From assembly GCA_963662465.1 (NCBI GenBank), contig OY759599.1, forward strand, positions 5,312,001 through 5,376,000: a stretch of 64,000 nucleotides of DNA, given 5' to 3'. The notes under the pieces are model-generated. The model was not told where the DNA came from. It did not search any database and saw only the letters and a program-made list of their open reading frames with translations. The DNA comes from Desulfatiglandales bacterium. GTDB taxonomy: Bacteria; Desulfobacterota; DSM-4660; Desulfatiglandales; Desulfatiglandaceae. A program made the translations under genes and the position numbers. This document shows, piece after piece, positions 1-64,000 of this stretch (positions within the stretch are counted from its first letter, which is position 1; every line of letters starts with the position of its first letter).

Positions 1-117
1 ATGATTTTTTTTTGAAGATTAGAATAATGTTTTATTTTCATTTTGGCACCCAATCTGAATTCGATATCCCTAACCGCCTATCGCGCGCCACATTTGGCGC
101 GCTTTCGGTTGGCCTCA

Positions 118-1767
118 TCAGTGGGGCCAGTTCATGAACTGCCAGTAACCCAAAATGGACCAGAACCAGAGTACCAGCCAGGCCAGAATGGTCACGGGCA
201 GACCGAATTTCACAAAATCAAAGACACTCAGCAACCTTTCGCCGGTCTCTGGGTCGCGCCCCATGCCGAATGCAATGGCATTGTTGGGGGTTCCCACCAC
301 CAGAAAATTGGCAAAAGATGACGAAAAGGCGCAAGCCAGCCCCAGCTTCCAGACACTCACATCGGCCAAATCCGCCATGGGCAAAACAATGGGCCCGAGA
401 GCCGCCACCGTGGCGCCGTCGCTCATGAAATTGGTCATGACGCCCGTCAGCAAACTAACGCCGATGACCAGGCCATCTCCGTGGGAGATGCTTTCCGGCA
501 GCATTGCCACAAAATTATTGGCCAACCAGAGGGCCCCTCCCGTAAACTTGAGACCCACCCCCATGGCGCAAGCCGCGGCATATAACCCCACCACATCCAG
601 GGCCACGCCTTCCTGAAGATCATCCCAATCAACAATACGGAAGAGAAACATGGCCACCACGGCGTACAGGGTAGGACCACCCAGACCGGCGTGTTCCCCC
701 AGGACAATCCACGCCACCACCAGACACACCAGGATGACCGCCATGATGGCCTCTTTTCCGCCAAACTTGGGCATTCGCGCCACTTCAGCCTTGACCACCT
801 CGCTGGGATTGACCCCTTTCACCAGAAACTTGCCTTTCAGCCGGATATACATATAGGCGCCGATGACCACGGCTATGACCGGAACAAAGGGCATGCCGTA
901 TTTCATCCAGTCCATAAAAGAAATGGGATCTCCATATTCCATCAAATAGCCCACCATGATGGCATTTCGACCACCCGCCGCGGGAGAACCGGGGCCCCCG
1001 TGATTCGCGGCAAAACAGATGCCCAGCAATAGAAAAACCGCAAGGGCCCGGTCCTTCTCCACACCGTACATTTTGCAGGTGACCTTATACACTCCCATCA
1101 GAACCGGGATGAGCAACGCCACAAGAGCATGCTCCGACAAAAAGCTGGCGGACATGGCCAAAAGGGGAAGAAAAATAAAAGCAAATGCCTTGGCGCTCTT
1201 GATGCGACTGAGCAGGATGAGTCCGATGCGTTTATCGAGACCGGTTTTCGCAACGCCTACGGCCACGGCCAGAATGCCGAAAATAAAAAAAACAGCATCC
1301 TTCATAAAGGCTTTGGAAATTTCATTGATGGGCAGGATGCAGAAGAGATAGAGCATTACCGCCACTAAAAGATCCGTGGCGCCCAGAGGCAGGGCCTCCG
1401 TGGCCCAGAAAAAGACCGCGAGAAAAAAAACGGCCAGCATGACCTTGGCCAGTTGGGCCGCCTGTATGTCCGTCATCAGGGGAGAGCCATCCGGGGCTTC
1501 CTTATTTTCCGACGCTTTGGCCGCTTCAAACTCCTTGGGATGAAGCGTTTGATTCATGGTGTCCGCGATGGTGCTGCACCCCCGTCCCAATTTGTATCCC
1601 GGAAGATTTTTTTGGCTGACCAGATCGATCATGCTCTGGGGTATGGGCAACATGACCACCCCTATAAAAAGAACGGCCGCAATGACCAGAAGGATGGGTT
1701 TATATCCTGGTTTACTCGACCATACGCTTGGATTCGGCTTTGACTCAACGGCTTGGTGATGCGACAT
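118..1767 (-). CDS. SLC13/DASS family anion:cation symporter
   Basis: Many TM helices, WATEALPLG and GTPNNAIAF DASS motifs; ATG at 1767 preceded by AAAGGAGG. Confidence 0.9.
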   Translation of the reverse strand: MSHHQAVESKPNPSVWSSKPGYKPILLVIAAVLFIGVVMLPIPQSMIDLVSQKNLPGYKLGRGCSTIADTMNQTLHPKEFEAAKASENKEAPDGSPLMTDIQAAQLAKVMLAVFFLAVFFWATEALPLGATDLLVAVMLYLFCILPINEISKAFMKDAVFFIFGILAVAVGVAKTGLDKRIGLILLSRIKSAKAFAFIFLPLLAMSASFLSEHALVALLIPVLMGVYKVTCKMYGVEKDRALAVFLLLGICFAANHGGPGSPAAGGRNAIMVGYLMEYGDPISFMDWMKYGMPFVPVIAVVIGAYMYIRLKGKFLVKGVNPSEVVKAEVARMPKFGGKEAIMAVILVCLVVAWIVLGEHAGLGGPTLYAVVAMFLFRIVDWDDLQEGVALDVVGLYAAACAMGVGLKFTGGALWLANNFVAMLPESISHGDGLVIGVSLLTGVMTNFMSDGATVAALGPIVLPMADLADVSVWKLGLACAFSSSFANFLVVGTPNNAIAFGMGRDPETGERLLSVFDFVKFGLPVTILAWLVLWFWSILGYWQFMNWPH

Positions 1768-1912
1768 GTTCGCCTCCTTTTCATTCAATGGATCTTGCGG
1801 TTCATCCGAAATGTGGAATTGAAAAATTCCTCAATCGGGTTCTTTACCCAAATGGATTCTCCCGGAGAAAGGGGTAATACCCCAGTGCCCGGCTAACGAC
1901 CTTTGAGCAATG

Positions 1913-1927
1913 GCAATGATCGTGCCA
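1913..1927 (-). promoter_or_regulatory. sigma-54 (-24/-12) promoter for the DASS transporter
   Basis: Minus strand reads TGGCAC-GATCA-TTGC, consensus with correct spacing. Confidence 0.8.
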
Positions 1928-2058
1928 AAACCATGGAACCCGATGGATTAACATATGCCATCGAAAGCATTGCATTTTTTTTGAATTCAGGCGCTCGAAA
2001 TTTTAGAAGGCGGTCCGAGGATGTCGACTATTTTAACAGGTTGTAAAGGATGGCAATA

Positions 2059-2095
2059 GAAAAGGCCCTCATCCGCCGGGGGAAGGGGCCTTTTC
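2059..2095 (-). terminator. putative intrinsic terminator after the response regulator
   Basis: GAAAAGGCCC...GGGCCTTTTC inverted repeat just past the stop. Confidence 0.55.
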
Positions 2096-2124
2096 AGTGG
2101 TGGATCTATAAAAGAAAAAAAAGG

Positions 2125-2565
2125 TTACATACCGCCGCTTTTTCGGATGAGAAGCCTGGCTTCCGCCTGCCGGATCCGTTCCAGTTGCGCATCTTTTCGC
2201 TTTCTGGCATTTTCCAGTTTGGCCGACAGGTCGTCAAATTCGGCCGGTTTCATGAGATAATCAAAGGCGCCCAGCTTCATGCCGTCCACTGCCGTCTCAG
2301 CGCTGCCATGCCCGGTCAACATAATGACTTCCACCAGGGGATGGCGTTTCTTAATTTCCTTCAAGGTTTCCATGCCGTCCATGCCGGGCATCTTGATGTC
2401 CAAAATCACCACATCCATATCGGTCTCTCCGAGGATTTCAAGGCACGCTTTTCCGCTGTGGGCGCTGAAAACTTTTTCGCCCGTCTCCTGCAACCTCAGG
2501 GAGAGCATCTCCACAAAATCCTTTTCATCATCCACTAAAAGTACCTTTGCCGGTATTTTCATCAT
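2125..2565 (-). CDS. response regulator (receiver domain)
   Basis: LLVDDE, LDIKMPGMDG, LTGHG and KP receiver motifs. Confidence 0.93.
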   Translation of the reverse strand: MMKIPAKVLLVDDEKDFVEMLSLRLQETGEKVFSAHSGKACLEILGETDMDVVILDIKMPGMDGMETLKEIKKRHPLVEVIMLTGHGSAETAVDGMKLGAFDYLMKPAEFDDLSAKLENARKRKDAQLERIRQAEARLLIRKSGGM

Positions 2566-2590
2566 GGTTCTTTATCTCCTTTCAGGTCTG

Positions 2591-3778
2591 TTAGGTCTCA
2601 AAGGCCTTCTTCAGAGCATTGAGATGATCTTTTCCCGTGGGCGTCTCATCGACATTCTGACAACGGGGAATATGAATCAAAAAGCGGGTTCCCTGCCCCA
2701 ACTGGCTCTCCAAGCTCAGGTCTCCGCCCAGTTTCTCCACAATGCTGCGGGTAACAAACAAACCCAGCCCGGTGCCTTCACCGGGGGGTTTGGTACTGAA
2801 AAAGGGGTCAAAAATCTTTTGAAGGTTTTCCCTGGGGATTCCTTCGCCCGTATCCTGTATGGTAATGGCCACCCGATCGCCGACCGGCAAAATCCCGACC
2901 GTAATTTTTCCGCCTGGGCCGGTAGCATGGATGGCGTTGGTTATAAGGTTAATCAGGACCTGCCTCAACTTATAAGGATCACTCCAGATAACACCCGTAT
3001 CAGTATCCACGTCCTCAACGATTTCAACTTCTTTGTTGCGCGCATCTTTCCCAACCAATCCCACAGTCTCCTTCACCAGATCTTTCAAATCCACCTCGGA
3101 GGCCACGGAATCAGCCTGTCGGACCGACCCCAGGAGCTGGTGCGTAATGCGCCTGGCCCGTTCAACGCCATTCTCTATCTTGCCCAGGGCCATCAGAAGA
3201 TCGTTTTTTCGCGGTGTATTGGCCATCTCTGCTTTGTTAAGGATCAACTGCATCCAACCGGCGGATTCCTTGATGATGGCGAGGGGGTTGTTAATTTCGT
3301 GGGCAACGCCTGCCGCCAGAGTACCCAGAGACGCCAGCCTTTCGGTGGCAATCATCTGTTGCTCCATTTTGGCTCTGAATGCCGTTTCCCGCAGCCGTTC
3401 GTCCTCCCGCTGAATCTTTTCATGGGCTTGCTTTATTTTGCTCAGCAGGTGGTCCAACTCTATGGGTTTGCTTAAATAATCAAACGCACCGGTTTTAATG
3501 CCATTAACGCCGTCCTCGGCGCTGGAAAAACCGGTCAGCATGATCACCTCGGTTTTGGGGTATTTTTCCTTGATCCGATGAAGGGTTTCAATGCCGTCGA
3601 TACCCCGCATCTTGACATCCAGAACCACTACGTCCACAGGGTTTTGTTCCAGCAACGCCAGACATTCCTCACCGCTTCCGGCCTGCCGGGCCTCAATTCC
3701 CCGTTTCATCAACCGTTTGGAAACCGTCCGCCTGAAATCATCTTCGTCATCAACCAGCAAGAGACGTATTTTTTCCAT
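2591..3778 (-). CDS. hybrid receiver + histidine kinase (NtrB-like)
   Basis: N-terminal REC domain; AHEINNPL H-box; N, G1, F and G2 boxes. Confidence 0.93.
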   Translation of the reverse strand: MEKIRLLLVDDEDDFRRTVSKRLMKRGIEARQAGSGEECLALLEQNPVDVVVLDVKMRGIDGIETLHRIKEKYPKTEVIMLTGFSSAEDGVNGIKTGAFDYLSKPIELDHLLSKIKQAHEKIQREDERLRETAFRAKMEQQMIATERLASLGTLAAGVAHEINNPLAIIKESAGWMQLILNKAEMANTPRKNDLLMALGKIENGVERARRITHQLLGSVRQADSVASEVDLKDLVKETVGLVGKDARNKEVEIVEDVDTDTGVIWSDPYKLRQVLINLITNAIHATGPGGKITVGILPVGDRVAITIQDTGEGIPRENLQKIFDPFFSTKPPGEGTGLGLFVTRSIVEKLGGDLSLESQLGQGTRFLIHIPRCQNVDETPTGKDHLNALKKAFET

Positions 3779-3790
3779 GAAAGATCCTTG

Positions 3791-5371
3791 TTACACCAAT
3801 CCCAGAATTTTCCACCACACGCTCGCCACCAAAATCAGTATCCCCAATAAAACCGGCGTAGCCACGGCCCCCACCTTAGTGAGATCCGACGATTTGAAAT
3901 ACCGGTAACTGTAGGAAATGGCATTGGGCGGACAACCGATCACCAGCAGCATGGCAAAGGAAGTTGCGGTCCCGAGACAAAGGGCGATTACCCTGGGGTC
4001 CACGCCCTCCAGCTGCGCCATGGGAAGCACGATGGGCAGAATCAGGGCGGCCGCCGCCACATTGGCCATGGCATTGGTCACAAGCGCCCCGAAAACGCCG
4101 ACCCCCACAAAAAGGAGCAACCAGCCTCCCCCTTGAACCAGTGGGAAAAAGAGGTTGGCAAAATAGGTGGCGGCCCCGGAATACCCCATGGCCAACCCCA
4201 GGGAAATGCCGCCGCCGAAAATAAACAGCGCCGTTCCCCATTCCAGATTCTTGTGAATGTCTTCCCATTCCAAAACGCGGAAAAGCACCAGGCCCGCCAC
4301 GGCGAGCATTCCGGTAATGGAATAATCCATGCCGTGCAACCCCTTGGTAAGCCAGGAGATAAAGGCCAGGCCGATAATGACAAGGGTTGTTTTTTCAAGG
4401 GATGTCCAGGGACCCAGATCCTCGTCAAATTGTGGCAGTTTAAATTTCGGATCCGGTCTGAACACAAAATACACCACCAAAACCGCTACGGGCACCGTCA
4501 ATATGGCAGCCGGCATGGCGAATTTGATCCAGTCGAAAAAACTGATCTCAATGCCCGTAAATTCATGGAGAAAAGCCGCCGACACCATGCACCGACCCCC
4601 GCCGATGAGGCTTCCCATGCCGCCGCAGGAACAGGCAAAGGGAAGGGACAACATCATAAACTTGGCCGTATTGGTATGGGGTTCAATACCCACGGCCCGC
4701 ATGAGGGGCAACATGGTAACAATCCCGATGGCGCAGGCGGCCGCATCATGCATGAAAGAGGATGAAATCCCGAGGCCCATGGCAATGATAAAGGTGAATT
4801 TAACCACGCTGTTGCCCGCTTTTTTGATGATGAAATACCCCAGGCGTTTTGTCAGCCCCGCTTTATCCAGTGATATGGCGAATATCAGGCAACACATGAT
4901 AAAAATCACCACCGGGTGCATATAGGGCGCCCAGGCCTCTTTTACATCGGCTATTCCCATGAGAACGAGAAACACGCCGATGCAGATAGCTGTAATCTCA
5001 AGGGGGATGGGCTCCACAATAAAGAGAAACACCAGCACCGCCAGCACCGCCAGGAATCGTTTGGCCTTGGGCGACAGACCATTTACATATTCGACCTCGA
5101 TATCGCTTTTGCCGAGATCGGCAGCTTTTTTCTCCAGAAACACCGCCGTACACTCAGGCGCCCCAGGGGTTTTCCCTTCCACCAGATAGCCCTTAGCAGT
5201 CTTTTGGCTCTCCGGAACCACCACAAAATGAGTGCTGATCAGGGGCAATAATGTTTTATTTACATCTCCCGTAATCCGAAACTTTGTTCCCTCAGGCCTT
5301 GGCAACAGTAAAACAAGAATGCCCAGGGCAATCGCTAATCCCAGCTGAAATCCCTTTGACTTAAAAAACAT
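3791..5371 (-). CDS. DASS family sodium-coupled anion symporter
   Basis: EPIPLEIT and GCPPNAISY motifs, multi-TM; ATG at 5371 with GAGGAGG. Confidence 0.9.
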   Translation of the reverse strand: MFFKSKGFQLGLAIALGILVLLLPRPEGTKFRITGDVNKTLLPLISTHFVVVPESQKTAKGYLVEGKTPGAPECTAVFLEKKAADLGKSDIEVEYVNGLSPKAKRFLAVLAVLVFLFIVEPIPLEITAICIGVFLVLMGIADVKEAWAPYMHPVVIFIMCCLIFAISLDKAGLTKRLGYFIIKKAGNSVVKFTFIIAMGLGISSSFMHDAAACAIGIVTMLPLMRAVGIEPHTNTAKFMMLSLPFACSCGGMGSLIGGGRCMVSAAFLHEFTGIEISFFDWIKFAMPAAILTVPVAVLVVYFVFRPDPKFKLPQFDEDLGPWTSLEKTTLVIIGLAFISWLTKGLHGMDYSITGMLAVAGLVLFRVLEWEDIHKNLEWGTALFIFGGGISLGLAMGYSGAATYFANLFFPLVQGGGWLLLFVGVGVFGALVTNAMANVAAAALILPIVLPMAQLEGVDPRVIALCLGTATSFAMLLVIGCPPNAISYSYRYFKSSDLTKVGAVATPVLLGILILVASVWWKILGLV

Positions 5372-5682
5372 GTTTTTCCTCCTCACCTGTTCTCGGCGCC
5401 CACTTTGACGCCGCTAAAAATTTTATGAAGCTTGCCGATTCTAACTTGTACCCACTAGAGAAAAATTTCACAAAACAACCCAGAGCAAAAAATCACGCCA
5501 ATACACCATAATGCTGAATCCTATATCGGATTTTCAAATTGTGGTCAAGATCTTTGCAGTGGGAACCGAAATTCTTTATTGCGGCTGCATTCTCTTCGCA
5601 GGTCTCCCCCACCTGGGGCCCGAGGATTTGAACCCCGATGGGTTTTTTGTCCTTGCGCCTTACCCCCGAAATCGGCGCTTCA

Positions 5683-6519
5683 TTAGCTCAGGACAAACCG
5701 GTTACGGATAGCACCGATTCCTTCCACTGTACATTCCACCACGTTCCCCGGTTTAAGGGTGACGGGCGGGTCCATAAAAATGCCCACTCCCGCAGGCGTA
5801 CCGGTGGAAATGATGTCTCCCGGTTCCAGGGTAATATCGCAACTGATGTTTTCGATAATGGCGGGGATATCGAAAATCATATCCCGGGTATTGCCGTCCT
5901 GCATGATGTCACCGTCAACAGTCGCGGTCAAACGCAGATTGCGGATATCGCCGACCTCATCGGGCGTGATGATCCAGGGTCCCATGGGGGCGAAAGTGTC
6001 GTATGATTTCCCTCGAAACCACTGTTTTTCCGCAAACTGCGCTTCCCGCCCGGAGACATCGTTCATCACGGTATACCCGGCAATGACGCTGAAAGCATCG
6101 GATCTGGAAACCCGTTTACACCGTTTTCCGATCACCAGGGCCAGTTCCACCTCCCAATCGATCTTCCCGCTCTCTTGAGGCATCAGAACCGGGTCTTCCG
6201 GACCATTCAGCGTGTTGGGCGTTTTACAGAAGATCAGGGGCGTCTCGGGTGCTTTCATATGCCCTTCTTTGGCATGCTCCATGTAATTTTTTCCGAGACA
6301 GATGATTTTGCCGGCGGCATGAATGGGGCAACCCAGACGCACCTTCATCGCCTCGCCCGGATGATCCACGGGGCGAAGCCTGTCCGGCCACCGGTCTTCA
6401 AAAAAAGCCGGCCCAATATCCGGAATTTCCGGAAAAAGCACCCTTAAATCAACAATGGCCCCGTCCTTCATGAGTCCGGGCCGCTCGCTTCCCTTTTCTC
6501 CAAACCGTATGAATCGCAA
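5683..6519 (-). CDS. fumarylacetoacetate hydrolase family protein
   Basis: IICLGKNY, DWEVEL, NDVSGR and TGTPAGVG motifs; TTG start with AGGAGG. Confidence 0.93.
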   Translation of the reverse strand: MRFIRFGEKGSERPGLMKDGAIVDLRVLFPEIPDIGPAFFEDRWPDRLRPVDHPGEAMKVRLGCPIHAAGKIICLGKNYMEHAKEGHMKAPETPLIFCKTPNTLNGPEDPVLMPQESGKIDWEVELALVIGKRCKRVSRSDAFSVIAGYTVMNDVSGREAQFAEKQWFRGKSYDTFAPMGPWIITPDEVGDIRNLRLTATVDGDIMQDGNTRDMIFDIPAIIENISCDITLEPGDIISTGTPAGVGIFMDPPVTLKPGNVVECTVEGIGAIRNRFVLS

Positions 6520-6603
6520 TGGTATTCCTCCTTTTTTGTAAGACGAGACTCTTTACAACACAATGGATTATAATAAACGCCCTCATGCCAGGCTAAACAC
6601 AGA

Positions 6604-9600
6604 TTAATAATCATAATTCCAGTTAAAGCCGAGTCCCGCACCCGACTTGGTGCCGGCTTTGCTTTCAACCGAGAAGTTGGGGGTAATGTTGACATCTACA
6701 ATCACATCCTGTTTGTTGTCCGTAAGATCCTGCTCAACCCCCACATAGACCCGGTCAGTGACATACTTACCCAAAGTGACGCTGGGACCGTTGCCGGTAT
6801 CGCTGCCGTCATTGTTTTTCCCCTCCTGATCGCCGCCGCTGAAGTCCAGGCGATCCAGTCCCAGGAAGCTTCTCGTTTTGCCCATCACGTCCGGTCCGTA
6901 CCCCCCGGCCAGCTGGTTTACGGAATAGGCCATTTGAAGGGCCTGAAAGGTGTTCAATTTGGCCACGGACTGCCCAAAGAGGATCTGGGCCATAATCTCA
7001 TCCTGGGGCAATGGCGGCTGGGAAGACAACTTCAGTTTGAAAGCATCGGCGGGTCCCGTAACATCCACCTGAGCCGTAATCTCCCCGGCATTCACCTGCG
7101 TGTTGATGTTCAAATAGGGCACGGGGGGCGTGGCGCCATCAAAGGCAATTTGTCCACTGGTGACTTTAAAGGTCCGGGAAAGGCAAAGAAAAGTACCCCG
7201 AACCACATTCAAAGACCCTCGAACCACCGGGTTATTGGCAGGTCCCCGCACGGTCAGTCGGCCTTTGAATTCCGCATCCAGCCCGCGACCTCGAACAAAG
7301 AATTTATCGGGAATATTGACGCCCAGGTTCATTTGAATCATGGTTACACCCCCTTTCTGTGGCGGTTTTTCCGATGACGCAACGGCAGGGTCATTGATGA
7401 TTGAAACGGGAATAACCGTTACATCCGGCGGAAACTGTTTGGGAATGGCAATTTCCGTCCGTTCCAGATTGATTTCGCCGGTCAAATCCATTCGATCCTT
7501 GTTCCCTTTGATATCCAGATTACCGCCGGTGGTAACGGTCAGGGTTTCCGTTCGAAGCAGGGTGACCTGTTCCATGGTCAAGGCAATTTCCGTTTGAAAA
7601 GGAGGATCGACGTCGGTTTGCCCCTTAAGAACGATAGACCCTGAATTCCCATCCGTGGCCGTCAATTGGGTCAGCTTCAATATTCGCCCTTCAGCATCAA
7701 AGCGTCCCTGAATACGGTCCAGGAGCACCCCCTGTTCAACATTTTCATACCGGCCGTCACTGATGGTCACCCCACCGTTCAATTCCCATTTTTCAAGGGC
7801 CCCCTCTGCCCCCATATCCACATCCACCTTACCCTTGAGGCTCTGACCGGTCATGGCCGGCAGTGCCTGCAAAACAGCCAGGTCAAACTTTCCCTGGAGC
7901 TTTCCTTCCAGTTTGCCGCTTTTGTTGATATCGAAGGCGAAAGGTTTTAGGGAAATGTGCGCCGGAATACTGCCGCCGGCCGTAAACGGGGTTTTGCCCA
8001 GACCCGACAATTCCAGATCCGCCAGAAGGCGGTCTCCTTCCCGCCTGGAATGGAGTTTCACATTCATGAGCAGGGGCCGGGTTTCGTTTGGACCCATGAT
8101 ATTGTATTCCTTGATATGAACCGCCACATTCACCCCCGGGTCCGAAAGAGGCCCGGAAAGTTCAAGACTAACCACAGCCGTGCCAGTCAAATCTTCACCC
8201 AAAAAGGGTTCCAGAAGGGATAGGGGCAGATCGCTAATGCGAACCGAGGCCTTCACATTTTCCCGGTCCAGTTCACCCATGGCCCGAAGTTGCCCCTTGT
8301 CCGTTTTCAAGTGAAGATCGTCCAGCGCAATCCCCCCATCATCAGACAGGGTTACCGTGGCGGGTTTTTCCAACGTAACCTTCAGATCTTCATACCCCCC
8401 TTTCAGCGCATCCAACCGAATCTGCCAGAGATCCGTTCGCTTCACCCCTATCCCGGCAATCAAAAAAAGGGGCGCCTCGGTGGCGGTTTTGGTGATGCCT
8501 TTGGTGTCCAAGGTAATTTCCGCGTCAGCAAGACTGCCCGTTGCCCTCAAATTGAACGTCTCGATTCGCGAACTTCCCAGAGGCATATCCGTTGCTTTCA
8601 AGCTCACCCGTCCCCGCATTGCCTTCATATCGTCAACCCGGGCGCTGACCTGAACAGCGGATGCCCCATACGCCTCATATTTCAGGTCTTTGAATTCGGC
8701 CTCCAGCGTAATGGGAGACTGGACCTCCGCCTTCTGTCCCTCCGCTGCTATCCGAAAACGACCCGTCCCACGCGCATCCACGCCAACCAGGTCCCGAAGA
8801 ATGTCCATGGAAGCGATCTCACCCTCAACTGTACCGGAAAAAAGGTTAGGGCCGGGGATCAGAGAGAGCGATGCCCGCATATCAATCCCCGGAAAGCGGA
8901 CGTTGGTCTTTCGGATAGACAAGGTTTCCCGAACCCAGGCAAAATCCGAATTCAGTTCCAGGGGTTGATCTTTGGCAACTCCCTTCACCCGTACGGTTCC
9001 CGCGGGCTTTTGCGGCAACCCTTTTGCTTCCAGTTGCACGTTGAGCCTTTTAACATCAAAGGTTTTAAGCCGAAGGGCCTTGGAGGACAGATTCACTTTA
9101 GCGGAAAAGTTCTGAAAATCGCCCGAAATTCCCCCCCGGCTCTCCACCTGCCCCACAGGCAGGTTTCCCTCACTGGACAGCGGGTTTCCGGCATGATCCA
9201 GGGACAGGTTATAGGCCACGTCAAAGGCGCTCTTTGTCAAATTCAACCAGCCATCCGCCTTCAATTGGACATGTTTCCCTTTCAGATGAGCGCTTTCAAG
9301 GGTCACCATCCGGTCCTTTCCCATGGCGGCGCGTACAGCCAATGTCAACTTCGACCCGATGAGATCCGATGCCTCTTGGGGCAAACCGCTGAGCCGGAAT
9401 ACCGCCACATCCAGATTCCCCTTAACCGCGCTTTTGTCATCGCTCTCCGCATGGCCGCGAATCTCCAAGCGACCATCCATGGGCGACGCTTGGGAAGGCG
9501 GCAGGAGGGCGGCAATGCGATCCGCCTGCAACTGGAGGTCCCCGGAAAAACACCCCAGCACCGCATCAAAAGCGCCCCTTTCCACGCGGATGTTTATACC

Positions 9601-11028
9601 CGGCAGGGTCATGTGAAGGTCTTTTACCCGCCACGCCGCAAAATCGGGACTCCGGGCCTGAAGGTCCACATTGAGGGGTCCCTGAAGGCCAGGGGCTTGC
9701 CGGGTGTAAACTTCCCGAATCTTCAAACCCACAACGGTATCTTTCAACCCTTTAAACCCCGGCTCAAACAATGTCCGGGTCTCAAGGGTCATGCCTGTAA
9801 AGCTTGCACCCTGAGCTTCGATTTTCCCTGCCGCGGCGGCGATTGCGACATCGGGCTGCATGAAAGGACCCTTAGCCGTGATCCGCACGGGGCCCAAATC
9901 CTGAATCGAAACCCCGGTCCCCTTCAGAAGGGCCGCGATATTCACACCGGAAACCAACCCCCGCATATCCATGCGCTTTTTATTGATATCGGCATTCCCT
10001 TCCAGGGAAATGGCACTTTTCCCATTCCTGATCATAAATTCCTTCAGATCAAGCATATTTTGAGATGAAAGGGCCGCCCGGCATGTCAAATCAAAGATCA
10101 GGGAATCCATGACCTGAACAGCCGCTGTGGGCACAATCCGACGTTCAGCCTGAATTTGTCCGTCAATTTCAAGATTCATTGGGTGGGTGATCCCCAACCC
10201 ATAACGAAAGTCGGCTTTACCGTAACCACCCATGTTCAGATTCAGGGATCCCTTCAACCCGGAAAGGGGGCCGTCGGCCTTCAGGAGCAGCTCGATGTTT
10301 TGAATATCTTTAAGTCCGGCAAGCCCCGCTACCAGACCACCCGCGGATTCATGATAATCCAGATCCGCAACCACATGCTCACTGGCCATATCGTAGGCAG
10401 CCTTCAGGTGAAATGCATCATCCCCATGGTTGAGATCCGTTAAAGACGCATCCAGGTTCACCTGACTGCCGTCGGTTTTCACCCTGGACTGGAGCCTGAA
10501 AGCCATTGATTTCCCAGCCACCCCTTCCCCCAGATCAATCCGATTGAGCTGAATTTCCTGAACCCTGATATGGGGCAATGAAAACGGTCCAGGTTTCGCG
10601 GTCGAATCTTCTTTTTTCGCGTCCAATTTAGCGGGGGCGGGCAATCGAGAAAGCGAAAGCGTTTTCATTCGAAGCCAATCCACCTGGATCGCACCTGAAA
10701 GCAACTGGGCGGCTTTCATGGAAAAATCAAAATTTTTAACCTCAAGCCAGGGGCCTTTAGCATCTGATAGGGTCACCTGGTCCACGGTAATGGAAAACGG
10801 GAGCAGCCCGCCAAGCCCCCGAAGCGTTACCCGATAATCGCCCGTGTTTGCAGTGAGGGATGACGCCAGACCCTCCAACCGCATTTTAGCCCAGGGCGTC
10901 TGAAGCCCGGCCCAGAGCAACCCGATCAGACCCATAAGACAAACTACCATCAGCAGTGCCCACTTGACCATTCGGCGCCACAAGGGACGCTTCATTTTAC
11001 CGACTATCTTCTTATCTGTGTTTGACAT
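6604..11028 (-). CDS. tamB: translocation/assembly module TamB
   Basis: N-terminal TM anchor, ~1470 aa beta-rich, C-terminal DUF490-like region (GRGLDAEF, LSSQPPLPQDE, GKYVTDRVY); next to tamA. Confidence 0.88.
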   Translation of the reverse strand: MSNTDKKIVGKMKRPLWRRMVKWALLMVVCLMGLIGLLWAGLQTPWAKMRLEGLASSLTANTGDYRVTLRGLGGLLPFSITVDQVTLSDAKGPWLEVKNFDFSMKAAQLLSGAIQVDWLRMKTLSLSRLPAPAKLDAKKEDSTAKPGPFSLPHIRVQEIQLNRIDLGEGVAGKSMAFRLQSRVKTDGSQVNLDASLTDLNHGDDAFHLKAAYDMASEHVVADLDYHESAGGLVAGLAGLKDIQNIELLLKADGPLSGLKGSLNLNMGGYGKADFRYGLGITHPMNLEIDGQIQAERRIVPTAAVQVMDSLIFDLTCRAALSSQNMLDLKEFMIRNGKSAISLEGNADINKKRMDMRGLVSGVNIAALLKGTGVSIQDLGPVRITAKGPFMQPDVAIAAAAGKIEAQGASFTGMTLETRTLFEPGFKGLKDTVVGLKIREVYTRQAPGLQGPLNVDLQARSPDFAAWRVKDLHMTLPGINIRVERGAFDAVLGCFSGDLQLQADRIAALLPPSQASPMDGRLEIRGHAESDDKSAVKGNLDVAVFRLSGLPQEASDLIGSKLTLAVRAAMGKDRMVTLESAHLKGKHVQLKADGWLNLTKSAFDVAYNLSLDHAGNPLSSEGNLPVGQVESRGGISGDFQNFSAKVNLSSKALRLKTFDVKRLNVQLEAKGLPQKPAGTVRVKGVAKDQPLELNSDFAWVRETLSIRKTNVRFPGIDMRASLSLIPGPNLFSGTVEGEIASMDILRDLVGVDARGTGRFRIAAEGQKAEVQSPITLEAEFKDLKYEAYGASAVQVSARVDDMKAMRGRVSLKATDMPLGSSRIETFNLRATGSLADAEITLDTKGITKTATEAPLFLIAGIGVKRTDLWQIRLDALKGGYEDLKVTLEKPATVTLSDDGGIALDDLHLKTDKGQLRAMGELDRENVKASVRISDLPLSLLEPFLGEDLTGTAVVSLELSGPLSDPGVNVAVHIKEYNIMGPNETRPLLMNVKLHSRREGDRLLADLELSGLGKTPFTAGGSIPAHISLKPFAFDINKSGKLEGKLQGKFDLAVLQALPAMTGQSLKGKVDVDMGAEGALEKWELNGGVTISDGRYENVEQGVLLDRIQGRFDAEGRILKLTQLTATDGNSGSIVLKGQTDVDPPFQTEIALTMEQVTLLRTETLTVTTGGNLDIKGNKDRMDLTGEINLERTEIAIPKQFPPDVTVIPVSIINDPAVASSEKPPQKGGVTMIQMNLGVNIPDKFFVRGRGLDAEFKGRLTVRGPANNPVVRGSLNVVRGTFLCLSRTFKVTSGQIAFDGATPPVPYLNINTQVNAGEITAQVDVTGPADAFKLKLSSQPPLPQDEIMAQILFGQSVAKLNTFQALQMAYSVNQLAGGYGPDVMGKTRSFLGLDRLDFSGGDQEGKNNDGSDTGNGPSVTLGKYVTDRVYVGVEQDLTDNKQDVIVDVNITPNFSVESKAGTKSGAGLGFNWNYDY

Positions 11029-11034
11029 TTTTTT

Positions 11035-11125
11035 GAACCGCGGAATATCGAACAAGGAATATCGAATTATGAAGTGTTCCAATCACTTCTACAGTTCTAC
11101 ATTCCTTGTTCGATATTCAATATTC
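11035..11125. repeat. heptamer-built palindromic repeat (AATATCG/AACAAGG family), copy 1
   Basis: GAACCGC-AATATCG AACAAGG AATATCG...ATTCCTTGTTCGATATT; related copies at 43711 and 45022. Confidence 0.8.
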
Positions 11126-11143
11126 GTTTTTAAAAATTCTAAA

Positions 11144-13207
11144 TCAAAAAGACTGCCCGATACTCACATAAATCTGGTAATCACTGTCCACGCCCTCTCG
11201 TTTTTTGAGAGGAACCGCCACATCCAGCCGAACAGGACCGATGGCAGTGTAATACCTGAGTCCCAAACCCGCGCCGTAAAGCATGTCCTGCTCGCCGAAA
11301 TCAGGAACCGTATCCAGGAATGCCGTTCCCGCATCCAGAAAGGGGACTACGCCGATGGACTCGGTGACCTTAAACCGCAGTTCCAGGGAAGTGGTTAGAA
11401 CGGATAGGCCCCCAAGTGGGGTATTTCCCTGCAACGGCCCAGCCATCTGATAACCATACCCTCGAATGGAACCGCCTCCCCCCGCATAGAATCGAAGGTC
11501 CGCCGGCATATTATCGTGATCGATGCCGAAAATCTGGCCGAATGCAGCGCGAAGCGCCACCACCACCCAGTCGCCGGTATTGAAATTATAATAGGTACTC
11601 CCCCCGAGAATGTAGCGGAAAAAGCGAATATCCCGATCATCGATATCCTGGTAAGGGGCCATTCCCAGGGAAAGATGGAACCCTTGAATGGGATTCAGGA
11701 TGTTTTTTCGTGTGTCCAGATCCGCGGTAAGAGGCACATAGAACAACTGGTAGGTATTGCGTTCATTATTGGCGTTTTCCTTGACCCGGGCCAGGTGAAA
11801 ACCCAACCCCCCGCCCGCGCTGAAGGTTTTGGTAAATTGCTGTTTAAGGATAGTCGTAACATCCCCTGAAGTGGAGTTGTAAGCGTCAGTGGTTTCATCA
11901 TTCAATGCAATCTGGGCAATAAAGGTGTTGTCCCGGTTCAAAAACATGGGTTTTTCAAAACGAAGGGCCGCGGTTCTGGTTTCGCCGTTCACAATAGCGC
12001 TGGCGGTTAATTTTTCGGCCATGCCGAAAAGGTTTCGATGGGTCCAGCTCGCATTAACGCCGGGGCCATAATCCGTTGTATACTCCAGGCCCAGGCGTAT
12101 GGTTCGGGGGGCGCGCTCCTTCAGTTCAACGGTCATGGGCAACCGGCCTTCGGCATTCACTGCTTCCGGTTTTTGAAACGCAACAACACCGAACAGATTG
12201 GTATCAAAAAGCGTTTGACGCGCCTTTTTGGTCAAACGAATGTCATAGGGTTCACCCTCTTTCCAGGGGATTAGGGCATCCACATATCGTGGCTCAAGGC
12301 GCGTTAAACCGCTCACCCGGGTGGCGCCGAAGCGTGCATAGGACCCCGGCAAAACCTGAAACAAGACATCCACCTGATTGGTTTTGAAATCAGCGATCAC
12401 CTCGCGCCGCGCGATTTTCGGAAAAGGATACCCGTTTTCCCGGTATCGGTTCAAGATAGCCTCCCCGGCCTTGACCACCAGGCTTGCGGCATAAGGGTCG
12501 CCGGCAACCAGTCCGACCTCAGCCGGCGTAGGGGGTGAAAGAACCTCCGAGGACGTGGGCGGCGCCAACACAATGCGTGGTTTAGAAAAAGTAAACCGAG
12601 GCCCCATATTCACTTCAAACCGCACGGTCGCCGGGCGCTTCGGCGAAGCCGGGATTAAGGCATCGCTTCCAGGATCATCCGCCCGGGGGGCGATTTGAAC
12701 ATCTGTTTCGGCAACATCCGCAATTTCCGGGGAATTCACCTGAAATTTTATCGTTCCTCGAAAATAGCCGAATGACCGCAGCACCTTTTGCATTTCCGGA
12801 AGATCACCCTCGCAGCGACGTTTGAGCATTGCCAGGCTCTTTGGCGGGTCATTTTCCTTTTGAACGGCTTGGGAGACTTCCCCGATCAGCTTCTGAATCG
12901 GACTGCTTTCCAACCCTTTTCCTATTATTTCAACATGATAGGGAACGCCGGTCCCCGCGGGTCCTGCCAGCGAGAACGCTGGAAACCCCAACAGCAACAT
13001 CAGGCACAAGACCCCTAAAAACGGACGACAGATGACGGACGACAAACGACGGACGATAGATGACGGACGACAAACCTCTGCCCTCTGTCCTCTGACTTCT
13101 GCCCTCTGCCCTCTGACCTCCGACCTCCGAACTCTGACCTCCGTCATCTGACCTCCGTCATCTGTCCCCGGATACTTTCGAAAGAAATGAATTGACATCA
13201 ACCCCAT
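11144..13207 (-). CDS. tamA: autotransporter assembly factor TamA (Omp85 family); start uncertain
   Basis: RFYAGGGGSIRGYGY and YYTAIGPVRLD motifs, C-terminal SIGQSF. Confidence 0.9.
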   Translation of the reverse strand: MGLMSIHFFRKYPGTDDGGQMTEVRVRRSEVRGQRAEVRGQRAEVCRPSSIVRRLSSVICRPFLGVLCLMLLLGFPAFSLAGPAGTGVPYHVEIIGKGLESSPIQKLIGEVSQAVQKENDPPKSLAMLKRRCEGDLPEMQKVLRSFGYFRGTIKFQVNSPEIADVAETDVQIAPRADDPGSDALIPASPKRPATVRFEVNMGPRFTFSKPRIVLAPPTSSEVLSPPTPAEVGLVAGDPYAASLVVKAGEAILNRYRENGYPFPKIARREVIADFKTNQVDVLFQVLPGSYARFGATRVSGLTRLEPRYVDALIPWKEGEPYDIRLTKKARQTLFDTNLFGVVAFQKPEAVNAEGRLPMTVELKERAPRTIRLGLEYTTDYGPGVNASWTHRNLFGMAEKLTASAIVNGETRTAALRFEKPMFLNRDNTFIAQIALNDETTDAYNSTSGDVTTILKQQFTKTFSAGGGLGFHLARVKENANNERNTYQLFYVPLTADLDTRKNILNPIQGFHLSLGMAPYQDIDDRDIRFFRYILGGSTYYNFNTGDWVVVALRAAFGQIFGIDHDNMPADLRFYAGGGGSIRGYGYQMAGPLQGNTPLGGLSVLTTSLELRFKVTESIGVVPFLDAGTAFLDTVPDFGEQDMLYGAGLGLRYYTAIGPVRLDVAVPLKKREGVDSDYQIYVSIGQSF
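13021..13166. repeat. heptamer tandem/inverted repeats (CAGAGGT, CAGATGA, CGGACGA) at the 5' end of tamA
   Basis: Period-7 units in two oppositely oriented arrays; translate as EVRGQR repeats. Confidence 0.8.
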
Positions 13208-15686
13208 CGAAACCGACCCTCACGGTAACCGCCCCAAACCCGGAAATACAAATGGTTTTGCACCCTATTCGATCGAGTCGCGCTAAGACCTCGGGGTGTG
13301 GAAAACGACCGAAGCGATCCTCACCCGAAGAAATAACGCATAATCGGGGGGTCACCATTTCAAGAAAGGCCTCGGAACTGGAAGTCCGGCTTCCATGGTG
13401 GGGCGAAAGCAGAATATCGCTCTTGATGCGGGCGCCGGCACAGGCCAGCAAACTCTTTTCTCCGGGTTCTTCCAGGTCGCCGGGAAACAAAATGGATACC
13501 CCGCAAAAAGATATTCTAAGGACCATTGAACGATTATTCAATCTTTTTCCATCCCACAACGTCCGTACGGGCGAATGATCATTCCCCCCTTCCTCGGGTT
13601 CAGGATAAAGCACTTCGATTTGCGCACCATTAATCCAAATCTTTTCCTGAAGCTGTAAAGGAAGCTTTTTCAAGACGCCTCGTTTTTCCAAAATGGCCAT
13701 CAGGTCCTTGTAGCTTTGGGTTTTCACCTGGTCCCCGTTGGACCAGAATTCTTTCGGATGAAACGCCTCGGCAATGAAACGAAGACCATTCATATGATCG
13801 GCCTGGGGATGGCTCAATACCAGGTAATCGATGGTGCGGATCTTTCTGCGCCACAAATAAGGCGCAAGCACCATTTTGCCCATATCAAAATGACCACTAG
13901 GAAATCCCCCACCGTCAATCATCATTTTTTTTCCATTCGGGAAGGAAATAAGCGCCGCATTCCCTTTTCCCACATCCAGAAAAACCACTTCCAGATCCCG
14001 ATTGAACCAAACGCGATGGACCCAGAAGGCCACATCCATCATGATAAAAAGCAAAACCGCGGCCAACCCGAATTTCGCCCATCTCAAACGCCCGGCAAAA
14101 AATGCAAAAAAAGTGAAGGCGTAAAACAAGGCGATTTCAAAAAGGTTCGGCGTAACGGTCCAGATAGACGCCCAGGAAAGATTGGACCAGAACCTTATGA
14201 TGTCCATCATAATGTTCAGGCCAACAGCGCCGACATGAAGGAAAATCCCCGCCATCTCCACTGACAGGGGCAACGCCAAAACCGACAGAAGACCGAAAGG
14301 GAGGACCCACAGACCCAAAATCGGGATAGTGGTGAGGTTGGCCGGGATGGAGACCAGGGGAATACGATGAAAGTAGAAAGCGGTAATGGGCAGCAGAAAG
14401 TAAAGAGCGGACACGCTTACGGCCGCAAGGCCCATGAAATAAGTCAAAACAGACCTGAAGGGAACTTTTTTTTCGGATAAAGCAAATTTTCCATGACCCA
14501 TCTTGCTCAGAACGGCCGGCGTCAACCACAAAATGCCGATGACCGCTAAAAATGAAAGTTGAAAGGAGGGGGTGAAAATGGCCCCTGGATCCAGGAACAA
14601 AATCACCAGACCGGCAAGGGCAAGGGTAGACCAGATCTCTTTTTCCTTTCCCAGGATGAGGGATATCAAATACGCCAGGACCATGATCATGGCCCGCTGC
14701 GCCGAAACCTGCCCTCCCGCAAGGACGGTGTATCCAATCACGGGAAAACAGGTGAAAAAGGCGCACCATTTTCGAACATCCGTTAGGAGCAGCAACCGGT
14801 ATGAACGGGAAAGCCCGAATTTGAAAAGAAAAAAAGCGGCCCAGGCCACCAGTCCGATGTGCAATCCCGAGACGGCCAACAGGTGCCCCAGTCCCGATCG
14901 GTTAAAGATTTCTCGCAGGGATGGGTCAACCCCCTGTCGCTCTCCCAGTATCAGTGCCCGAAAAAGAGCCGCGTCAGGGTGATCGAGGGACGTCTCAAAA
15001 AACACTCTCACCGGCGCCTGCAGACGCTCAATCCACCCCCGCCAAAAGGGAAGCGCCCCCGGCCCCATGGGAACCATGCGCCGTCCGTCGCTCACGGCGG
15101 CGGCACATGTGAACCCTTTTAAGGCCATGGCTTTTTCGTAGTCGTAATGACCGGGATTTCGAAAACTTCTAAAGGTTTTCAACCGGGCGGGAAAACGAAT
15201 TTTTTCCCCGGGACAAAATGGCGTTGCGTTTCGATATACCGTGACAAGGATCTTTTCGTTGACGGGAAACATTTGATTTCCCCTAACAAGACCTTGCGCC
15301 AGCACTTTCATTCTCGCTTTGCCCGGAAAGCGTTTTTGGGGCGGTTCGAGGAGAACCCCCTGGAGGATGACGTTCCGGTGATCCATGGCCAGGGGCCGCA
15401 GTTGGGATGACAGGCGCTTTTCCGGGGCCAACAAGGCACCGGTCAGAAAAAAAACCGCCAGCAAAAGATAAGCTCGTGAACGTCCCGAATGAAAAAGAGC
15501 CGCCAGAAGGCAGAGGGAAATGACCAGCAGTATGGGCAACCCAAAGGCATGACCAGCGGGGAAAACGGGGTATGCCGTGAGAATGCCCCCGGCAAATGAA
15601 ACCAGGCAGGGAATTAAAGGGCGATTAAACAGCCGGTCCTTTTTCTCGCCGGATTTTGGCGCCCAGCCCCCTGAATTTGTCTTCAA
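13158..15686 (-). CDS. comEC: DNA internalization competence protein ComEC/Rec2; start uncertain
   Basis: [14 protein letters not shown], metallo-beta-lactamase SHPQADH and PHHGS motifs. Confidence 0.93.
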
Positions 15687-16890
15687 TGGCCTCGTATCCC
15701 CTGTCCAAATGATAGATCCGATGCACTTCCGTGAGCCCTCCTTCCGCTACCAGCCCCGCCAGAATAAGGGATGCACTGGCCCTCAGATCCGTTGCCATGA
15801 CCGGCGCCGAGAGCAGTCTTTCCCGGCCCTTTACCAGGGCCTGGTTTCCGTTGATTTCAATGTCGGCGCCGAGACGTCTGAGCTCGCTCACATGGATAAA
15901 CCGGTTTTCAAATACCGTTTCCCTGAACATGCTCCATCCCTTGGCCACGCTCATGAGCGCCATGAACTGGGCCTGAAGATCCGTGGCAAACCCTGGAAAG
16001 GGCATGGTTTTGATATCGACGCTTTCAATAGACTCGGGGCCTCGAACACGAATGGCCCCATCCTCTTGGGTAATCACAGCGCCGGTCTGCCGGAGCTTGT
16101 CCGTCAGCGCCGTGAGATGTTCGGGTCTGCATCCGTTGATATGAACATCCCCGCCGGTCATTGCCGCCGCAATCATAAAAGTGCCCGCTTCAATTCTGTC
16201 GGGAATAATGGCGTGTTCGCAAGGATTGAGATGAGCCACCCCATGAATCACGATGGTGTCGGTCCCGGCGCCCTCGATGTCAGCGCCCATGGCGCACAGC
16301 ATTTGCGCCAAATCTTTGATTTCCGGCTCATTGGCGGCATTGCGCAGCGTCGTGGTTCCTTCAGCGGTAACAGCCGCCATCAAGATGTTTTCCGTGCCGG
16401 TTACGGTGGGAATATCGAAAAAAATGTCGGCGCCGGTGAGGCGTTTTGCCCGGGCGTTGATGTAGCCATGTTCCAGATGGATGTCCGCTCCCATGGAAAC
16501 CAGGGCCTTCAAATGCAGATTCACGGGACGCGCGCCGATGGCGCAGCCGCCGGGAAGGGATATCTTAGCCCTTCCCAGGCGCGCAAGCAGTGGACCCAAC
16601 AGGAGAATCGATGCCCGCATGGTCTTGACCAACTCATAGGGCGCTTCATGGGCGGTAAGGTTGTCGGAATTAACATCCAGAACATCTCCGGTTTCCCTGA
16701 AAACCGTTCCCAGTTTTTCCATGATGCATTTGATGGTGCGGATGTCCCTGAGATGGGGCATTCCGCGAAGACGATGCCGGCCCCCGGTCAAAAGACACGC
16801 CGCAATGGCGGGAAGCGCCGCGTTTTTAGCGCCGCTGATGTTGACAACCCCTTTTAGGGGATAACCGCCTTCGATGACAATTTTATCCAT
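15625..16890 (-). CDS. murA: UDP-N-acetylglucosamine 1-carboxyvinyltransferase
   Basis: [28 protein letters not shown] and DRGY motifs. Confidence 0.97.
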
Positions 16891-16902
16891 TATGTTTCCG
16901 TT

Positions 16903-16965
16903 ATCCAACGTTAAGCTAACCGGAACTCTTTTGCGTCCGAGTTCAACACCTAGCCCTGTTTATTG
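16903..16965 (-). other. degenerate attC-like site downstream of vapC
   Basis: Minus strand ends ...TTGAACTCGGACGC...CCGGTTAGCTTAAC-GTTGGAT (GTTRRRY); 5' R'' box degenerate. Confidence 0.35.
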
Positions 16966-17384
16966 CGGTTTTTCTTTTTTTTGTAAGGCAATTTCAATTG
17001 TTCAATTTCATCTTCGACATCTTCAAATTCAGGGTCTTTATGAACCAATATAGCATTTTTATATTTTGCCAATCCAGCGATACAACAATCTGCGAAGGAC
17101 ATAGACTTGGAAGCCTTAAAATTTCCTATTATTTTAACAAGATGACTTGTCAAAGATTCCTGCATAACTGGAATATTTTCAAGAAGATCAAGACGTTCTT
17201 CGGCAATGTCTTTACCTTGCTCACGTAAAGAAATATAATAAAGCTCAATTAGCGAAACAGTTGAAATGAAAATTTTATTTTCGTATTCAAGTGATTTTTT
17301 TAAAAGATTTTCAACTATTTCTATACCTTCTTCATTTTCTATAAATGTTAAAAGAGCTGATGTGTCAAAAACATATTCTTTCAT
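16950..17384 (-). CDS. vapC: PIN domain (VapC-type) toxin
   Basis: [17 protein letters not shown] and HKDPEF PIN motifs; AT-rich. Confidence 0.9.
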
Positions 17385-17608
17385 TTCAGATTATCTTCCT
17401 CACGTTCTTTTAGAAGGACATTAATGAGATTTCCATTCCCTGAGTTTTTGAGTTTCCGCATAGCATCAAAAGCTTTTTTTCGTCTGAGAATTTCAATTCC
17501 TGAGTTTTCATCCTCAAAAGTTAATGTCAAACGTGTTTCCAAAGGTAATTTCATATGATTTATAAGTGTCTGTAACTCTGATAAAGTTACATTTATTGCT
17601 GCTGGCAT
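17381..17608 (-). CDS. putative antitoxin of the PIN toxin
   Basis: 75 aa; 4-nt overlap with the toxin start; TA arrangement. Confidence 0.7.
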   Translation of the reverse strand: MPAAINVTLSELQTLINHMKLPLETRLTLTFEDENSGIEILRRKKAFDAMRKLKNSGNGNLINVLLKEREEDNLK

Positions 17609-17640
17609 AATATTATCCTTTCTGTTTTTTTGAACTTATT

Positions 17641-17742
17641 AACCAGCTTCGTACGCCGGTTACCCGGTTTGCACGTGGACTTTACGACCGAACTGGCAGT
17701 TAACCTTTGCTCGGGCGGGACTTTCGCACTTTGCAATCACCC
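17641..17742 (-). mobile_element. group II intron domain I remnant (putative)
   Basis: Minus strand GGGTG..GAAAGTCCCGCCCGAGCAAAGGTTA..CCAG..CGGTCGTAAAGTCCACGTGC...CGTACGAAGCTGG resembles the 5' region of bacterial group II introns; no RT ORF or domain V. Confidence 0.5.
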
Positions 17743-17904
17743 AACAGAATATATCGGTTTTGAGGGATGAATCTGTTTAAAATTTAGAGCGCTGTCAAAA
17801 GGATTTTTCTGCCAGACTTTGTAGGCTTCCGTTGCCTGTCTCCGTATTTCTTTCGGAAGAGACCGGAAAGCCTTTCTGAAACTCGGAAGAATGCAGGAAA
17901 TCAT
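17737..17904 (-). pseudogene. truncated ParE/RelE-like toxin
   Basis: MISCILPSFRKAFRSLPKEIRRQATEAYKVWQKNPFDSALNFKQIHPSKPIYSVG*; stops where the intron-like DNA begins. Confidence 0.75.
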
Positions 17905-18149
17905 ATTTCATCCCATCCGGTCTGTTCCGCTTTGCCTTCCCTGACTTCTTTGAGAGCCTTGTTTGCCATCATCTCAAGGACATCCTGAGACTCTGAAAAA
18001 GATTTATGCCACTTCATCTCATCTCTGACTATTTCAATAAAATCAGGCATTTTCATTTCCAGAATCCAGTGGCTTGCCAGCACTTCCTGGTCTTCTTCGG
18101 AAAATTCGGATACTGTTTTTAAAACTTCTTCCCAAATTTCTATCATCAT
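17901..18149 (-). CDS. putative antitoxin of the ParE-like toxin
   Basis: Acidic 82 aa (DEMKWHKSFSESQDVLEMMA..GWDEI); ATGA overlap with the toxin. Confidence 0.7.
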   Translation of the reverse strand: MMIEIWEEVLKTVSEFSEEDQEVLASHWILEMKMPDFIEIVRDEMKWHKSFSESQDVLEMMANKALKEVREGKAEQTGWDEI

Positions 18150-18205
18150 TCTTTTCTTTCATTAGGCATGCTTTGCCGGGAAAAATATAACAGTGAACAG
18201 CTTAA

Positions 18206-19135
18206 CTACTCCTTCAGCCGAATAAACTGTTTCGCCTCAAAAGGCCCTCCACTGAGCGGTTCCGCCAGGGAATGCTTTTCCATGACCGATGTCGTTTTGA
18301 TTTCCCCAACCGTCTCCCCCAACAGATGGATGACCCTGCCGGTGCCGGAGGTCATGGATTCCCCCACGGAAAACACTTTGAAAACCGCCTCGTCTTTCAG
18401 CCCCACCTCCTTGCCCGCATTGATCATGATGGTATCCCCGTCCACCGCCAGGACCTTTCCGGTCCAGGGCTCGTCGCTGACTTTGAAATCCATGGTCGAT
18501 CCCAAGTCATTGATGAGGCCGGGCAGCGCCTCAAGGGTAATCTGTCGAATATAGGTTTCCTGATTCTGCTGCTCGCTTTCCTCCAGTGTCATGGCATATT
18601 CTTTCAGTGCAATGTCACTATAGATGAGGGTTTTACTGGCCGTATCAATAACATTGATCGCCGCGGAAACCGTGTAAAACCTTCGCCAACTGTCAAAGGG
18701 CCAGAAACCGGTTTTGTGAACAACCATTTCCACCGGGTCCAGGACCCCTATAATCAGCGCATTCATGCCCATGTCCGCGGCAATGTCAACGAGTTTCGAA
18801 CTAGTAACCACCCCGAATTGTGGGGATTCCATGGCCTGTGTAGAAAAAACGCCGTCGGGGGGATCATAGAGGAGAAGGTTGGGGGTTTCTTTCAGGTGTT
18901 GGTAGAATTCACTGCCCAGCTTCTTTGTCATTTCAGACCCGACACCGGCCTGGTCCACAAAAGGAAAAATCATGACACGCTTTTTGAGATCCGCCTCGTT
19001 GGTCATGATCCTCTTGGCTACCGAGGTGGGCAGAACTTTCTTGGTCAGATCCTTAGTGGTGCCGCACCCCGCTGCCCCAAACAGCAAGGAGAGCCATAAT
19101 ACGCATACGGTTCCGGTGAAACGCTTATTTAACAC
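18206..19135 (-). CDS. lipoprotein, CsgG/FlgT-like
   Basis: Lipobox AAGC; LKKRVMIFPF; C-terminal INAGKEVGL motif. Confidence 0.65.
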   Translation of the reverse strand: MLNKRFTGTVCVLWLSLLFGAAGCGTTKDLTKKVLPTSVAKRIMTNEADLKKRVMIFPFVDQAGVGSEMTKKLGSEFYQHLKETPNLLLYDPPDGVFSTQAMESPQFGVVTSSKLVDIAADMGMNALIIGVLDPVEMVVHKTGFWPFDSWRRFYTVSAAINVIDTASKTLIYSDIALKEYAMTLEESEQQNQETYIRQITLEALPGLINDLGSTMDFKVSDEPWTGKVLAVDGDTIMINAGKEVGLKDEAVFKVFSVGESMTSGTGRVIHLLGETVGEIKTTSVMEKHSLAEPLSGGPFEAKQFIRLKE

Positions 19136-19152
19136 TGCTTTCCTCCTAATAT

Positions 19153-19230
19153 GTTTTAAGTTTTAAGCAACCTAAAACTTAAAATCGGGATTACTTAAAA
19201 CTTAAAACGTAAAACGTAAAACTTAAAACT
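19153..19230. repeat. heptamer repeats TTTTAAG / CTTAAAA
   Basis: Tandem TAAAACT/TAAAACG units with an inverted GTTTTAAG pair; intergenic. Confidence 0.75.
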
Positions 19231-19233
19231 ATC

Positions 19234-19509
19234 CTAAAGGATATCAAAGGAGCCAAACTCCCCCTGCCATGTTTCGTCTGTTTCATAGACGTTCAGGACA
19301 TGTGCGGCGGAAGGACCTTTTCGGCACCAAGCCACCAGCCTCGAAACCGCTTCATCAGTGCCTTCCAGCAAGGCTTCCACCGTTTTATCCGGACGATTTT
19401 TTACCCAGCCTGAAACCCCCATGGAAACCGCCTGGCGACGGGTGGATTCCCTGAACCACACGCCTTGAACCCGGCCTTCGATGATCAAATGCTTGCGTAT
19501 ATTCTCCAA
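19234..19509 (-). CDS. acyP: acylphosphatase
   Basis: GRVQGVWFR and GWVKN motifs; probable TTG start at 19509. Confidence 0.93.
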   Translation of the reverse strand: MENIRKHLIIEGRVQGVWFRESTRRQAVSMGVSGWVKNRPDKTVEALLEGTDEAVSRLVAWCRKGPSAAHVLNVYETDETWQGEFGSFDIL

Positions 19510-19513
19510 AATG

Positions 19514-21532
<2,019 letters not shown>

Positions 21533-22579
21533 TTAAAAATCCATCCTTGCCTTAACCGCCTTGACCAGACCGAAGCAGCCGGTGAGCATCATATCGCCGA
21601 AGGGCGCCGCCATGTGTCCGCCCAAAGATGCAAATTTTTCCCTGTTGGGACCCGTGATCCCCACATGACCGAAGGGACTCTCCTGTTTGGCGCCGGGCAT
21701 TACATGGCAGCCGTGGCCCATTTCATCCAGTATTTCCTGATTCGGCAAGTCCTCATGCCTGAACCGTTCCAAATGCACCGCCAGTTTATCGGGCGTCATC
21801 AGGGACGTATGATGTTCATAGACGCCCCATACCGTTTCGTTTTTCACCAGGGCCGCCAGGATATGTTCATTTCCGATATTCAGGATAGTGACCCCTTCCC
21901 GACTTTTTTCCGCCACAAAGGGGTCTTCAAGAGCGCCCAGAATGGCGGAAGCGCCGGTATCCATCAGCAGGGTTCCGGGGGCGATGTCGCTTACGGCTTT
22001 CATTCGCGTCAAGTGATCGGGCGGCGTTTCGTATAAAAGCGATGTCAAATTTTTTCCCGATGCCAGAAGCTTTTTCCATTGTTCGAACCTGAACACCCGA
22101 TTGCTCATGTTCGGCGAAAAACCGTGGTCCTGAACGGCTACGGCAACGGTATCGGGCATGGGCTCATGAAACAGCGCCAATGCCCCGGCAATAGCGGACA
22201 AGTTAAGATCTCCCATTTCCAGCTGGGTCAACGGCGCCGCAGACGGTTTTCGGTCCACGATTTCAATGCCCATGGCCCCCACTTTTTCAATTTTATCGTG
22301 GAAGGTCAGCGCGGGTTGTGCCAGGGCAAAAACCCTGAAACCAGCCGAAATATGTTTCCGAACGGCTTTTGAAGAGGCGCCTCCGCCCATGGTATGGCCG
22401 GTCAAAAAAAGGTGACGCCCCCTTTGCGTGGCCTCTGCTATTCGTCGTCCGATGATGGTAGTGGCCGAGGGAAGGATCAGTTTGGGACAATTTTCTATTC
22501 GCTGTTCCGGACGCCATACCAGGATGTCCTGGGTGCCGCTGCCCACATCTATGGCAAGAATTCCATTTTTGAGGTTCAT
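21533..22579 (-). CDS. DUF1786 family protein
   Basis: ILAIDVGSGTQD, AVQDHG, YEHHT and MLTGCFGL motifs. Confidence 0.8.
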   Translation of the reverse strand: MNLKNGILAIDVGSGTQDILVWRPEQRIENCPKLILPSATTIIGRRIAEATQRGRHLFLTGHTMGGGASSKAVRKHISAGFRVFALAQPALTFHDKIEKVGAMGIEIVDRKPSAAPLTQLEMGDLNLSAIAGALALFHEPMPDTVAVAVQDHGFSPNMSNRVFRFEQWKKLLASGKNLTSLLYETPPDHLTRMKAVSDIAPGTLLMDTGASAILGALEDPFVAEKSREGVTILNIGNEHILAALVKNETVWGVYEHHTSLMTPDKLAVHLERFRHEDLPNQEILDEMGHGCHVMPGAKQESPFGHVGITGPNREKFASLGGHMAAPFGDMMLTGCFGLVKAVKARMDF

Positions 22580-23352
22580 TTCATTTCTCCATGCAATGTT
22601 TCAGTATCCGCCAGACTTTTGTGGACTCCCAGCAAAAGCTCGGCCGCCCACCGGCTTCTCTTTTTTAACCGCTGATTGGAAAACCCGGGCCGCCATTTCA
22701 ACTCAAAAAGCTCGTCCGAAACCACCAGGAGGGCTGCCAGTTGGACCGAACGATATGAAGACACGGTCATAAGGGCTGACATTTCCATCTCCACGGCCAG
22801 GATGTCCTGTTGTTGATAGGCCCTCACTTTTTCCGGCGTTTCTCGATATACGGCATCCGTAGTCCAAATGGCCCCTTTTGTAAAGGGGGCCTCTTTTTCT
22901 TTAAGGGCGCTTTCCAGAATTTGATTAAGCCATGGATCGGATGAGGGTTTTTGTGAAGGCAAAGGATAATGTTGGGATGTGCCCTCCTCCGAAACGGCAT
23001 GGGTTGGGATCACCAGGTCGCCGATTTTAAGTGAGGGCGCAAGAGAACCGCACCAGCCCAGCACCAGTACCCTTTCAGCGCCCAGGGCAATCAGTTTCTC
23101 CAACCCCATCACCGCATGGGGCGCGCCGAGAAAAGGCCCTGCCAGGGCAACGGGGGTTTTGCGCACTCCCGGTTCACGGTACAAATCATAAAGGCGCATA
23201 TCGCTGAAAACCGTTTTTTCGGCGCCCGCCAGTCGGGCCAGGCATTTCAACTCAGAAGGCATCATCACCATGAGGACATCCGGCGCCAACTGCGGATCAC
23301 GTTTCCCCTTCACCGGACGGATAATTCCCTCATTGTGCATCTTCTCACCCAT
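22576..23352 (-). CDS. nucleoside phosphorylase (PNP/UDP family)
   Basis: GWCGSL, EEGTSQHY, WTTDAVYRET and VEMEMSA motifs. Confidence 0.88.
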   Translation of the reverse strand: MGEKMHNEGIIRPVKGKRDPQLAPDVLMVMMPSELKCLARLAGAEKTVFSDMRLYDLYREPGVRKTPVALAGPFLGAPHAVMGLEKLIALGAERVLVLGWCGSLAPSLKIGDLVIPTHAVSEEGTSQHYPLPSQKPSSDPWLNQILESALKEKEAPFTKGAIWTTDAVYRETPEKVRAYQQQDILAVEMEMSALMTVSSYRSVQLAALLVVSDELFELKWRPGFSNQRLKKRSRWAAELLLGVHKSLADTETLHGEMK

Positions 23353-23572
23353 ATCATTTTCTCACTTAAAAAAAACCCGGATCGAAATAATATGACATTT
23401 CCGCCGGATCCGTGTATGGTGTTCATTCGTGCGCCATATTAAAGGGTATGGATTTCATTGGCAACCTCAAAATGGTTCGTTTTTCTTTTCAAGTCCGTTT
23501 CGTTTCTTGTTGACATTTGCACCATCATAAAGTAATCCTGAGTGTTTACAAAATCCGAGGGTTATTAACGAC

Positions 23573-24898
23573 ATGTTTGACAGCTTATCTGAAAAATTAA
23601 ACCGCGTTTTCAAAAAACTGAAAGGGCGGGGAAGGCTCACTGAAGCCAATATTCAGGAAGCCTTGAAGGAAGTACGGCTGGCGCTCCTGGAGGCGGATGT
23701 CAACTACAAAGTCGTTAAAAAATTGATTGAAGATATTCGGGAACGCGCCGTCGGGCAGGATGTTCTTGAAAGCCTGACGCCCGGTCAGCAGATTATCAAA
23801 ATCGTCAACCAGGAACTGTCCCGGCTTATGGGTGAATCCCATAAAGGGCTTGAACTCATAGGAGAAAGTCCGTATTCGTTGATGCTGGTGGGCCTGCAGG
23901 GCTCCGGTAAAACCACCACCGCCGCAAAACTGGCAAGGCACTTGCGAAAACAGGGAAGACATCCTCTCCTGGTGCCGGCGGATATCTATAGACCGGCCGC
24001 CGTAGACCAGCTCAAAAAGCTGGGGTTGCAGATCGATGTTCCGGTTTATCCGACGGAAGAAGGACAAACACCCGAACAGATATGCCTGGATGCAATGGCT
24101 AAGGCCAGGGCGCAAGAGGCGGACGTTTTGATTCTCGATACGGCGGGACGTCTTCATGTAGATGAAGCCTTGATGGGTGAACTGGTCGCCATCAAAGAAC
24201 AGATTAATCCCACTGAAATCCTTTTGGTAGCGGACGCCATGACCGGTCAAGATGCGGTCAATGTAGCCAAACATTTCAACGAAGCGCTGAATATCAGCGG
24301 TGTCATATTATCCAAAATGGAGGGTGACGCCAGGGGTGGAGCGGCGTTATCCATCAAGGCGGTGACCGGGAAACCGATCAAATTTGTAGGAGTTGGGGAA
24401 AAAATAAGCGCCTTGGAGCCCTTTCATCCCGACAGGATGGCCTCCCAGATTCTGGGGATGGGCGACGTCCTTTCCCTCATCGAAAGAGCGGAAGCCCAAT
24501 TCGATGAAAAAGAAGCGAAAAAGCTGGAGAAAAAGCTCAAAAAAAACGAATTTGATCTAGAAGACTTTCGATCTCAATTGAAACAAATGAAAAAACTGGG
24601 ATCCCTTGAAGATATCTTAGGGATGCTTCCCGGCATGGGCAAACTGAAAAAACTGAAAAACCTCAAACCCGATGAAAAGGAACTGGTCAAAGTCGAGGCG
24701 ATGATTAATTCCATGACCCGCGAAGAACGCCGTCGCTTTAAGATCATCAACGGCAGCAGAAAACGCCGCATTGCAATGGGCAGCGGCACCAAAGTTCAGG
24801 ACGTCAACCGTTTGCTGAAAAATTTTGCGCAAACCAAAAAAATGATGGAACAATTTACCAAAAAAGGTGGGCTGAACATGCCGTCCCTCTTTGGATAA
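23573..24898 (+). CDS. ffh: signal recognition particle protein
   Basis: GLQGSGKTT, DTAGR, M domain. Confidence 0.97.
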   Translation: MFDSLSEKLNRVFKKLKGRGRLTEANIQEALKEVRLALLEADVNYKVVKKLIEDIRERAVGQDVLESLTPGQQIIKIVNQELSRLMGESHKGLELIGESPYSLMLVGLQGSGKTTTAAKLARHLRKQGRHPLLVPADIYRPAAVDQLKKLGLQIDVPVYPTEEGQTPEQICLDAMAKARAQEADVLILDTAGRLHVDEALMGELVAIKEQINPTEILLVADAMTGQDAVNVAKHFNEALNISGVILSKMEGDARGGAALSIKAVTGKPIKFVGVGEKISALEPFHPDRMASQILGMGDVLSLIERAEAQFDEKEAKKLEKKLKKNEFDLEDFRSQLKQMKKLGSLEDILGMLPGMGKLKKLKNLKPDEKELVKVEAMINSMTREERRRFKIINGSRKRRIAMGSGTKVQDVNRLLKNFAQTKKMMEQFTKKGGLNMPSLFG

Positions 24899-24926
24899 GA
24901 GATACGTTAATGTTGTCCGCAAACAA

Positions 24927-24944
24927 ATCCCGCCATGGCGGGAT
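24927..24944. other. perfect 18-bp palindrome between ffh and rpsP
   Basis: ATCCCGCCATGGCGGGAT. Confidence 0.6.
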
Positions 24945-24976
24945 AACCATTACACTTGAGGGGGTGGTAAAGGAAA

Positions 24977-25240
24977 ATGGCCGTTAGAATTCGATTGGCA
25001 AGGATGGGAGCAAAGAAAAAACCGTTTTATCGGTTGGTGGCAGCTGATTCACAGTCACCGCGAGATGGCAGGTTTCTCGAAATCCTGGGGTATTATGATC
25101 CCATGAAAGAACCCGCGGTAGTAAAAATCCATGAAAACAAAGTTCAGTACTGGCTTGAAAAAGGAGCGAAGCTTTCAGAGGCCGCCAGGGCCCTGATAAA
25201 ACGGGAAGAAACGATTAAACCTTCTTCCGTAGCAGCCTAA
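24977..25240 (+). CDS. rpsP: 30S ribosomal protein S16
   Basis: [19 protein letters not shown]. Confidence 0.97.
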
Positions 25241-25286
25241 AATTAAATATCGCATTTCTGTGTATTCCAATGGGAGGTGAATCGAG

Positions 25287-25517
25287 ATGAAGGAGCTAGT
25301 TTCATACATTGCGAAAGCGCTGGTTGATAAGCCGGAAGATGTGGTCGTCACAGAAATCGAAGGGGAACAGACATCGGTTCTTGAACTGAAGGTCGCCAAA
25401 GAAGATTTAGGCAAAGTCATTGGAAAGCAGGGGCGCACGGCACGGGCCATGAGAACAATTCTCAGTGCCGCCTCCACAAAAATTAATAAACGATCCGTAT
25501 TGGAGATTATTGAATAG
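25287..25517 (+). CDS. khpA: KH domain RNA-binding protein
   Basis: [17 protein letters not shown]; conserved position after rpsP. Confidence 0.92.
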
Positions 25518-25519
25518 TT

Positions 25520-26053
25520 TTGGGCTCAGGCTTGCCTGATAATTGGATCTTCTTTGGGAAGGTCCTTCGGCCTCATGGCTTGGAGGGTCTTCTCAGGGTA
25601 CGGTCTTTTTCGCAATCGGAAGTCGCCCTATTAAACGCCGAGACGGTTTGTTTCAAACTCGGAACAGGAGAAATCCGGCATTGCGGCGTCCTTTCCGCAA
25701 AACCCCACAAAAATTTTTTCCTGGTAAAGTTGGCGGGATTAACCAGCATAAACCAGGCGGAAACTTTTAGGGGAGCGGATGTTTATGTCCCCAAGGACGC
25801 CTTGGTTCGAGAAGAGGGGGAATATTTCTGGTTTGAACTTGTGGGGATCGAGGTTTTTTCCGATGCCCATGGATTCCTGGGTATCATCTCGCAAATTATC
25901 CCTGGGGGAAATACCGACATCTACGTGGTTAAACATGGGGCACGGGAGATTTTGATACCGGCTGTTCGCGAGGTGGTCAAAGAGATTAATTTGAAAACCG
26001 GGAAAATGATTATCTCGGCCATGGAAGGGTTGTTGAATTTAAATGAAGTTTGA
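25520..26053 (+). CDS. rimM: ribosome maturation factor RimM
   Basis: GKVLRPHGLEG, EGEYFWFELVG; synteny. Confidence 0.93.
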   Translation: MGSGLPDNWIFFGKVLRPHGLEGLLRVRSFSQSEVALLNAETVCFKLGTGEIRHCGVLSAKPHKNFFLVKLAGLTSINQAETFRGADVYVPKDALVREEGEYFWFELVGIEVFSDAHGFLGIISQIIPGGNTDIYVVKHGAREILIPAVREVVKEINLKTGKMIISAMEGLLNLNEV

Positions 26054-26765
26054 TGTTCTCACCTTGTTCCCGGACATGTTTACCTCCTATTTACGGGAAG
26101 GTATTCTAGGGCGCGCCATTCAAAGGGGCCTCGTGGAAGTAGGGTTGCGGAACATCCGTGATTTTGCCATGGGGCCTCACCGAATCGTTGACGACCGCCC
26201 ATACGGTGGGGGTGAGGGGATGGTTATGAAAGCGGGACCGATTTCTCGCGCTCTGAAATCCGTCCCACGTTTGGAAAAGCAAGGTCCGGTGGTGCTTTTT
26301 TCGCCTCAAGGCGAAACCTTCACCCAGAACATGGCCTGGGAGATGTCTGAGTGGGAACAATTGATTTTTGTCTGCGGTCGATACGAAGGTGTGGATGAAC
26401 GGATACGGTTAACCTGCGTCGACATGGAATTATCCATCGGAGATTATGTCTTGAATGGCGGCGAACTGGCTGCCATGGTAGTTATTGAGGCTGTAAGCCG
26501 CTTGATTCCGGACGTCTTGGGAGGAGAACGATCAAATCAGGAAGACTCTTTTGAAAACGGTCTTCTGGAATATCCCCATTATACCAGGCCGAGAGTATTT
26601 CAGGACCTTGAGGTTCCACCGGTGCTTTTATCCGGCGACCATGAGAAGATTAGATTGTGGCGAAAAAAGCAATCGCTTAAAAGGACACTGGCACGAAGGC
26701 CGGACCTGCTTCAGAAGGCTGAATTATCTCCTGAAGATAAAGCGATCCTGGAAGAATTGTCGTAA
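26043..26765 (+). CDS. trmD: tRNA (guanine-N1)-methyltransferase
   Basis: DDRPYGGG, CGRYEGVDER, SIGDYVL. Confidence 0.97.
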   Translation: MKFDVLTLFPDMFTSYLREGILGRAIQRGLVEVGLRNIRDFAMGPHRIVDDRPYGGGEGMVMKAGPISRALKSVPRLEKQGPVVLFSPQGETFTQNMAWEMSEWEQLIFVCGRYEGVDERIRLTCVDMELSIGDYVLNGGELAAMVVIEAVSRLIPDVLGGERSNQEDSFENGLLEYPHYTRPRVFQDLEVPPVLLSGDHEKIRLWRKKQSLKRTLARRPDLLQKAELSPEDKAILEELS

Positions 26766-26771
26766 AGGGGT

Positions 26772-27332
26772 GTGATGCGTCTCTATGTTGGGCTTGTCCA
26801 CTTTCCCGTTTACAACAAGCATGAGGAGACCATTTGCTCGGCCATAACGCCCATGGATATCCACGATTTTGCCCGACTGGGAAAGACCTACGGGGTCAAG
26901 GGTTTTTTCGTCATTACACCCCTTGAAGACCAGCAAGCCCTGACAAATCGGATTATGCGGCACTGGATTTCCGGGTATGGCGCTCAATATAACTACCACA
27001 GGAAACAAGCCATTAGCCTGGTTAGCGTAACGCCATCATTGGACATGGCCGTTATTAAAGTGAAGGAACAAGAAGGGGAAACGCCCACGCTCATTGCAAC
27101 GGATGCGGTGAAACACTATCGCGGCATTTCTTATCAATCGGCGCGGGCTTTTATTGCATCGGATGAAGTCGTTTTCTTGTTGTTTGGAACGGCATGGGGA
27201 CTTCATAAAGACGTTTTGCATAAAGCCGACCACGTGCTGGAACCTGTTTTGGGAAAAGCGGAATATAATCATCTTTCCGTGAGGACGGCCGCGGCCATTA
27301 TCCTGGACCGGCTGGTGGGTGATCCAGCCTGA
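26772..27332 (+). CDS. SPOUT-class RNA methyltransferase (trmD-associated)
   Basis: LVHFPVYNK, FGTAWGL, YNHLSVR. Confidence 0.85.
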   Translation: MMRLYVGLVHFPVYNKHEETICSAITPMDIHDFARLGKTYGVKGFFVITPLEDQQALTNRIMRHWISGYGAQYNYHRKQAISLVSVTPSLDMAVIKVKEQEGETPTLIATDAVKHYRGISYQSARAFIASDEVVFLLFGTAWGLHKDVLHKADHVLEPVLGKAEYNHLSVRTAAAIILDRLVGDPA

Positions 27333-27423
27333 TAGAGAATCTTCAACTGCGATATTTTGGAAATCGCAGGTTACACAAAGAACGCGGAACCCTATATAAG
27401 GTCCCGTTACAGAGGAGAAAGAG

Positions 27424-27768
27424 ATGAACATTGTAGAAATGCTCGAGATGGAGCAGATGCGCGGCGACATCCCCGGTTTCAAGCCCGGAGATACGGTCAA
27501 AGTGCATGCCAGAATCAAAGAGGGCGAAAAAGAGAGGATACAGGTATTCCAAGGCGTTGTCATTCGGAAACGGAAAGGAACCACCGGCGCCACATTTACC
27601 GTCAGGAAAGTCTCTTACGGCATCGGCGTGGAGCGTATCTTTCCCCTTCACTCCCCCAATATTGACAAGGTTGAGGTGGTCACGAGAGGGAGAGTCAGAA
27701 GATCCAGACTTTATTATCTCAGGAATCTTCGCGGCAAGGCGGCAAGAATCAAGGAAAAGCGATTTTAA
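27424..27768 (+). CDS. rplS: 50S ribosomal protein L19
   Basis: [23 protein letters not shown]. Confidence 0.97.
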
Positions 27769-27828
27769 AGCCCTTTTGATGGCGCGGGGAATCAGAAAAA
27801 CCATAGTGTTCTCAAGAGACACCGGAAA

Positions 27829-28482
27829 ATGCGTCGGTCTGAAAATCTGAAACTGTTTCCAAACGATGCATGCCAATCCCCCGTGGATCCCTTTTACCAC
27901 GAAACGCGGGCACGAGGTTCCGGTTACAAGCTGATTGCCGGGGTTGATGAAGCGGGGCGGGGCCCTTTGGCCGGCCCCGTGGTGGCAGCTGCGGTTATTC
28001 TTCCCGAAGGTGTTCGGCTTTCGGGGGTTAAGGATTCAAAAAAAATGACGGCTCGCGCGAGATCCGAAGCGTTTGATGTAATCAAACGTGCGGCTCTCAC
28101 CTTCGCTATCGGCGTGGCATCGGTCTCGTATATTGAAAAGTTTAATATTTTACAGGCGTCGCTGGAAGCGATGGCGCGCGCTATCAAGGCACTTGACCCA
28201 CAGCCGGAAATTATTCTTGTTGACGGCATTCACGCTGTTCCCATCCCCATTACGCAGGAATGTTTAAAAAAAGGCGATCAAATCAGCCGAAGCATCTCGG
28301 CAGCGTCCGTACTCGCCAAAGTGTATCGGGACAGGATCATGGTTTGCAGCCATGGCATTTATCCTGACTACGGTTTTGACAAACATAAGGGGTATGGAAC
28401 CCGTCAACATCTGGAGGCACTAAGACAATATGGCCCATGTCCAATTCACCGGTTGACGTTTAGAGGAGTACGAAAGATTTGA
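27829..28482 (+). CDS. rnhB: ribonuclease HII
   Basis: AGVDEAGRGPLAGPV, DSKK, HKGYGT. Confidence 0.96.
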   Translation: MRRSENLKLFPNDACQSPVDPFYHETRARGSGYKLIAGVDEAGRGPLAGPVVAAAVILPEGVRLSGVKDSKKMTARARSEAFDVIKRAALTFAIGVASVSYIEKFNILQASLEAMARAIKALDPQPEIILVDGIHAVPIPITQECLKKGDQISRSISAASVLAKVYRDRIMVCSHGIYPDYGFDKHKGYGTRQHLEALRQYGPCPIHRLTFRGVRKI

Positions 28483-28850
28483 CCAGAGAGAGACTTGAAC
28501 TGGGAGAACGGGGAGAGGCGCTGGCCTTTAACAAAATCAAGCGCCTGGGGTACAAAAAAATTGTCAAGAATTACCGATGTCCGCTTGGCGAGGTCGATCT
28601 GGTGGCAAAGGATGGGGATACCCTGGTATTCATTGAGATCAAAACCAGAAGAGGACGTCCGTTGGGTTATGCAAAGGAAGCCGTAAACGCCAGAAAACAA
28701 AAACAGATCTCCAAGGTGGCCCTGGCCTACATGAAGGCCAACAATTGCTGCGACGTCAGCGCCCGGTTTGACGTGGTAGCGGTTTCCCTGGGCAGCGGAC
28801 CCCCTCAAATTGAGGTGATCCAAAACGCTTTTGACCTGGCCTATGGATAA
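28479..28850 (+). CDS. yraN: YraN family nuclease
   Basis: GERGE, GEVDLV, FIEIKTR, RFDVV. Confidence 0.92.
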   Translation: MTRERLELGERGEALAFNKIKRLGYKKIVKNYRCPLGEVDLVAKDGDTLVFIEIKTRRGRPLGYAKEAVNARKQKQISKVALAYMKANNCCDVSARFDVVAVSLGSGPPQIEVIQNAFDLAYG

Positions 28851-28852
28851 AA

Positions 28853-29722
28853 ATGACATCTCAGGATCAAAAACGGGGGAACCTGTACGTGGTTGCAACG
28901 CCCATCGGCAACCTTGAAGACATCACCCTCAGGGCCTTGCGGATCTTAAAGGAAGTTGACCTGATCGCGGCTGAAAATGGGTCCCACACCAGGCGTCTCT
29001 GCGAACACTACGGCATCAAGACAAAGGTAACGACCTATAACCAGCATTCCCGGAAAGGCGCGACCGAACGGCTCATTGGGCAACTGGAAACCGGGATGGA
29101 AATAGCCCTTGTTTCCGATGCGGGGACCCCAGGCATTTCGGATCCGGGCATCATGCTCATTGCGGGCGCCATTGAACGGGAAATTCACATCACACCCATC
29201 CCGGGTCCATGCGCCGCCGTGGCGGCGCTATCCGTTTGCGGGGTTTCGACGGCGGGTTTCTGTTTCCTGGGGTTTTTGTCAAACCGCCCCGGAAAAAGAA
29301 AAAATGAGTTGACTGCTTTGGCTTCTGAAACACGCACCATGGTCTTTTATGAGTCTCCCCACAGAATCAGGGCAACACTTTCGGATATGGCGTTCGCCTT
29401 CGGCGCCAGGCAAATGGTCATGCTTCGGGAGATCACTAAGATATTCGAAGAAATACAACGTGGAACGGCGGCACAACTGCTGGAAATTTTGACGCCGGAA
29501 AAAACCAGAGGAGAATTTACGCTGGTGGTTTCAGGTGAAGCCGATAAAAAAAAATCAGATGATTTAAACGAGAGTACATTACGCGGCATTGAGGCGCTTC
29601 TAAACGAGAAAACAATGAGTGTCAAAGATATTGCAGCCTTCATTGCTGAAAAAGAAAACCTTGCTTACCGAAAAGTCTATAAAGAATGCCTTGCCCAAAA
29701 ACGGCTGTTAAAGGATTCATGA
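28853..29722 (+). CDS. rsmI: 16S rRNA C1402 2'-O-methyltransferase
   Basis: VATPIGNLEDIT, SDAGTPGISDPG, YESPHR. Confidence 0.96.
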   Translation: MTSQDQKRGNLYVVATPIGNLEDITLRALRILKEVDLIAAENGSHTRRLCEHYGIKTKVTTYNQHSRKGATERLIGQLETGMEIALVSDAGTPGISDPGIMLIAGAIEREIHITPIPGPCAAVAALSVCGVSTAGFCFLGFLSNRPGKRKNELTALASETRTMVFYESPHRIRATLSDMAFAFGARQMVMLREITKIFEEIQRGTAAQLLEILTPEKTRGEFTLVVSGEADKKKSDDLNESTLRGIEALLNEKTMSVKDIAAFIAEKENLAYRKVYKECLAQKRLLKDS

Positions 29723-29725
29723 ACA

Positions 29726-29998
29726 ATGGAAATGGTCAGGAGTCTAAAGATCCGAAATACGCTGGGGCTTCATGCGCGCGCCGCGGCGAAGATAGTAGCA
29801 TTAGCCAACCAATATGAATCCACGTTGTTTCTCAAAAAGGATGGACACCAGGTGGAGGGGTCCAACATTCTTTCCATCCTGACCTTGGCCTGTCCAAAAG
29901 GCACGGAGATGGAAGTTCGAATCATTGGAGAAGACTCGGAGCGTTTCATGGCGGAACTGGACGATCTGTTTGAAGGAAAATTCGGGGAGAACAAATGA
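29726..29998 (+). CDS. ptsH: phosphocarrier protein HPr
   Basis: GLHARAA (His15). Confidence 0.92.
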   Translation: MEMVRSLKIRNTLGLHARAAAKIVALANQYESTLFLKKDGHQVEGSNILSILTLACPKGTEMEVRIIGEDSERFMAELDDLFEGKFGENK

Positions 29999-31773
29999 GC
30001 GACGACGCAGTTGCCGGTGAAAAATCTTTAAAGGGCATAGCCGTTTATCCAGGCATCGTCATCGGCAAAGCCCACCTGGTAGACAGAAGCAAAGTCAAAA
30101 TTCTCTATCAGTATCTGGTGAACACGGAGCATCTGAACGAAGAGGTGGAACGTTTTAAAGAGGCCCTTCGAGTGGTTGAAAACGAAATGCAGTCACTCAA
30201 AAATGGAATGGCGGAGAAAGTCAATGACCTCTCCTTTATTCTGGACAGCCATTTGATGATCCTCAAAGACAGTATGCTGCGGGATTCCACCATTCATACG
30301 ATCCAAAACGAGAAGATCAATGCCGAGTGGGCACTAAAAAAATCCTTAGGAAAAATCCGCAAGGTTTTCAGCCAGATTGATGATGAATACATCAGCACCC
30401 GCATCAGTGATGTGGAAAATGTCACGGAGAGAATTCAGAGAACCCTCTGCGGCAAGGCACAACAGAGCCTGGCTGAAATCGACAGAAGGGTCATCATCGT
30501 CGCCCATGACCTATCCCCAGCGGACACCACGGAACTGAACATCGGAAAAGTCATGGGCTTTATCACCGATGTAGGCGGCAGAACCTCCCATACGGCCATT
30601 ATGGCGCAGGCCCTGGAAATTCCAGCTGTTGTGGGCCTGGAGACAGCGACCCATCTAGTGGCGGATGGCGATCTCCTGATCGTGGACGGCAGCACCGGGG
30701 TGGTCGTCGTCAACCCCGATGACAGCGCCATCATTTATTACCAGGAGAAAAAACTTCAGCTGGAAGACTACCGATCGAGCATCGCCAGAGAGAGTCACCT
30801 TCCGGCCCTGACCCCTGACGGTCGACGGATATCCATCACGGCCAACATTGAATTCCTGGAAGAAGTAACGGCAGTGAGGGATTACGGGGGAGAGGGCATC
30901 GGCCTTTATCGGACGGAGTTTTTATACTTGAGATCCAGAGGTTTTCCGAAAGAAGAAGAGCTGTTTGAGGACTACCGTGAGGTGGCGGAACTCATGGCCC
31001 CTGATCCGGTGAACATTCGAACTTTGGATATCGGCGGCGATAAATTCGTATCGGAGCTTGAGATCACAAAGGAGATGAACCCGGCGCTGGGGCTCCGGGC
31101 CATACGGTTTTGCCTCAAGCAACCTGAAATATTCAAGACACAGCTTCGGGCCATTCTCAGGGCAAGTGTTTACGGCAATATTCGGTTGCTCTTCCCCATG
31201 ATATCCGGTTTGCGGGAACTTCTGGATGCAAAGGACATCCTAGCGCAGGTCAAAACGGATATGGACCGCGAACACATCCCCTATAATGACAAAATTGAAG
31301 TCGGCATCATGGTAGAAATTCCATCGGCCGTGGTTATGGCGGAAGTACTGGCCCGTTATGTGGATTTTTTCAGTATCGGGACTAACGATCTAATTCAGTA
31401 TACACTGGCCATTGACAGGGTCAATGAACACGTGGCACACATGTATCAGCCGTTTGATCCCGCTATTCTAAGAATGATTGGAACTGTGGCGGAAGCGGCC
31501 AAAAATGAGGGCATTCATGTCACCCTGTGCGGCGAAATGGCAGGCGATCCCCTTTGCGTTCCAATCCTTTTGGGACTCGGCCTTGACGGGCTCAGCATGA
31601 ATGCCAGGTCCATACCACTGATCAAAAAAATCGTGCGGGCTATGCCCATGACCCAGGCCCGGGATGACCTGAAGGAAATCATGCGTCTAAATACGGCCGA
31701 TGCGGTGCAGCAGTACCTTTTTAAACGCACCGGCGGAATGTTTCCCGAGTTAAGGGAAAAGGGGTACCTGTAG
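29995..31773 (+). CDS. ptsI: PEP-protein phosphotransferase (enzyme I)
   Basis: [29 protein letters not shown]. Confidence 0.95.
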
Positions 31774-31786
31774 GGAGACTTTGCAT

Positions 31787-32233
31787 ATGAAAATCGTTTG
31801 TCAGAACAAAAAAGCGAGTCATGAATACTTCCTGGATGAATTCTTTGAAGCGGGCCTGGTGCTTATGGGCGCCGAGGTGAAATCCCTGAGGGAGGGAAGG
31901 GGCAACCTGGTGGATAGTTATGCCAGGATAAAGCAGGGAGAAGTTTTCCTCCATCATATGCACATCACCCCCTACCCTTTTGCCCACCACATGGAAATGG
32001 ACCCGGTACGAACGCGAAAGCTTCTCTTGAACAAGCGGGAAATCAAACGGTTGATCGGAAAAACCGAAGCAAAAGGCTATTCCCTGATTCCCACCAAGGT
32101 CTATTTTACACGGGGCAAAGCCAAAGTGGAAATTGCACTGGCAAAAGGCAAGAAAAAATACGATAAAAGACAGGCGCTGAAAGAAAAAGAGTTAAAACGG
32201 GACATAGCGCAGGCACATAAGGAACAACGCTGA
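31787..32233 (+). CDS. smpB: SsrA-binding protein
   Basis: [37 protein letters not shown]. Confidence 0.96.
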
Positions 32234-32392
32234 AGGTTGTGAAAAACCTCACTTGACGACCGTTTTTTTTTGTGATAGGCAAGGATTCTCAAAAAAGTTT
32301 CGGGTCTATTTTAGATATGTGAACATTCACTTGGGAAGGATTTTGTTTCCAACCCATAAAAACATCATAACCATGAAGGAGGAATAATAAGA

Positions 32393-34156
32393 ATGGCTTA
32401 TAACGCGGTAGAAATGGCAGATTGGCAGATTTCCGAAGCTGCCGAAAAAAACATGCCGACACCTGATGAATGGCGGGAGAAGTTAGGCCTTAAGACCGAA
32501 GAAATGCTTCCGATGGGAAGACTGGCCAAGTTGGATTTTCTGAAAATCATCGATCGCCTCCAGGACCAGCCCGATGGCAAATACATTGAAGTTACAGCCA
32601 TTACCCCCACGCCTCTGGGCGAAGGCAAAAGCACCACCTCCTGCGGTCTGATGGAAGGTTTGGGAAAACGCGGCGTTAGCGTCGGCGGCGCTCTCCGACA
32701 GCCCTCCGGCGGCCCCACCATGAATGTCAAGGGAACTGCAGCCGGCGGCGGTAACTCACTCCTGATTCCCATGACCGAATTCTCACTAGGACTCACCGGC
32801 GACATCAATGACATCATGAACGCCCACAACTTGGCCATGGTGGCCATGACAAGCCGTATGCAGCACGAGCGCAACTACAACGACGAGCAGCTTCAACGTT
32901 TGACGGGCATGCGTCGCCTCGATATCGATCCCACCCGCGTGGAAATGGGCTGGATTATCGACTTCTGCGCCCAGTCGCTGCGAAACATCGTCATCGGTAT
33001 GGGCGGCCGCTTTGACGGCTTCACCATGCAGAGTAAGTTCGGCATCGCCGTGGGCTCCGAGTGTATGGCGATCCTGGCGGTTATCCGTGACCTGGCCGAT
33101 CTCAAAGAACGCCTCAACAACATTACCGTGGCCTTTGACAAGAGCGGCAAGCCGGTCACCACCGGCGATCTGGAAGTGGGCAACGCCATGACCGCTTTCA
33201 TGCGCAACACCATTAACCCGACCCTCATGTGTACCGCCGAGTACAATCCTTGCATGGTGCATGCCGGCCCCTTTGCCAATATCGCCGTGGGTCAGTCCTC
33301 CATCATTGCCGATCGCGTGGGTCTGAAATTGTTTGATTACCACGTCACGGAATCCGGATTCGCGGCCGACATCGGCTTTGAGAAATTCTGGAACGTTAAA
33401 TCCCGCTTCAGCGGTCTGAAACCCAACGTATCGGTTTTGACCTCTACCATCCGCGCCCTGAAAATGCACGGCGGCGGCCCCAAGGTTACCCCCGGCATCA
33501 AAATGGACGAAGTCTACACCAAAGAGAACCTGGAACTGGTGGAAAAAGGCTGCGAGAACATGGTCCACATGATCGGAGTTATCCGCAAAGCCGGCATTAA
33601 CCCGGTGGTCTGCATCAACCGCTTTTACACCGACACCGACGCTGAGTGCGCCATTGTCCGCAAGGCGGCCGAGGCTGCGGGCGCCCGATGCGCCGAATCC
33701 AAGCATTGGGAAAAGGGCGGGGACGGCGCGCTTGAGTTTGCCGATGCCGTTATCGATGCCTGTAATGAGGAAAACGATTTCAAATTCCTCTATCCGTTGG
33801 AGATGAAGCTGCGTGACCGCGTCGAAAAGATCGCCAAGGAAGTCTACGGCGCTGATGGCGTTTCCTGGACCCCCGAAGCCGAAGCCAAGGCCAAGATGCT
33901 GGAAGCCGATCCCAAGTACGCCGACTTTGCCACCATGATGGTCAAGAGCCACCTGAGCCTGTCCCACGATCCGACCGTCAAGGGCGTGCCCAAGGGCTGG
34001 ACCCTGCCCATTCGGGACGTGTTGATCTACTCCGGCGCCAAGTTCCTTTGTCCCTGCGCGGGCGCCATCAGCCTGATGCCCGGCACCGGTTCCAACCCCG
34101 CCTTCAGGCGGATTGACGTGGATACAACAACCGGAAAGGTGAGCGGCCTGTTCTAA
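32393..34156 (+). CDS. fhs: formate--tetrahydrofolate ligase
   Basis: [35 protein letters not shown]. Confidence 0.97.
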
Positions 34157-34184
34157 TTAGAACGCGGTTCTATTATTAACCCCC

Positions 34185-34220
34185 AAAAAAAGGATGATCA
34201 TGTGATCATCCTTTTTTTTT
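34185..34220 (+). terminator. intrinsic (bidirectional) terminator after fhs
   Basis: A7-GGATGATCA-TG-TGATCATCC-T9. Confidence 0.85.
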
Positions 34221-34648
34221 GAATTGAGTTATTGACTTTCGGGCATAGCCCACTCACAAATCAAGATAATAACCCCATCCCCACAGGTATAGTTGAACTA
34301 ATTTTCCCCATACAAGGATCATTTTCAGTCCTTGAGTCCCATTGTGGGCTTTTTTTACCATTATTAAATAGGCCACCCAGTCAGCCGCATAAGTCTAAAT
34401 GTTGTGGGGTTGTATAACCCATCAAAATTAAAAGGCGTTTTCGGTAAACAAGAATGCATTATGAACATTCATAACTTGAATCCAAGGTAAGTCAAATGTT
34501 TGGCCGTTGGCTAATTCAAACAGGCTCCTAACAGCCCTCTGGCAAATTCAGCACAACTATCTGAATTTATGGACGATTTTAATGAACATTGTTAAATAGG
34601 TTTGCTAGATTAGAGTCCCAAAGATACCCTTAATTTGGGAGGCGAGCT

Positions 34649-35738
34649 ATGCAACTGGCTGAAAATGTTAAGAATGGCGATTTGACGCCGGTATTTGAAG
34701 ACGGGACCAAGCTAACTGCCGAGGGAAAGTTTGAATTATGGCGCCAAATCTATTTATACCCCAACGCACCGAGTCGGCAAATCTTGGAGGAAGCCAGCCA
34801 ACTCAATATCACCATCCGGCATTTGAATCGCCTCAGGAACTCATGGGGTATCAGCCGGACAAAGGGCCGTCCCAAGAAACCCATGGCAGAGCAGTCGTCA
34901 TCAGATGTGCCGGTTTCTATCAAACTCAATGCCAACTTATCGTTTATCGGGGTACACATTTTTGCCTGTTGGGTCGAGATGCAGGGTCTTTTCCCAACGG
35001 TCCTGGAACTTCTTAAGGAAGCCATCTCATTGCATATGGGAAACTACCCACAAGATTCTTTCCCTTTATTGAGCCACCAAGATGAAACTTTGTTGGCCCG
35101 TTTCAAGGCGCTTTTCTTTGCTCCGCTGTTCGGTGTCCAAAAATTGATCGAGTATGATGTCCGAGAACATGCTCTCGAAACCGTTATCGGCAGAAGCTAT
35201 CAAAGTTCCACCTTGAACCGGTTTTTGGGCCAATTGGAACGTATCGACGCCGCACCGGTACCCAAGAATGCTCTGATATCAGCAGATGAGAACGCTGGCA
35301 ACATCTGTTTCATCGATGGTCACATGATTCCTTTTTGGAGTCGGCTTTCGATGCACAAGGGCAAAATCACCATGCTGGGAAGAATTATGACCGGATCTCA
35401 GGCGATCGGGCCCATATTGAAACGGGTCATGGCTATTTACTTCGACTACCAACCACCTGACACGCGTCTTCCCAAGATGATTATCGAGTTTTGCGCTCAA
35501 ATCGTCACTTTGACGGGAATCGAAATTTTCGTCATCGATCGGGAGGTCAATTCGGAAGCCATTGCGCAAGAATTTGCCGAGAACGGATGGGGTCTTTTGT
35601 GCATGCTGGATAAAAGCGAATATAAAGACCTTTCCGATTGGGAGAGCGAGTATATTGGCGAGCTCACTGACGTAGCCGAAGTATATCAAGGCCACTGGAA
35701 ACCGGAAAAGAAGAAGAACGACGACACGAGGCATTTTG
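34649..35738 (+). pseudogene. DDE-type transposase truncated by the IS21-type element
   Basis: N-terminal HTH-like region, FIDGH and VIDRE acidic motifs; frame runs into the IS21 left end after DDTRHF. Confidence 0.7.
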
Positions 35739-35988
35739 CTTCAACGCTAATCAAAACTGAACCAAGTTTGCTAATGGAAATTGAACCATTGGCTGTCACC
35801 GCCGGTGAGTACGGCCCTCAGGTATAGCGGACGATGAGGGATCCATAAGTGGCGGCAAAGGAGTCGTTGATGTAGATTTACTTTTCAATAAATTTTTATA
35901 AAATCTATTTTCTTTGGATTTGGTTTTCTTCTTCCAAGACAGAGGCTTGGTTAAGTGGAAATGCGATTTACTTTGTAGAATGGATGGT

Positions 35989-36024
35989 GAAGGCCCGAAG
36001 TAGCCGCTTCGGGCCTTCTTTTTT
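35989..36024 (+). terminator. intrinsic terminator inside the IS21 left end
   Basis: GAAGGCCCGAAG-TAGCCG-CTTCGGGCCTTC-T6. Confidence 0.8.
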
Positions 36025-36100
36025 GACCACCGGATAGAGCCGGAAGCCACACACACGCCAATTTTATATAAGTGTGTTTCCGGCCAATTGCAAGGCCGGA

Positions 36101-36517
36101 ATGATGGGAGATGTCCTTTTAAGAGTGGTTCAATGCCGATGTTGTGGTTGCTTTTTTCACGTCTGTCGGTCGTGTTGGCGTGGCCAGGCCTATTGTGGGG
36201 AACGATGTCGCAGGATACGCCAAAGACAGCTGCACCGGAAAGCTCAGGGGAAATACCGCAATTCGAAAAAAGGGAAAGAGCGCCGTCGTTTGTACGAAAA
36301 AACAAAAAAATCCAAAAAAAATGGACTGAACCCTGGTGATGATAGTTCAACACCTCAAAAAGACTGTGATATTGAACCCAAAAAGCGGTCGGGGAACCGA
36401 CCCAGCTGTCTTTTTTGCGGGTCGATCGGGGTTGTTGTGGACCATTTTCCTCGCCGTGCTTATGCAGGGAGGGTTTTTTCAGATGTAACAGGCTTTGAGA
36501 AAACCCCATATCCATGA
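36101..36517 (+). CDS. Cys-rich (zinc-finger-like) basic protein
   Basis: CRCCGCFFHVCRSCWRGQAYCGERC plus C-terminal CLFCG; first gene of the coupled operon. Confidence 0.65.
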   Translation: MMGDVLLRVVQCRCCGCFFHVCRSCWRGQAYCGERCRRIRQRQLHRKAQGKYRNSKKGKERRRLYEKTKKSKKNGLNPGDDSSTPQKDCDIEPKKRSGNRPSCLFCGSIGVVVDHFPRRAYAGRVFSDVTGFEKTPYP

Positions 36518-36529
36518 CAGGAGAAAAAA

Positions 36530-36949
36530 ATGATCAAAAAAAGAGTCCTTTTTCCCGAAAGAGTGCGTGTCATCAATGGAAGCTTCGGCTTTCTGGAGCA
36601 TCGTTTTTTGAGAAACGGCTTTTGGGAGAGCCTGAATCATCATGAGCTGCTGCTCTACATTTTTCTGGTGTTGGTATCTGACAAAAACGGGCTCTCTTAT
36701 TATGGTTACGACAGAATCTGCCGGATTTTAAAGGTGCATTTGGATCAATATATCGATGCCCGCGATGGCTTGTTGGACAAGGATCTGATTGGGTTTGATG
36801 GCCGTCTGTTTCAGGTTCTTTCGCTTCCCAGACGTCCTGTGATTGTGAAACAGGTAAAGGAGATCCGGCAAGGAAATTGGGTCAGTCTTGGAGAAACCAT
36901 AGAGGAAATCTTTCGGGAGACTGGGTATGGAATCCATCCGAACCGTTGA
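36530..36949 (+). CDS. winged-HTH-like protein
   Basis: ELLLYIFLVLVSDKNGLSYYGYDRICRIL pattern; RBS AGGAG. Confidence 0.7.
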   Translation: MIKKRVLFPERVRVINGSFGFLEHRFLRNGFWESLNHHELLLYIFLVLVSDKNGLSYYGYDRICRILKVHLDQYIDARDGLLDKDLIGFDGRLFQVLSLPRRPVIVKQVKEIRQGNWVSLGETIEEIFRETGYGIHPNR

Positions 36950-37811
36950 TATTCATTTGCTGGAGTTGCGTTACGCTCATTGCCGGATAATGAATCACCA
37001 GGCTTTAAAGCGATTGAGGGATTCCATCGAAACTTACGGGCAGATCGTTCCGGCCCTGGCTATTGAAGAAAAAGACAAACTGATTCTGATTGATGGCTAC
37101 CTGCGTGTTCGAGCGCTTTGTGCTTGTGGAAAGGACCGGATATGTGTCCAATTCTCAAAAGAAAACGAACAAAATGCCATGTTTTCGCTTTTAACCAAGG
37201 CCAATGAACGGCAATGGGAAGTCATTGAGCAGTCTGTTTTACTTCAGGAATTACATCGGCGTTTTGGGTGCAGCCTCTCCCATATTGCAACCCGAATAGG
37301 GCGCGACAAGAGTTTTGTAAAACGGCGGCTGGACCTGGTTGAAGCCCTGCCGGAAAATATTTTGAGAACCGTGATTGCAGGCTCACTTTCAACCTGGGCT
37401 GCCAGCCGTGTCATGGCGCCGTTGGCGCGCGCCAACGGTGAAGACGCACAAAAACTGTTGGCCCACCTGGAAAAAGAACCTCTATCCACAAGGGAACTGG
37501 CCCGTTTCTACGCACATTACCAGAAAAGCAACCGGTCTGTTCGAGACCACATGCTGGAAAATCCATCCCTTTTCATAAAAGTTCTCGAACAAAGAACCCA
37601 GTCTAAACAAGCCAAAGAAGTTCATGATGGACCGGAAGGCAAATGGTTCAAGGATATTGAAATGGTATATGCGGTTCTCAAACGTCTGGTGAAAACCGTT
37701 TCGCATGTCCATTACCCAAAAAGCGATCAGTTGAAGAAACAAACGCTCAAAACCTGGGTGAAAAAGATAGAAAAACAAGCACTGGAACTCAAGAAAGCGA
37801 CCCAATTATGA
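36927..37811 (+). CDS. ParB/Srx N-terminal domain + HTH protein
   Basis: SIETYGQIVP, LIDGYLRVRA ParB-like boxes; HTH SLSHIATRIGRDKSFVKRRL. Confidence 0.85.
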   Translation: MESIRTVDIHLLELRYAHCRIMNHQALKRLRDSIETYGQIVPALAIEEKDKLILIDGYLRVRALCACGKDRICVQFSKENEQNAMFSLLTKANERQWEVIEQSVLLQELHRRFGCSLSHIATRIGRDKSFVKRRLDLVEALPENILRTVIAGSLSTWAASRVMAPLARANGEDAQKLLAHLEKEPLSTRELARFYAHYQKSNRSVRDHMLENPSLFIKVLEQRTQSKQAKEVHDGPEGKWFKDIEMVYAVLKRLVKTVSHVHYPKSDQLKKQTLKTWVKKIEKQALELKKATQL

Positions 37812-39190
37812 TCCGACAATCCAAAAAAGATGCCATTGTGGAATTGAAAAAAACCGGCATGAGTTTGCGCGACATCGCCAAAACCCTGAAGGCCGGTCGC
37901 AATACCGTCACGAAGGTTTTAGATGATCATGACGAAGAGGCGGTACCCCAAAGGAACTCCCGGTATGAAGAACATGTCCCGTTGATCCGCGAGCTTTTCA
38001 AGGAATGTAAAGGAAATGCCGTGCGAGTAGCCGAGGAACTGGAAAGCCGCCAACAGATCAAAATCCCTTATCAGAGTCTGACCTGGATTATGAGAAAGTA
38101 CGAGATCCGGGAACGTAAAAAAAGACGGGCGGGCCAATACCATTTTAAACCCGGTCAGGAGATGCAGCATGATACGTCACCCCATCTGGTTGTCATTAAT
38201 GGGAAAAAAATGTCGACCCAGTGCGCGTCCCTGACCCTGGCCTTTTGCCGAAGGATTTTTATTCAGTATTACCCCTGTTTTACCCGGTTTGAGTGCAAGG
38301 TTTTCCTAAAAAAAGCATTCGAGTTTATGGACGGGGTGTGTTCCCGGTGCATGGTTGACAACACCAATGTTATTGTGGCCGGCGGCACCGGGCCTGATGC
38401 ATTGATTGCGCCTGAAATGAAATACTTCGGCGATATGTATGGAACCCGGTTTGAGGCCCATGCTGTAGGAGACGCCAATCGAAGTGCCCGTGTGGAAAGG
38501 CCTTTTCATTTTGTGGAAAACAATTTTCTTCCCGGTAGAACATTTGTTAGCTGGCAGGATTTGAACCGGCAGGCAATCGACTGGTGCCGGAATACAAGCG
38601 ATAAAAAGTTTAAACGGGCTTTAGGGATGACGCCGGATGAGGCCTATGTCATTGAAAAGCCATATCTCATTGATTTACCGGCATACCAGCCGCCAGTCTA
38701 TGTGGCAGAACACAGGGTAGCCGATGTTCAGGGATATGTGCACTTGGACACCAACCGCTATTCAGTCCCTGAAGCGCTGATTGGGAACTCCCTGGAAGTA
38801 CAGAAACATTGGCTCAAGGTCATCGTTTACGACAAAAACACAAAAGTGGCGGAACATGACCGCATACTGGATAAACGCAACACCCGAACAACCCTGCCCG
38901 GTCACCATGTTCCCATTCGAAGAAAAAAAGATCCCCGAATCCCTTCAAAAGAAGAACAGCTGTTGACGGGAGAGGATGCCATCCTGGATGAGTATGTGGC
39001 TGAACTGAAGAAAAGAAGTCACGGTCGCGGTGTGGTCAAGTTACGTCGGTTGCTTCATCTGAAACGCACTTATCCCGGGGAACCTTTTTTGAAAGCCATA
39101 ACACAGGCGCTTAAATATGGACTTTTTGATTTGTCGCGTCTGGAAAACATTATTCTCGATTATATCGCGGGAGACTTTTTTGATCTATGA
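37808..39190 (+). CDS. istA: IS21 family transposase IstA
   Basis: N-terminal HTH; PGQEMQHD, VDN, ARVERPF DDE residues; NRYSVP. Confidence 0.93.
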   Translation: MIRQSKKDAIVELKKTGMSLRDIAKTLKAGRNTVTKVLDDHDEEAVPQRNSRYEEHVPLIRELFKECKGNAVRVAEELESRQQIKIPYQSLTWIMRKYEIRERKKRRAGQYHFKPGQEMQHDTSPHLVVINGKKMSTQCASLTLAFCRRIFIQYYPCFTRFECKVFLKKAFEFMDGVCSRCMVDNTNVIVAGGTGPDALIAPEMKYFGDMYGTRFEAHAVGDANRSARVERPFHFVENNFLPGRTFVSWQDLNRQAIDWCRNTSDKKFKRALGMTPDEAYVIEKPYLIDLPAYQPPVYVAEHRVADVQGYVHLDTNRYSVPEALIGNSLEVQKHWLKVIVYDKNTKVAEHDRILDKRNTRTTLPGHHVPIRRKKDPRIPSKEEQLLTGEDAILDEYVAELKKRSHGRGVVKLRRLLHLKRTYPGEPFLKAITQALKYGLFDLSRLENIILDYIAGDFFDL

Positions 39191-39906
39191 AAAAGAAAAT
39201 TGAACAGTTACTCATTGATTTGAAGTTTAAAGGCATGCTGAAGGCTCTCGAAGAACAGTTGGCTTCGGCTGAAAAGAACGGTTTTTCCATTCACGAGGTC
39301 ATCTACAATCTCCTGGCTGAGGAATTACGTTTCCGGCAGGAGCGCAGCATGATCTATCGGGTCCAGATTGCAAAGCTTCCATGGGAATGGACCCTCAACT
39401 CCTTTCCGTTTGATCTTCAGCCGGGAATACAGAAGAGCCGGATCATGACGTTGTCCGGCCTTGACTTTATCAGCCGAAGAGAAAACATCGTGTTCCATGG
39501 AAAAACCGGCGTCGGCAAAACGGGATTGGCCGTGGGGATCCTTCGTCAAGCCATTATTGCCGGGTACCGGGGGCGTTTTTATAATGTTCAGGATTTGCTG
39601 GATCAGCTCTATGCGTCTTTGGCAGATCGGTCCACCCCGAAACTCCTCAATGCCCTTTGCAGATATGACCTGCTTCTGCTCGATGAACTGGGATACCTGA
39701 CCCTCAAAAAAGAGCAGATGAACGCCTTTTTTAAACTCATGAAAGATCGCTATGAAGCCGGTCGGTCCACAATTATTACGACCAATCTTCAACCTGAACA
39801 ATGGTATTCGCTGCTTGAACCAAAGGACATGGTCGATGCCTTGCTGGATCGTCTCAACCATCGCTGCATCAACATTCATATTGATGGTCCTTCCCTCAGA
39901 AAATGA
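39187..39906 (+). CDS. istB: IS21 helper ATPase IstB
   Basis: GKTGVGKT Walker A, LLLDELGY Walker B, ITTN, ALLDRL. Confidence 0.95.
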   Translation: MKKKIEQLLIDLKFKGMLKALEEQLASAEKNGFSIHEVIYNLLAEELRFRQERSMIYRVQIAKLPWEWTLNSFPFDLQPGIQKSRIMTLSGLDFISRRENIVFHGKTGVGKTGLAVGILRQAIIAGYRGRFYNVQDLLDQLYASLADRSTPKLLNALCRYDLLLLDELGYLTLKKEQMNAFFKLMKDRYEAGRSTIITTNLQPEQWYSLLEPKDMVDALLDRLNHRCINIHIDGPSLRK

Positions 39907-40004
39907 GATGTTCGCCAAAGGGCCGGTTTTGAGGTCTGAATATCACCGGTCTGTTTGAATCTCGTTACACGAATATCAGAAATTACCTTGTCTTGGAGCT
40001 TGAA

Positions 40005-40202
40005 ATGAGAGGTGGAAAACGGGTAGGCGCCGGCCGAAGAAAGAAACCGGAACATTTGAGACGTGAACTGCTCACCATTCGTCTCCCCAAATGGATGATT
40101 CTACAGCTGAAAAAAAACGGGGAAATTGGATATTTGATTGAGGATCAATTGGCGAAGGGAGGCCTCCTGAATTTACCGGACGACTATGACATAGACAAAT
40201 AG
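40005..40202 (+). CDS. small putative DNA-binding protein inside the IS21 element
   Basis: MRGGKRVGAGRRKK followed by RHH-like LTIRLPKW. Confidence 0.5.
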   Translation: MRGGKRVGAGRRKKPEHLRRELLTIRLPKWMILQLKKNGEIGYLIEDQLAKGGLLNLPDDYDIDK

Positions 40203-40467
40203 TTCCTCAATAAGCATTGCCCTTAACCGAAAAATCTAATCCCCTCTTCTCTGCCATCACCATATTGATGGTATCCTCATCACTGATTCTTCAACCAGAA
40301 CGCTACGTGTCTCACCAGCATTTTTAAAATACCATCTGATATACTCTTTCATGCAACCTCTAACAAATTTACAAGAAAACCCTTCTAAAAGGAAAAGACC
40401 AGTGCGCAATATCTGGTTCCGTTTGGATTAGCAAAACTGGTTCCATTTTAGTTAGCGCCCAAGATAA

Positions 40468-41881
40468 GGGAATTCCCAAGAAATAACCTACGCATTATTT
40501 CAAACATAATGTTATCCTGAAAAGATAAATGCATCAGAATCTTTATTTGCATTGAAACGCAATTTAAAAAAATGAGGGGACAAAAATTGAAGGAGGTGGT
40601 ATGAGCATAATGTATGAAAGACATGAAATTCATACATTGAAAAAAGTAACGGGTAAAAAGAATGAACGGAGAAACAAAAAATCTGATAAAAGATGCATGC
40701 AGACGACTGACTGGTTACAAAAGAAGAGCATATCAGGCCGACATTACCAGGAAATATTTCAACGGGAGTGCATACAAAGCCGAACGGGAGATGGGATGGG
40801 GGAGAGAGTGTGTAACAAAAGGCCTTAAAGAAGCCGAAAGCGGGATCAGATGCATGGATAATTTTCAGGGACGGGGAAAAAAGAAAACAGAAGACACGAT
40901 TCCCGGTATTAAAGAAGACATAATATCCCTTGCAGAACCTCAAACTCAGGCGGACCCTACCATGAAAAGCTCTATCACATATACAAGAATTACAGGAAAA
41001 GCTCTCAAAAAGGCACTGATTGATGAGAAAGGATACGACGGTGAGGATCTTCCCTCGAAAAACACTCTGATCAACATGTTGAACCGCATGGGATACAACC
41101 TGAAACGAGTCCTGAAATCCAAACCTGCGAAAAAGATAAAACAGGTCGATGAAATATTTGAAAATGTATGGAAGGCAAACCGTGACTCCGATGAGAATCC
41201 CAACTCTCATCGGATTTCTATTGATGCCAAGGCAAAAGTGAATATAGGCGAGTTCTCAAGAAACGGAAAGTCACGGGATCGGGAAGCGAAGAAAGCTGAA
41301 GACCATGATATGAATCCCGAAATGAAATTGGTTCCGTACGGTATTCTTGACGTTTTGAGCGGAATGCTTTCTATTTTTTTCGGCACATCTTTTGAAACAA
41401 GTGATTTCATCGTTGACTGTTTAGAGATGTGGTGGGAAAAAAACAGAATTACCTATCTTCATATAAACGAGTTGGTTATCAATCTTGACAATGGTCCGAA
41501 TTCAGCAAGCGGTCGGACTCAATTCATTCGCAGAATGACCGAATTCAGTGACAAAACAGGTTTGCGAATCCGCCTGGTTTATTATCCTCCCTATCATAGT
41601 AAGTACAATCCGGTTGAAAGATGTTGGGGAATATTGGAGGGACATTGGAACGGAGAAATATTGGATTCAATATCAAAAGCAGTCAATTGGGCATCTACGA
41701 TGACATGGAAAGGGATAAAGCCCATTGTCACGTTGCTGGAAAAGGCATATAAGAAGGGAATCCGGCTTACAAAAAAAGAAATGAAACCTTACAAAAACAG
41801 AATTAAACGTTCCGACACACTGCCCAAATGGGATGTACTTATTGAATCTGGAGTTGGGTAGTTTATTTCTTGGGAATTCCC
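40468..41881 (+). mobile_element. ISAzo13-family IS
   Basis: 19-bp perfect IR GGGAATTCCCAAGAAATAA; 3-bp TSD TAA (40465-67, 41882-84). Confidence 0.92.
40662..41861 (+). CDS. ISAzo13 family transposase
   Basis: ISIDAKAKV, LDNGP, YYPPYHSKYNPVER. Confidence 0.93.
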   Translation: MNGETKNLIKDACRRLTGYKRRAYQADITRKYFNGSAYKAEREMGWGRECVTKGLKEAESGIRCMDNFQGRGKKKTEDTIPGIKEDIISLAEPQTQADPTMKSSITYTRITGKALKKALIDEKGYDGEDLPSKNTLINMLNRMGYNLKRVLKSKPAKKIKQVDEIFENVWKANRDSDENPNSHRISIDAKAKVNIGEFSRNGKSRDREAKKAEDHDMNPEMKLVPYGILDVLSGMLSIFFGTSFETSDFIVDCLEMWWEKNRITYLHINELVINLDNGPNSASGRTQFIRRMTEFSDKTGLRIRLVYYPPYHSKYNPVERCWGILEGHWNGEILDSISKAVNWASTMTWKGIKPIVTLLEKAYKKGIRLTKKEMKPYKNRIKRSDTLPKWDVLIESGVG

Positions 41882-41884
41882 TAA

Positions 41885-42658
41885 GAAAGGATGATCGCCT
41901 CGTTTAACTCCCAGAATATAATGAAAGTTTTGCTTTTGTATTTCCTCTATATGGGGTGCATTCGAACTTAACGCGTCTTCTGTAATGATGAGAGACAGAT
42001 GCGGATGATCCCTTTTCAGCTTACTCAAGAAACGTTTCGCTGCATTACGCTCACAGTCGTTTTTGCTTTGGCCGTCCTGCTTTACTATGAATTCCGGAGC
42101 AAGCGGAATGACCTCTTTGAAATCGGGATGCACAATCGCTGCCCCCAGCATCTGCTGGTAATAGGTCTTTTCGCCGGTTTTTTTCGATACTTTTACCAAA
42201 CAATTATCAGAGTAGAGCTTTTTCGAAGAGAAAAAGCCCGTTCCATCCAAAGATAGAAGATAACATCCTTCGAAAAAAGTCATACGTTCAAGCACTTTTC
42301 CTCTTTGCAGTTCCCAGAAGATATTCCTAAACGGTTTCCGAAGTTCTTCTGCGAGTACTTCATCAAGAATAGTGCGCATCTGACTGTCGCAAGGAACTTT
42401 TCCTATATGGTATATTCCAGCCAGATTACTATCGGTTTTTCTTCTTCCATCAAAAGCAAGCAATGAGGGATCCTTGAGCGAAAACATTGAAAACCCGGAC
42501 ATCAGTGCATCCGCCATTGGGATTTCGGGATCCTCACGATAGTCAGACACCTCCGAAAAATCTTTATGCAAACGTTTGAGCATTGCGTCTGCATTTAGAT
42601 GCTTGCGAATTCCAATCTTGCCCTTTTGTTTTTTTCTTTCTTGGCGTGTGATTCCCAT
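41885..42658 (-). pseudogene. ISNCY-type DDE transposase, 3'-truncated
   Basis: FSLKDPSLLAFD, LDGTGFFSS, KNDCERNAAKR, EDALSSNAPH; interrupted after GDHPFL; probable element end CAGCAATTCCCGC at 42848. Confidence 0.8.
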
Positions 42659-42875
42659 AGGGAGTAATCATCGTTCAAGTTGCTCCCAAAGTCCAGTTTT
42701 TCCTGAAAGATGCCAAATTTTTTTTTATTTCTTTTGAAAATTTGAGAAAAAAGCCTTTCTGGGTTATTCATTCAATGTAAACCTTTACGAAAAGGAAATA
42801 CCAAAATGTACTGTTTTCAGGCCTTTCAAGGGTGAGCGGGAATTGCTGTACCTCCTTTAATCTTGATTTAAAGAC

Positions 42876-43252
42876 CTATTTTTTCTTTGAAATGATGACG
42901 TACCTGCTAGTTACACCGATTATTTTTTTCTTTTGCATAGCGGATACTACATTTGCCTTAAAACGCTCTGAGGAGAGTGGCGCCTGAAAAATATGAGTTT
43001 CCTGCCAGCCGCTTTGATTTAGAATCCAAAGGTAATCATTGATTAAAATCGAATTCACCCGGGTCTCATTTTTGGCAGGGGTGTTTTGGAAATCGCGCCA
43101 GTCAGCATTGATAAATGCCATCTGTGTACTCTGTTTGGCGTTCAGGTGTGCCAGCGTAAAAAAGCTTTTTAGAAATTTTAAATAGTTCGCTTTTGACATT
43201 CCTGATATGCCATCAGGATCGTAGTTGTTTGATTGCTTTTTAAAATAATAGA
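42876..43252 (-). pseudogene. C-terminal fragment of a probable DNA methyltransferase-like protein
   Basis: Open frame with AFINADWRDFQ motif; 5' part replaced by a MITE at 43253. Confidence 0.45.
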
Positions 43253-43695
43253 GGCTCATCGCGGATTGACGTGAAAACATTCCCGGAGGGGAAAAGTTGT
43301 ATAGTCCGTAGGTCAGGTTGTCCCGCGTTCACTTTTTTACCTCGAAATTTCGATTTTCATGCCAGCCCCCATGAACGTACAAAATTCCACATGTCCACAC
43401 GCGGGATTACCTGACATTGATTCGGCATAAACCGATAATCCCATTGGCGACGTTGGGGTGGTGAGAATGTCAGGGAACGGCGCGTTGAGGTTTTTTCGGT
43501 CGTTTGATGGATTTCAACCCATTTGGGGTTCAACAGCGTCAGAGGAAAAAACGGGACGCGCCGCACCCTGACCTACCACGTGGGAAAAATAACCATGGGA
43601 TCGTCGGGTTCCGAATACATACGATTCTTTATGACGAATGCACCGAGGTTTTTCTTGGTGACGAAACATTTTTTCACGTTAATCCGCGTTGAGCC
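43253..43695. mobile_element. MITE-like element (443 bp)
   Basis: 25-bp terminal IR GGCTCATCGCGGATTGACGTGAAAA with 2 mismatches; no transposase. Confidence 0.7.
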
Positions 43696-43710
43696 GAAAT
43701 TTTAAAAACA

Positions 43711-43793
43711 AATATCGAATATCGAACAAGGAATGTCGAATTATGAAGTTTTCCTTCGACATTCGTTATTCCTTGTTCGATATTTTGCGGTTC
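43711..43793. repeat. heptamer-built palindromic repeat, copy 2
   Basis: AATATCG AATATCG AACAAGG AATGTCG...ATTCCTTGTTCGATATT..GCGGTTC. Confidence 0.8.
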
Positions 43794-44023
43794 AAAAAGA
43801 GGCATTAAATACAACGTGTTACAAATGTGAGAGATAAACTCTCAGAATGAAACTGTAAGAATCTAACCCCTTCCAAAACCAAAGTCAAGATTCTGAAATT
43901 ACAGGTTCATTTTCTTTTGACAGGCCCGTTGTAAAGAAGCGGGGAACGCTCTTCCGTTATTCAGTCGAGTGCCATCCCCGGCGGGTGGGAAGGCTATTGA
44001 AGTCGCAGCAAGTTAGGCACATT

Positions 44024-44242
44024 TCACGCCACTTGATAGATCAATGGACGAAAATGAGGGGTTGGTATCGGTTTGCCATTGGCACGTGCTGCTTCAAGCC
44101 ATGCCTTTTTTGCCTTCAACGCTTCCCGCAATGCTTCCTCCGGCGTTTTGCCAAAGGCCGAGCAATGTTTCAAGTCAGGAATATCTGCAATGTAGCCCTC
44201 ATCCTCTTCGCTGTAAAACACATTGACATGATACTCTTTCAG
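44024..44242 (-). CDS. hicB: HicB family antitoxin
   Basis: YHVNVFYSEEDEGYIADIPDLKHCSAFGKTPEEAL; start appears as CTG overlapping the hicA stop. Confidence 0.85.
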   Translation of the reverse strand: MKEYHVNVFYSEEDEGYIADIPDLKHCSAFGKTPEEALREALKAKKAWLEAARANGKPIPTPHFRPLIYQVA

Positions 44243-44493
44243 TTGCCATCCTCCATTTTAAGATCATACCGTTCAATAAGTTGCAGTAGTTGTTTTACCT
44301 GATATGGTTTTGCTTTTCCGTTGACATCTTGAAGGTTTACCAGTTCTGATACCTCGGGATGTGCAAAAATGTGATGGCTCCCATTGATACGCTGTTACCG
44401 AGATCCAAAGATCTCAGCACCTGCAACCGCCTCAGAAAACCGGATATTTTTTGAACCGGAAAGCAGTTTTTGCAACAGTTTGCTTTTATTCAT
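44239..44493 (-). pseudogene. hicA: HicA toxin with in-frame nonsense codon
   Basis: NIRFSE..FGSR*QRINGSHHIF..GKAKPYQVKQ; TAA at codon 33 (44395-44397). Confidence 0.85.
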
Positions 44494-44568
44494 ATCTTTC
44501 TCGTGTATCGATATCTTTCGTGGATTTTCGCGTGTGAAAAAAGCGGGACGTTATCATTGAGTAACTAA

Positions 44569-44676
44569 AGGGAATTGGTATGGCCCGTAATCATTGGAAC
44601 AGTTCGTGATCAGAGTCGGCAGGCCGTATGTCCTGAAATAGGCCCGAACGAAATGATCCGAACCGGCTTTTGAGGA
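44569..44676 (-). pseudogene. rfbB: internal fragment of dTDP-glucose 4,6-dehydratase
   Basis: [36 protein letters not shown]. Confidence 0.8.
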
Positions 44677-44689
44677 GGTGATGTGTTTT

Positions 44690-44919
44690 TCAGGCATAAG
44701 CGGGAGGCTGTATCCCCATATTTTCCATCAGTTCCGTAAGAGAAACTTTTCGATAAAGTGCCAATTCTGATAGATATCGCATGCGCTGAGCTTCCATTTT
44801 TTCGATTTGGTCTGTTAATCGCAACAATTCACTATATTCTTCTGAACTTAGTGCCTCATCCCGCCTTTTATCAATTAGTTCATCATATTGTTCCTGAACT
44901 TCTGCCGGCAATCCTTGAT
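44690..44919 (-). pseudogene. C-terminal fragment of a small acidic hypothetical (antitoxin-like) protein
   Basis: QGLPAEVQEQYDELIDKRRDEALSSEEYSELLRLTDQIE..; 5' end lost at the REP. Confidence 0.5.
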
Positions 44920-44929
44920 TCGCAGGTCC

Positions 44930-44955
44930 GTAGGGGCGGACCTATGTGTCCGCCC
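44930..44955 (+). repeat. GTAG-type REP palindrome
   Basis: GTAG-GGGCGGAC-CTATGT-GTCCGCCC. Confidence 0.75.
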
Positions 44956-45021
44956 TTCTTGTTTGGGCCCGCCTGTATAACTTTTTTGGGGTTGGTTTTA
45001 ATTTCGCCCACTGTTAAAAGA

Positions 45022-45118
45022 GAACCGCAGAATGTCGAACAAGGAATATCGAATGTCGAAGTATAATGCGCTGTTTTGATTTCATAATTCAACATTCCCT
45101 GTTCGACATTCGACATTC
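45022..45118. repeat. heptamer-built palindromic repeat, copy 3
   Basis: GAACCGCAG AATGTCG AACAAGG AATATCG...CCTGTTCGACATTCGACATTC, inside a larger inverted repeat. Confidence 0.8.
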
Positions 45119-45179
45119 AAAACATACTGGTGGGCGATGTTAGAACCAAGCCCGAAAATACCAAGGAAACAATGAATAA

Positions 45180-45234
45180 GCACAACGCCAAAGCCTCACG
45201 ACCCTTCACATCCGTCGCAATTGCATTGTTATGC
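45180..45234 (-). other. attC-like site overlapping the higA stop
   Basis: Minus strand GCATAAC (contains the TAA stop)...GTTGTGC, 55 bp; inner pairing degenerate. Confidence 0.45.
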
Positions 45235-45564
45235 TCCGGCGCTATGCTGTAAACTATTGCCGGCATCTTTAATAGGGATAATTCGTCGTTTAATATCCGC
45301 CCAAATTTTATGTTTCATCATTCGCAGATCATATTCAGTTTGCAGATTTAGCCAAAACTGAGCTTCAACCCCAAAATACCGCTGTAGCCTCAAGGCTGTG
45401 TCAGCAGTAATGGACCTTTTTCCATTCACAATTTCACTTACCCTGTTGGGGGAAACTGAGAGTTCCCGAGAAAGCTGGTTAATGCTGATGTCTAATGGTT
45501 CTAGAAAATCCTCACGAAGGATTTCACCCGGTTTTATTGGGTCAAGATTTTTTTTTGCACTCAT
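45229..45564 (-). CDS. higA: HigA family antitoxin (HTH)
   Basis: PGEILREDFL, ITADTALRL, FWLNLQ. Confidence 0.93.
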   Translation of the reverse strand: MSAKKNLDPIKPGEILREDFLEPLDISINQLSRELSVSPNRVSEIVNGKRSITADTALRLQRYFGVEAQFWLNLQTEYDLRMMKHKIWADIKRRIIPIKDAGNSLQHSAGA

Positions 45565-45613
45565 AGGGACACCTCAGTGATAGTCCGTAATTTCAACATG
45601 GGTCGCATTACCG

Positions 45614-48346
45614 CTTATCGTTCGCGTTTTAAAAATAAGTTCTGCAAATTTTGCCGAGGAGGCAGGCAGCACTTACTTGGCGGAACAACATCTCCACGAT
45701 AAAATACGATATCAGAGGCATTGGTAGTACATCCCCGGTAAGGATACAGGCCCATAAGGGGAACAGGAACGAGCGCCTTGATAGATTGATTCGAAATTGT
45801 CGTAATTCATAGCTATTATTATTTTTTAATGGATTCAAAAACAATACGATAACATGCTGGAATAACGATGGACATTCACAGCTGTTTGTATTATATTAGT
45901 TTCCCAACATTACAACCACTTGAAATAACAGGGGAACTATATGAACCGACATGTGACGCATGTGTTCATTTTCGCATCAGTGTGTTTTTTGGTTTGGTTT
46001 TGCAGTTTTTCAAAGGTGCAGGCATCACCTGTTTCAGCAGGTACTGGAAATAATATAAATGCCGGTGCATCATCAAATCAACAAACTGGTCAATCTGAAA
46101 ATCAACCCAGACCTTTCGGTCAGAAGAATGATCGGCAGAAAATCCCAAAGCTTGAACGAAACAGGCTGGAAGAAGGTAAAAAATCAGCACCTGTAAGGAA
46201 ACGAAAAAAAAAGAAAAAATCAAATAAAACGAAAACTGCCAAGAAAAAGCGTGAGGGAACTCTATCATCGGATGATGATGCCTCTCACATTGCAAACAAA
46301 AGGAAAAAGGTCAAAAAGATTAACGTTACAGCAGAAAGAGTTGACGATATACCCCTATTGATAAAGGCCATGGTGAAAATGGGTATACAAGAAGCTATAG
46401 ACCAACACATCCCAGTTCAAAAGAACCAAAGAGATTTGAGCTGGGGATGGACGGCTGTTATATGGTTGGCATATATGTTATCGGAGGGAGACCATCGCAA
46501 AGTAGTCGTCCGGGAATATGTATCTGGAATGCGGCATACCTTAATCGAATTAACAGGATTGATAATCTCCGAAAATGATTTCACAGACGATCGTTTAGCG
46601 AATCTTGCCAGGTATTTAAGCGATAACGATATTTGGAGCAAAGTTGAAGAGAGAATAAGTGGCAATACGATTGAAGCATATGAGTTGCCGGAAGAAACTG
46701 TCAGGGTTGATGCTACGACTGTATCCGGCTACCACAAAACAGTTGAAGGTGGGATATTCCAATTTGGTGTTAGTAAAGACGACCCCAATAGACCGCAAAT
46801 AAAAATCATGACGGGTTCGCTGGATCCTCTTGGGATGCCGTTAGCCACGGATGTTGTTCCAGGGCAAATGGCCGATGACAAATTGTATGCACCTATCATA
46901 AGTCGCATTCACTCTATGCTCCAGAAACAAGGTGTCCTTTATGTGGGCGATTGCAAACTGAGTTCTCTTGAAAATCGTTTACACATTAAGGAAAAAGCGG
47001 AAGGACATTACTTATGTCCATTGCCTAATACTGGGAAAACCCCAGAATATATGGAGAAATGGATAGATGAAGGAAATTTGAAAGACAAAAAGAACGAGTT
47101 GATAAAGTACATCGTCCAAGACGATAAAGGTCAAGAGGAACTGAAAGCAAAAGGGTATGAGATAGAGCGTAACCAATCTGGTGAAATAAATGGAAAAGTG
47201 CTGAAATGGAAGGAACGCGTATTGATTGTAAAATCACCAGCGTATGAAAAGCAAAAAGAACTGGGATTGGAACGACGGCTTAAAAGCGCCGAGGAAAAAT
47301 TATATGCTCTGACACCACCAAGAGGCCCGGGGAAAAGGCAGATCAAAGAAAGAGAAAAATTAATAGAATCAGCAAAATCGATTTTGAAAAAACATAGGGT
47401 GAAAGATTTCCTTAAATATGAATATGTGCGGGAAGTAGAAAGTAAAACGAAATATATTGGTAAAGGTAGAGGGAGTGTCAAAAGAGAAAAAGGTTGAAGA
47501 AAGAATACGTTATCAAATAACAAAAGTGACACGGATTAAGGAAGCAATAGATGCGGAGAAGAAGAAGTATGGGTGGAAGGCCTATGTTACAGATGTATCA
47601 AAGGAGCGACTTGATTTTATTGATGTAGTTAGGTCTTATCGAAAACAATACCGGGTTGAACGAATATTTAACCGACTGAAAAGTAGGCTAAACATCGCTC
47701 CATTTTACGTAAAAAGGGAAGATCAAGTTAAAGGAATAACGCATCTTCTGATGATAGGAGTCAGGGTAATTACTCTGGTTGAATTTGTTGTTCGCCGCTC
47801 ATTAGCAAGAAGCGACGAAAAGCTTGTTGGATTGCACCTGGGAAATCCCAAGAAAGCTACGAACAATCCAACGTGTGAGAAGCTATTAAATGCTTTCAGC
47901 AAAATTACATTAACGATAATTGAAACAGGAGATAGTGTGATAAGACATCTAACCCCACTTTCTCAATTGCAACGTGAAATTCTAAAACACTTTGGACTTA
48001 GCACTTCTATATACGATAATTTAGAAGTTATGCAATAGTAAAATATTATCGTCATAGTCCTTACAGGTTGTCACAATTGAAATACAGATTTTACGACAAT
48101 TTATATGATTGTTGGAGATATGGAACGATGGTGTTTTACGCACGATCCATTCCATTTTCTGCCCTATTGTGTTGTTCCAATATTCGACGTGTGTTGTTTT
48201 TCAGGCTTTACTAACCCATGGATGCATGTTGCTCAAAAAGACTCCTGGTAGGCTTTCCGGAAATAACTTTTCCCCCTGCCAAGAGAGGTACCCTCTACCA
48301 GATTTCGAAATTAATCGAAGTGCAAATTTAAAACGCGAACGATAAG
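45614..48346 (+). mobile_element. IS1634-family element (2733 bp)
   Basis: 20-bp IR CTTATCGTTCGCGTTTTAAA; 6-bp TSD TTACCG (45608-13, 48347-52). Confidence 0.92.
45941..48038 (+). pseudogene. IS1634 family transposase, frameshifted near 47490
   Basis: ERVDDIPLL, RVDATT, FGVSKD, YVGDCK, YRKQYRVERIF split across two frames at an A5 run. Confidence 0.85.
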
Positions 48347-48639
48347 TTACCGTCATTCCATTCGAAACATACGCGCCACTGCTTATTGATAGTGATAGCA
48401 TATTGCCCTTTTCGATCCTCAGAAAGAGCATGAAATTTGTTTCTTGGGTTAAGCATCAACGCTTTTATGCTGGGGGCGGCATGAAGAACCATTAAGCGTT
48501 TTCTTGCCTGCCTTTCAAAGACTTGAAAGCGGCGTACCCGCTGATCATTAAATAGTTTTTCAGTATCTCGGCAGGCAAATGATCTAATCATGCCTAAAAT
48601 GTATTACGCAAGGCGTAATATGTCAATGTAATGCGTGGA

Positions 48640-48830
48640 ATCCCAGCAAAGAGGTTGCGAAGGGTGGAGACCATCAGCGTTTTGCCGAAGCGGCGGGGGA
48701 GGGCCATGAAGTAGTAGCGGCCCTCCTCCAGCATTCGGAGAATCCAGGGGGTCTTGTCCACATACAAAAACCCCTCACTGCGAATGATCTCAAAGGATTG
48801 CAGGTCAATGGGCAGTTTGAGAGGGGGCAT
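48640..48830 (-). pseudogene. N-terminal fragment of an AAA-ATPase-like protein, copy 1
   Basis: LPIDLQSFEIIR..YVDKT..PRRFGKTL; 48679-48851 repeats at 53922-54094. Confidence 0.8.
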
Positions 48831-49052
48831 TTGGCTGAATCTCCTTAAAAAACAAAGGGCTTTTTGAATTTCTTTCAGGATGCTTTAACGGGCCGTCAAT
48901 TGTCAAACAAAAAACAAATAATGGTGGGCGAAGTTAGAACCAAGACCCAAAATCCAATGACGCACCGCATTTCTCTTGCTCCTGAAACCCTTTTATTCTA
49001 TACTTTCCATAAAAAAAACGAAGTTTTAGCGCTTCGTCAATATTGTATCATA

Positions 49053-49179
49053 GTGCCTGAACGAAAACCTCTAAACATCGTTTTCCAATTTTCGTTAGAG
49101 ATTTACAACTAGATGATATGGTTTCGCTTTTTCACTTAAAACTTAAAACCGTGCCTGAACGGCTTTTTCGTTCAGGCAC
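49053..49179. mobile_element. MITE (127 bp)
   Basis: IR GTGCCTGAACGAAAA / TTTTCGTTCAGGCAC with flanking direct repeat TATCATA on both sides. Confidence 0.8.
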
Positions 49180-49201
49180 TATCATAGGATAGGAATTCAG
49201 C

Positions 49202-49567
49202 ATGGACGGGCTAGGTTTGACATCGGATACTGACGGCAAAGACAAGCCGGCGTCAGAGGGATTGCCGCACAATCTTCGAACTTTTTTCTGGGATGTGGAT
49301 ACTGGCAGACTCTCCATTACCGGGTCGGCCCATTTTATCATCGGCCGTTTGATGGAACATGGCGATGAAGACGCGGTGAGATTCCTCTTTAAAAGTTACA
49401 GCCGTGATGAACTGGTCCAGGTTTTGAGAAAGAACAGGACCATTTCAAGGCGTTCACATGTTTTCTGGCGCCTTTTCCTTGGAATCGAAGAAAAATCATG
49501 TACACTGAAACGATATCCAACGCCTTATGGCAACTGCTCAAACGCCTCGATGGATTCCCGGAGTTAA
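49202..49567 (+). CDS. DUF6922-like putative antitoxin
   Basis: FFWDVD...FIIGRLMEHGD; upstream of a nucleotidyltransferase. Confidence 0.7.
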   Translation: MDGLGLTSDTDGKDKPASEGLPHNLRTFFWDVDTGRLSITGSAHFIIGRLMEHGDEDAVRFLFKSYSRDELVQVLRKNRTISRRSHVFWRLFLGIEEKSCTLKRYPTPYGNCSNASMDSRS

Positions 49568-50142
49568 AAATCGCGTATCTGGGGGGTGGAACAGCTCTGG
49601 CGCTTCAATTGGGACATCGCCGTTCTGATGATCTCGACTTTTTCCTTCCGGAAGACTTTAATATACAGACTCTGCTGCGAGAGTTCGGAAAACAGGACAT
49701 GACAATCACGGTTCTCGCTCAGACATCACGCCACACGGAACTTATCGTTCAGTCCTTAAAAGTCGATCTCATCGAAGAGCAGATCCCCCTGACGCGCCCG
49801 GCTCGATTGATCCATCGGGAAATCAGGAATCTGAATATGGCGGATGCCGTGGATATTGGGCGTATGAAACTTCTGACCATCGGGAGCAGGGGCGGCAGGA
49901 AGGATTTTGTCGACCTTTTCTGTCTTACGAGAGACATAATTTCTCTAAAGTCTCTGATCGCCTTGTCCATTGAAGAAAACCGGGGCATCAGGTACAGCAA
50001 ACTATTGTTCTTAAAGGGCCTCGTGGATTTTGAAACGGCCGACCTGGAACCGGATCCTGTCATGATCTGGGAAATAGACTGGGATACTGTGAAAAAAACC
50101 CTGATCGCTGAGGTAAAACAAATCGCCGGTGAGATTTGTTAA
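49498..50142 (+). CDS. AbiEii/AbiGii-type nucleotidyltransferase toxin
   Basis: YLGGGTALALQLGHRRSDDLDFF, K...SRGGRKDFVDL. Confidence 0.88.
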   Translation: MYTETISNALWQLLKRLDGFPELKIAYLGGGTALALQLGHRRSDDLDFFLPEDFNIQTLLREFGKQDMTITVLAQTSRHTELIVQSLKVDLIEEQIPLTRPARLIHREIRNLNMADAVDIGRMKLLTIGSRGGRKDFVDLFCLTRDIISLKSLIALSIEENRGIRYSKLLFLKGLVDFETADLEPDPVMIWEIDWDTVKKTLIAEVKQIAGEIC

Positions 50143-50213
50143 TCCACTTTGATCCAAAATATTGCATGAGCGCGTTTTCTGAGAAATGCAAAGGCGTCTT
50201 TGCGGGACATTTC

Positions 50214-50280
50214 AGATAGCCGGTTTGAAACAGCAGGGCCCCCACGCCCAAACGCTCTAGGTCGTACACACTGAAAAGGG
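50214..50280 (-). pseudogene. internal fragment of an AAA-ATPase-like protein
   Basis: FSVYDLERLGVGALLFQTGYL. Confidence 0.6.
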
Positions 50281-50298
50281 ATTGTAAACCTGTTATAT

Positions 50299-50757
50299 TT
50301 AGAAAGACAACATCCTATCCCCACCGATCACACCCTCCACCGTCTCCGGGCGGTTTTTTTGTTTGGTGGATCGTTCTTCTAAATATTGTTCCGCAGCATC
50401 TACCAACAACTGAGATCTTTTCATTCCGGCGCTTGTCCTGTATTCATCTACTCGAACCAACAGTTTTTCCGGGAAAATCACATTAAATCGTTTGGTCTTT
50501 GTATATTTCTTTTTGATAGATTCATTCACCGGAATCGGTATGATTTCAGATTCCGGATTTTCGCTCTGCAACTTTTCACGAGACGATTTTTGATGTACCA
50601 CTGTCTCCTGTTCAGATAAACATGCAGCCAAAGCATCAACCCCCATTTTATAGGCTTCATCCCAGGTTTTACCGAAGGTCTCACAGATTTCCACATCTGG
50701 AATTGAGACTAAGACATTATCATCTTCTTTTGTGAAGACAGCGTAAAAAAACTCCAT
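50299..50757 (-). CDS. hicB: HicB family antitoxin with RHH domain
   Basis: VSIPDVEICETFGKTWDEAYKMGVDAL, KRFNVIFPEKLL. Confidence 0.88.
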   Translation of the reverse strand: MEFFYAVFTKEDDNVLVSIPDVEICETFGKTWDEAYKMGVDALAACLSEQETVVHQKSSREKLQSENPESEIIPIPVNESIKKKYTKTKRFNVIFPEKLLVRVDEYRTSAGMKRSQLLVDAAEQYLEERSTKQKNRPETVEGVIGGDRMLSF

Positions 50758-50950
50758 TTTTGCCTCCTTTTTTATTCTTTAATTCCGGCTCGTTTCAAAA
50801 TATTGTTTACCGTTATATAATAAAAAACCAACAGGTTACACTCCCCATTACAGCATAAATAAATATTTTTCAATAGCTATCGAAAAAAGAAACCTCCTGT
50901 TAAGATGAAGTCGCTTTCCAAACAACTTTAACTTAAAAAGGAGGTTTCAA

Positions 50951-52237
50951 ATGGACGGTGTAGATACTACCAGGCTGGAGCGTTTTCGTCAATTGAGGAA
51001 GGAAATCCGTGGATCCAAGGAACATTTGATTGTAGGCATTGACGTGGCCAAGGATAATCATCATGCTTTTTTGGGGACAGCCAGGGGAAAAACACTTCTG
51101 AAGCGGTTGGTTTTTAACAACAATTTTCAGGGGTATGAGAAATTGTTCACATACGTTGATGCTACCAAAGTTAAGAATAACCTGAATAAAGTGGTCTTTG
51201 GTCTTGAACCGACCGCCAATTACCACAAACCTCTGGGCGAACATTTGATCAAATGCGGTTTTGATGTGGTGCTTGTGGCAGGCACGGCCGTGAAGAAAAA
51301 CCGTGAATTACTGGATGGGCGCTGGGATAAGCATGATACGAAGGATGCGGCCAATGTAGCGGATTTGGTTTCCCAAGGCAAATGTCTGTTTTACGAATAT
51401 CCGATCATGCCGATTCGTGAACTGCGAAATCTCCTGTCTTTTAAACGTCGGCTGAAAAAACAGGAACATGGGGCCAGAGTACGGATTCGGAATCATTTGC
51501 TTGCTCAGTATTTTCCTGAATTGGATCCTTATTTTTCCCGGATATCAGGCTGTAGCCTTAGCGTTGTGAAATGGTGTCTGGAACCTTCTTTGATTGCAGG
51601 ACTGGAGTACGAAGAGTTCCTTAGGTTGGTCGCACCCGGTAAACGTACGGTAAGACAACTGGAGTACGTGAAGCAGATTTGGGAAAAGGCATTTGAATCC
51701 ATCGGATGTAATGCCGGGGGAACCGTTCAGTTTGAGGCAAAAATGATGGTGGAAGAACTTGAACATGTTCGGGAATCAATTTTGGAAGTCGAAGAAAAGA
51801 TTGAAGAAATTTGCTTGGCTTTTTCTGAATACAAACATCTTCTCACCATACCTGGTTTTGGAAAAGATATTTCATCGAAGGTTTTGGGCGCTATCGGCAA
51901 CCCATTTCGGTTTGATAATGCAAAACAGGTGGTAAAACTGTCAGGGTGGGACCTGAATGCAAACCGTAGCGGAAAAAGTTCAGCGGGTGCTACGGCCGTA
52001 ATTTCTAAAAAAGGCAAAGCCGACCTGCGCTATGCGTTGTACCAGGCGGCCCTGGTTGCTTCATCTAGAAACCAACACTTTGTTGCATACTTTACGGAAA
52101 AACTCCGGGGAAGATCCCGCGAACGGGGCATCAAGACAAAAATGAGAGTGAAACTGGCGGCTAAACTTCTGGTAATCGCGTGGACCTTAATGAAAAAGCA
52201 GGAACCGTTCAATCCTGAATATTTGAAAGTAACATGA
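50951..52237 (+). CDS. IS110 family transposase (bridge recombinase)
   Basis: DEDD: GIDVAK, LEPTANYH, KHDTKDA; TIPGFG; RSGK serine motif; AGGAGG RBS; intact. Confidence 0.95.
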   Translation: MDGVDTTRLERFRQLRKEIRGSKEHLIVGIDVAKDNHHAFLGTARGKTLLKRLVFNNNFQGYEKLFTYVDATKVKNNLNKVVFGLEPTANYHKPLGEHLIKCGFDVVLVAGTAVKKNRELLDGRWDKHDTKDAANVADLVSQGKCLFYEYPIMPIRELRNLLSFKRRLKKQEHGARVRIRNHLLAQYFPELDPYFSRISGCSLSVVKWCLEPSLIAGLEYEEFLRLVAPGKRTVRQLEYVKQIWEKAFESIGCNAGGTVQFEAKMMVEELEHVRESILEVEEKIEEICLAFSEYKHLLTIPGFGKDISSKVLGAIGNPFRFDNAKQVVKLSGWDLNANRSGKSSAGATAVISKKGKADLRYALYQAALVASSRNQHFVAYFTEKLRGRSRERGIKTKMRVKLAAKLLVIAWTLMKKQEPFNPEYLKVT

Positions 52238-52380
52238 TAGAAGCCAAATCAGCCAAGAACCTCCGGTAAAGCCGGGGGTTTACTCAGAATAATGTCCACA
52301 CTATCAGGAAGTGGGGGCATGGAGACGGCAGTCAAACGACATCATTGCACAATGAGCAACATAAGACAGCCGGAGTTGAA

Positions 52381-53316
52381 ATGGATGAACTTGAACGATT
52401 TAAAAAAGAAATTAGCCTGATGGAATATGCACCGGCCCACGATTACACTGAGCTTGACCGTAGCCAGTCCAGCAAGACATGTGTAGTACTCAGGCGCGAG
52501 GCTGATGACGGCAAAATCGCAGTGAGCCGGGGCTATGATGGGCATTGGGTTTACTATGATTTCAGGCGTGGCAAAGGTGGTTCAATCCTTGACTTTGTAA
52601 TGCAGCATACCGGCTGCAATCTTGGCCAAACAAGAAAAGAGCTGAGAAAAGCGTTATGCAGCAACGTTAATTCTTTTTCCCATACTGCCCCTTTACCTAA
52701 TCCTCGATCAGCCACCAAGAACCGGCAAAAAGTGGCGTGGGAATATGCTGACACCACGCCCATTACAAGGCATCATGATTACTTGGAAAGCCGGGGGATT
52801 GGCCTTGAAGGCATTTTGGCTGGTCGGTTTGCCGGCGCCGTAAGAGTTGATCGGTATCGGAATGTTTGTTTTCCGTATTTTGATTTTAAGGGGATAGCGG
52901 GTATTGAAAGGCGGAATCATAATTTCAAATGTTACACGAAAGGAGGCAGTAAAGGGTTGTGGAGGAGTACGCTGATAGAGGGTGACTCAAAGGCCGTGAT
53001 TTGTGAAGCTCCAATTGACGCACTTTCCCATAGCAAACTGCGCCATGATAGCAACGACCGAACCAGGTATTTTGCAATCGGCGGCCAGATTAGCTATTTT
53101 CAATGGGAGTTGATTGATGGTCTGATAAAGAAATACAGTTCCGAAAAAATGGATATTTTTCTTGCATTTGACAACGACCCAGCCGGAAGAAAATATATCC
53201 GACAATTCCAGGAGCGTTATTCAGGGGTGTCATTTACGTTAGATTTGCCGCCCCAGGAAGGTCAGGACTGGAATGATGTTCTTCAGAGCAAACAACCAAT
53301 CGAGGGAAAATCTTGA
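52381..53316 (+). CDS. DUF3991/TOPRIM domain protein (primase-like)
   Basis: MDELERFKKEISL, GGSILDFV, YLESRGI; TOPRIM ICEAPIDALS and AFDNDPAG. Confidence 0.8.
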   Translation: MDELERFKKEISLMEYAPAHDYTELDRSQSSKTCVVLRREADDGKIAVSRGYDGHWVYYDFRRGKGGSILDFVMQHTGCNLGQTRKELRKALCSNVNSFSHTAPLPNPRSATKNRQKVAWEYADTTPITRHHDYLESRGIGLEGILAGRFAGAVRVDRYRNVCFPYFDFKGIAGIERRNHNFKCYTKGGSKGLWRSTLIEGDSKAVICEAPIDALSHSKLRHDSNDRTRYFAIGGQISYFQWELIDGLIKKYSSEKMDIFLAFDNDPAGRKYIRQFQERYSGVSFTLDLPPQEGQDWNDVLQSKQPIEGKS

Positions 53317-53372
53317 TTATTTTCTGAAGGGAAATGCAGTTGTTGTTTTACATATAAAAGCATGCAAGTTTA

Positions 53373-53532
53373 TCAGTGAGAGAGCTCGATGACTAACGTT
53401 GGGACCATTTTGGATCTCGTAGGGGACAATACTGGGCCTCTCACTGAACTTTACAACCTGGATAAGGGATGATAGGTGGCCGCCCAGCAGGGCGAGCATG
53501 CCGGATAAACGTAACGATAAGGTGTAGAGTTC
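53373..53532 (+). ncRNA. predicted bridge/seek RNA of the IS110 element
   Basis: Two consecutive stem-loops with large internal loops; loop 1 holds TGACTAACGT and AGGGGAC matching the target flanks; loop 2 holds GGATG and TAAC matching the circle junction. Confidence 0.72.
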
Positions 53533-53921
53533 ATAAAAGGTGAGAAACTCACTGAAAACTGCAAAAAGTCCGCAACGGACTTAATGCTGAATTGTGCAAA
53601 AAATTTTGGACATAGCGTAACTACCTGTTATTACAGGGTTTGCAGTTTTTTGAAGTTTTTTCTTGACAGGAGCATTATAGGATGTCCCCTTTGGGATGTC
53701 GGCAGCTTGCCTGGGGATTGGTATTGTTTGTCCGTTTTTTCCCCAAATTTCGTGACGGCCTTCTCGGAGGAAGTTCCACCCGGATGCGCTCAAGAGTTTG
53801 AGTAGTTCCCGCTTTGTCATTTCCGTCCCCCCGCAGTTGAAGTTGGAAGTATTGTAGTGTGTAATTGGGTATCAATCAAACGAAAAATACACAATTACAC
53901 ATTTTGCAAGACAATTTCCCA

Positions 53922-54073
53922 GTTTTGCCGAAGCGGCGGGGATGGGCCATGAAGTAGTAGCGGCCCTCCTCCAGCATTCGGAGAATCCAGGGGGTCTTGT
54001 CCACATACAAAAACCCCTCACGGCGAATGATCTCAAAGGATTACAGGTCAATGGGCAGTTTGAGAGGGGGCAT
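53922..54073 (-). pseudogene. N-terminal fragment of an AAA-ATPase-like protein, copy 2
   Basis: Near-identical to 48679-48830. Confidence 0.8.
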
Positions 54074-54113
54074 TTGGCTGAATCTCCTTAAAAATACTTC
54101 CCGGATACCCCAC

Positions 54114-56056
54114 GAGGGGTTTGCGCTGTGCTTAAGTCTCTGGTATCCTGGAGGGATTTGGCAGTGTCAAAAAAACATTACCCCAAAAAAAAGATGGGTG
54201 GGCATCCTGAAATCAAGCACTTAGCTAGATCGAGTCGGAATTTTCCATTTTTTCACCCCAAGCGAAAGAACTTGTCGGAATACCTTGATTTTAATACAAA
54301 ATATTGTACAATGCCTTCATCAGATAACAGGATAGAGTGTTTCTTTAAATATTTGATGGAGGCCGAAACTTGGCAGCAGTGAGTCCGTTTCTTTTTTCGT
54401 GGAATGATGTCGAAGCACGCTCGGATTTGGACCGTTTCTATCTGGTGCGCGATAATCTGCCTGATGAGAATATTGTAGCGGCACTTGAAAAGCGTCGCGG
54501 CAATGGGAGAGATGATTTTCCGATACGCGCAATGTGGAACGCGCTTATTGCGGGAGTCGTGTTCCAGCATGCATCCATTGAATCTTTGATTCGCGAATTG
54601 TCCAGGAATCCGGCGTTATTAGAGGCATGCGGATTTGATATTCTGCCGAGGCAAAAAAAACCGGTAGCTGAACTGAGACGCAATGAGGAAACGGGCCGAA
54701 TGGAAATCATACGGTCTGAGAGCGGAAATGCATATTTTTTGGTTCCAGGTAGTTGGAATTTCTCAAGATTTTTAAGGAGCGTCATAGAACTGGAAGAATA
54801 TGGTAATATGGTCAGCGGCATGGTGCGTGGGCTTCGAGAATCCTTAATGACAGAACTCCCTGATTTTGGTTGTCATTTAGGGTATGACGGCAAGGCTATC
54901 AACAGTTATAGTACGGGACAAGAAAGCCGGAAAACCGGTGAAACCTCCGATACGGATGCAGATTGGGGCAAGCATGAAACGAAAGGGACAGACAGTAAAA
55001 CCGGAAAGCAGTGGACAAAAGTAAAAAGCTGGTTTGGATATGGCCTTCATTTGATCGCTGATACCCTATATGAAATTCCGGTGGCAGTTCATGTAACACC
55101 TGCCTCGCATTCGGAACACAAGGAACTGCGAAGCATGATCAAAGAAATTTTTGAGGAAACACCGCAGCTTGGCGAGCGCTGTGATGATTTTGTGGCGGAC
55201 CGTGGTTTGGATTCCGGCAAAACTAAGGCTCAGCTGTTGGATGAATATGGGATTCGGCCCGGCATTGATACCCGTGAACTGTGGAGAGATGAAAAGAATG
55301 AGCCGGGATACGATCCTGCAAAACCGATCACACGACCTCTTTATCCTGACCGGGCAGATACCATTGTGTATACTGAGAAAGGGACAGTCCATTGTATTTG
55401 TCCGGCTACTGGAGAACAGCGGGACATGGCTTTTTGTGGCTTTGAAAAAAATCGCAATACCCTGAAATATCGTTGTCCCGCAGCTGCAAACGGCTTTTCC
55501 TGTGAAGGATGTGGAGAGTGTTCATCTGCGGGGCAAGTTAATCCCGGAGATTATGGGCGAATTGTCAGAATAAATATCACTGAGGAAGATCGGCGAATCT
55601 TCACACCCATTCCCTATGGTACGCAGGGTTGGGACCGAGCGTATAATCGGCGTTCTTCTTTGGAGAGAATCAACAGTCGGATCGATAATGATTTTGGTTT
55701 TGAGAAACATTACATACGCGGCCAAGCCAAAATGCAAACAAGAGTTTGCTTGGCCACCGCCGTAATGATGGCAATGGCCCTTGGTCATGTAAGGGCTGGC
55801 CGTATTGAGCAAATGCGCTCCCTTGTACGGCCAATAGCCAGAGCCGCCTAATCCAATTTATTTAAAATAGTTATAAATAAATGATTTAATTTAAATTTAA
55901 AGGGATTAGCATGTCCAATTATCGGGTTTTTGGGGTATGTCTTTGGAAACCATAATATTCTGCTGCCATGTCGCCCTCTCAGACCTCGCGCCCGCGTTTT
56001 TTTGGGGCCCAGAACACCCCCGGTACGGCACAAAAACGGTACAGCGCAAACCTCTC
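54114..56056 (+). mobile_element. IS1182/IS5-like element (1943 bp)
   Basis: 16-bp IR GAG(G/A)GGTTTGCGCTGT; 5-bp TSD CCCAC (54109-13, 56057-61). Confidence 0.85.
54370..55851 (+). CDS. DDE transposase (IS1182/IS5-like)
   Basis: GRDDFPIRAMW N-domain, YDGK, FGYGLH, ADRGLD, YNRRSSLERINS. Confidence 0.88.
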   Translation: MAAVSPFLFSWNDVEARSDLDRFYLVRDNLPDENIVAALEKRRGNGRDDFPIRAMWNALIAGVVFQHASIESLIRELSRNPALLEACGFDILPRQKKPVAELRRNEETGRMEIIRSESGNAYFLVPGSWNFSRFLRSVIELEEYGNMVSGMVRGLRESLMTELPDFGCHLGYDGKAINSYSTGQESRKTGETSDTDADWGKHETKGTDSKTGKQWTKVKSWFGYGLHLIADTLYEIPVAVHVTPASHSEHKELRSMIKEIFEETPQLGERCDDFVADRGLDSGKTKAQLLDEYGIRPGIDTRELWRDEKNEPGYDPAKPITRPLYPDRADTIVYTEKGTVHCICPATGEQRDMAFCGFEKNRNTLKYRCPAAANGFSCEGCGECSSAGQVNPGDYGRIVRINITEEDRRIFTPIPYGTQGWDRAYNRRSSLERINSRIDNDFGFEKHYIRGQAKMQTRVCLATAVMMAMALGHVRAGRIEQMRSLVRPIARAA

Positions 56057-56228
56057 CCCACTGTATAAAGTTGACATTTTCTCAAAATTTCTTAATGATT
56101 CTTTTTTGTTGAATCGCCATTTGCCTTAACATGCCCATCCATAATCCGTGCGCCGGCTTTTGCGGCTGTTACTCACGCCTTCAGGCAGGATAGGGACATC
56201 CTCAGATTTCAGGAAACCGGAGACCGGA

Positions 56229-58007
56229 ATGAAAAGCCCGGGAAATTATAAACCCGTGATCATCATTGGCGCCGGGCCGGCGGGCCTCACAGCGGCCTAT
56301 GAATTGATCAAACAGGGTCGTCGTCCGGTGGTGCTGGAAAAAGGCGACCGACCTGGCGGAATCGCGCGGACGGAGGTTTTCAAAGGGTACCGATTCGACA
56401 TCGGCGGCCATCGGTTTTTCACGAAAAACGACGCCATCATGCGACTCTGGCGGGAGGTTCTGGGCGACGGGTTCATTACAGTACCCCGGAAATCCCGAAT
56501 ATATTACGAGGGGAAATTTTTCGACTATCCTCTGGAGTTTTTGAACGCCCTATCGCGCATGGGGTTGATGGAAAGCCTGTTGATTCTTTTGAGTTATCTC
56601 AGGGCGCAGATCCTGCCTTACCCTGAAGAGAAGACCTTTGAGCAATGGGTCTCCAATCGGTTTGGCCGACGGCTCTATGGAATATTTTTTGAGCCCTACA
56701 CCGCTAAAATGTGGGGCATGCCGTGCCGCAACATCCCGGCGGACTGGGCCCGGCAACGAATCAAGGGATTGTCCCTGATGGTCGCCCTTTCCGATGCCTT
56801 GCTCGGAAATCAAAAGGCAAAGAGCCTGATCCACGAGTTCTACTACCCCCGAGAGGGCCCCGGCATGATGTGGGAGGGTTTTGGGAAACGGATTGAGGAA
56901 AATGGCGGCAGTGTTCGGTTCAATACGAGCGTTGTCGGCCTGAATTACGCAAACGGACGGATAAACGGCGTTCAGTGCGTTCAGCAAGAGAAAACGTTTG
57001 AAATGCCGGTGGACCACCTCATTTCCAGCCTTCCACTCAACAAACTGGTCCGCATGCTCAGCGCCGAAGCGCCGATTGCGGTGTTGGAAGCGACCGACAC
57101 ACTTTCTTATCGGGCCCTGATTCTCGTGGTCCTGATTCTCCATAAAGGGGCATATTTCCCGGACCAGTGGATCTATATCCATAGCCCGGGGTTCAAGGTC
57201 GGCCGCATCCAGAATTTCAAAAACTGGAGTGCCGACATGGTCCCGGATCCCCAAAAAACGAGCCTTGGCATGGAATATTTTTGCAGTGAAGGCGACGCGT
57301 TGTGGAAGATGTCCGATGGGGAATTGTCGGAGATTGCGACCCGGGAATTGGCCGGCCTCGGACTGGCGACGGAAAAAGACGTTCAGGATGCCTTTGTGGT
57401 GCGCCAGCCGGATGCTTACCCCATCTATCATGACGGGTATGCAGATCAACTCGGGATTATTCGTGGTTTTCTCGCCGGCTTTCTCAACCTTCAAACCATC
57501 GGCCGCAATGGCATGCACCGTTACAATAACATGGACCATTCCATGCAGACGGGGATACTGGCAGCCAAAAATGTTTCAGGCGCCGATCACGACATCTGGT
57601 CGGTCAATGAGGAAGCGGAGTATCATGAAGAAGGCCGAACGGTCTCTTCACCCGAAACCCTTATGGAAACAGCCATCATTCAATCATTTGCCATGATGCA
57701 CAAAGGCGCATTTGGTATTGCCTTGGGAACGGTTGCGGGGTTGCTGTTTTTTGTGGCGACCCTGTGGCGGGTGTTGAAAGGCGGAGAGGCGGTGGGTCCC
57801 AATTTGCAATTGTTGTCGCAATATTTTCCGGGCTATACGGTAACGGTAACAGGCGCCTTTATGGCCTTTGCCCACGGTTTTTTCTGGGGGTTTCTGTTCG
57901 GTTGGCTCTTTGCGTACCTTCGAAACCTGTCACTGGTTCTCTATCTGCGTCGCGTGAAAAAGAAAGCCGAACGGGCCGCATTAAAGGCCTTCATGGATCA
58001 TCCCTGA
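56229..58007 (+). CDS. FAD-dependent oxidoreductase (protoporphyrinogen oxidase/UDP-galactopyranose mutase-like) with C-terminal membrane domain
   Basis: IIGAGPAGL, FDIGGHRFF, GRNGMHRYNNMDHSM; C-terminal TM segments. Confidence 0.85.
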   Translation: MKSPGNYKPVIIIGAGPAGLTAAYELIKQGRRPVVLEKGDRPGGIARTEVFKGYRFDIGGHRFFTKNDAIMRLWREVLGDGFITVPRKSRIYYEGKFFDYPLEFLNALSRMGLMESLLILLSYLRAQILPYPEEKTFEQWVSNRFGRRLYGIFFEPYTAKMWGMPCRNIPADWARQRIKGLSLMVALSDALLGNQKAKSLIHEFYYPREGPGMMWEGFGKRIEENGGSVRFNTSVVGLNYANGRINGVQCVQQEKTFEMPVDHLISSLPLNKLVRMLSAEAPIAVLEATDTLSYRALILVVLILHKGAYFPDQWIYIHSPGFKVGRIQNFKNWSADMVPDPQKTSLGMEYFCSEGDALWKMSDGELSEIATRELAGLGLATEKDVQDAFVVRQPDAYPIYHDGYADQLGIIRGFLAGFLNLQTIGRNGMHRYNNMDHSMQTGILAAKNVSGADHDIWSVNEEAEYHEEGRTVSSPETLMETAIIQSFAMMHKGAFGIALGTVAGLLFFVATLWRVLKGGEAVGPNLQLLSQYFPGYTVTVTGAFMAFAHGFFWGFLFGWLFAYLRNLSLVLYLRRVKKKAERAALKAFMDHP

Positions 58008-58049
58008 TCCGTCCGTACGGTTTTTTAAGTTTTGGGTGAGGAGGACAAA

Positions 58050-58394
58050 ATGAAAAAAGATGATAAAATGGACCGCGATGAAACGGAGAAGCTGGTGGGG
58101 AATGTTCTCCGGCTTAACGCAAAAGTCCTGGCGCTCGTTCTGGGACTGCTTTTCGGCATTGCTATATTCATTGCAACCAACTGGCTCCTCATCAAAGACG
58201 GTGATCCCGTGGGCCCCCACTTGCAGCTTCTGAGCCAGTACTTTATCGGGTACAGAGTCTCCTTTATGGGGAGTTTTGTGGGATTTGCCTATGGCGCTCT
58301 CCTGGGGGGCGCAAGCGGTCTTCTGCTCGGGTGGATCTACAACTGGATGGTGCTTCTCACAAGCAAAGAAAAAAGCGGAACACTTATGTCATGA
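58050..58394 (+). CDS. small membrane protein paralogous to the oxidoreductase C-terminal domain
   Basis: VGPHLQLLSQYFIGY versus VGPNLQLLSQYFPGY; GAGGAGG RBS. Confidence 0.8.
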   Translation: MKKDDKMDRDETEKLVGNVLRLNAKVLALVLGLLFGIAIFIATNWLLIKDGDPVGPHLQLLSQYFIGYRVSFMGSFVGFAYGALLGGASGLLLGWIYNWMVLLTSKEKSGTLMS

Positions 58395-59293
58395 AACACA
58401 ATCCTTGCCCTTTTTTTTCCATCATCATACCCACCTACCAACGACCGGCGCAATTAGAACAGTGCCTCCGGGCCATCACGCGACTGGATTATCCCGCCAA
58501 CCGATTTGAGGTGGTGGTGGTGAATGACGGCAGCAGGGGGCATCCTGAAAAAGTTGTAGCCCCCTTTGCTGCTCGCATTAACGTGACCTTGTTGAAAGCG
58601 GATCACAACGGTCCCGCCACCGCCCGCAATATCGGCGCCGCCGGGGCAAAAGGGGAGTTTCTGGTATTTACCGATGATGATTGTCTTCCGCTTCCCAACT
58701 GGCTTCAATCTTTTTCGAAGTGTTTTTCGGAGGCCCCTGATGGTCTCATCGGGGGTCGAACCCTTAACAGCTTACCCGACAATCCCTATTCCACCGCCGG
58801 TCAGTTGCTCTGTGATTATCTGTATGCCGCCTACAACGCCGATTGCCAAAACGCACGATTCCTCACCTCCAACAACCTGGGCCTGAAAAGGCAACATTTC
58901 ACTCGAATCGGCGGTTTTGATGCGAACTTTCGCTGGGCCGGCGGCGAGGACAGGGAATTCTCCCGCCGGTGGCGGCATCATGGGCGCCGTATCATTTATG
59001 CTCCGGAGGCTGCGATTTTGCATCACCACGCATTGACGTTCAATACGTTTTTCAGGCAACATTTTATTTATGGCCGGGGGGCCTTTCTTTTTCATCGCAA
59101 ACAAAAGGATCTCTCCGAGCGTTTCACGAAGTGGGAGCATCTTTTGTTTTATTCAAGGCTTTTAAGGTATCCGTATCAACGCCCCTTCAACCGAAGAACC
59201 GCCCATTGTGGCGCTCTCTTCATGGTTTCTCAGGTTGCCGTGGCGGCCGGATATTTCTCGGAATGGATGAACAAGGTCTCAAATCTCTATTAA
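58391..59293 (+). CDS. glycosyltransferase family 2
   Basis: SIIIPTY, VVNDGS, ARNIG, FTDDDC, GEDRE. Confidence 0.92.
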   Translation: MKHNPCPFFSIIIPTYQRPAQLEQCLRAITRLDYPANRFEVVVVNDGSRGHPEKVVAPFAARINVTLLKADHNGPATARNIGAAGAKGEFLVFTDDDCLPLPNWLQSFSKCFSEAPDGLIGGRTLNSLPDNPYSTAGQLLCDYLYAAYNADCQNARFLTSNNLGLKRQHFTRIGGFDANFRWAGGEDREFSRRWRHHGRRIIYAPEAAILHHHALTFNTFFRQHFIYGRGAFLFHRKQKDLSERFTKWEHLLFYSRLLRYPYQRPFNRRTAHCGALFMVSQVAVAAGYFSEWMNKVSNLY

Positions 59294-59647
59294 CTGAGCG
59301 CGAGGCTGTTCTTTAATGCGTCGTCGACCTTTTTCATGGAATCTTTTGATAGTGAGCCTAATTTTGAGGCTGTAAGCCTCATTTTGTCAATGGTCCTGAC
59401 CTGGGACAAGTTCACAATCGAATCTTTCTTGAGACTGTTTTCGCCCTTCTCGATGGCAACGCAGATGGGATAAGAGGCCTTCTTATTCGAATACTCGGTA
59501 ATGACCGCGACAATGGTTGTTGGGGACTATATTGCCAATGTCATTTTGAATCACGAGAACAGGACGGGTTTTGCCTGTTTCTCTCCCCACAACAGGGTCA
59601 AGGTGCGCATAGTGGATGTCGCCCCGCTTAACTTGAATACTCACCAT
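59290..59647 (-). pseudogene. mazF: MazF/PemK toxin, frameshifted
   Basis: KRGDIHYAHLDPVVGRETGKTRPVLVIQNDIGN, shift, then SPTTIVAVIT..SQVRTIDKMRL; 358 nt. Confidence 0.87.
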
Positions 59648-59662
59648 AGGTTTATCGCCCCA

Positions 59663-59938
59663 TTAAAGGTTCTCAGCGTCAACGTATTTGAAATCATCTG
59701 AAATTTCAATATTTTCCTGAGCCAGTTCTTGATAGGCATACCTCATTTTTTCCTCAAACATCCTTTTTTCAATTTTCTCTAATTTCTCTTCAATAGACTG
59801 CCGAACCAGGGTCGAGACTCCCTCCCCTTGAAAAACAGATAGCCGGTGAAGCCTGTCCTTGAGTTCAGAAGAGATTTGTACATTAAGCCTGACTTTTTTG
59901 GGGCGGAATTCTGATAATATAGTTTGATCCTCCTTCAA
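59663..59938 (-). CDS. RHH antitoxin of mazF
   Basis: VRLNVQISSELKDRL..STLVRQSIEE; upstream of the toxin. Confidence 0.7.
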   Translation of the reverse strand: MKEDQTILSEFRPKKVRLNVQISSELKDRLHRLSVFQGEGVSTLVRQSIEEKLEKIEKRMFEEKMRYAYQELAQENIEISDDFKYVDAENL

Positions 59939-60234
59939 TACATAAGATTATCTATCATAAAATAAGCTCCAAATCAAGGCAAGAAATTGTGCAAGTACGT
60001 AGGCAACGCCTGAAGAGACAAAAAGGTTCGGGGGTGGGCAAGTGGCCTCCAGTTCATGCGCACGGGAAGCAGAGCCACCAAGACCGGCATTCCCAACTTG
60101 GAATGATGCTTCACGCATGACTCCAACCTACGGGCTTGACAATGACGGACATAAAGCGGGGCAAAATGTTTGAACACGATTTAAAAGATTAAATGATGGA
60201 CAGGATTACAATGGCCGATAAAATGCAACGGTCC

Positions 60235-60314
60235 TGGCGTTCTCCTGGGGGGCTTGAGCGGTCTTCTGCTCGGGGGGATCTACAACTGGGTGGTGCATCT
60301 CACAAGCAAAGAAA
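60235..60314 (+). repeat. 80-bp diverged copy of the 3' end of the 58050-58394 gene
   Basis: Aligns ungapped with 58292-58371. Confidence 0.85.
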
Positions 60315-60449
60315 TCAGAATGAACAAGTGTAAAAAAATATGACACTTATCCGGAAAAAAATTTTACAATAGACTAATGAATATTTTTTATTTGAAATAA
60401 CATCAAGTATTTCAATACAATATTCCTATGGTTGCGTTATGTTTACATA

Positions 60450-60464
60450 TGGCATGAACATTGC
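60450..60464 (+). promoter_or_regulatory. sigma-54 promoter of the minor-pilin operon
   Basis: TGGCAT-GAACA-TTGC with correct spacing. Confidence 0.75.
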
Positions 60465-60546
60465 TTTGACATTCAGCGTCAACCCAAACGGAAAAGGCGC
60501 CGCCGATCCTGATGTCGGAAAGCCTGACAATATTAACGGAAGCACA

Positions 60547-61116
60547 ATGGATCAGATGCTGAGAATGAGCGCATTCTCAAAAAAGATATCCACGCATGCA
60601 GGGTACTCTCTGGCGGAATTAATGACGGTCATCGTGATAATCGGGATTCTCTCCGCCATCGCGGTTCCCGGGTTTCTCGCATGGCTGCCGGATTATTATT
60701 TGAAGGGTGCGGCGAGGGATCTCCGGGCCGGTTTTCAACTGGCCAAAATAACCGCCATCAAAAGCGGCCGCAACTGCACCATCACTTTCAATCAGCCGGT
60801 TGACGGTGATACTTACGATTATGTGATTTTTCAGGATGATGACAATGATCTGGAGTTGGACAATTCCGAAACCGCCGGCATCGTCAAAAAAGTCAAATGG
60901 CTGGATTACCACCCCAGTATTTCCTTAGATTCAAATAGCTTTACCGATAACGATGACGGCTTGCCGGCGGTTGCTTTTCGGTCAAACGGTATTCCGAGAA
61001 AAAACGGCGTTGGGTTTGCTGCAGGCACGGTTTCCCTTAAGAACACGGACAACAGTGAAGCCGATATCGTCATGTCCAGGGCAGGCAATATCAGAGTTGA
61101 GTTCGCTATCCATTAG
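60547..61116 (+). CDS. fimT: GspH/FimT family minor pilin; start uncertain
   Basis: Prepilin site G-YSLAELMTVIVIIGIL. Confidence 0.85.
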   Translation: MDQMLRMSAFSKKISTHAGYSLAELMTVIVIIGILSAIAVPGFLAWLPDYYLKGAARDLRAGFQLAKITAIKSGRNCTITFNQPVDGDTYDYVIFQDDDNDLELDNSETAGIVKKVKWLDYHPSISLDSNSFTDNDDGLPAVAFRSNGIPRKNGVGFAAGTVSLKNTDNSEADIVMSRAGNIRVEFAIH

Positions 61117-61125
61117 GGTGATTTG

Positions 61126-61824
61126 ATGGTTACACCTAAGAAAAACCCAGGTTTTACACTGGTCGAATTGCTGGTGGCCGTTTCTATATCGGCCATTATC
61201 ATGACGGGCGTTTATGCTGCCTACAATTCTCAGAATAAATCCTATGTGGTTCAGGAGGAGGTGGCGGCCCTTCAACAGAATCTCAGGGCGGCCATATTTT
61301 ATATGTCAAATCAGATTCGAGAGGCCGGGTGTAATCCGAATCCGGCGCAAATGGATACCAACAGACCCCGAATTCTGACCGCCGATGTGGGTGAAATCAA
61401 TTTCACTGCGGATATTACCGGGGGGGCCACTGGAAATGCGGACGGAGATACGGACGATTCATACGAAAACGTTACCTATTCCCTTTACACCTCCGACGGC
61501 ATTCAGAAACTGGGCGTAAAGAGTACGGCCACTGCCACGAATCAACCGGTGGTTGAAAATGTGGATGCCCTCAATTTTGTTTATCTGGACCAGAACGGAA
61601 ACCGGCTGGACGATGATGGGAATGGAAATGTCACCACCAGCATGAATGCCATTCGATCGGTTGAGGTAACCCTTGTGGTGCGTGCGTCTCGGGAAGACCC
61701 CGCTTATACTGACGGCAACGAATATCAAAATCAGTGGGGAGACGTTATCTTGGCGGCGCAAAACGATCATTTTCGCCGCAAACGATTGAGTACGTGCATC
61801 GCATGCCGAAACCTGGGATTGTAG
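61126..61824 (+). CDS. pilW: PilW-like minor pilin
   Basis: G-FTLVELLVA, QQNLRAA..IREAG, CRNLGL. Confidence 0.85.
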   Translation: MVTPKKNPGFTLVELLVAVSISAIIMTGVYAAYNSQNKSYVVQEEVAALQQNLRAAIFYMSNQIREAGCNPNPAQMDTNRPRILTADVGEINFTADITGGATGNADGDTDDSYENVTYSLYTSDGIQKLGVKSTATATNQPVVENVDALNFVYLDQNGNRLDDDGNGNVTTSMNAIRSVEVTLVVRASREDPAYTDGNEYQNQWGDVILAAQNDHFRRKRLSTCIACRNLGL

Positions 61825-61832
61825 GAATAACG

Positions 61833-62279
61833 ATGATGCCATTCGGAAATAAATATCAACGAACCAAAACGGTATGCCTTTGCTGGAAAAGCCACGGCGG
61901 CTTCACTATCCTGGAAGTACTTATTGCAATGGCGGTGCTGGCTGTCGGTATTCTGGCTGTGGGAAGCATGCAGGTGACTTCCATCAAGGCGAATGCCCAC
62001 GCGAATCAGATAACGGAAGCCAGCGTACTGGCTCGGGACCGGCTGGAAAAGCTCATGGGACTGGATTATACGGATGCGGGGTTGACTGAAAACACCTATC
62101 AGGATTCCGATCCGCCCGCCGGGTACACCATCAGTTGGGAGATATGTGACGGGGGCGGCGCCGGTTGTGGTGCCGACGATCCCATCGTTAATACAAAGCT
62201 CATTGAGGTTACGGTGCAACACCCCAAACTCAATAAAGATATGGTACTCATGAACATCAAACCGGGACCGCCACCCTAG
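61833..62279 (+). CDS. pilV: PilV-like minor pilin
   Basis: G-FTILEVLIAMAVLAVGILA. Confidence 0.85.
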   Translation: MMPFGNKYQRTKTVCLCWKSHGGFTILEVLIAMAVLAVGILAVGSMQVTSIKANAHANQITEASVLARDRLEKLMGLDYTDAGLTENTYQDSDPPAGYTISWEICDGGGAGCGADDPIVNTKLIEVTVQHPKLNKDMVLMNIKPGPPP

Positions 62280-62292
62280 CATTGAGGACACC

Positions 62293-62871
62293 ATGAAAGA
62301 GATTAAACCGTTGAAAAACGAAGACGGCGCCATCCTGGTCGTATCCCTGATCATACTCGCGTTGGCCAGCATGATCGGCATTGCCGCCACCATGACCGCT
62401 TCCCTTGAGCTTCAGATTTCCGGCAACGACATGCGCTATGCGGAAAATTTCTACAGGGCCGAAGCAGCCGCCATGGTGGGTGCGCGCACGATAGAAGAGA
62501 GTACCGCCAAATTGCCTCTCGGAGAGTACTCCTACGATAATGAAGACATCCCCTTGCCCAGCATTCCTGGGAAGGGCCTCCCACCCTTAAACATTCCGAA
62601 CCCTGACAATATCAGTGACGACGCCAACTGGACAACCGGAACGGACAAAATCTCCGCGGATGCACCTGATGCCATTTCAGACGAAGGTTATGAAGCCAGG
62701 TTTCTGCCCGTTGAAGTGCCGGCAAGAGGCGCTTCAAAGGATCTTGCCGGCGCCTCCGGAACCAGTATGCATGAATTCGTCGTCTACGGAAGATCGATTC
62801 TGGAACCGGCCAATTCCACCCAAAGGTTGGGTGAAGTGATTATTGAAGTGGGATACAAAAAACGGTATTAA
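62293..62871 (+). CDS. pilX: PilX-like minor pilin
   Basis: NEDG-AILVVSLII (no Glu5), LELQISGN, FYRAEAA. Confidence 0.85.
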   Translation: MKEIKPLKNEDGAILVVSLIILALASMIGIAATMTASLELQISGNDMRYAENFYRAEAAAMVGARTIEESTAKLPLGEYSYDNEDIPLPSIPGKGLPPLNIPNPDNISDDANWTTGTDKISADAPDAISDEGYEARFLPVEVPARGASKDLAGASGTSMHEFVVYGRSILEPANSTQRLGEVIIEVGYKKRY

Positions 62872-62883
62872 AGGAGGCGAATT

Positions 62884-64000
62884 ATGTCTTTCATCCAGCC
62901 AACCCTTCTCAATCTCTTTCGGCAACTGATGAAAAAAGGCGCCAAAGCAACCGCCCTGGTGGTTTTCGCTTTCCTTTTCACGCCTGTTTTTCTCCATATC
63001 TTCGCCGACCGGGCCGAGGCTGCATCTTTCTACTTAACTGTTAAGATCCACCCGGGGGCGGCAAAGAATGCCGGGGCCGGCTGGGAGGTCCGATATATTT
63101 CCCCCTCGACCTCCCAGTGGTACGGCACTTTTAGTCATAACACACAGGTTGAGGGAAGCGTTTGGGGCACCGTCGGGGTCGAAATCAAGGGGACCAACGT
63201 CGCCGGTTGGACCACCCCGGCCAACGAATATGCATGGTTCCACGATGGGGAGTCCAAGACCGTGCATCTCTGGTACACCCAAACCCCCGTGACAACGACC
63301 ACCACTTCCACCACGACTACCACCAGTACCAGTACCACCACAACAACGACCACCACAACAACAACAACGACAACCACCACAACAACGACAACGACAACCA
63401 CCACAAGCACCAGCACAACGAGTACAACCTCCACAACCCTGCCCGGATCCCTTTGCCTGGATATCGCCGATATTCCCATGGATACACAGCTTCAGGCGGC
63501 GCCGGCCAACATCATGTTCGTCATCGATGATTCCGGCAGCATGGACTGGGAGTTCATGACTTCTGAAAGCAGCGGGATTTTTCACGGGGAATATTACAAT
63601 TTCGATTTGGGTTCCGGAACCGACAACGCCTATTCGGACAGCTACATCGTGGAAGGAGACGAAAAACGACTCTGGAAAGCCAGATGGGCCGAATACAACA
63701 AGATGTACTATAATCCCACGGCGGACTACACCCCCTGGCCGGGCCAAGCTGACGCTAGTACCACGGCGCCCCGTTCCAATCCCATTAACGCAAGCCCCAC
63801 CCTGACCCTGGCCGACGAGTATGATTCCGTTGAAACGGGCATTATCGTGGACAATTCGGATGCAGGCTTCACCAAGTCCGCCAATGGCTGGGCAATGACT
63901 TCAGCAAGCAGCGACTATGGGTCTGATTATTACTATACCTACAATAACGATAGCAACGCGGACTGGGCCCAATGGACGCCGGATATCCCGGAATCAGTCA
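62884..64000 (+). CDS. pilY1: PilY1/PilC-like adhesin (partial, runs off the window)
   Basis: AAGGAGG RBS; signal peptide; Thr tract; NIMFVIDDSGSM vWA MIDAS motif; follows pilX. Confidence 0.8.
   Translation, partial: MSFIQPTLLNLFRQLMKKGAKATALVVFAFLFTPVFLHIFADRAEAASFYLTVKIHPGAAKNAGAGWEVRYISPSTSQWYGTFSHNTQVEGSVWGTVGVEIKGTNVAGWTTPANEYAWFHDGESKTVHLWYTQTPVTTTTTSTTTTTSTSTTTTTTTTTTTTTTTTTTTTTTTTSTSTTSTTSTTLPGSLCLDIADIPMDTQLQAAPANIMFVIDDSGSMDWEFMTSESSGIFHGEYYNFDLGSGTDNAYSDSYIVEGDEKRLWKARWAEYNKMYYNPTADYTPWPGQADASTTAPRSNPINASPTLTLADEYDSVETGIIVDNSDAGFTKSANGWAMTSASSDYGSDYYYTYNNDSNADWAQWTPDIPESV
63292..63438 (+). repeat. ACN-rich repeat encoding 49 consecutive Thr/Ser
   Basis: In frame with the ATG at 62884. 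Confidence 0.9.

Follow-up and report, generated by a model that had tools for sequence, protein, structure and literature searches.

Bridge recombinases of the IS110 family are under development as programmable genome-writing tools, and the copying of the natural elements is debated, namely whether it proceeds by cut-out or copy-out and through double- or single-stranded circles. In 2024, Siddiquee and colleagues reportedly described the seekRNA of IS1111-subgroup elements, and Hiraizumi and colleagues are said to have described IS621 and its bridge RNA in the same year. In the IS1111 subgroup, i.e., IS1111, IS4321/IS5075 and the attC-targeting group, the bridge RNA is given a 3' position (Durrant et al., 2024; PMC11208160). 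A single-stranded circle or a single-strand insertion product has been reported for IS110 elements in two recent preprints, with copy-out and top-strand insertion put forward for CazIS110 (Sun et al.). The insertion-sequence excision enhancer (IEE), composed of a PrimPol and a helicase, is presented in a preprint that counts IS110/IS1111 among the families with circular, copy-out intermediates (bioRxiv 10.1101/2023.06.07.543989). The first-pass annotation of the DNA considered here held that IS110 elements usually encode only the recombinase and its non-coding RNA; this needs amending, as cargo-bearing expanded IS110 loci have since been reported (Hu, Xie, Yang and Rubin, 2026 preprint; bioRxiv 10.64898/2026.08.14.744561). 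The words toprim, primase, DUF3991 and IS1111 are absent from the main text of that preprint, and no published description of a primase-bearing IS110 lineage was found.

The window, i.e., the whole stretch of 64,000 nucleotides from a Desulfatiglandales bacterium, carries an active member of the IS1111 subgroup of the IS110 family, inserted as one mobile unit of 2872 bp (50814-53685) at a GT in hicA; features are on the plus strand except where stated. The core dinucleotide GT is found at 50812-50813 and again at 53684-53685. On the minus strand, hicA is split into a 3' piece (50772..50813), which comprises the last 13 codons and the stop and ends in the left core GT, and a 5' piece (53686..53820), with its start codon at 53820 and a right flank beginning CCCC. 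The Pfam HicA_toxin match of the truncated open reading frame (ORF) covers only positions 2-48 of the 58 of the profile. When 50814-53685 is excised in silico by script, the two pieces fuse in frame into a 58-residue product, just as the first-pass annotation had observed for a hicA cut at GT, and the restored stop lies 12 nt before hicB, which is intact (50299-50757, minus strand). An empty hicA site, for which that annotation had proposed a search, exists as real DNA, namely a 1949-base contig from run X1 in which 50600-50811 abuts 53684-53900. Compared with the window, this contig skips exactly 2872 bases, two letters fitting either side, and otherwise shows no differences. With one GT per junction and one GT in the empty allele, the core dinucleotide is common to donor and target and there is no target duplication.

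The insert contains two genes only and no second transposase. The first encodes a DEDD/Ser recombinase of 428 aa (50951..52237), which matches the Pfam families PF01548 (5.5e-23, residues 28-189) and PF02371 (7.7e-17, residues 295-380), scores 171.6 bits against the NCBIfam model NF033542 "IS110 family RNA-guided transposase" (cut-off 140) and aligns with IS621 chain 8wt6_A (phmmer E 2.5e-16). Residues D31, E86, D129, D132 and S340 fall on what we take, from the literature numbering, to be the catalytic positions of IS621. The layout is of the IS1111 type, i.e., a short left end of 137 bp (50814..50950) and a long, non-coding right end of 369 bp (53317..53685) with the RNA at 53375-53532; it is the same in relatives without a primase gene, which share a homologous left end. 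In the left end, a leader hairpin pairs the ribosome-binding site (DNA fold z-score -5.6, 0/200 shuffles as stable).

The termini are conserved across copies. The left end begins with TATATAAT (50814-50821), which would be the -10 half of a joined-end promoter, and the right end finishes with TATAGGAT followed by GT (53684-53685), the right copy of the core. The putative -35 half, TTGACA (53663..53668), would stand 17 nt from TATATA and 19 nt from TATAAT of the left end, so that the complete junction promoter would exist only at a right-to-left joint. TTGACA is kept in 7/9 aligned copies, the other two each differing by one base, and in all but one (L218, with one change) of the 21 rows reaching the end in a wider alignment, i.e., in 20. 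By eye, the sub-terminal inverted repeat amounts to a single 6-bp pair, TATAAT (50816-50821) and ATTATA (53674-53679). No joint of right end to left end was found in the four runs searched, all of them as contigs, which drop rare forms.

From its covariation, the RNA of the right end is recognisable as a two-loop bridge RNA with guides matching the target and the donor ends. Consensus fold and pair counts delimit a target-binding stem-loop (53375..53445), further defined by comparison of guides with flanks, and a donor-binding stem-loop (53446..53532). Across 41 sequences, 20 of the 41 pairs have changes on both sides; 97.0% of cells are paired, versus 89.8% in shuffles, none of 500 shuffles reaches any of five measures, and in slid controls 30-49% of cells pair. 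No Rfam family matched the region. The left target guide (53389-53399) ends with CGT, in the same sense as left flank and core, and read by eye over 26 elements it agrees with the left flank at a mean of about 5.6 of 8 variable positions; the window's own copy agrees poorly (4/8, also by eye). In the right target guide (53419-53427), GGGGAC pairs with the core and CCCC, and the right guide pairs with the core and 3-5 flank bases in every element read, including a covarying case in L218 (guide GCGAC, flank GTCGC). Candidate donor guides are GGGATG on the left (53466-53471) and GTAAC on the right (53511-53515); they are short (GGGATG, RTAAC) and backed by one covarying position, the left-guide G/T that follows the right-end terminus in 6/7 variant elements (by eye).

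The cargo, located downstream of the recombinase gene and ahead of the bridge RNA, is identified by profile matches and a structural model as a primase of the DnaG/T7-gp4 type, whose TOPRIM site is intact and whose N-terminal domain is zinc-less; primer synthesis is predicted for it. The gene (52381..53316, 311 aa; likely start ATG 52381 in an ORF opening at 52345) encodes a zinc-less domain resembling a zinc-binding domain (ZBD), a DUF3991 subdomain and a TOPRIM domain whose acidic residues are E209, D264, D266, D296 and D299. Pfam returned Toprim_2 (1.6e-12) and DUF3991, and a PDB profile search returned T7 gp4 primase 1nui over residues 130-289 (E 2.7e-8). The AlphaFold model (pLDDT 85.6) has Aquifex DnaG 2au3 as its best Foldseek match (E 7e-10), together with other DnaG cores and the T7, T4 and Twinkle primases, and its N-terminal domain matches the zinc-binding domain 1d0q (probability 0.99, TM 0.59 to target). 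No zinc ligands are visible in this domain of the window's protein, there being no cysteines in the stretch that we take to correspond to the Cys-x-x-Cys knuckle of primases, and neither a C-terminal helicase-binding domain nor a fused helicase is present, the protein ending about 15 residues after TOPRIM. Given these two features, primer synthesis by this protein is a prediction only. The gene is evidently under purifying selection with its catalytic residues intact, to judge from codon and residue comparisons, since six comparisons with the window copy give dN/dS values of 0.20-0.30 and the E and DxD...D columns are intact in 7/7 IS110-borne copies. The spacer upstream (52238..52380) is not conserved: alignment and fold show its length to vary between copies, a 46-nt hairpin-bearing piece of it is present in only 3/6 close copies, and no conserved priming signal was found there.

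TOPRIM domains occur in nucleases also, and a role other than priming can be considered at this point, namely that the protein acts as a nuclease or nucleic-acid-binding factor in processing the bridge RNA from a long transcript, in DNA nicking or as a non-catalytic scaffold. With the gene inserted, recombinase gene and bridge RNA are 1.1 kb apart, so that the RNA 5' end may have to be made in a new way, and the missing zinc ligands would fit such a role. The fold and profile of the whole protein, however, match primases (ZBD plus RNA-polymerase domain) and not TOPRIM nucleases, the acidic metal-binding residues are intact and PADLOC gave no match for the protein, all of which makes this role improbable.

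That recombinase, primase gene and bridge RNA travel together is borne out by the empty site and by copies elsewhere. The boundaries of the unit are exact, it is absent from an otherwise identical allele and it recurs at unrelated sites. Full-length copies with identical termini were found at unrelated sites with both flanks (L006, L008, L114/L123, L134) or up to the end of the contig (L010). Related elements with the same two termini occur in other genomes and metagenomes next to different flanking sequences (L006, L008, L009, L010, L014, L047, L114/L123, L134), as do pieces from the window's own genome (L002, L004, L005), which places insertion far beyond chance. L002 (96%), a second copy in the same genome, is 5'-truncated, and in it the TOPRIM gene is still continuous with this right end. 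The alternative of an ordinary insertion sequence lying beside an unrelated gene by chance or assembly error has in its favour that most relatives are without the primase gene, and nothing else; it is barely credible, being already contradicted by the same content in several independent insertions, by the position of bridge RNA and right terminus beyond the primase gene and by the lack of all 2872 bp in the empty allele. The content that the first-pass annotation had assigned to the insert thus stands throughout, i.e., an intact DEDD/Ser recombinase (Pfam, NF033542 and catalytic alignment), a co-directional DUF3991/TOPRIM primase-like gene after it (Pfam, 1nui profile and Foldseek) and a structured non-coding end, in which 53317-53685 proved to hold the covariation-supported fold, as does its view that the three move as one 2.87-kb unit.

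The same annotation had asked for other copies with the same ends and whether they always carry the TOPRIM gene, and had held that close homologues all lacking it, with insertion scars of its own, would speak against joint movement. At 90% recombinase identity or above, all copies carry it (5/5), and so does the more divergent L013, whose primase is 54% identical and which agrees in gene order, bridge RNA and terminus; at 60-76% identity it is found in 0/17 relatives, and no insertion scars were found around the gene. A tree of 30 recombinases shows the primase-bearing elements (8/8) to form a single clade, with support 1.0, that lies nested within ordinary relatives of 1.7 kb. Where the primase is missing (17 relatives), no more than about 30 nt separate the recombinase stop from the start of the bridge RNA, and element length is 1714-1792 bp in those with both ends found; the primase-bearing element has a 1.1-kb segment at this place. 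All 17, the closest relatives without the gene, appear intact; the gene is therefore not needed by the family, an observation that also speaks against a role for the primase in transposition.

Our preferred reading, to which we give somewhat less than an even chance, is that an active IS1111-subgroup IS110 element took up a DnaG-type primase gene, moves as a 2872-bp unit and is served by the primase. The gene would have been acquired between the recombinase gene and the 3' bridge RNA. From what is known of the family, the recombinase with its bridge RNA would link the two ends of the element, right to left, a promoter (TTGACA, 17 nt, TATATA) reading through recombinase, primase and bridge RNA would arise at the joint, and the joined donor would insert at ...AC-GT-CCCC sites, the hicA insertion having had a full match to the right guide and a weak one only to the left guide. 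Primers laid by the primase on a single-stranded circle, or on the product of single-strand insertion, would allow a host polymerase to make the second strand. That the primase serves the element by priming second-strand synthesis on single-stranded intermediates is put forward tentatively, at short of even probability. Relaxase-fused plasmid relatives of the primase are expected to prime the second strand on transferred single strands. A link to single strands is seen in the longer matches, which are fused to relaxase domains PF03432 or PF01076 (3/3) and none to helicases, in the plasmid or ICE genes next to relatives at 30-40% and in the copy-out and top-strand insertion of CazIS110 (Sun et al.).

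The joined ends would also drive the primase gene in an excised circle, and such primases are part of the modules by which plasmids replicate and become established; the primase could then let the circle replicate or persist as a transient episome, giving a longer window or a higher copy number for re-insertion, as in the suggestion of the first-pass annotation that the TOPRIM protein helps maintain the circle. This is a slim prospect, as a primase alone makes no replicon and the 2872 bp contain no initiator protein, iterons or origin-like repeats; the absence of a circle-junction contig from the four runs also points against it, weakly since only contigs were searched.

The origin of the gene bears on a further explanation, i.e., passive or selfish cargo drawn from a plasmid or conjugative element, which is kept for its own sake or for that of a co-resident plasmid or the host and has no part in transposition. 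Relatives of the primase at 30-40% have plasmid or ICE genes as neighbours, and in the wider family these comprise relaxases, ParA, Rep proteins, ArdC, SSB, RadC and tyrosine integrases (97/139 flanking ORFs scanned). L029, sister of the window primase clade in the tree, adjoins a MobA-helicase. Expanded IS110 loci are likewise described as mostly plasmid-derived DNA acquired downstream of the transposase module (Hu et al., 2026), and the intactness of the 17 primase-less relatives fits as well. On the other side, a single gene has been kept at a constant internal position down to 54% protein identity (L013), with intact catalytic residues and a dN/dS of 0.2-0.3, and a host with its own DnaG would gain nothing obvious from it. 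Recruitment of the same clade by other transposon families would moreover be unusual for random cargo: the primases of L011 and L012 group with the window's gene (support 0.994), the clade being found beside IS21 genes and inside a TniA/TniB-like transposon, and a DUF3991-TOPRIM gene lies inside transposon inverted repeats in L017 (60-nt arms) and L011 (25-nt arms). Passive carriage is a serious contender, though on the whole rather doubtful.

The occurrence of the clade at IS21 genes and in a TniA/TniB-like transposon also tells against a role fitted to IS110 intermediates. To our knowledge, IS21 and TniA/TniB-type chemistry makes no single-stranded circles, and this occurrence argues for a more general role or simple hitch-hiking. 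A bolder version of the preferred reading is that bridge-RNA elements move through single-stranded DNA and that the primase is a dedicated transposition factor solving the second-strand problem, from a clade recruited by IS21-type and TniA/TniB-type transposons as well, and so representative of an unrecognised class of transposon-encoded primases; we regard this as unlikely. No published description of IS21 or TniA/TniB-type transposons with DUF3991-TOPRIM genes was found, the two papers found to mention DUF3991 not being on transposons by title and start of abstract. Were the bolder version true, the protein would be a natural accessory factor that might raise the insertion efficiency of bridge recombinases, for which the 311-aa primase is a concrete small candidate helper. 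That a primase with intact catalytic residues has been retained through long divergence is evidence, from comparison, of priming as a step that can limit the life cycle of an element, and it hints at elements of this sort supplying a helper of their own when a single-stranded intermediate has to be copied. One primase clade in three unrelated transposon types points to a general, undescribed link between transposition and priming. For design, it is useful that a gene between the recombinase gene and the 3' bridge RNA is tolerated without loss of mobility.

Compared with known systems, the element resembles the IS1111 subgroup in its DEDD/Ser recombinase, in having the guide RNA in a long right end opposite a short left one, in two internal loops that match target and donor with their 5' sides on the bottom strand and with their 3' sides on the top strand, in a core dinucleotide common to donor and target without target duplication and in a -35 at the right end with a -10 at the left end. 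It departs from the subgroup by the 1.1-kb primase segment between recombinase stop and RNA and by an inverted repeat of 6 bp by eye, versus the 7-17 bp quoted for IS1111 elements. With IS621, as described by Durrant et al. (2024), it shares the recombinase family and the guide logic (LTG, RTG, LDG and RDG), whereas IS621 belongs to the IS110 subgroup, has its RNA in the left end and a CT core, measures 1.28 kb and carries no further gene. Like the loci outlined by Hu et al. (2026), it is an IS110 element above 2 kb with extra coding DNA of plasmid-like origin downstream of the transposase, no other transposase, mobility as a whole and guides matching the flanks. Those loci are, in contrast, described as a size continuum with variable adaptive cargo (resistance, metal detoxification), versus one replication gene at a fixed position throughout a clade here; their growth is ascribed to local insertion and duplication events in series, internal boundaries showing matches to the donor on one side. 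No donor-like half-site was found at the borders of the primase segment by k-mer scan and repeat search, the scan giving only a 6-8-base A/T-rich stretch (53352-53359, both senses) that is homologous in primase-less relatives.

A primase-type enzyme acting on insertion sequences with circular, copy-out intermediates is also seen in IEE, which differs, as its preprint describes it, in being an archaeo-eukaryotic-type PrimPol with a helicase domain, encoded outside the insertion sequence, acting in trans and promoting excision or abortive transposition. Relaxase-primase systems are comparable in that proteins related to that of the window carry relaxase domains as fusions or are encoded next to relaxases, ArdC, SSB and ParA; unlike in these systems, the partner here is an RNA-guided recombinase and the 311-aa protein stands alone. 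Leading-region primases of mobilisable and conjugative plasmids are expected to prime the complementary strand on a fresh circular single strand delivered by a strand-transfer enzyme. MobA/RepB' of RSF1010 is reportedly a relaxase-primase fusion, in which the fold of the RepB' primase is said to differ from that of the window's protein. Finally, IS21-family and TnsB/TniA-TniB-type transposons (L017, L012, L011) carry the same DUF3991-TOPRIM protein family, and differ in relying on DDE transposases with an ATPase helper, not on an RNA-guided recombinase.

The hicA gene is interrupted by a 2872-bp insertion element of the IS110 family, IS1111 subgroup (50814-53685), with the core dinucleotide GT found both at 50812-50813 and at 53684-53685. 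HicB (50299-50757) is complete and the minus-strand ORF starting at 53820 has a Pfam HicA_toxin match confined to profile positions 2-48 of 58; upon joining 50813 to 53686 in silico, a single open frame of 58 residues is obtained, with its stop 12 nt before hicB. In a public, organism-labelled sequencing run (X1; type unrecorded, largest contig 201 kb), a 1949-base contig covers 50600-50811 and 53684-53900 without the intervening DNA, i.e., 2872 bases are skipped, 2 letters being assignable to either side, with otherwise no differences. As the assembled genome represents the occupied form and this contig the empty form, both alleles exist. The proposal of the first-pass annotation that hicA is cut at a GT, and that removal of 50814-53685 restores a 58-residue HicA, thus agrees with both the in-silico join and an exact empty-site contig, whereas the empty site it proposed to seek in relatives was found in run X1 only, the hicB-hicA flank being present in none of the 10 other genomes of the genus. 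The element lies in an accessory patch, with an AbiEii-type toxin gene immediately left of hicB (49498-50142) and a DDE_Tnp_1 transposase gene 0.5 kb right of hicA (54370-55851).

The first gene of the element (50951-52237) encodes a 428-aa IS110-family recombinase with the domains PF01548 and PF02371, scoring above the cut-off of the NCBIfam model "IS110 family RNA-guided transposase". When aligned with the IS621 chain 8wt6_A (E 2.5e-16), residues D31, E86, D129, D132 and S340 fall on the catalytic positions of IS621, which bears out the intact DEDD/Ser recombinase read from the sequence at first pass. Respective to the window copy, dN/dS is 0.08-0.15 for the recombinase gene. The left-end leader (50889-50949) is predicted to form a long hairpin pairing the ribosome-binding site of the recombinase gene (DNA fold z -5.6, 0/200 shuffles), which probably restrains the translation of read-through transcripts.

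For the second gene, the ORF finder gave a start at 52345; the ATG at 52381 (52381-53316, 311 aa) is favoured by homologues of 305-317 aa and by the alignment. The protein carries DUF3991 and Toprim_2, and a profile of 35 family members matches the T7 gp4 primase fragment 1nui over residues 130-289 (E 2.7e-8). The best Foldseek match of its AlphaFold model (mean pLDDT 85.6) is Aquifex DnaG 2au3, comprising the zinc-binding and RNA-polymerase domains (E 7e-10), further matches being DnaG catalytic cores, Twinkle and the primases of T7 and T4; its first 97 residues correspond to the zinc-binding domain of DnaG (1d0q, Foldseek probability 0.99). The metal-binding residues E209, D264, D266, D296 and D299 are conserved in all seven IS110-borne primase proteins compared. 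In the N-terminal domain, the stretch presumably corresponding to the DnaG zinc knuckle has no cysteines at the expected place, and the helicase-binding tail of DnaG is missing. NCBIfam gave no match for this protein and PADLOC none for either protein of the element; dN/dS of the gene respective to the window copy is 0.20-0.30 (six comparisons, from which L114 and L091 were left out). By family and predicted fold, the cargo is a primase, and the TOPRIM gene noticed after the recombinase gene is indeed primase-like.

A recombinase search of 209 genomes of the same order gave matches in 41. Among the 22 loci at which the recombinase gene is full-length, 5/5 at 90-100% identity have the primase gene, L205 included (there it is on the far side of a nested IS, as visible in L009), against 0/17 at 60-76%. 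In the 17 primase-less relatives, which are 1714-1792 bp long where both ends were found, right-end homology begins directly after the recombinase stop. The window lineage thus amounts to an ordinary IS1111-type element into which a segment of about 1.1 kb (52238 to about 53352) has been placed, between the recombinase stop and the RNA. A FastTree nucleotide tree built from 30 recombinase genes, with its root on a family member of 27% identity, places the eight primase-bearing copies together in one clade (support 1.0), the sister of which is the primase-less L207. The locus L013, left out of the tree (38 recombinase codons on its contig), exhibits the order recombinase, primase, bridge RNA and terminus followed by CCCC, with a primase 54% identical, which indicates an association older or wider than the 90% clade. 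No repeats were found at the borders of the primase segment. Two candidate features were rejected, namely (i) a remnant of the 3' end of the recombinase gene downstream of the primase gene (53309-53336 aligned to 52211-52236), for which the local alignment score of 22 is not significant, 64/500 shuffles reaching it, and (ii) a conserved priming hairpin in the spacer, the hairpin piece being missing from 3/6 close copies and the spacer of L013 being about 30 nt.

The last 369 bp of the element (53317-53685) are non-coding. Of 43 distinct versions of the segment following the primase gene (or the recombinase gene in relatives), 41 were aligned, leaving out L163, with an insertion in the RNA, and the decayed L047. 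The consensus fold consists of two tandem stem-loops; of its 41 pairs, 20 show changes on both sides. In this structure, 97.0% of cells are paired, compared with 89.8% for shuffles, 0/500 shuffles attain the observed value in any of the five measures, and sliding the partners by 1-3 columns gives a pairing of 30-49%. An Rfam scan of 50000-54500 with E up to 1 matched no family. In loop 1, the left target guide (53389-53399) forms the 5' side, in the same sense as the left flank and core, and varies among copies while always ending in CGT; the right target guide (53419-53427) forms the 3' side and includes GGGGAC, i.e., the complement of GT followed by CCCC. By a hand count over 26 elements, made without permutation control, left guide and left flank of the same element agree at a mean of about 5.6 of 8 variable positions, with 10/11 in L010 and 9 in a row in each of L213 and L218. 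The right guide pairs with the core and 3-5 flank bases everywhere, and in L218 guide and flank change together. As for the candidate donor guides in loop 2, GGGATG (53466-53471) matches the right terminus and reads GGGATT in 6/7 relatives with a GGATT-GT terminus, and RTAAC (53511-53515) is the complement of GT followed by TAT at the left end. With its covarying two-stem-loop fold and guides matching flanks and termini, the structured non-coding end can be recognised as holding the bridge RNA (53375-53532), as initially supposed.

For the window copy, the match to its target is complete on the right side (7 bases) but weak on the left (4/8), which fits the "half-match" insertions reported by Xie et al. 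Near-identical left targets occur in different genomes, reading ...TTATGGAC-GT or ...GAACCAAC-GT, then CCCC, which suggests a conserved repeated host sequence as natural target. At the loci L097 and L109, such a target site lies just upstream of a solo right terminus. In the metagenomic locus L163 (420-597), roughly 110 bases are inserted in the target-binding loop, directly after the right target guide.

The 8.16-Mb genome of the window holds one full copy of the element, a 5'-truncated copy next to part of an IS66 gene (L002, 96%), in which the primase gene is still joined to the right end, a recombinase fragment of 379 bp and two remnants, namely a right end of 206 bp (L004) and a left end of 39 bp (L005). 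All three right ends in this genome have an identical last base, followed by CCCC. At L002:1207-1550, the truncated copy is joined to the initial portion of this IS66 TnpC-like gene, with a short internal recombinase piece retained, and a contig of run X1 has a joint from 51460 to 52189 matching L002. The remnants L004 (G000:C1:7011085-7011290) and L005 (7032567-7032606) are 21 kb apart on one strand with the right end coming first, i.e., the opposite of what is expected for a split element.

Elsewhere, a primase-alignment scan of one genome per species gave 602 stretches matching the pattern, 137 confirmed relatives and 78 loci kept, in eight of which this recombinase adjoins the primase gene (L006, L007, L008, L009, L010, L013 at a contig end, L014 with an internal deletion and the decayed L047). 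The window element aligns from first to last base in L006, L008 and L047 and over nearly all its length in L010 and L009; in the latter (L009:3386-4684), the two genes are separated by a nested IS4-like DDE transposase element. In every case, copies start with TATATA(A/T)T after GT and end with TATAGGAT-GT, and flanks differ. Together with the empty allele lacking the 2872 bp and the junction in L002, these shared ends support the early view that recombinase, TOPRIM gene and RNA moved together. A metagenome scan with the 17-base right terminus gave at least 118 stretches, with whole or partial primase-bearing copies at at least about eight loci (L091, L104/L105, L114, L123, L134, the deletion forms L117/L119, and L154); among the matches listed, at least about eight further loci hold primase-less relatives and most of the remainder are the last 30-70 bases beside ordinary genes, or chance matches without TTGACA. 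Contigs of the RNA libraries X11 and X16, where DNA may be present and depth cannot rank parts, cover relatives of the element including the bridge-RNA region.

Solo right termini, i.e., the last 30-206 bases including TTGACA and GT, then CCC or CCCC, occur beside ordinary chromosomal genes and far from recombinase genes (L004:1501-1706 and many further loci, e.g., L084, L093, L097, L136, L155, L160) and may be partial-excision scars or decayed copies. Forms shortened by deletion to at most about 1.1 kb (L014:4664-5770, on a contig shared with L154, the similar L230, L117 and L119) retain both termini and the bridge RNA, while an early portion of the recombinase gene runs directly into a late portion of the primase gene; these are possibly non-autonomous.

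By analogy with the family, the recombinase and bridge RNA would join the ends of the element, placing TTGACA (53663-53668) 17 nt from TATATA (50814-50819); transcription from this joint would pass through the left-end leader and both genes, recombinase first, into the bridge RNA, and the joined donor would insert at ...AC-GT-CCCC sites. No right-end/left-end circle junction was seen among the joints of four runs, for which contigs only were compared and absence is not shown thereby.

Primase relatives at 30-40% identity adjoin genes for relaxases, ParA, RepA/TrfA/Rep3, ArdC, SSB, RadC and tyrosine integrases (97/139 flanking ORFs scanned), and the longer relatives, of which three were found, are all fused to relaxase domains. 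Relaxases also produce circular single strands. Closer relatives are found in other transposons, where the gene (i) follows IstA/IstB in L012 (63%), the ends of which were not found (L012:1129-4389), (ii) follows an rve transposase and an AAA_22 ATPase, a TniA/TniB-like pair, in L011 (64%), the three genes lying within 25-nt inverted repeats (L011:902-5129), and (iii) is enclosed together with istA and istB by the 60-nt multi-repeat inverted ends of an IS21 element in L017 (35%; L017:539-4163). The protein tree unites L011, L012 and L013 with the IS110-borne genes in a single clade (support 0.994) beside a relaxase-linked gene; L016 and L017 make up another transposon-borne group, apart from this clade. 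Since single-strand excision and top-strand insertion are reported for IS110 elements in two preprints, and given the ties of these relatives to relaxases, priming of the second strand of the element's single-stranded intermediate is tentatively favoured as the role of the primase, at somewhat less than even confidence. Arguments to the contrary are that the gene is missing from the 17 nearest relatives, that no conserved priming signal was found and that the same primase clade is present in DDE transposons; the main rival, according to which the primase is cargo kept for its own or a plasmid's sake, is regarded as a serious if rather doubtful possibility.

With respect to known systems, the literature searches made gave no account of an IS110/IS1111 element that carries a primase. 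In their preprint, Hu et al. (2026; bioRxiv 10.64898/2026.08.14.744561) describe 2,999 IS110 elements above 2 kb, with cargo acquired downstream of the transposase; the terms toprim, primase, DUF3991 and IS1111 are missing from the main text, to which this comparison was confined. It is thus the primase-bearing lineage for which no description was found, while cargo-bearing IS110 elements as such are already reported.

Follow-up and report, generated by a model that had tools for sequence, protein, structure and literature searches.

Within the 64,000-nucleotide stretch of a Desulfatiglandales genome analysed here (hereafter the window), an insertion sequence splits a hicA toxin gene, and a hairpin in the right non-coding end of this insertion sequence carries loop bases complementary to the site in which it sits. 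This raises two questions: is the hairpin the target-reading part of a guide RNA, and was hicA the site for which it was programmed? The account that we favour, and to which we assign a probability of roughly 85%, is that the hairpin belongs to a bridge RNA, that the guides of the clade are set to the terminal inverted repeats (TIRs) of TIRtrons, and that hicA was entered off-target.

A scarless IS110-family insertion in hicA

The IS110-family element occupies positions 50812-53685. To its right lies the 5' part of hicA (53686..53820, minus strand; an open reading frame of 45 codons that matches positions 2-48 of the 58-position Pfam HicA_toxin profile at E 1e-6), which doubles as the right target flank. 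To its left lies the 3' remnant of 12 codons and a stop (50772..50811, minus strand), whose translation is in frame with the 5' part across a GT core. The hicB antitoxin gene, downstream of the split gene, is intact (50299..50757, minus strand; Pfam HicB_lk_antitox, E 1.8e-13). In one of four public runs (run X1), a 1,949-nucleotide contig joins 50811 directly to 53684 with no differing letters, and two letters fit either side of the joint. An empty hicA allele therefore exists, and the insertion is scarless: together with the junction comparison, which places the core at 50812..50813 (plus strand) on the left, the empty allele reveals a two-nucleotide GT core and no longer target duplication. 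Furthermore, because the flanks of the empty allele are identical to those in the window, the insertion appears to be recent. Run X1, in which two variants of the element are present, could represent the source sample itself or else a sister strain, and is not independent of the genome. The surroundings (48328-50757 and 53872-55851) are a cluster of toxin-antitoxin genes and mobile genes (HigB-like, DUF6922/AbiEii, hicAB and DDE transposases), with AAA-ATPase fragments on both sides.

The element encodes a 428-amino-acid recombinase (50951..52237, plus strand) with Pfam domains PF01548 and PF02371, which scores 171.6 bits against NCBIfam NF033542 (cut-off 140) and retains the motif residues of a DEDD RuvC-like domain and of a Tnp domain with an SG motif (D31, E86, D129, D132 and S340). 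Sequence searches relate it to the IS621 and ISCro4 chains. Its closest relatives are in Desulfobacterota genomes, its best plasmid matches are only 27-33% identical, and relatives were absent from the viral contigs searched. Between this gene and the hairpin lies a cargo gene for a primase-like protein of 323 amino acids with DUF3991 and Toprim_2 domains (52345..53316, plus strand; Pfam).

The short left non-coding end (50814..50950, plus strand) starts with the right donor arm and a -10-like TATA, and the right junction (53677..53685, plus strand) carries the left donor arm and the GT core, as delimited by junction and donor comparisons. A -35 hexamer, TTGACA (53663..53668, plus strand), would lie 17 nucleotides from this TATA if the ends were joined in a circle, a layout that points to a circle-junction promoter. 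The hexamer is exact in 109 of 116 right ends and the spacing to the TATA is 17 nucleotides in 99 of them, these ends having been called with a motif that allows hexamer variants. A promoter scan found no local promoter for the predicted RNA upstream of 53373, and the RNA would presumably be transcribed from the circle junction or by read-through. None of the five joints listed in the four runs connects a right end to a left end, which does not by itself show that the circle is absent. In the metatranscriptome, contigs of three runs span the element, and the bin 53404-53507 is the deepest in two; yet it is also high in the best non-RNA run, and since contigs reveal neither ends, level nor strand, this depth does not count as evidence for the RNA. 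A nine-nucleotide match to the left donor arm and core also lies within the 3' end of hicB (50310-50318, minus strand; inverted repeat I24), and may be due to chance.

The hairpin lies in a conserved three-way junction

The initial annotation described a perfect 10-bp stem at 53373..53447, enclosing an internal loop and an inner hairpin whose strands read the insertion site. Both complementarities hold: the right loop strand (53421-27) is the exact reverse complement of the core plus five nucleotides of right flank (53684-90), and the left loop strand (53390-99) matches the left flank plus core (50804-13) at 7 of 10 positions. The arms of the stem (53373-82/53438-47) are indeed perfect reverse complements, but its outer five pairs are not the conserved helix. 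In homologs these pairs are poorly kept (for example, paired in 24/69 and 45/69 sequences), and the same bases pair instead with distal positions 53539-44 (96.5% of cells) and 53548-55 (79.0%), with compensatory changes.

The fold that emerges from pair counts and single-sequence folding is a three-way junction, the predicted bridge RNA, at about 53373..53555 (plus strand). It is closed by the helix 53373-80/53548-55 and carries two arms: a target-binding arm with a stem, an internal loop and an inner hairpin (53381..53439, plus strand; delimited by folding and by pair counts in homologs), and a donor-binding arm (53440..53544, plus strand). This fold is conserved in homologs, with 90.8% of cells paired and two-sided changes in 31 of 43 pairs, as counted in 69 of 94 non-redundant sequences against a structure partly derived from the same sequences. 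None of 500 shuffles scored as high, and slid controls were 28-43% paired. The 75-mer alone folds at -28.1 kcal/mol (z = -3.81, 0/200 shuffles as good) and the whole right end of 370 nucleotides at z = -5.20 (0/100 shuffles as good). The fold of the window's own 193 nucleotides chose the same distal pairs, but misfolded the target loop. Across the window and its homologs, the target loop is conserved in the 136 of 155 loci in which the guide was parsed, with guide strands that vary within a fixed frame.

Could this structure instead be a terminator, or a chance fold behind the primase-like gene, with coincidental flank matches? The hairpin does start 57 nucleotides past the stop codon of that gene, and no RNA family accounts for it, the three Rfam matches all having E of about 1 or worse and none lying at 53373-53447. 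Terminator prediction, however, makes no call at the hairpin, and in homologs without the cargo the hairpin directly follows the recombinase gene. Moreover, its loop bases covary with insertion sites, as described below, so that this explanation is already refuted unless the junction calls are wrong, and we regard it as scarcely credible. We are almost certain that what we have here is the target-binding loop of a bridge RNA, and the architecture with left and right target guides that had been proposed for it is borne out by both the guide/flank covariation and the conserved structure.

Target guides covary with the flanks of each insertion

Homologs were drawn from a set of 74 loci and from the best 80 of 406 further loci, at 48-98% protein identity, making 155 loci with the window, in which we parsed 137 right ends, 129 left junctions, 116 right junctions and 136 guides. 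Junctions were called by the element's own end motifs, with three left junctions and one guide set by hand. As a consequence, the conservation of the core and ends arises partly by construction, while the comparison of guides with flanks is unaffected.

The left target guide (53391..53399, plus strand; seven nucleotides plus core) was identified by its covariation with left flanks. Across 104 distinct guide/flank pairs (114 before duplicate removal), the seven-nucleotide guide matched its own flank at 5.40 of 7 positions on average, compared with 3.64±0.11 when flanks were permuted (0/20000 permutations as high). The signal persisted within 90%-identity clusters (5.60 versus 4.60±0.27; 35 elements, 0/5000), and when one element was taken per 75% cluster (5.44 versus 3.46; 27 elements), and is therefore not explained by relatedness. 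A guide disagrees with its flank at three or more bases (a match of 4/7 or less) in 18 of the 104.

On the right, 112 pairs were reduced to 110 distinct insertions. Flank positions 1-3 matched the guide at frequencies of 0.98, 0.98 and 0.95, for expected values of 0.86, 0.88 and 0.83, while positions 4-7 matched at 0.43, 0.36, 0.31 and 0.15, which is about chance (0.36, 0.35, 0.29 and 0.16 expected). Ten elements have a different right guide, and these match their own flank at 3/3 positions in six cases, 2/3 in two, 1/3 in one and 0/3 in one. The per-position matches therefore define a reading frame of 7 + 2 + 3 nucleotides, in which the effective right guide is 53423..53427 (plus strand; three nucleotides plus the core complement) and a reading of 53419-22 is unsupported. 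This frame is close to the geometry described for IS621 in the accessible part of PMC11208160. In a set of homologs (L037-L040, L043, L044, L059, L061, L064, L065, L071 and L085), both target guides are rewritten to non-TIR targets; their hosts are mostly Nitrospirota and Syntrophorhabdaceae-like.

The donor-binding loop adjoins the target loop and matches the joined ends by covariation. Its guides (left, about 53467-71; right, 53512-15) were located by covariation with element ends and by their helices. Among 116 elements, the left strand of the donor loop tracks the right end of its element in 3/3 C-variants, 3/4 A-variants and 8/8 T-variants, and 2 of 101 left donor guides of the common type disagree with the donor. 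The right strand is identical in 115 elements, and the single variant fits the left end of its own element. Both donor guides are short and mostly invariant, so these figures draw on informative changes in 16 of the 116 elements. Nine elements (L104, L106, L107, L111, L119 and relatives) have an extra T before the right-end core, eight of them with a matching change in the donor guide; this is natural reprogramming of the donor loop.

Most guides of the clade are probably set to the ends of TIRtrons

In the homologs, the similarity among many left flanks extends past the guide zone; right flanks, by comparison, diverge after CCCC, a motif that directly follows all three right junctions in the window's own genome. 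This 8.16-Mb genome contains a second near-complete right half of the element (copy 2; C1:2925968-2927466, 96%), together with one stub of each end and a gene fragment. When we scanned it for the target predicted from the window's guides, there were nine best sites, each with one mismatch, and seven of these belonged to one repeat family. The same seven sites are matched exactly by the left guide of copy 2, and all are unoccupied. The repeats are the TIRs of elements whose Y1 transposase has a DnaA-type helix-turn-helix, and also of short copies that lack a transposase. A Y1 gene, or part of one, is found next to five of the seven sites. One protein of this genome carries both Y1_Tnp and Bac_DnaA_C, the others being linked to it by tblastn, and a Y1 gene at C1:4146458-4147536 is bounded by inverted repeats whose first six positions fit GGGGWSAS and whose position 7 differs.

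These features identify the targeted elements as TIRtron/TIRYT-like. TIRtrons, or TIRYT, were described by Di Nocera et al. 2013 (PMC3733652) and correspond to TnpA-Y1 subclass 2.1 of Quentin et al. 2018 (10.1101/279083), as far as the accessible parts of both sources go. They share with the repeats found here the combination of Y1_Tnp and Bac_DnaA_C and inverted repeats starting GGGG-A/T-C, and differ at position 7, which is G in the targeted repeats and A in the published consensus GGGGWSAS. As an explanation of the shared left flanks, attC, dif and Tn402-type ends had first been considered, and were abandoned when the Y1 genes and the sister repeats came to light.

The same class of site recurs across the homologs. 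Seventeen left flanks contain a Y1 match, as do two right flanks; for 16 of the left ones, the nearest edge of the match is 35-186 nucleotides away from the junction. Ten of 52 long left flanks also carry a sister inverted repeat, for which shuffles gave 0.0. Elements with common guides have 87 distinct flanks, of which 60 are TIR or TIR-like (20 directly, and 40 of the remaining 67 by similarity, where 3.8 were expected), as against 0 of 10 in the group with other guides. TIR-likeness was scored outside the guide zone with a cut-off of 4 mismatches in 13 that was our own choice, several of the direct calls rest on short Y1 matches (E about 1e-5 to 1e-6), and 11 flanks are without a parsed guide. 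The presence of a Y1 gene taken alone gives a weak contrast (9/53 versus 0/10 long left flanks for common and other guides).

It is conceivable that this targeting is incidental, such that what the guides recognise is a short motif, A/C-rich plus GTCCC, and the insertions that survive lie in TIRs simply because they are harmless there and the repeats are abundant. A bias of survivors toward dispensable DNA is to be expected; the genome shows no excess of the 8-mer and 9-mer core motifs, and 27 of the 87 flanks, that of the window among them, are not classed as TIR-like. Against this, guides of different types go with different subtypes of TIR, and do so within clades as well, the Y1 matches are one-sided in their orientation, and a single TIR family supplies most of the best genomic sites for the window's guide. 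We therefore think an incidental association rather unlikely, and hold that the usual landing sites of the clade are very probably the GGGGAC-ended TIRs of Y1/TIRYT elements, with hicA as an off-target. A search for reports of IS110 targeting of TIRtron/TIRYT elements, or of REP-associated tyrosine transposase/TnpAREP elements, found none in the mostly open-access literature covered, which does not establish absence from print; the accessible parts of PMC3733652 and 10.1101/279083 make no link to IS110 targeting.

Two regions of the host contig may be of interest with respect to these repeats. At G000:C1:6995000-7045000 (loci L003 and L004), and on to about 7.1 Mb, small toxin-antitoxin-like and Y1 genes form a dense array, with almost all of them on the plus strand. 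Between them lie TIR-type sites of two kinds that share one orientation, and the array has an integron-like look. One 12-nucleotide site pattern has 14 of its 26 genomic copies on the plus strand in 6.9-7.1 Mb, and the array holds one left-end and two right-end stubs of the insertion sequence. Our literature search on such a TIR-punctuated array found nothing. The C-run motif found after the array sites also occurs in the left end of the window's element (50812-50853). It is precisely at this motif that the left-end stub at C1:7032564-7032606 breaks off, which suggests that the left-end motif recombined with an array site. Finally, the same site contexts occur near both contig ends (C1 ~37-57 kb and 8.09-8.12 Mb), which may reflect an untrimmed overlap or a duplication, so that repeat counts from these regions may be doubled.

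hicA is best read as an off-target site

Turning to the hicA insertion itself, the initial annotation had proposed a programmed target of about GACTAAC-GT-CCCCT, with hicA as a tolerated near-match. The layout of left and right guides stands, but since the effective right guide comprises the core and three bases, the target spans about 12 nucleotides rather than 14. Likewise, hicA does appear to have been tolerated rather than programmed, but the loop does not single it out: the left target flank (50805..50811, plus strand) matches the left guide at 4/7 positions, a score equalled or beaten by 249 genomic sites and to be compared with a homolog mean of 5.4/7. The scan of the window's own genome found no exact copy of the predicted target, and among family genomes it was present in 1 of 61, no more than the reversed control. 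The donor loop beside the target loop, and TIRtron terminal repeats as the probable target class of the clade, had escaped the initial annotation.

One could suppose that the loop is programmed for a 14-nucleotide target with a seven-nucleotide right arm, akin to the extended right guide of IS621, and that hicA was chosen mainly through this long arm. The seven-nucleotide right complement at hicA is real, extended right guides exist in IS621 and raise specificity (PMC11208160, accessible part), and one homolog group (L037) matches 7/7 on the right. But right-flank positions 4-7 match at about chance across the 110 insertions, so that a seven-nucleotide match overstates what is read, no exact 14-nucleotide target exists in the genome, and 372 sites equal the hicA total over both seven-nucleotide arms. 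A long right arm is therefore an unlikely explanation, although one that retains some weight.

Nor do we favour, and indeed consider quite unlikely, guidance in trans, whether by a different but related bridge RNA or by a previous form of the guide, with a better fit to hicA. The genome does contain defective copies and end stubs, run X1 contains two variants of the element, and the 18 of 104 homologs with discordant guides also fit such a scenario. However, the only other guide in the genome, that of copy 2, differs from the window's guide by one base and matches the hicA left flank worse (3/7), guides with T at both hicA-specific positions are atypical of the family, and the identical flanks of the empty allele speak for a recent insertion. 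Judging from column frequencies (T in 3/104), the window's left guide looks like a one-base drift from that of copy 2.

The best reading is thus that the hicA insertion was an off-target event carried by the core and right arm. According to Xie et al. (10.64898/2026.08.31.748434), one matching half-site is enough for IS621 in vitro, although sites with only a right target were left out of the in vivo count. With the toxin lost and the antitoxin kept, the insertion would be harmless, which may be why it survives. An intact hicA was not found in 10 genomes of the genus with the query used.

Relation to known IS110-family systems

On every feature tested the element is a member of the IS110 family, and it appears to work like IS621. 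With IS621 and ISCro4 (Durrant et al. 2024, PMC11208160; PDB 8WT6, 9T56), as described in the accessible material, it shares a DEDD plus Tnp-serine recombinase, a target loop followed by a donor loop, each with left and right guides, a seven-nucleotide left arm with a two-nucleotide core and a short right arm, the lack of long subterminal repeats and the layout of a predicted junction promoter. It differs in that the predicted RNA lies in the right end rather than the left, the core is GT, the recombinase has 428 rather than 328-341 amino acids, this RNA would fold as a three-way junction with a right arm of three nucleotides, the targets are TIRtron ends rather than REPs, and in one subclade a primase-like cargo lies between the recombinase and the RNA.

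The IS1111 group with its downstream seekRNA (Siddiquee et al. 2024, PMC11187229) resembles the element, from what is accessible of that source, in having a long non-coding region 3' of the gene, a top-strand guide before a bottom-strand guide, and the repeats of another mobile element as target; its examples include ISEc11, ISKpn4/ISPst6 (attC) and ISPa11 (REP). Subterminal inverted repeats are usually 11-13 bp there. A separate donor loop and another target class also distinguish the element here. Membership of IS1111 was rejected on the basis of these features, and not of a tree: no subterminal repeats are present, the longest exact inverted match between the terminal 30-nucleotide ends being 4-7 nucleotides in 103/103 elements, and 428 amino acids is outside the range of 330-350 (PMC11187229). 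In contrast, the IS110-group exceptions with a 3' non-coding region and transposases of 395-455 amino acids, listed in the accessible part of the same paper, fit in length, downstream region and lack of subterminal repeats. No nearest named insertion sequence was found in the searchable part of the PMC11208160 supplements.

A model for target choice

The following model combines these observations. The element would form a circle, whose joined ends would make both a promoter and the donor site. The recombinase would bind the predicted RNA of ~180 nucleotides, whose guide roles are shown by covariation; the donor loop would pair with the joined ends, and the target loop with seven nucleotides to the left and three to the right of a GT core. 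In most of the clade, the guides would be set to the GGGGAC-ended TIRs of Y1/TIRYT (TIRtron) elements, and the insertion sequence would enter these repeats in a single orientation, at a distance of four bases from the tip. In the window's copy, the left guide is one base off the guide that fits the TIRtron ends of its host, and the element probably went off-target into hicA through a full match to the right arm and core and a 4/7 match on the left.

With guides set to TIRtron terminal repeats, the insertion sequence would thus use the ends of another mobile element as landing pads. IS4321 and IS5075, also of the IS1111 group, reportedly target Tn21 TIRs. Targeting of REP, attC and Tn21 repeats by the IS110 family is already known from the accessible parts of PMC11208160 and PMC11187229, and the clade appears to add TIRtron ends to this list, and to mark the tips of an HUH element (the TIRtron) as conserved sites. 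The loop alone will not surprise a specialist, since its mechanism is the known bridge-RNA one. Nevertheless, the clade supplies about 100 natural pairs of guide and target, which define reading rules (7 + 2 + 3 nucleotides, GT core), the uncharacterised 428-amino-acid recombinase with its predicted right-end RNA is a candidate editing tool, and the hicA insertion with its empty allele provides a natural off-target event for the half-match model.

A primase-like cargo in one subclade

Of the 16 loci with 88% identity or more, 14 carry the cargo gene, which is absent from all 121 loci below this level. Its dN/dS relative to the window was 0.20-0.36 in 15 comparisons, which are not independent, and that of the recombinase 0.08-0.15. 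Five of the 15 matched cargo stretches contain a stop codon, as does copy 2. The best plasmid relatives of the protein, from small plasmids, are 35-39% identical over the full length, and among 300 sampled genomes elsewhere in the phylum the gene was found in none at E<=1e-25. We read it as a plasmid-type primase-like gene that was captured between the recombinase and the bridge RNA, and is under purifying selection, though broken in some copies. IS110 excision is reported, in the accessible part of the literature on the excision model, to release a single-stranded circle, and our guess is that the cargo might help to convert it; the gene in any case offers a testable link to single-stranded excision. 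It is tempting, but probably going too far, to picture the clade as a dedicated parasite of TIRtron ends that retunes its left guide for each TIR subtype and reshuffles the TIR-punctuated toxin-antitoxin arrays of its hosts, with the captured plasmid primase of one subclade priming second-strand synthesis on the excised circle.

Just past the recombinase stop, there is a 57-nucleotide stretch with a GC-rich hairpin (52241-52297), in place of which the run X1 variant has 13 other letters. The stretch is also absent from several homologs, and may be a separate miniature insertion.
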